DNA of 20,000 nt. Origin: an uncultured Methanosarcinales archaeon (GTDB lineage: Archaea > Nanobdellota > Nanobdellia > Woesearchaeales > CAYNLP01). The notes below the pieces were generated by a model. That model was given only the letters and a program-made list of their open reading frames with translations. It did no database searches and had not been told where the DNA came from. Both the position numbers and the translations under genes were made by a program. The stretch covers positions 44,909 to 64,908 of the forward strand of contig CAYNLP010000004.1 in NCBI GenBank assembly GCA_964398115.1. The letters run 5' to 3'. Below, piece by piece: positions 1 to 20,000 of this stretch (positions within the stretch are counted from its first letter, which is position 1; every line of letters begins with the position of its first letter).

Positions 1-954
1 AGATTAGGTGAGCATGAGTTACAATTCTTTGATGAACCTCTTTCTGACGATAACGTTTCTGAGGCAGAAGATGCTGATGCAATAGCTATCTTCATATATT
101 CCGAAGCTAGTGAAGAAATACTTTCGCGATTTGAAAACTTGAAGCTTATCTCGACGATGAGTACAGGGTTTGACCATATAGATCTGGAGTATTGTAAGGA
201 AAATGAAATAACTGTTTGTAACGTACCAACTTATGGAGAAAATACCGTGGCAGAACACACTTTTGCATTGATACTTGCCCTGTCAAGAAAACTATATCCT
301 TCTATAGAAAGGACAAGAGAAGAACACACTTTCCAAACGGATAGAAGCTTAAGAGGATTCGATCTGAAAGATAAGACCTTGGGGATAATTGGCTGTGGAA
401 ATATCGGGCAGCACACGGCTAGGATGGCTAACGGTTTCGAAATGAATATCAAAGTTTTCGACGTTAACCAAAATCCTGAACTTGCTGAAAAAATAGGTTT
501 CGAATATGTAGATATGGATGAATTACTCTCAACATCCAACATTATAACTTTACACGTCCCCTTAAATAAACACACCTATCACATGATTGATGAAGAAGCT
601 ATAGAGAAGATGAAAGAAGGAGTTTACATAGTAAACACTTCACGAGGAGAGGTTATAGATACCAACGCTTTAGTAGAAGGTTTGCAAAATGGCGAAATAG
701 CTGGAGCGGGTTTGGACGTTTTGGAAGGTGAAGGAGAATTACAAGAAGAAGCTGCAGTTCTAAAACAAGAATACAAGGAAGAACACGACTTGAGAACTTT
801 ACTGCAAGATCATATGATGATGAAAATGGATAATGTTATTATCACACCTCATAACGCTTTCAACAGTCGAGAAGCGTTGATGAGGATTTTAAACACTACA
901 ATCGAAAATGTTCAGGGTTTCGATTCAGGTAACGTTGTAAATGAGGTGAGTTGA
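1..954 (+). CDS. D-isomer-specific 2-hydroxyacid dehydrogenase (D-lactate dehydrogenase-like), 5'-truncated by the window edge
   Basis: Frame 1 is open from base 1 (RLGEHELQFFDEPLS...), so the gene starts upstream of the window. Motifs: STGFDHID, NVPTYG, Rossmann GIIGCGNIG, LHVPL, NTSRG, LDVLEGE, TPHNAF. Confidence 0.9.
   Translation, partial: RLGEHELQFFDEPLSDDNVSEAEDADAIAIFIYSEASEEILSRFENLKLISTMSTGFDHIDLEYCKENEITVCNVPTYGENTVAEHTFALILALSRKLYPSIERTREEHTFQTDRSLRGFDLKDKTLGIIGCGNIGQHTARMANGFEMNIKVFDVNQNPELAEKIGFEYVDMDELLSTSNIITLHVPLNKHTYHMIDEEAIEKMKEGVYIVNTSRGEVIDTNALVEGLQNGEIAGAGLDVLEGEGELQEEAAVLKQEYKEEHDLRTLLQDHMMMKMDNVIITPHNAFNSREALMRILNTTIENVQGFDSGNVVNEVS
943..949 (+). promoter_or_regulatory. 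Shine-Dalgarno site for ppsA
   Basis: GAGGTGA lies 6 nt upstream of the TTG at 956, inside the last codons of the upstream gene. Confidence 0.75.
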
Positions 955-955
955 A

Positions 956-3352
956 TTGGATTTTGTACGCTGGTTTGACCAGCTTGGAATGGGAGACGTA
1001 GACCTTGTTGGTGGTAAAAACGCTAGCTTGGGTGAAATGTATCAAAACCTTACCGAGCGAGGAGTTAACATTCCTAACGGTTTTGCAATTACAGCCGACA
1101 CCTACTTTTACATCTTAGAACAAAACAACGCTAAAGATAAGATTAGAGAATTACTTGGTGATCTTGACACTTCTAACATGCATAACTTGCAGAAGAGAGG
1201 TCGTAAAGTACGAGCCTTGATTCGAAATATAGAATTTCCAAAAAGAGTTCGACAAGCAATAGTTGAAAATTATCAGAACTTGTGTGAAGCCTACAGCATG
1301 GATGAAGTAGACGTAGCCGTTAGAAGTAGCGCGACAGCGGAAGACTTACCTGATGCGAGTTTTGCCGGACAGCAAGAAACTTACCTTAATGTGAAGGGAG
1401 AACGGGAATTGTTAGAAGCGTGCAAGAAATGCTTTGCTTCACTCTTCACCAATAGAGCAATTAGTTATAGAGAAGATAAAGGTTTTAACCATTTCAACGT
1501 GGGACTTAGCGTTGGAGTGCAAAAAATGGTGAGATCGGATAAAGCAAGTAGCGGTGTTATGTTTAGTATTGATACTGAATCCGGATTTAGAGACGTCGTG
1601 TTCATAACCGGTGCGTGGGGATTGGGCGAAAACGTTGTGAAAGGAGCTGTAAATCCTGACGAATATTATGTGCATAAACCTACTTTGAAAGAAGGACACC
1701 GTCCTATCGTTAGTAAGAAATCTGGTAGTAAAGAGATAATGATGGTTTATGATTTGGACAGTAATCAAACCACTACTAAGGATAAGAAAGTGCCAAAAGA
1801 GATGAGAGAAAAACTTGTTTTGAATGATGAAGAAGTATTGCAACTTGCAGAGTGGGCGTGTGAAATTGAAGAATACTATAGTGAAGAAAGAGATAAGTTT
1901 ACTCCTATGGATATGGAGTGGGCTAAAGATGGAGAAACTGGTGAATTGTTTATAGTCCAAGCTCGACCTGAAACGGTGCACAGCCAAGAGGGTAATGTGG
2001 TTAAAAAATACCATTTGAATGAAGAAAGTGAAAAGATTACGATGGGGCAAAGCGTGGGGGAAAGAATTGGAAGTGGTAATGCGAAGGTGATTAAGGATCC
2101 TCAAGAGATTGACAAATTTGAGGAAGGAGAAGTTTTAGTTACGGATATGACGGATCCAGATTGGGAGCCTATAATGAAAATGGCTAGTGCGATTGTTACG
2201 AATAGAGGAGGACGCACTTGTCACGCGGCTATCATATCGAGAGAGTTAGGAATTCCCTGCATAGTTGGGACAGAAAACGGTACGAAAGTGATTGATTCCG
2301 GTAATGGGGTCACTATTGACTGCAGTCAAGGAGAAGAAGGAGTTGTGTGGAGAGGATTGCTTGATTTCGATGTTGAACAAATGGACTTAGGAGAAATTCC
2401 GTCTACAGAAACTGGTGTAATGGTAAATATTGGAAATCCTGAGCAAGCGTTTAAGTTTGGTCAGCTACCTCACGACGGGGTTGGACTTGCACGGGAAGAA
2501 TTCATAACTAGCAGTAATATTGGAGTCCACCCACTTGCTTTGTTAAATTATGACAGTTTAGAGTTTGAACTTCAAAAACAAATAGAAGAGAGGCTTGGAA
2601 GGTATGATGATAAAAAGCAGTTCTTTATAGAAGAACTCGCTCAAGGAATTGGGACAATCGCTGCTGCTTTCTATCCAGAGCCTGTAATTGTGAGGATGAG
2701 TGATTTCAAAAGTAATGAATATGCTGATTTGATAGGTGGTGAGTGTTTTGAACCCGATGAGGAAAACCCTATGCTTGGATGGAGAGGTGCTTCCAGATAC
2801 TACAGTGATGAATATAGTGAAGCTTTTAGTTTAGAGTGTGAAGCTTTTAAGAAAGTAATTAACGAGTTTGGTTTGGATAACGTCAAAGTTATGATTCCTT
2901 TTGTGAGAACGCCAGAGGAAGGAAGAAAGGTCATTCAGGAATTGGAAAGCAATGGTTTAAACAAGGATTTTGTTGACATCATCGCAATGTGTGAAATCCC
3001 AAGTAATATTTTGAGAGCTGAAGAATTTCTAGAAGTGTTTGATGGTTTTAGTATTGGCAGTAATGACTTGACTCAACTCATATTAGGTATTGATAGGGAT
3101 AGCGGTTTAGTTTCTGACATTAGTGATGAGCGAGACCCTGCTGTTTTGAAAATGATAACGGAAGTTATTGAAAAAGCGAGGAGTAAAGGCAAGTATATAG
3201 GTATTTGTGGTCAAGCACCAAGTGATTTTCCGTTTGACGAGTTCGGTAAACACTTGGTCGACTCAGGTATTTCTAGCATTAGTTTGAATCCTGACAAAGT
3301 GGTTGAAATGATTTACAAAATTGCTGATTATGAACGAGATAACTCAGATTAA
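956..3352 (+). CDS. ppsA: Phosphoenolpyruvate synthase (pyruvate, water dikinase), TTG start
   Basis: Motifs VGGKNASLGEM, VAVRSSATAEDLPDASFAGQQET, phospho-His GGRTCHAAIISRELGIP, ENPMLGWRG, FSIGSNDLTQ, GICGQAPS; 798 aa. Confidence 0.97.
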   Translation: MDFVRWFDQLGMGDVDLVGGKNASLGEMYQNLTERGVNIPNGFAITADTYFYILEQNNAKDKIRELLGDLDTSNMHNLQKRGRKVRALIRNIEFPKRVRQAIVENYQNLCEAYSMDEVDVAVRSSATAEDLPDASFAGQQETYLNVKGERELLEACKKCFASLFTNRAISYREDKGFNHFNVGLSVGVQKMVRSDKASSGVMFSIDTESGFRDVVFITGAWGLGENVVKGAVNPDEYYVHKPTLKEGHRPIVSKKSGSKEIMMVYDLDSNQTTTKDKKVPKEMREKLVLNDEEVLQLAEWACEIEEYYSEERDKFTPMDMEWAKDGETGELFIVQARPETVHSQEGNVVKKYHLNEESEKITMGQSVGERIGSGNAKVIKDPQEIDKFEEGEVLVTDMTDPDWEPIMKMASAIVTNRGGRTCHAAIISRELGIPCIVGTENGTKVIDSGNGVTIDCSQGEEGVVWRGLLDFDVEQMDLGEIPSTETGVMVNIGNPEQAFKFGQLPHDGVGLAREEFITSSNIGVHPLALLNYDSLEFELQKQIEERLGRYDDKKQFFIEELAQGIGTIAAAFYPEPVIVRMSDFKSNEYADLIGGECFEPDEENPMLGWRGASRYYSDEYSEAFSLECEAFKKVINEFGLDNVKVMIPFVRTPEEGRKVIQELESNGLNKDFVDIIAMCEIPSNILRAEEFLEVFDGFSIGSNDLTQLILGIDRDSGLVSDISDERDPAVLKMITEVIEKARSKGKYIGICGQAPSDFPFDEFGKHLVDSGISSISLNPDKVVEMIYKIADYERDNSD

Positions 3353-4625
3353 AGCTAGGGAAGTATTGGATTCTAGAGGATGCCCTACTGTTGAAGTAGA
3401 TGTTCATGTTGGAGATGTTATGGCTAGAGAAATGGTTCCTAGCGGTGCCAGCAAGGGGAGTCATGAAGCGTTAGAACTTCGAGATGGAGGCAAGAGATTT
3501 CACGGCTTAGGCGTGCAAAAAGCGGTTCGTAATGTGAACGAGTTTATAGCTCCGAAACTCATTGGAATGGATGTGACTGAGCAGAGAAAAATTGATCATA
3601 TGATGATTGAACTTGATGGTACGGAAAACAAGTCAAACCTTGGTGCTAATGCCATCATGGGTGTTAGCATTACGTGTGCTCGTGCGAGCGCACTTGTTCA
3701 AGAGAGGAATTTCTTTGAGCACTTTGCAGACATGGTTGATAATAAAGATTATATTATTCCTACTCCTTTCATGAATATAATTAATGGTGGTGAACACGCA
3801 GATAACAACTTGGATTTTCAGGAATACATGATTGTTCCTTGTGGGAATACTTTTAAGGAATCTCTATGTATAGCAGCTGAAGTTTATCATGAACTTCGTA
3901 GTTTGATTAAGGAAAGGTATGGCCCGTTCCAGGTTAACATTGGTGACGAGGGTGGTTTTTGTCCTAACTTGGAGAAGTATTATGAGCCTTTGGATTTAAT
4001 TATGGATGTTATTGACCGGCTTGGATACGATGGTAAGGTGAAGTTGGCTGTTGACGCCGCTGCTAATTATTTCTATGAACATGGCAAGTATGAATTTTAT
4101 AATGAGCGTCGTGACAAGGATGAAATGATGGAGATTTATGAAGAATTGATTGAAGATTATCCTTTGGTCAGTATTGAAGATCCTTTCCATGAAGATGACT
4201 TTGAAGCTTTTGCTGAGTTAACTGCAAAGTTTAAGGATGAGAGGGTTAACATCGTAGGTGATGACTTGTTGTGTACGAATGAAGAACGTATTCGTAAAGC
4301 TATTGATATGGATAGTTGCACGAATTTGTTGTTAAAAGTTAATCAAATCGGTACTGTTAGTGAAGCCGTAGATGCAGCATTGCTTGCATTGGAGAATGAT
4401 TGGGATGTTATGGTAAGTCACAGAAGTGGTGAAACAGAGGATCATTTCATTGCAGACTTTGCCGTTGGTTTAAGTACGGGTCAGATCAAGGCTGGTGCTC
4501 CCTCAAGGGGTGAGAGAACCGCTAAGTATAATCAGCTTTTGAGATTAGAGGAGAAACTGGGGGAGAATTGCAGGTATCCTGGAAGTTCTTGTATTAGAAG
4601 TTGTAACTTGCCGTACGACGAATAA
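3330..4625 (+). CDS. eno: Enolase
   Basis: Motifs AREVLDSRG, VPSGAS, GDEGGF, SIEDPF, VGDDL, LLLKVNQIG, VSHRSGETED, GQIKAG, RTAKYNQLLR. ATG 3330 (MNEITQI) fits the usual enolase N-terminus and overlaps the ppsA end by 23 nt. Confidence 0.97.
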   Translation: MNEITQIKAREVLDSRGCPTVEVDVHVGDVMAREMVPSGASKGSHEALELRDGGKRFHGLGVQKAVRNVNEFIAPKLIGMDVTEQRKIDHMMIELDGTENKSNLGANAIMGVSITCARASALVQERNFFEHFADMVDNKDYIIPTPFMNIINGGEHADNNLDFQEYMIVPCGNTFKESLCIAAEVYHELRSLIKERYGPFQVNIGDEGGFCPNLEKYYEPLDLIMDVIDRLGYDGKVKLAVDAAANYFYEHGKYEFYNERRDKDEMMEIYEELIEDYPLVSIEDPFHEDDFEAFAELTAKFKDERVNIVGDDLLCTNEERIRKAIDMDSCTNLLLKVNQIGTVSEAVDAALLALENDWDVMVSHRSGETEDHFIADFAVGLSTGQIKAGAPSRGERTAKYNQLLRLEEKLGENCRYPGSSCIRSCNLPYDE

Positions 4626-4659
4626 TTTTTTATACTTGATTGTTGTATCCTCTCTTGTT

Positions 4660-5301
4660 ATGGATGTTGAGAAAGTTTTAGCTGGGGTTTCTTACTTCAT
4701 CAGGTTGTCCTTGCTTATAGCTGTTGGCGTTTCCATATGGGAAGGTAAATGGATGACTTTCTTCATATCTGTAGTTGTATTCCTACTTACTTTCTTACCA
4801 GCCTGGATTGAGGATAACTATCTCATTTCTCTACCGTTAGAATTTGAGTTTGTAATTATATTTTTCATCTATGCAACTCTTTACTTGGGCGAGGTGCAAG
4901 AATTTTATTTCAGATTTTGGTGGTGGGATATCTTCCTACACGGGATTTCTGCACTCGTATTCGGATTTATAGGATTCTTAATAGTTTATACTTTAACCTC
5001 GGAGCAAGGTGTAAAAGTGGATTTAAGTCCTGAGTTTATTTTCTTGTTCAGCTTTGCTTTTGCTATAATGATTGGCGCGGTTTGGGAAATCTATGAATTT
5101 GCAATGGACGTCGGCTTTGGTTTAAACATGCAAAAGAGTGGTTTGGTAGATACCATGTGGGATTTAATCATCGATGCTGTGGGTGCTTTGATAGCTAGCC
5201 TTTCCGGTTACCTTTATGTGAAGGGTGGGGAGACTCACTGGTTTGAAGACTTAGTACAAAAGTTTGCGGAGAAGAATCCTGAAATGTTTGGAAAAGGTTA
5301 A
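4660..5301 (+). CDS. Multi-pass integral membrane protein (DUF2238/VanZ-like motifs)
   Basis: About 6 hydrophobic segments with polar motifs WWDIFLH, WEIYEF and DTMWDL. ATG 4660 lies about 25 nt after a TTTTTTATA element. Confidence 0.75.
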   Translation: MDVEKVLAGVSYFIRLSLLIAVGVSIWEGKWMTFFISVVVFLLTFLPAWIEDNYLISLPLEFEFVIIFFIYATLYLGEVQEFYFRFWWWDIFLHGISALVFGFIGFLIVYTLTSEQGVKVDLSPEFIFLFSFAFAIMIGAVWEIYEFAMDVGFGLNMQKSGLVDTMWDLIIDAVGALIASLSGYLYVKGGETHWFEDLVQKFAEKNPEMFGKG

Positions 5302-5329
5302 AAAGTGCTAATCGGATAAATATTTTTTT

Positions 5330-7084
5330 ATGAGGGATATTGAAGATTACTTTCTAATTGGTGACTTGCATACAGCAGCGCTTGTTTCTAATCAGGGTTC
5401 AATTGATTGGTTGTGCCTTCCTGACTTTGACAGTCCTAGTGTTTTTGCTAAATTATTAGATAATGGTGGTGGTTGCTTTAGTATACAAGATGATAGTGTG
5501 ATTTGTGGTTATGTTGATGACACGGCTATGGTAGAAACAGTTTTTGAAAATGAGGGAGGGAAATACGCTGTTACCGATTTTATGGTACCTCAAAGTGAGA
5601 GGGAGAGTGACACTCATATTTTGGTACGGAAGTTGAAACCTGTAGAGAACAATCCCCGCGTTGAGTTGGTTTATAGTCCTCAACCTGATTATGCTAGGAA
5701 AAAACCTGTTTTTCAGGTGAAGGATGATAGGGTTCATTTGGAGATGGAGGAGGGCGAATTATTACTACATTTGCCAGAGGGTTGTGAAGTGAGAGAAAAA
5801 GATAATTCTTTGGTTATTTCTCTAATTTTGCGGGAAGAGATAGTTTTTGGTTTGGAATACATCCATACTATCGCTAGTTATAAGAGGGAAGAGGATTATG
5901 AGGGAGTTACGGAAAGATTCTGGAGAGATTGGGTTGGGAAAGGAGACTTTTCTGATTTTGATAGAGATAAAGTTGTTCGTTCTGCTATCACTTTAAAGTT
6001 GATGCAACATCATGATACTGGTGGTATTGTTGCTGCTCCAACTACTAGTTTACCGGAAGATTTAGGTGGAGTGAGGAATTGGGACTATCGTTACGTTTGG
6101 ATTAGAGATGCTACTTTCATCCTTTACGCTTTTTACATTTTAGGTTATGAAGAGGAAGCTGAAAAATTCTTCGAGTTTATTGAAAGTGCAGCATTAGAGG
6201 GTGAGAATCTTGATTTGAATTTGATGTATGATATTAAAGGTGGGGAAGTGCCGGAAGAACGTGTTTTAAGTCATTTATCGGGTTATAAAGATTCATCTCC
6301 CGTAAGGATTGGTAATGGTGCGAAAGATCAATTTCAGCTTGACGTGTACGGTAGCTTAGTTGACGCTTATTATTTCATGCAGAAACGCGGCGTGGAAATT
6401 TCGGAGCGGGGAGTATCTTTTATCAAGAAGTTGGTTAGAAATATTAGGGAAAAGTGGTTGGATAAAGATAGCAGTATTTGGGAATTTCGTGATGAAAACC
6501 ATCACTATACTTATAGTAAGGTTATGGCTTGGGTCGGTGTCCACAGAGCTGTTCAAATGAGTGATAGGTTGGACATTTCTAAAGAGAGGTTGGAAGAATG
6601 GAAGACTCTGGAGAAGGTGATTAAAGATTGGGTTTGGAAAAATTGTTTTGATGGGGTGAGGCTAACGCAACATCCAGGCACGGATTTTCAAGATGCTACC
6701 AACTTTTTGTTTGTTTTACTTCATTTCTTACATAGGGATGATGAAAGAACTTCGCAAATAATTGATAAGACTTGTGAAGAATTGGTTGAAAACGAGGTAT
6801 TCGTGCATAGATACAAAGTTGATGATAATATTGAAGGGAAGCAAGGAGCTTTTGTTCTTTGTATTTACTGGATGATTGCGGCATTTGCTAGACTGGGTAG
6901 AGTTGAAGAGGCTAAAAGTGTATTTAAAAGGTTTGAAAGTTATATTCCAGACCATGGATTGATGTCAGAGGAGATTGAGGCTGAAACAGGAAAGTATAGA
7001 GGTAATTATCCCCAAGCTTTCAGCCATCTTGGACATATAATAAGTGCTTATTACCTTGAGAAGTACGGTGAGAAGTTTGGTTAA
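5330..7084 (+). CDS. Glycoside hydrolase family 15 (trehalase/glucoamylase-like), no signal peptide
   Basis: Motifs IGDLHTAALV, IDWLCLPDFDSPSVF, IVAAPTTSLPE, RNWDYRYVWIRDA, VRIGNGA, QLDVYG, IWEFR, SEEI and GNYPQAFSHLG. Confidence 0.92.
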   Translation: MRDIEDYFLIGDLHTAALVSNQGSIDWLCLPDFDSPSVFAKLLDNGGGCFSIQDDSVICGYVDDTAMVETVFENEGGKYAVTDFMVPQSERESDTHILVRKLKPVENNPRVELVYSPQPDYARKKPVFQVKDDRVHLEMEEGELLLHLPEGCEVREKDNSLVISLILREEIVFGLEYIHTIASYKREEDYEGVTERFWRDWVGKGDFSDFDRDKVVRSAITLKLMQHHDTGGIVAAPTTSLPEDLGGVRNWDYRYVWIRDATFILYAFYILGYEEEAEKFFEFIESAALEGENLDLNLMYDIKGGEVPEERVLSHLSGYKDSSPVRIGNGAKDQFQLDVYGSLVDAYYFMQKRGVEISERGVSFIKKLVRNIREKWLDKDSSIWEFRDENHHYTYSKVMAWVGVHRAVQMSDRLDISKERLEEWKTLEKVIKDWVWKNCFDGVRLTQHPGTDFQDATNFLFVLLHFLHRDDERTSQIIDKTCEELVENEVFVHRYKVDDNIEGKQGAFVLCIYWMIAAFARLGRVEEAKSVFKRFESYIPDHGLMSEEIEAETGKYRGNYPQAFSHLGHIISAYYLEKYGEKFG

Positions 7085-7134
7085 CGCAAGTTTTATAAAC
7101 ACTTGAGAAATCTGATTTGAATAAGTGATTAACG

Positions 7135-7836
7135 ATGGATGTCGCGATTTTATACAGTGGTGGGAAAGATTCCACGTACGCTATAGATTACGCATTGGAG
7201 AAAAACTGGAATATTGAATACTTACTGTCTGTAAAGCCTACTAGGACTGATTGTTTCTTATTCCATTATGCGACGGTTGAGAACACGCCTGTAATGGCTG
7301 ATCAGCTTGGCTTGGATCACTACCTGCTTGAGTGTGATGTTGCAGATCCAGAGCAAGAAGCTGAGATTGTGAAAGATTTTGTTGAGGAACACCCGGTTGA
7401 CGCTGTAGTTTTGGGTGGTACTGGTTTGCAAGAGACACAGTTGAAGAGTGTGCAAGAAGCTTTGAGACCTTTGAATATTGAGGTTTTCGCTGCACACGCT
7501 GGCTACGATCATGACTTGATCATTGAGGATATGATTGAAGACGGCTATGAATTTATGATTACTCAGATTGCTAGTGATGGATTAGATGAGGATTGGCTTG
7601 GTACTGTTTTGAACAAGGAGAATTTCAAAGAGTTGAAGAAGAGGGCTGTTAATTATGGTTTCCATATCGGTGGCGAAGGTGGCTACTTTGATACGTTTGT
7701 CTTGGATGGTCCGATTTTTGAAGAAAAGGTTAGTGTTGAGAAATTAACTAAGAATATGGAAAGTGAAAACGTGGGTCATGTAGTGATTGATAAGTTGAAA
7801 GTTGGTCAGAAAGTGGTCACTCCGAGCCGCTCATAA
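7135..7836 (+). CDS. dph6: Diphthine--ammonia ligase (MJ0570/Dph6 family)
   Basis: PP-loop LYSGGKDS and C-terminal GEGGYFDTFVLDGPIF; 233 aa. Confidence 0.85.
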   Translation: MDVAILYSGGKDSTYAIDYALEKNWNIEYLLSVKPTRTDCFLFHYATVENTPVMADQLGLDHYLLECDVADPEQEAEIVKDFVEEHPVDAVVLGGTGLQETQLKSVQEALRPLNIEVFAAHAGYDHDLIIEDMIEDGYEFMITQIASDGLDEDWLGTVLNKENFKELKKRAVNYGFHIGGEGGYFDTFVLDGPIFEEKVSVEKLTKNMESENVGHVVIDKLKVGQKVVTPSRS

Positions 7837-8779
7837 TGCTTATCCTGTTTAGGTCGTAGATTTTATCTATTAATTCGATTGTTTTGTCTGTTAGGCGTCT
7901 TACTACTTTCCCGTCGTATTCTTCTTTGAAGTTTTCGCATTGGTTGAAGAGTTTGTGCCTGTTCGCCGCGACTTCGTATTTGGTTTCTTTGTTGCCTGTG
8001 TAGTATCCGCGCATCGTTTTTTTGTAATCATCTATGATTCTTTCTATTATATTTCCGAAGTCTTTCATAGCTTCTCGATCTTCACATTTTGCAACCATCC
8101 TTGCCACTCTTTTTACTAAGTCTCCGATGTTTTCTAGGAAGAAGTTGAATCCCCACAGGCCGAGCATGTCTTGTGCGAGGACGCCTTGTTTGCTTCGGCC
8201 GTGGGAGATGTTTCTGTTAAGGGCGCGGAATATTAGAAATGTCATTTTGTTCACGTCGTCATCTCTTTGAGTGATGTGATCGCTTATCTCTACTGCTTCT
8301 ATCACAGGCTTTTGTGTGATTTCTTTCAGGTCTTCAAACATGCTTGTGACTATGTGATCTGTTTTTCTTAATATGCTTTTCATATCAACTTCGTCAGTGT
8401 TTAAGAAAGATTTTACTACTATGCTTTTTGTGTTTTGTTCTACGATTTCCATTGCTACGAGTCTTTCTAGGACTTCTTTGATTTGTTGTGTTTTTCCTGC
8501 TAGGTTTTCTCCTTGTATTCTTATGGTGTCGGCGTTGTTTACGTAGGCGCTGTCTATTTTTCTTTTTATGAGTTCTAGTCCGTGGCCGTCTACGTTGATG
8601 GTTTTTTCTACTTTTTGTTTTTTAGAACCTACTTCTTGTGGGTGTAAGGTGATGTCTGATCCGTTCACGTCTAGATATACTGTGTCTCCTTTTTCTAGGC
8701 CCTGGTCTTCTAGCCAGTCTTTCGGTAATGAAACAACGTAGCTGGAGTTTCCAAAGCTGATTAGTTTACGATACTCCAT
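7817..8779 (-). CDS. Archaeal AbrB/MazE DNA-binding domain + PhoU-like regulator
   Basis: N-terminus RKLISFGNSSYVVSLPKDW...GLEKGD is typical of this family; PhoU-like RDDDVNK and LENIGD follow. SD GGGGGT upstream (+ strand ACCCCC, 8785-8790). Confidence 0.85.
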   Translation of the reverse strand: MEYRKLISFGNSSYVVSLPKDWLEDQGLEKGDTVYLDVNGSDITLHPQEVGSKKQKVEKTINVDGHGLELIKRKIDSAYVNNADTIRIQGENLAGKTQQIKEVLERLVAMEIVEQNTKSIVVKSFLNTDEVDMKSILRKTDHIVTSMFEDLKEITQKPVIEAVEISDHITQRDDDVNKMTFLIFRALNRNISHGRSKQGVLAQDMLGLWGFNFFLENIGDLVKRVARMVAKCEDREAMKDFGNIIERIIDDYKKTMRGYYTGNKETKYEVAANRHKLFNQCENFKEEYDGKVVRRLTDKTIELIDKIYDLNRISIMSGSE

Positions 8780-8794
8780 GTTTTACCCCCTATT

Positions 8795-8911
8795 TGTATC
8801 CAGCTAAAACTGGAAACATCATACTTTGTATTATGTTGTTAATCTTTTATATATTTGCCTCAAATAAAAAATATATTATATATACCAAGTTTTGTATATA
8901 ATGTTTATACA
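8795..8911. promoter_or_regulatory. AT-rich divergent control region with several inverted repeats and a minus-strand TATA box
   Basis: Dyads: TGTATCCAG-CTAAAA-CTGGAAACA (8795-8818), AACATCATAC-TTT-GTATTATGTT (8815-8837), TATATAC-N8-GTATATA (8879-8900), TGTATA-N7-TATACA (8893-8911). Minus-strand TATATAAAAG near 8844-8853. Confidence 0.6.
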
Positions 8912-8920
8912 TTTTAAGCC

Positions 8921-8933
8921 TAACTTATTTAAC
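8921..8933 (+). promoter_or_regulatory. Putative BRE/TATA promoter for the small-ORF pair
   Basis: TAACTTATTTAA (8921-8932) is identical to the 12-mer upstream of rps7 (17188-17199). Confidence 0.6.
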
Positions 8934-8977
8934 TTTAAGGAAAGTATTTCTATTAGTACTCATGGGGGTGAATGGGT

Positions 8978-9109
8978 ATGCGAAAAAGACAAATTTTAGA
9001 GTCAAGAGACAGCGACGCGATAGACAACGCAGAAGCTGGATTTGAAATGGGATACAACGGCTACTTCGACATTGACGAAGGAGCAGAACTCGCAGAGGAG
9101 GAAGTATGA
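8978..9109 (+). CDS. Small acidic hypothetical protein, 43 aa (MRKRQILESRDSDAIDNAEAGFEMGYNGYFDIDEGAELAEEEV)
   Basis: Manually translated; absent from the ORF track. Strong SD GGGGGTGA at 8964-8971; codon style matches the start of gyrB. Alternative start at 8972. Confidence 0.75.
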   Translation: MRKRQILESRDSDAIDNAEAGFEMGYNGYFDIDEGAELAEEEV

Positions 9110-9249
9110 TGACAATTGAAGAAGAGATTGAAATGGACCTAGTTGAAGACGAATTAGACTACCTTGAAAACGAATCATTAGCGCACCAAGGAATTGATTT
9201 GAAAGAAGAACTTTTCATCAAAAAGCGCTTGGCAAAAGCCCAAGGATAA
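9106..9249 (+). CDS. Small acidic hypothetical protein, 47 aa (MMTIEEEIEMDLVEDELDYLENESLAHQGIDLKEELFIKKRLAKAQG)
   Basis: Manually translated. SD GAGGAGG at 9095-9101; ATGA overlap with the stop of the preceding ORF. Alternative start at 9109. Confidence 0.75.
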   Translation: MMTIEEEIEMDLVEDELDYLENESLAHQGIDLKEELFIKKRLAKAQG

Positions 9250-9265
9250 AATTTTCTTTTCTTCC
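9250..9265 (+). terminator. Pyrimidine/T-rich putative terminator after the small ORFs
   Basis: TTTTCTTTTCTTCC immediately follows the TAA, resembling an archaeal oligo-U terminator. Confidence 0.45.
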
Positions 9266-9392
9266 ATTATAAATAGCGAAAATCTTTCTTCACAGAAACA
9301 ATTATTTTCTATATTGAAAAGAAATCCGTTCTGCAAAACACTTATAAACTTATTCTCCGTCCAAAAAAATGGGTATATCAGGGAGTAAATAA

Positions 9393-12647
<3,255 letters not shown>

Positions 12648-13103
12648 TTATTCTAGGTAAAGCTCTGCTTTCTTTGGATCGTATTTCCAATCAGCTGGTA
12701 ACTTACCAGTCTGTTTGTAGTGCTTGGCGAGTCTGAGAATCTTACTTTCGGTAAGTTGTAATCCTCGCTTTGCAGAAGTGTCGTTAGGGTGTTCTTCTAA
12801 ATGATTTTCTATCCTAACTCTTTTCTTGATAAGTGCCATTAAATCTTCAGGGATTTCATGATCTAAGTCTTTTTCTTCGAGGATTTCCGTAATTTTTTTA
12901 CCTGTTATTTCTTTGACATCGGGAATTCCGTATTGGTCTCGAAGATGCATTCCTATCTCACTTGGATGCATTCCTTCTTTTGCGTACTTTGCTACTAGCA
13001 TTTCTACTTCGTTGGGTTCGTAACTAACCCAGCTCGGAATTTCTTTCTTGCTTGGCTTGGTACTTCCTGATTGTCCTTTATCTCGACTATGTATTCGTGC
13101 CAT
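12648..13103 (-). CDS. rps15: 30S ribosomal protein uS15 (archaeal S15P/S13e)
   Basis: Motifs MARIHSRDKGQSGSTKP, IGMHLRDQYGIP, IPEDL, KRGLQLTESKILRL, WKY; SD GGAGGT at 13112-13117. Confidence 0.97.
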   Translation of the reverse strand: MARIHSRDKGQSGSTKPSKKEIPSWVSYEPNEVEMLVAKYAKEGMHPSEIGMHLRDQYGIPDVKEITGKKITEILEEKDLDHEIPEDLMALIKKRVRIENHLEEHPNDTSAKRGLQLTESKILRLAKHYKQTGKLPADWKYDPKKAELYLE

Positions 13104-13178
13104 AAATTTTTACCTCCAAATGTGTTTCCGAGAACAAAAGAGTCTCGGTCTAACCCAGTTCTCACCAGGTCATCCTAG
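13104..13178 (-). ncRNA. Candidate structured cis-regulatory 5' leader of rps15
   Basis: Hairpin UGACCUGGU-GAGA-ACUGGGUUA (13151-13172; 9 bp with 3 G.U pairs, GNRA loop) and hairpin CCGAGA-N9-UCUCGG (13128-13148) lie between the TATA box and the SD. Confidence 0.6.
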
Positions 13179-13199
13179 AAATAAGGAATGATTGGTTTG

Positions 13200-13214
13200 T
13201 TTAAAAAAGTTACT
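13200..13214 (-). promoter_or_regulatory. BRE/TATA promoter of rps15
   Basis: AGTAACTTTTTTAAA, 14/15 identical to the element upstream of rps7. Confidence 0.65.
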
Positions 13215-13223
13215 AATTTTAAT

Positions 13224-13496
13224 TTACCACCAGTAGTAGTAACCACTTCGGTAGTATGGTCGGTTGTAACTCCTATAATAACTTCGGTAATGCCTCCTGT
13301 AATTATAGCCATCGTAGAATCCGTGGCCGTACCCTACTCTATAACCTCGGTGGTAATCATATCTGTCATGGTAGCTTCTGTCGTAATCATAATAATCTCT
13401 ATAACTTCTGTCATAGTAGTGGTAAGCGTTGGCACTAGCTACTGACATCAAAGTGACAAGTACTAAGAGTAACATTGTAGTTAATTTCTTCATCAT
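13224..13496 (-). CDS. Small secreted Tyr/Arg-rich low-complexity protein, 90 aa
   Basis: Signal peptide MMKK + hydrophobic core + ASANA; SD GAGGGGGT upstream. The mature 66 aa contain 24 Tyr and 12 Arg. Confidence 0.8.
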   Translation of the reverse strand: MMKKLTTMLLLVLVTLMSVASANAYHYYDRSYRDYYDYDRSYHDRYDYHRGYRVGYGHGFYDGYNYRRHYRSYYRSYNRPYYRSGYYYWW

Positions 13497-13622
13497 CGAA
13501 ACCCCCTCTAATTTGATATTTCACTATCTTACAATGAACACTTATTTTTATGTCTTTCTATTAACCTCTGGTTATAAGGTAAAGCTAAACATTTATATAA
13601 CCAGATTAAATTCCAAACAAGC

Positions 13623-14570
13623 ATGGGAGAAGAACTATACGACATAATAATAGTAGGGGCTGGATGTACAGGCTTCGGAGCCGCGATGTATTGCGGAAGG
13701 TTCGATATGAAAACGCTTGTTCTAGGAGATGAAATCGGAGGTACGATCATAACCACAAACGTGGTAGAAAATTACCCTGGTTTCAAACATTTAACAGGTT
13801 ATGAACTTGCAGAAAAATTGAAAGAACACGCTCTCGATTACGATATAGATTTGAAAGAAGAAAAAGTAACAGAGATAGATAAAAAAGAAAACGGAGCCTT
13901 CAAGGTAGAAAGTAGTGAAGACACGTACAAAGCCAAAACCGTACTCTTCGCAACCGGAACAGAATGGAGAAAGCTAGACGTGCCAGGAGAAGAAAAATAT
14001 TCTAACAACGGCGTTCATTACTGCGCCACCTGCGATGGATTCGCATACAAAGATAAAAAAATCGGCGTTGTAGGAGGAAGTGACAGTGCAGCGAAAGAAG
14101 CACTTCTCCTAACACAATACGGAAAGAAAGTATACATAATATATAGAGGAGATGAAATTCATCCTGAACCCATAAACATGGATCGAGTACAAGACAAGAT
14201 TGAAGATGGAGAGATTGAAATCATCAACCATACTAATGTGACCAAAATCAAAGGTGACGGGGAAGTCATGACCCACGTAATTTTAGATAATGAATATGAG
14301 GGAAGTAAAGAATTTGAACTTGACGGACTGTTCATCGAGATAGGACATATACCATTAACTAAACTAGCGGAAGACCTTGGTGTGGAAACAGATGAAAAAG
14401 GGTATATCAAGATAGACCGTAATTCTGAAACCAACGTTGAGGGAGTATACGCTGCAGGAGATTGTGCAGATACTGACTTTAAACAAGCTATCGTGGGAGT
14501 GGCGGAAGGAACCTTAGCGAGTTATCAAGCATATCAGTATGTGAAGCAGAAAGAAATCAAGCCAATGTAA
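13623..14570 (+). CDS. trxB: Thioredoxin-disulfide reductase
   Basis: Motifs IIIVGAG, VENYPG, FATG, redox CATCDG, VVGGSDSA, GVYAAGD; TATA TTTATATA about 24 nt upstream of the ATG. Confidence 0.92.
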   Translation: MGEELYDIIIVGAGCTGFGAAMYCGRFDMKTLVLGDEIGGTIITTNVVENYPGFKHLTGYELAEKLKEHALDYDIDLKEEKVTEIDKKENGAFKVESSEDTYKAKTVLFATGTEWRKLDVPGEEKYSNNGVHYCATCDGFAYKDKKIGVVGGSDSAAKEALLLTQYGKKVYIIYRGDEIHPEPINMDRVQDKIEDGEIEIINHTNVTKIKGDGEVMTHVILDNEYEGSKEFELDGLFIEIGHIPLTKLAEDLGVETDEKGYIKIDRNSETNVEGVYAAGDCADTDFKQAIVGVAEGTLASYQAYQYVKQKEIKPM

Positions 14571-14572
14571 AT

Positions 14573-15859
14573 TTATGTTGGAGTTATTTTTTCTTGCCCA
14601 CCCATGTAAGGACGCAAAGCCTCGGGGATGGTAACGCTACCGTCTTTGTTCTGATAATTTTCCAGAATACCTACCATCGTCCTTGAAGTGGCGACTGCGG
14701 TGCTGTTTAAAGTATGAATTAAACTATGACCGCCGCTTTCATCTTCGTACTTAATGTTCAACCTTCGGCTTTGATAATCAGTACAGTTACTACAACTAAC
14801 AACTTCATTATATTCTTCTTGTCGAGGACTCCACACTTCTAAATCGTATTTTTTACTTGCTATTTGTCCCAAGTCCCCCGTGCACACATTAACTACTTGG
14901 TACGGTAGTTCCAATTCTTTATGAACTTCCTCCGCGACTTTTATCAATTCTTCATGCCAATCCCAACTGTTTTCTGGCTTGCAAAAAACTGCCATTTCTA
15001 CCTTGTTGAACTGATGAGTTCTAAACAAGCCTTTTTCATCAATGTTGTGCGTACCTACTTCTTTCCTGAAACACATACTATAACTGGAATGTTTGACAGG
15101 GAGTTCCTTCCTCTGCAATACTTCATCTGCGAATTGCGCCATTAGAGGATGCTCACTAGTTGCAATCATGTGCAAGTCTTCATCCTCAATTTTGTAAAGG
15201 ACGTCGTCGAAAGCGTCTAGGTCTGTAACGCCTTCATAATGTTCTCTTCTCATCATTAAAGGCGTTTCAACATACGTGTAACCTTTCTCTTGTACCTTGT
15301 CTAAGGCGAATTGTATAAGTGCTTGGTTCAACCTTGCTAAGTCTCCGTAAAGATAGTAGAAACCATGACCTGCTATTTTTGCACTTCTTTCGAAATCAGC
15401 ACATCCCAGGTCTTCCGCGACTTCCCCGTGAGGTTTCATCCAATCCTTTTTTTCTTTCGGATCTCCCCACTTCCTCACTGTTTGATTATCAGAATCATCT
15501 TCACCGTAGGGAACGCTTTCATGCATCATGTTAGGAATTTTCTTTAAGATTTCGTCGCGTTCATCCTTGACTTCTTCCATCTTTTTCTCTGCTGCTTCTA
15601 ATTCATCGTCTACTTTCTTTGATTTCTTGATAAACTTTTGAGCTTTTTCTTTCTCTCCTTCTTTCATTAACTCGTTTACCTTTTCGCTGTACTTGTTCTT
15701 GTCATGACGCATTTCATCCACTTTTTTCTTTAAGTTTCTCCACTTGTCATCTTTTTCTTTTAGACTGTCGAACAAGTTTAGAAGTCTGTCTTCTTTACGC
15801 CGTTCTAGGTTTTCTCTAACCTTTTCTGGTTTTTTCCTAACTAGTTCTATATTTATCAT
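14573..15859 (-). CDS. serS: Serine--tRNA ligase (type 1, canonical)
   Basis: N-terminal coiled coil; motifs IATSEHPL, CFRKEVG, GLFRTHQFNKVE, KKYDLEVW, EVVSCSNCTDYQSRRL, HTLNST, IPEALRPYMGG. Confidence 0.96.
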   Translation of the reverse strand: MINIELVRKKPEKVRENLERRKEDRLLNLFDSLKEKDDKWRNLKKKVDEMRHDKNKYSEKVNELMKEGEKEKAQKFIKKSKKVDDELEAAEKKMEEVKDERDEILKKIPNMMHESVPYGEDDSDNQTVRKWGDPKEKKDWMKPHGEVAEDLGCADFERSAKIAGHGFYYLYGDLARLNQALIQFALDKVQEKGYTYVETPLMMRREHYEGVTDLDAFDDVLYKIEDEDLHMIATSEHPLMAQFADEVLQRKELPVKHSSYSMCFRKEVGTHNIDEKGLFRTHQFNKVEMAVFCKPENSWDWHEELIKVAEEVHKELELPYQVVNVCTGDLGQIASKKYDLEVWSPRQEEYNEVVSCSNCTDYQSRRLNIKYEDESGGHSLIHTLNSTAVATSRTMVGILENYQNKDGSVTIPEALRPYMGGQEKITPT

Positions 15860-15897
15860 GCCGTGTTTAGAAAGAAGAGTGTTGTTGTATTTAAACT

Positions 15898-17139
15898 TTA
15901 TTCGTCTTCTTGGATTATTCCGTGCCCTATCAACCTAAACCTGGGTCCAATCCTTCGAGAGATTGTTATTCTAGAATTGGGTTCTGCACATACTGGTTTT
16001 TTCAACTTGCATTTGAATTGGTTCTTGCTTATATCTGTTACTACTCCTACTGTCGCGGCCGAGTTAACATTTAGCATTAACGGCTCTCCTTTCTTTATGG
16101 TTTCAACCTCAATATCCTCCTCGGTACCAACGACCTTGTCCAAGAGATGAGTTTCTACTTTCATATTGTACCAAATCTTCGGTAGCTTGTCTGGCTTTCC
16201 AACCATGTTTCCAACTAGTGAATCTGCGCCTACAACTCCAGGGTCTAGTTCCGTCATCACACCTACGCTACCACCAGGTGTGACTTTGTCCACTTGCTGT
16301 TCTCCTTTCATCAAGCCTGTGATTTTAGTTTTGTATGGCTTGGCGACTGTTTGGTTTTGTTCTTCAACCACTCTGCCAGGACGGATTTCAACCTCGTCGC
16401 CAACTTCTAACTTGCCTTGAATCACTGCTCCTCCAAGGATTCCGCCTTGTAGCTCGTTTAGGCGGCTGCCTGGCTTGTTAATATCGAAGCTTCTTGCGAT
16501 GTGCATGATCGGGTCGGCTTCTTCATCTCTTTCCGGCGTAGGGATGTTTTCTTCAATGCTTTCAATTAACGGGCTTATGTTCACGCCGTGTTGTGCACTC
16601 ACTGGTATTATTGGAGCGTCTTCATAATCAGTTCCTTTCAGGAATTCTTGTATTTGTTCGTAGTTCCTTATAGCTCTTTCTTTATCAACTAAGTCAATCT
16701 TGTTCTGAACCACTACTACGTTTTCGATACCGCTGATTTGTAACGCCATTAAGTGTTCTCTAGTTTGTGGTTGTGGACAATTTTCGTTCGCCGCAATTAT
16801 CAATATAGCGCCGTCCATTATGGTTGCGCCTGCGAGCATTGTTGCCATAAGGCTTTCGTGTCCTGGCGCGTCTACAAAGCTTATAGTCCTGACAGGTTCT
16901 GTTTTCCCTCCGCATTCACATTCTTCATGTGGAGTGTATTTATCACATTCCTCGCATTTTCGGAAAGTAGCGTCTGCATAGCCAAGCCTTATAGTAATTC
17001 CTCTTTTTAGCTCTTCAGAATGAGTGTCTGCCCACTTCCCGCTCAATCGTTGTACGAGGGTGGTTTTTCCATGATCGACATGTCCTACAAGTCCAATGTT
17101 AACCTCTGGTGTTCCCACTATTTCTGGTTCATCTGACAT
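15898..17139 (-). CDS. eif2g: Translation initiation factor 2 subunit gamma
   Basis: Motifs VNIGLVGHVDHGKTT, SEELKRGITIRLGYA, Zn-ribbon Cys, DAPGHE, CPQPQTREHL, NKID, RSFDINKPG, RFRLIG. Confidence 0.97.
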   Translation of the reverse strand: MSDEPEIVGTPEVNIGLVGHVDHGKTTLVQRLSGKWADTHSEELKRGITIRLGYADATFRKCEECDKYTPHEECECGGKTEPVRTISFVDAPGHESLMATMLAGATIMDGAILIIAANENCPQPQTREHLMALQISGIENVVVVQNKIDLVDKERAIRNYEQIQEFLKGTDYEDAPIIPVSAQHGVNISPLIESIEENIPTPERDEEADPIMHIARSFDINKPGSRLNELQGGILGGAVIQGKLEVGDEVEIRPGRVVEEQNQTVAKPYKTKITGLMKGEQQVDKVTPGGSVGVMTELDPGVVGADSLVGNMVGKPDKLPKIWYNMKVETHLLDKVVGTEEDIEVETIKKGEPLMLNVNSAATVGVVTDISKNQFKCKLKKPVCAEPNSRITISRRIGPRFRLIGHGIIQEDE

Positions 17140-17159
17140 GTTTAAGTCGAAAGAACAGA

Positions 17160-17201
17160 CAGTTTATAAAAGTTGTTGCCTAGACAGTAACTTATTTAAA
17201 G
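17160..17201. promoter_or_regulatory. Back-to-back TATA promoters for aIF2-gamma (-) and rps7 (+), both probably leaderless
   Basis: TTTATAAA at 17163-17170 is 23 nt from the eif2g ATG; AGTAACTTATTTAAA at 17186-17200 is 21 nt from ATG 17222. No SD before either gene. Confidence 0.65.
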
Positions 17202-17221
17202 GACCGATTTTTCCCAATCAG

Positions 17222-17824
17222 ATGATGCCAGAAATCAAAGCTTTCAATAAATGGGATTGTTCAGACATTCAGGTAGAAGATCCTGGATTGAAAGATTATA
17301 TAAATTTAGAGCCTCGAATCGTGCCAAAGACAGGTGCGAAATACGCAGGTAACAGGTTCCATAAATCCGATACTTTCATAGTTGAAAGATTAATCAATAA
17401 GGTAATGGTTCCTGGTCACAAGAGCAAGAAGCACTTGATAACTTCTGGACATATCACTGGAAAAGCTAGCCACGCTTATCAAATAGTTAAGGATACTTTG
17501 GAAAAGATTGAAAACGAGTTGGATGAAAATCCGATTAAAGTTTTGGTCAAAGCAATTGAAAACAGTGCTCCAAGAGATGAAATAATCACTGTTGAATACG
17601 CTGGTGCTAGATATCCAAAAGCTGTGGAGATGGCTCCGCAGAGAAGAGTTGACTACGCTTTGAGACAGTTTGTCCAAGGTAGCTACCGAACTTGTTTCAG
17701 AAGTAAGACGAGTATTAAAGACGCCTTAGCAAGTGAAATCATAAACGCTTATCGAGCTGATACTGACTCTGTCGCGATTGCCAAGAAAAAAGAATTAGAA
17801 AGACAAGCTGACAGTTCTAGATAA
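17222..17824 (+). CDS. rps7: 30S ribosomal protein uS7 (archaeal type)
   Basis: Motifs FNKWD, DPGLKDYINL, IVERLINKVM, NPIKVLVKAIENSAPRDE, APQRRVD, KKKELERQADSSR. Start at ATG 17222 or 17225. Confidence 0.95.
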   Translation: MMPEIKAFNKWDCSDIQVEDPGLKDYINLEPRIVPKTGAKYAGNRFHKSDTFIVERLINKVMVPGHKSKKHLITSGHITGKASHAYQIVKDTLEKIENELDENPIKVLVKAIENSAPRDEIITVEYAGARYPKAVEMAPQRRVDYALRQFVQGSYRTCFRSKTSIKDALASEIINAYRADTDSVAIAKKKELERQADSSR

Positions 17825-17841
17825 AAAACATTATTTTTTTA
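17822..17841. terminator. Putative bidirectional oligo-T terminator between rps7 and dph2
   Basis: TAAAAAA-CATTAT-TTTTTTA spans both stop codons and gives a U-tract on each strand. Confidence 0.5.
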
Positions 17842-18525
17842 GAATTTTTCTACGATTTCGTCATCAACATCTTCCACGTTTAATATTGGAACTTCTGCTC
17901 TCTTGCTATCATCATATGCTATTCTTTCACAAGCAGTGTTTAGCCAAACGTCAATGAAAGGAAAGTTGTTCAAGCCTTCAAAGTTGATATTGTTCTGCAT
18001 GAAGTAATAGAAGTTTTTATCTTCATACTTTTCTTCTAACGCTTTCGCCCACTTATACTTCAATCCTCTCTGCCCAGTCTTTGTAGTTACCAAAACGCCG
18101 ATGTTGTCTTCCATGAAGAAAGTAGCCCTTGCGGCTTTCACTCTCTTAAGCATTGGTTCTACAACGCTTTTTTCCAGTTCGAAAAAGTCTTCTTCTCTCG
18201 GATTGTAACAATAAACTGGCTTGTCGTTTTTCATAAGCAACGCTTTGGGATGGAAAACTCCGTCACCAACGTATAAGAAAGCTTTTGCTTCCGTGTCGTA
18301 ATGTTCGTTGTCACAACCCAATATTTGTCCAGGATTCCAAGTATGCCTTGTTTCCAACAGTTCTACTTTTTTCCCATCTTCTTCTAGTTGTTCTTTCATA
18401 TCATCTATTTCGGCGATGTGCTGGACTGGTGTGAATAAAGCTAAGTGGTCTGGAGTTTTTTCCATAACTTCTTCAGGGATTTGTATGTTCAAGTGTTGCC
18501 TCGCCGGTATGTGTACAACTCTCAT
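17839..18525 (-). CDS. dph2: Diphthamide biosynthesis Dph1/Dph2-family protein, short form (about 228 aa)
   Basis: Motifs VQH, PGQILGC, LYVGDGVFH, IGVLVTTKTGQ, LNNFPFIDVWLNTACERI, PILN. ATG at 18525 (TTG at 18528 as alternative). Confidence 0.85.
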   Translation of the reverse strand: MRVVHIPARQHLNIQIPEEVMEKTPDHLALFTPVQHIAEIDDMKEQLEEDGKKVELLETRHTWNPGQILGCDNEHYDTEAKAFLYVGDGVFHPKALLMKNDKPVYCYNPREEDFFELEKSVVEPMLKRVKAARATFFMEDNIGVLVTTKTGQRGLKYKWAKALEEKYEDKNFYYFMQNNINFEGLNNFPFIDVWLNTACERIAYDDSKRAEVPILNVEDVDDEIVEKF

Positions 18526-18548
18526 CAAATGTTTGGGAGGAACGAGTA

Positions 18549-18588
18549 TCTTTTAAAGCTTTGCTTGAAGTAAATACATTTATATAAT
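18549..18588. promoter_or_regulatory. Divergent TATA promoters for dph2 (-) and the permease (+)
   Basis: Minus-strand GCAAAGCTTTAAAAG and plus-strand CATTTATATAAT, each about 25 nt from its ATG. Confidence 0.55.
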
Positions 18589-18611
18589 CTTATAAGAGTG
18601 AATGGTTTAGG

Positions 18612-20000
18612 ATGGCTGAACAGAAATTAGAGAGGACACTAGGCTTGCCTGCTCTTTTATTGATAACAGTCAGCACGGTAATGGGAACAGGCATTTTCTT
18701 CCTACCCGCTGTTGGAGCTAGAGAAGCAGGTATTATGTCCCTTATTTCTTGGTCTATCCTTTCATTACTAGCCGTTTACGTTTCTATGTGTTTTGCAGAA
18801 CTAGTTAGTATGTATCCAAAAGCGGGAGGTATTTACGAATTCTGCAAACAAGCATTCGGTCCTTTCCCCAGCTTCATAATAGGGTGGGGGACGTTAATAG
18901 CGGGTAATGTAACCATTGCCATGCTCATAGTTGGCGCTATAAGATATTTAAACCCTGCATTACCGGAGCTTGCTAAGATCGGCGTAAGCATTTTCTTCAT
19001 TATAGCTTTCAACTACGTCGCCTACAAAGGTATGGATTTGTCAGCAGTTATGCTAGTAACTTTTGGCATGATAGCTGTTTCATCCATCGTCGCCATTATA
19101 ATACCACAGTTCTTGAACTTTGATCCTTCTAACTTTGATCCTTTCTTTACGCATTCATGGACTCAAGCGTTCATAGCTACTTTCCTAATTGCAGAAACTT
19201 TCTTCGGTTGGGAAACCATTACTGAACTCGCTGAGGAAACTAAGAATCCTAGAGAAGTCATTCCAAAAGCTTTGATTTGGGGGACTATTATAGTTGCCGT
19301 GTTTGCACTCCTTTATGTCGTTGGTAGCTTAGGCACGGTAGGTTGGGCAGAGTTTGGAAGGATGGAAGCACCCCTTGCAAGCTTGGCCGGAATGTTCTAC
19401 GGTGAAGTGGGAACTACCATATTTACCATGATGGTATACTTAGCTATCATCGGCAGCGTTGCAGGATTTATAGTAGCGACACCTCGACTCATACTTAGCT
19501 TAGCAGAAGACAAATTGTTCATAGAGCAAATGGCAGAGATTCATCCTGAGAACAAGACTCCTTACAAAGCTATCTTTTTCCAAACGATACTCACCAGTAT
19601 TTTGGTTTTCATAGGATCAGGTAGTTATGAAACCCTGCTTTCTATGCTCTTACCTCTCGTCTTAATACTTTACAGTGCTGTGTTGTTAAGCTTGTTAGTT
19701 ATGAGACATACCAAGCCGGAAGTGGAAAGAAAGTATAAAGCTCCTTATGGAGAATGGATGCCTATCGTAGGTATTTTAGCTCAACTTGGACTCATAACAG
19801 TCTGGTTGTTAAACGTGCATGGAGCTTGGCAAATTTTCAAGATAATGCTTAGCTTCTTATTCTTCGGCGTGCCGATATATTTCCTTCTCGTATTTTACTA
19901 CAATCCAGCCGCTATAATAAGAATGACTGATTATCTGTCTAGGTTTAGTTACTGGTTGGAAGATTTAATATTTCCTAAGAAAGTCCGGCAACAAATTTTG
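18612..20000 (+). CDS. APC-family amino acid permease, 3'-truncated by the window edge
   Basis: Manually translated: MAEQKLERTLGL..., TM1 VMGTGIFF, FAELVSMYPKAGGIY, TM6 FFGWE...AEETKNP, TPYKA. The same frame is still open at the window end. Confidence 0.9.
   Translation, partial: MAEQKLERTLGLPALLLITVSTVMGTGIFFLPAVGAREAGIMSLISWSILSLLAVYVSMCFAELVSMYPKAGGIYEFCKQAFGPFPSFIIGWGTLIAGNVTIAMLIVGAIRYLNPALPELAKIGVSIFFIIAFNYVAYKGMDLSAVMLVTFGMIAVSSIVAIIIPQFLNFDPSNFDPFFTHSWTQAFIATFLIAETFFGWETITELAEETKNPREVIPKALIWGTIIVAVFALLYVVGSLGTVGWAEFGRMEAPLASLAGMFYGEVGTTIFTMMVYLAIIGSVAGFIVATPRLILSLAEDKLFIEQMAEIHPENKTPYKAIFFQTILTSILVFIGSGSYETLLSMLLPLVLILYSAVLLSLLVMRHTKPEVERKYKAPYGEWMPIVGILAQLGLITVWLLNVHGAWQIFKIMLSFLFFGVPIYFLLVFYYNPAAIIRMTDYLSRFSYWLEDLIFPKKVRQQIL

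Follow-up and report, generated by a model that had tools for sequence, protein, structure and literature searches.

A candidate two-hairpin S15 leader in DPANN archaea and a possible, strongly diverged form of it upstream of an archaeal rps15–DHH operon

Ribosomal protein S15 is the model case of one protein that is recognized by numerous mRNAs which imitate its rRNA site and are unrelated to one another, and the archaeal examples described so far, from Halobacteria and Methanomicrobia, copy the junction of that site. The archaeal DNA considered here, a stretch of 20,000 nt referred to below as the window, contains an rps15 gene with two hairpins between its presumptive promoter and its Shine-Dalgarno (SD) sequence, and the question that this locus raises is whether these hairpins form an S15-responsive leader or are ordinary stem-loops with another role or with none.

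The rps15 leader and its setting in the window

The features of the locus on which the argument depends are the following:

11268..12647, minus strand, gene for a DHH/DHH_CID/DHHA1 protein (RecJ/Cdc45-like, 459 aa), assigned from its Pfam domains
12648..13103, minus strand, rps15 (uS15, 151 aa), Pfam Ribosomal_S13_N (E 4.4e-26) and Ribosomal_S15 (E 3.9e-12)
13112..13117, minus strand, Shine-Dalgarno sequence GGAGGU, 8 nt 5′ of the ATG, from sequence reading
13128..13148, minus strand, hairpin 2, a perfect 6-bp stem with a 9-nt U-rich loop, from reading and the minimum-energy fold
13151..13172, minus strand, hairpin 1, nine uninterrupted base pairs with a GAGA loop (13163..13160), from reading and the minimum-energy fold
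13175..13177, minus strand, predicted transcription start of rps15, from the TATA-to-start spacing of leaderless genes and from the relatives
13199..13209, minus strand, T-rich TATA-like box CTTTTTTAAAC, candidate rps15 promoter, from sequence reading, the boxes of leaderless-looking genes and the relatives
13224..13496, minus strand, 90-aa ORF upstream of the rps15 leader, from ORF reading

The TAA stop codon of rps15 runs straight into the ATG of the DHH gene, the two ORFs abutting each other, in keeping with the coupling of the two genes proposed in the initial annotation. The DHH gene itself is convergent with a bacterial-type gyrB (9393..11279, plus strand), the ORF ends overlapping by 12 nt. 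On its 5′ side, rps15 is separated from the 90-aa ORF by an intergenic spacer of 120 nt (13104..13223), which contains, in 5′-to-3′ order, the TATA-like box, hairpin 1, hairpin 2, 10 nt, GGAGGU, 8 nt, and the ATG. The 90-aa ORF has an SD-like GAGGGGG of its own and no Pfam match, and its product combines a signal-peptide-like N-terminus with a Tyr/Arg/Asp-rich low-complexity tail that has YYYWW at its end; the T-run of the TATA-like box may also terminate its transcript. With respect to lineage, the best named relatives of the aIF2-gamma encoded in the window belong to the Nanoarchaeota, Woesearchaeota, and Nanoarchaeia, at 64–72% identity, so that the earlier guess of a DPANN lineage stands.

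By reading, a TATA-like box ends 22–29 nt 5′ of the ATG at 4 of 17 gene starts in the window (13623, 18612, 17139, and 15859). Many genes had been described beforehand as leaderless-looking; the four so identified encode a thioredoxin-reductase-like protein, a permease, aIF2-gamma, and SerRS, and the box-to-ATG spacing is 22–24 nt in three of them and 29 nt in the case of SerRS. When the same spacing is applied to the rps15 box, transcription is predicted to start at about 13177–13175, a few nucleotides before hairpin 1. The box at 13209..13199 would thus give rise to a leader of about 73 nt.

Hairpin 1 includes three wobble pairs (G13171.U13152, U13167.G13156, and G13166.U13157), the last of which is followed by G13165-C13158 and then by the loop-closing pair U13164-A13159; its sequence occurs once in the window and is not a repeated element. 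Hairpin 2 is made up of the arms CCGAGA (13148..13143) and UCUCGG (13133..13128) and ends 10 nt from GGAGGU (13117..13112) and 25 nt from the start codon. When the mRNA strand is folded to minimum energy, both hairpins form, and hairpin 1 is absent from the fold of the opposite strand. The earlier sequence description of this leader proved correct in every detail, including the 9-bp hairpin with its GAGA loop and the perfect 6-bp hairpin 10 nt before GGAGGU, the confinement of the G.U pairs to the mRNA strand, and the succession of G.U and G-C beside the loop-closing pair; the E. coli 16S bases with which that step was compared are likewise as stated, K-12 rrsH having G666 G667 and C739 U740.

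Two further pairings were considered and not retained. The hairpin-1 loop together with two adjacent bases (GAGAAC, 13163..13158) is complementary to GUUCUC (13135..13130) in the 3′ half of hairpin 2, which represents a possible alternative pairing or pseudoknot in the window sequence; this alternative was set aside, the loops not being conserved in the relatives described below. When the intergenic region is folded as a whole, 13184..13175 pairs with the SD at minimum energy, and this was rejected as a mechanism because the upstream arm lies before the predicted transcription start and because the fold is no better than those of shuffled sequences.

The most serious rival explanation of the locus is that the window hairpins are chance stem-loops in an ordinary SD-led 5′ UTR, with no S15 feedback, and the statistics of the single sequence are on its side. 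The 80-nt leader folds at -18.9 kcal/mol with a z-score of -1.20, 25 of 200 shuffles folding equally well, and a 129-nt stretch has a z-score of -0.88, with 37 of 200 shuffles as good. Uninterrupted hairpins of at least 9 bp, counted with G.U pairs allowed and loops of 3–8, are no commoner in the window than in simulated DNA, with 34 entries on both strands, some of which are overlapping versions of one hairpin, vs 46 ± 8.5 in 100 first-order Markov simulations. By their own sequence, the window hairpins are not separable from chance stem-loops.

A two-hairpin leader in related archaea

A scan of genome contigs with the S15 protein of the window yielded 23 rps15 loci, none of them from a close relative of the window (best S15 identity 62%), of which 21 are archaeal and had their upstream regions compared, the other two being weak bacterial partial hits. 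A strongly conserved, covarying two-hairpin motif was found in 5 of the 21 archaeal loci, at the same place upstream of rps15:

L001 (Nanoarchaeia), 2390-2458, plus strand, two-hairpin motif
L006 (labelled Methanosarcinales), 2429-2491, plus strand, two-hairpin motif
L008 ("archaeon"), 2376-2443, plus strand, two-hairpin motif
L009 (Woesearchaeota), 2399-2477, plus strand, two-hairpin motif
L017 (Woesearchaeota), 917-976, plus strand, two-hairpin motif

In the alignment of these five leaders (A1), hairpins 1 and 2 directly abut. The 11-pair stem of hairpin 1 carries a bulged purine in its 3′ strand and ends in a G.U / G-C / U.G apex, beneath which there is a one-by-one mismatch; hairpin 2 has a near-invariant GGAGA / UCUCC stem. 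Paired states account for 94.4% of the cells of A1, a value reached by 0 of 500 shuffles and to be compared with 37–50% in slid controls for the five loci, and both-sided changes occur in 6 of the 18 pairs, which is reached by 2 of 500 shuffles; hairpin 1 is 100% paired across the five loci and contains five covarying pairs. Consistent with that, RNAalifold gives the same two helices for the five relatives, and each of their leaders folds alone into the same two hairpins. At the hairpin-1 apex, G.U is present in four of the five, G-C in all five, and U.G in four, L008 having U-A, G-C, and U-A instead, so that the G.U/G-C step singled out in the window recurs at the same hairpin-1 position in the relatives. 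The loops of the relatives, on the other hand, vary in length and in sequence, and the GNRA loop of the window, which had been put forward as a feature of the leader, is therefore not a conserved one.

A TATA-like 8-mer ends 22–26 nt before the motif in four of the five relatives and in the window, and 39 nt before it in L001; from its placement, the relatives' motif is predicted to begin where the rps15 mRNA begins. In four of the five relatives the gene upstream is divergent, which argues that their motif is not a 3′ UTR, and a DHH/DHH_CID/DHHA1 gene follows rps15 on its 3′ side in four of the five as well as in the window. In the relatives, the motif and the SD are separated by 16 to about 75 nt. 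Where the strong motif is present in the loci examined, there is a single copy of it, placed before rps15.

The leader is not universal in the group: L002 (2371-2509) has no motif despite an S15 that is 62–64% identical to those of the window, L001, and L017, and its rps15 is near-leaderless, with a TATA-like box at a distance of about 27 nt from the ATG. As for L006, its motif is of the DPANN type and has no match to the Rfam S15 leader models, and its S15 is 61% identical to that of the window; the label Methanosarcinales may not fit this contig. A further observation concerns two blocks of the relatives, AGAGAU and CUGGAGA/G (A1 columns 3–8 and 42–48), that flank hairpin 1 and, when joined, closely resemble positions 703–716 of E. 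coli 16S rRNA in helix 23 (compared over positions 701–716 of rrsH, L024). Helix 23 is not known to be an S15 site, and the likeness of the flanking blocks to 703–716 may be a coincidence.

Neither the window leader nor that of the relatives corresponds to a catalogued family. Rfam 15, which we take to include the S15-Methanomicrobia model, gave no relevant match to the window at gathering thresholds and only mir-312 (E 2.2, inside rps15) when 12950..13350 was scanned at E <= 10; against the five relatives it gave no match at either setting, nor in a focused 91-nt scan of L006. The S15-Halobacteria model performed as expected on a positive control (L019, 59.4 bits). The window has no match to that model (RF03143) at its gathering score of 49 bits, nor at E <= 10 within 12950..13350, and by reading its core, AUCCGAC ... 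UUGGGAUUGCGG in one long interrupted hairpin, is absent from 13104..13223. The S15-Methanomicrobia core, GUAAGUCCGA ... UUGGGAUUAC, is absent from the window leader and from those of the five relatives. The leader would thus be, as had been supposed, new to Rfam, no Rfam 15 family being found in the window or in the five relatives.

In the accessible part of Eckert and Weinberg 2020 (PMC7247131), archaeal S15 leaders are described only for Halobacteria (RF03143) and Methanomicrobia, which agrees with the earlier statement that such motifs had already been proposed for these two groups. They are located upstream of rpsO and recJ (Table 1 of that text gives the gene context as rpsO, plus recJ and rps3ae) and are proposed to bind S15 by imitating the 16S multistem junction. 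The terms DPANN, Woesearchaeota, and Nanoarchaeota have 0 occurrences in the same accessible part, and in the literature searched, to the extent of its available text, neither an S15 leader nor a leader for any other r-protein is reported from DPANN archaea. The motif of the relatives is a good and apparently uncatalogued candidate for an S15 leader; it is a stronger candidate than the window element and constitutes the firmest result of this analysis.

Relationship of the window leader to that of its relatives

The membership of the window leader in this class was assessed with a covariance model of the five relatives built without the window (R1), whose training sequences score 62.8–75 bits, and with a leave-one-out model rebuilt without L008 (R2). 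With default filters, R1 found nothing besides the five training motifs in 136 kb. With filters off, the highest of 21 weak matches in the window fell on the rps15 leader (9.8 bits; the next two, 9.5 and 9.4), and R2 likewise ranked the leader first (next match, 10.3 bits), so that the leader is the best match for both models in 20 kb on both strands:

13124..13177, minus strand, stretch aligned to the models (R1, 9.8 bits, E 0.85; R2, 10.6 bits, E 0.61)

The left-out L008 scores 35.8 bits (E 1e-6) under R2, and the S15 proteins of the five motif loci are 57–61% identical to each other and 57–61% identical to that of the window; as L008 was found at a comparable S15 distance, a typical member of the class in the window would have been detected. 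The background of R1 comprises four matches of at least 9.8 bits in 16 motif-free loci (81.7 kb), none of them before rps15, and four more, of 10.2–13.5 bits, in the five motif loci, one of which is the reverse strand of a true motif. This amounts to 8 matches in control DNA totalling 106.6 kb (213 kb when both strands are counted), or about one per 27 kb of strand, and hence to about 0.005 expected in a one-strand target of 120 nt. A second R1 match in L009 (2315..2363, 13.5 bits), which overlaps the promoter region, was treated as noise, and an alignment that mixes four background matches with the true motifs (A3) was left out of the counts.

When the R1 alignment is read pair by pair, 15 of the 18 model pairs form in the window, one is deleted, and two are mismatched. 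Hairpin 1 retains 9 of its 11 pairs, with one deleted and one replaced by A x G, and keeps the bulged A and the GGU / ACU apex in the form G.U / G-C / U-A, the internal mismatch of the relatives having become a U.G pair. Counted in stacked layers from the base of hairpin 1, the G.U comes tenth both in the relatives and in the window. Hairpin 2 retains 6 of 7 pairs, its stem reading CGAGA / UCUCG vs GGAGA / UCUCC, so that the GAGA / UCUC core is kept and the outer G-C pair is flipped to C-G. One column at the hairpin junction is deleted relative to R1, and the invariant blocks AGAU, AU-R-CUGGAG, and UCUCC are absent or altered in the window, which reads GGAU and A-GAC-CGAG. The match starts 22 nt after the TATA-like box TTTTTAAA, on the right strand and directly upstream of rps15. 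With MAFFT, the window leader was not alignable to the five relatives, and the MAFFT alignment, which had placed the GAGA loop on the GAGAGAU block of the relatives, was discarded.

The window leader therefore shares with that of the relatives its position, strand, box-to-start distance, operon, hairpin order, bulged purine, apex, and GAGA/UCUC core, and differs from it in its score, 9.8 bits vs 62.8–75 for training sequences and 35.8 for the left-out one, and in the missing conserved blocks. Its placement is suggestive and its model score is at noise level; at best, it is a strongly diverged variant of the relatives' motif. In favor of the chance explanation, both scores lie inside the background range, which extends up to 13.5 bits, a primary-sequence alignment to the relatives is lacking, and the near-leaderless rps15 of L002 shows that the gene manages without any such element in this group. 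It is more difficult to reconcile with chance, however, that the top model match lies exactly within the 120 nt of interest, on the strand of rps15 and as far from a TATA-like box as in the relatives, that the G.U/G-C step occupies the same layer of hairpin 1, and that the core of hairpin 2 is kept while the pair flanking it has changed on both sides. On balance, the origin of the window hairpins by chance appears rather unlikely, and an S15-responsive leader in the window, as a diverged variant of the relatives' motif, is considered plausible from the sequence, if not quite probable. The autoregulatory S15 leader in DPANN archaea postulated in the initial annotation has accordingly fared differently in its two parts, a conserved leader being present in five relatives and the window itself matching it with scores, 9.8 and 10.6 bits, that do not rise above noise.

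Proposed mode of action and known S15 leaders

In the model favored here, the leader of the rps15–recJ-like operon would be an S15-responsive RNA and a strongly diverged form of the two-hairpin leader of Woesearchaeota and Nanoarchaeia. Hairpin 1 would imitate helix 22 of 16S rRNA, with the G.U/G-C step ten layers away from the base at which it adjoins hairpin 2, and a surface of two parts, the junction of hairpins 1 and 2 and the GU/GC step, would thus be offered to uS15 as in rRNA. According to the accessible text of Slinger 2015 (PMC4684408), the S15 site of rRNA consists of a junction and a GU/GC motif about 10 pairs away from it, and E. coli S15 reads the latter through H41, D48, and S51. 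H41 and D48 are invariant in seven archaeal uS15 sequences aligned with E. coli S15, and S51 is not conserved across these seven.

Surplus uS15 would bind the leader, following which the expression of rps15 and of the coupled DHH gene would be lowered. In the window, where 25 nt separate hairpin 2 from the start codon and 10 nt separate it from the SD, hindrance of 30S loading would be the most likely effect; the spacing of 16 to about 75 nt in the relatives makes effects on mRNA stability or on early termination conceivable as well. A common anti-SD pairing, of the hairpin-2 3′ arm with the SD, was dropped, as by eye it fits only L001 and L006 of the six leaders. The structures, their position, the gene context, and the conservation among the relatives are observed, and the start of transcription, the binding of S15, the direction and mode of control, and the homology of the window element to the relatives' motif are inferred. 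In its most general form, the hypothesis is that Woesearchaeota and Nanoarchaeia possess an uncatalogued class of two-hairpin uS15 leaders that copy the GU/GC motif of helix 22 at one helical turn from a junction, that the window holds a fast-evolved variant in which junction pairs were compensatorily replaced, and that the mechanism may differ from SD occlusion, e.g. by acting through 5′-end-dependent stability or through early termination at the U-rich hairpin 2. This wider hypothesis is put forward tentatively, as a possibility somewhat less likely than not.

A functional 5′ leader with a partner other than S15, serving in protection from 5′-to-3′ decay or binding another protein such as the RecJ-like nuclease, would account for a structure at the predicted extreme 5′ end and for the variable motif-to-SD distance, which fits poorly with simple SD occlusion. 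It accounts less well for the occurrence of the strong motif once per locus and solely before rps15 in the loci examined, and for the conservation of a G.U/G-C step that is a known S15 determinant according to the accessible text of PMC4684408. This explanation is regarded as improbable, and distinctly more so than chance. That the hairpins serve the upstream 90-aa ORF, which is on the same strand, stops at 13224, and is followed 15 nt after its stop by a T6 run, as its 3′ end or terminator is very improbable indeed, as the TATA-like box lies upstream of them, the motif is present in the relatives though their upstream gene is mostly divergent, and archaeal transcription termination depends on oligo-T and not on hairpins.

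If the S15-responsive reading is true, the leader would represent a third class of archaeal S15 leaders, found in DPANN archaea, and the first archaeal one using the GU/GC site and not the junction. It would also give DPANN archaea their first described r-protein leader, would extend the series of S15 mimics to a lineage with reduced genomes and little-known gene control, and would provide a simple, testable RNA–protein pair with an RNA of about 55–80 nt. For the window itself the value is smaller, since its element is only a possible member of the relatives' class. It has to be noted that an S15 autoregulatory leader is a known kind of element, and that what is new is the two-hairpin structure.

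The leaders of Halobacteria and Methanomicrobia are the closest in setting, being archaeal and placed before rps15 and then a recJ-like gene, a context that the window shares. They differ in having a common GUCCGA ... UUGGGAUU core and in imitating the multistem junction, whereas in the window and its relatives two hairpins abut each other, a G.U/G-C step is present, and the GUCCGA ... UUGGGAUU core is absent. The rpsO leader of E. coli folds into a pseudoknot over the SD and the start codon and acts by ribosome entrapment. The archaeal form differs from this bacterial pseudoknot in consisting of two simple hairpins at the 5′ end, at least 25 nt from the start codon. The E. coli leader, whose pseudoknot imitates the GU/GC site (Slinger 2015, PMC4684408), resembles it in that G.U followed by G-C is the presumed S15 determinant and in that a second contact, which resembles the rRNA less, is located at about one helical turn from it. 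With respect to the rRNA itself, where the comparison is to bacterial rRNA only, the leader differs from the h20/h21/h22 junction in having no third helix and no visible copy of the junction nucleotides. It resembles helix 22 in the G.U followed by G-C, with the polarity of E. coli G666.U740 / G667-C739, in the irregular layer just 5′ of the G.U (C x A/U in the relatives and, by sequence, A665 facing G741 in E. coli), and in the distance of about 10 layers between this step and the helix junction.
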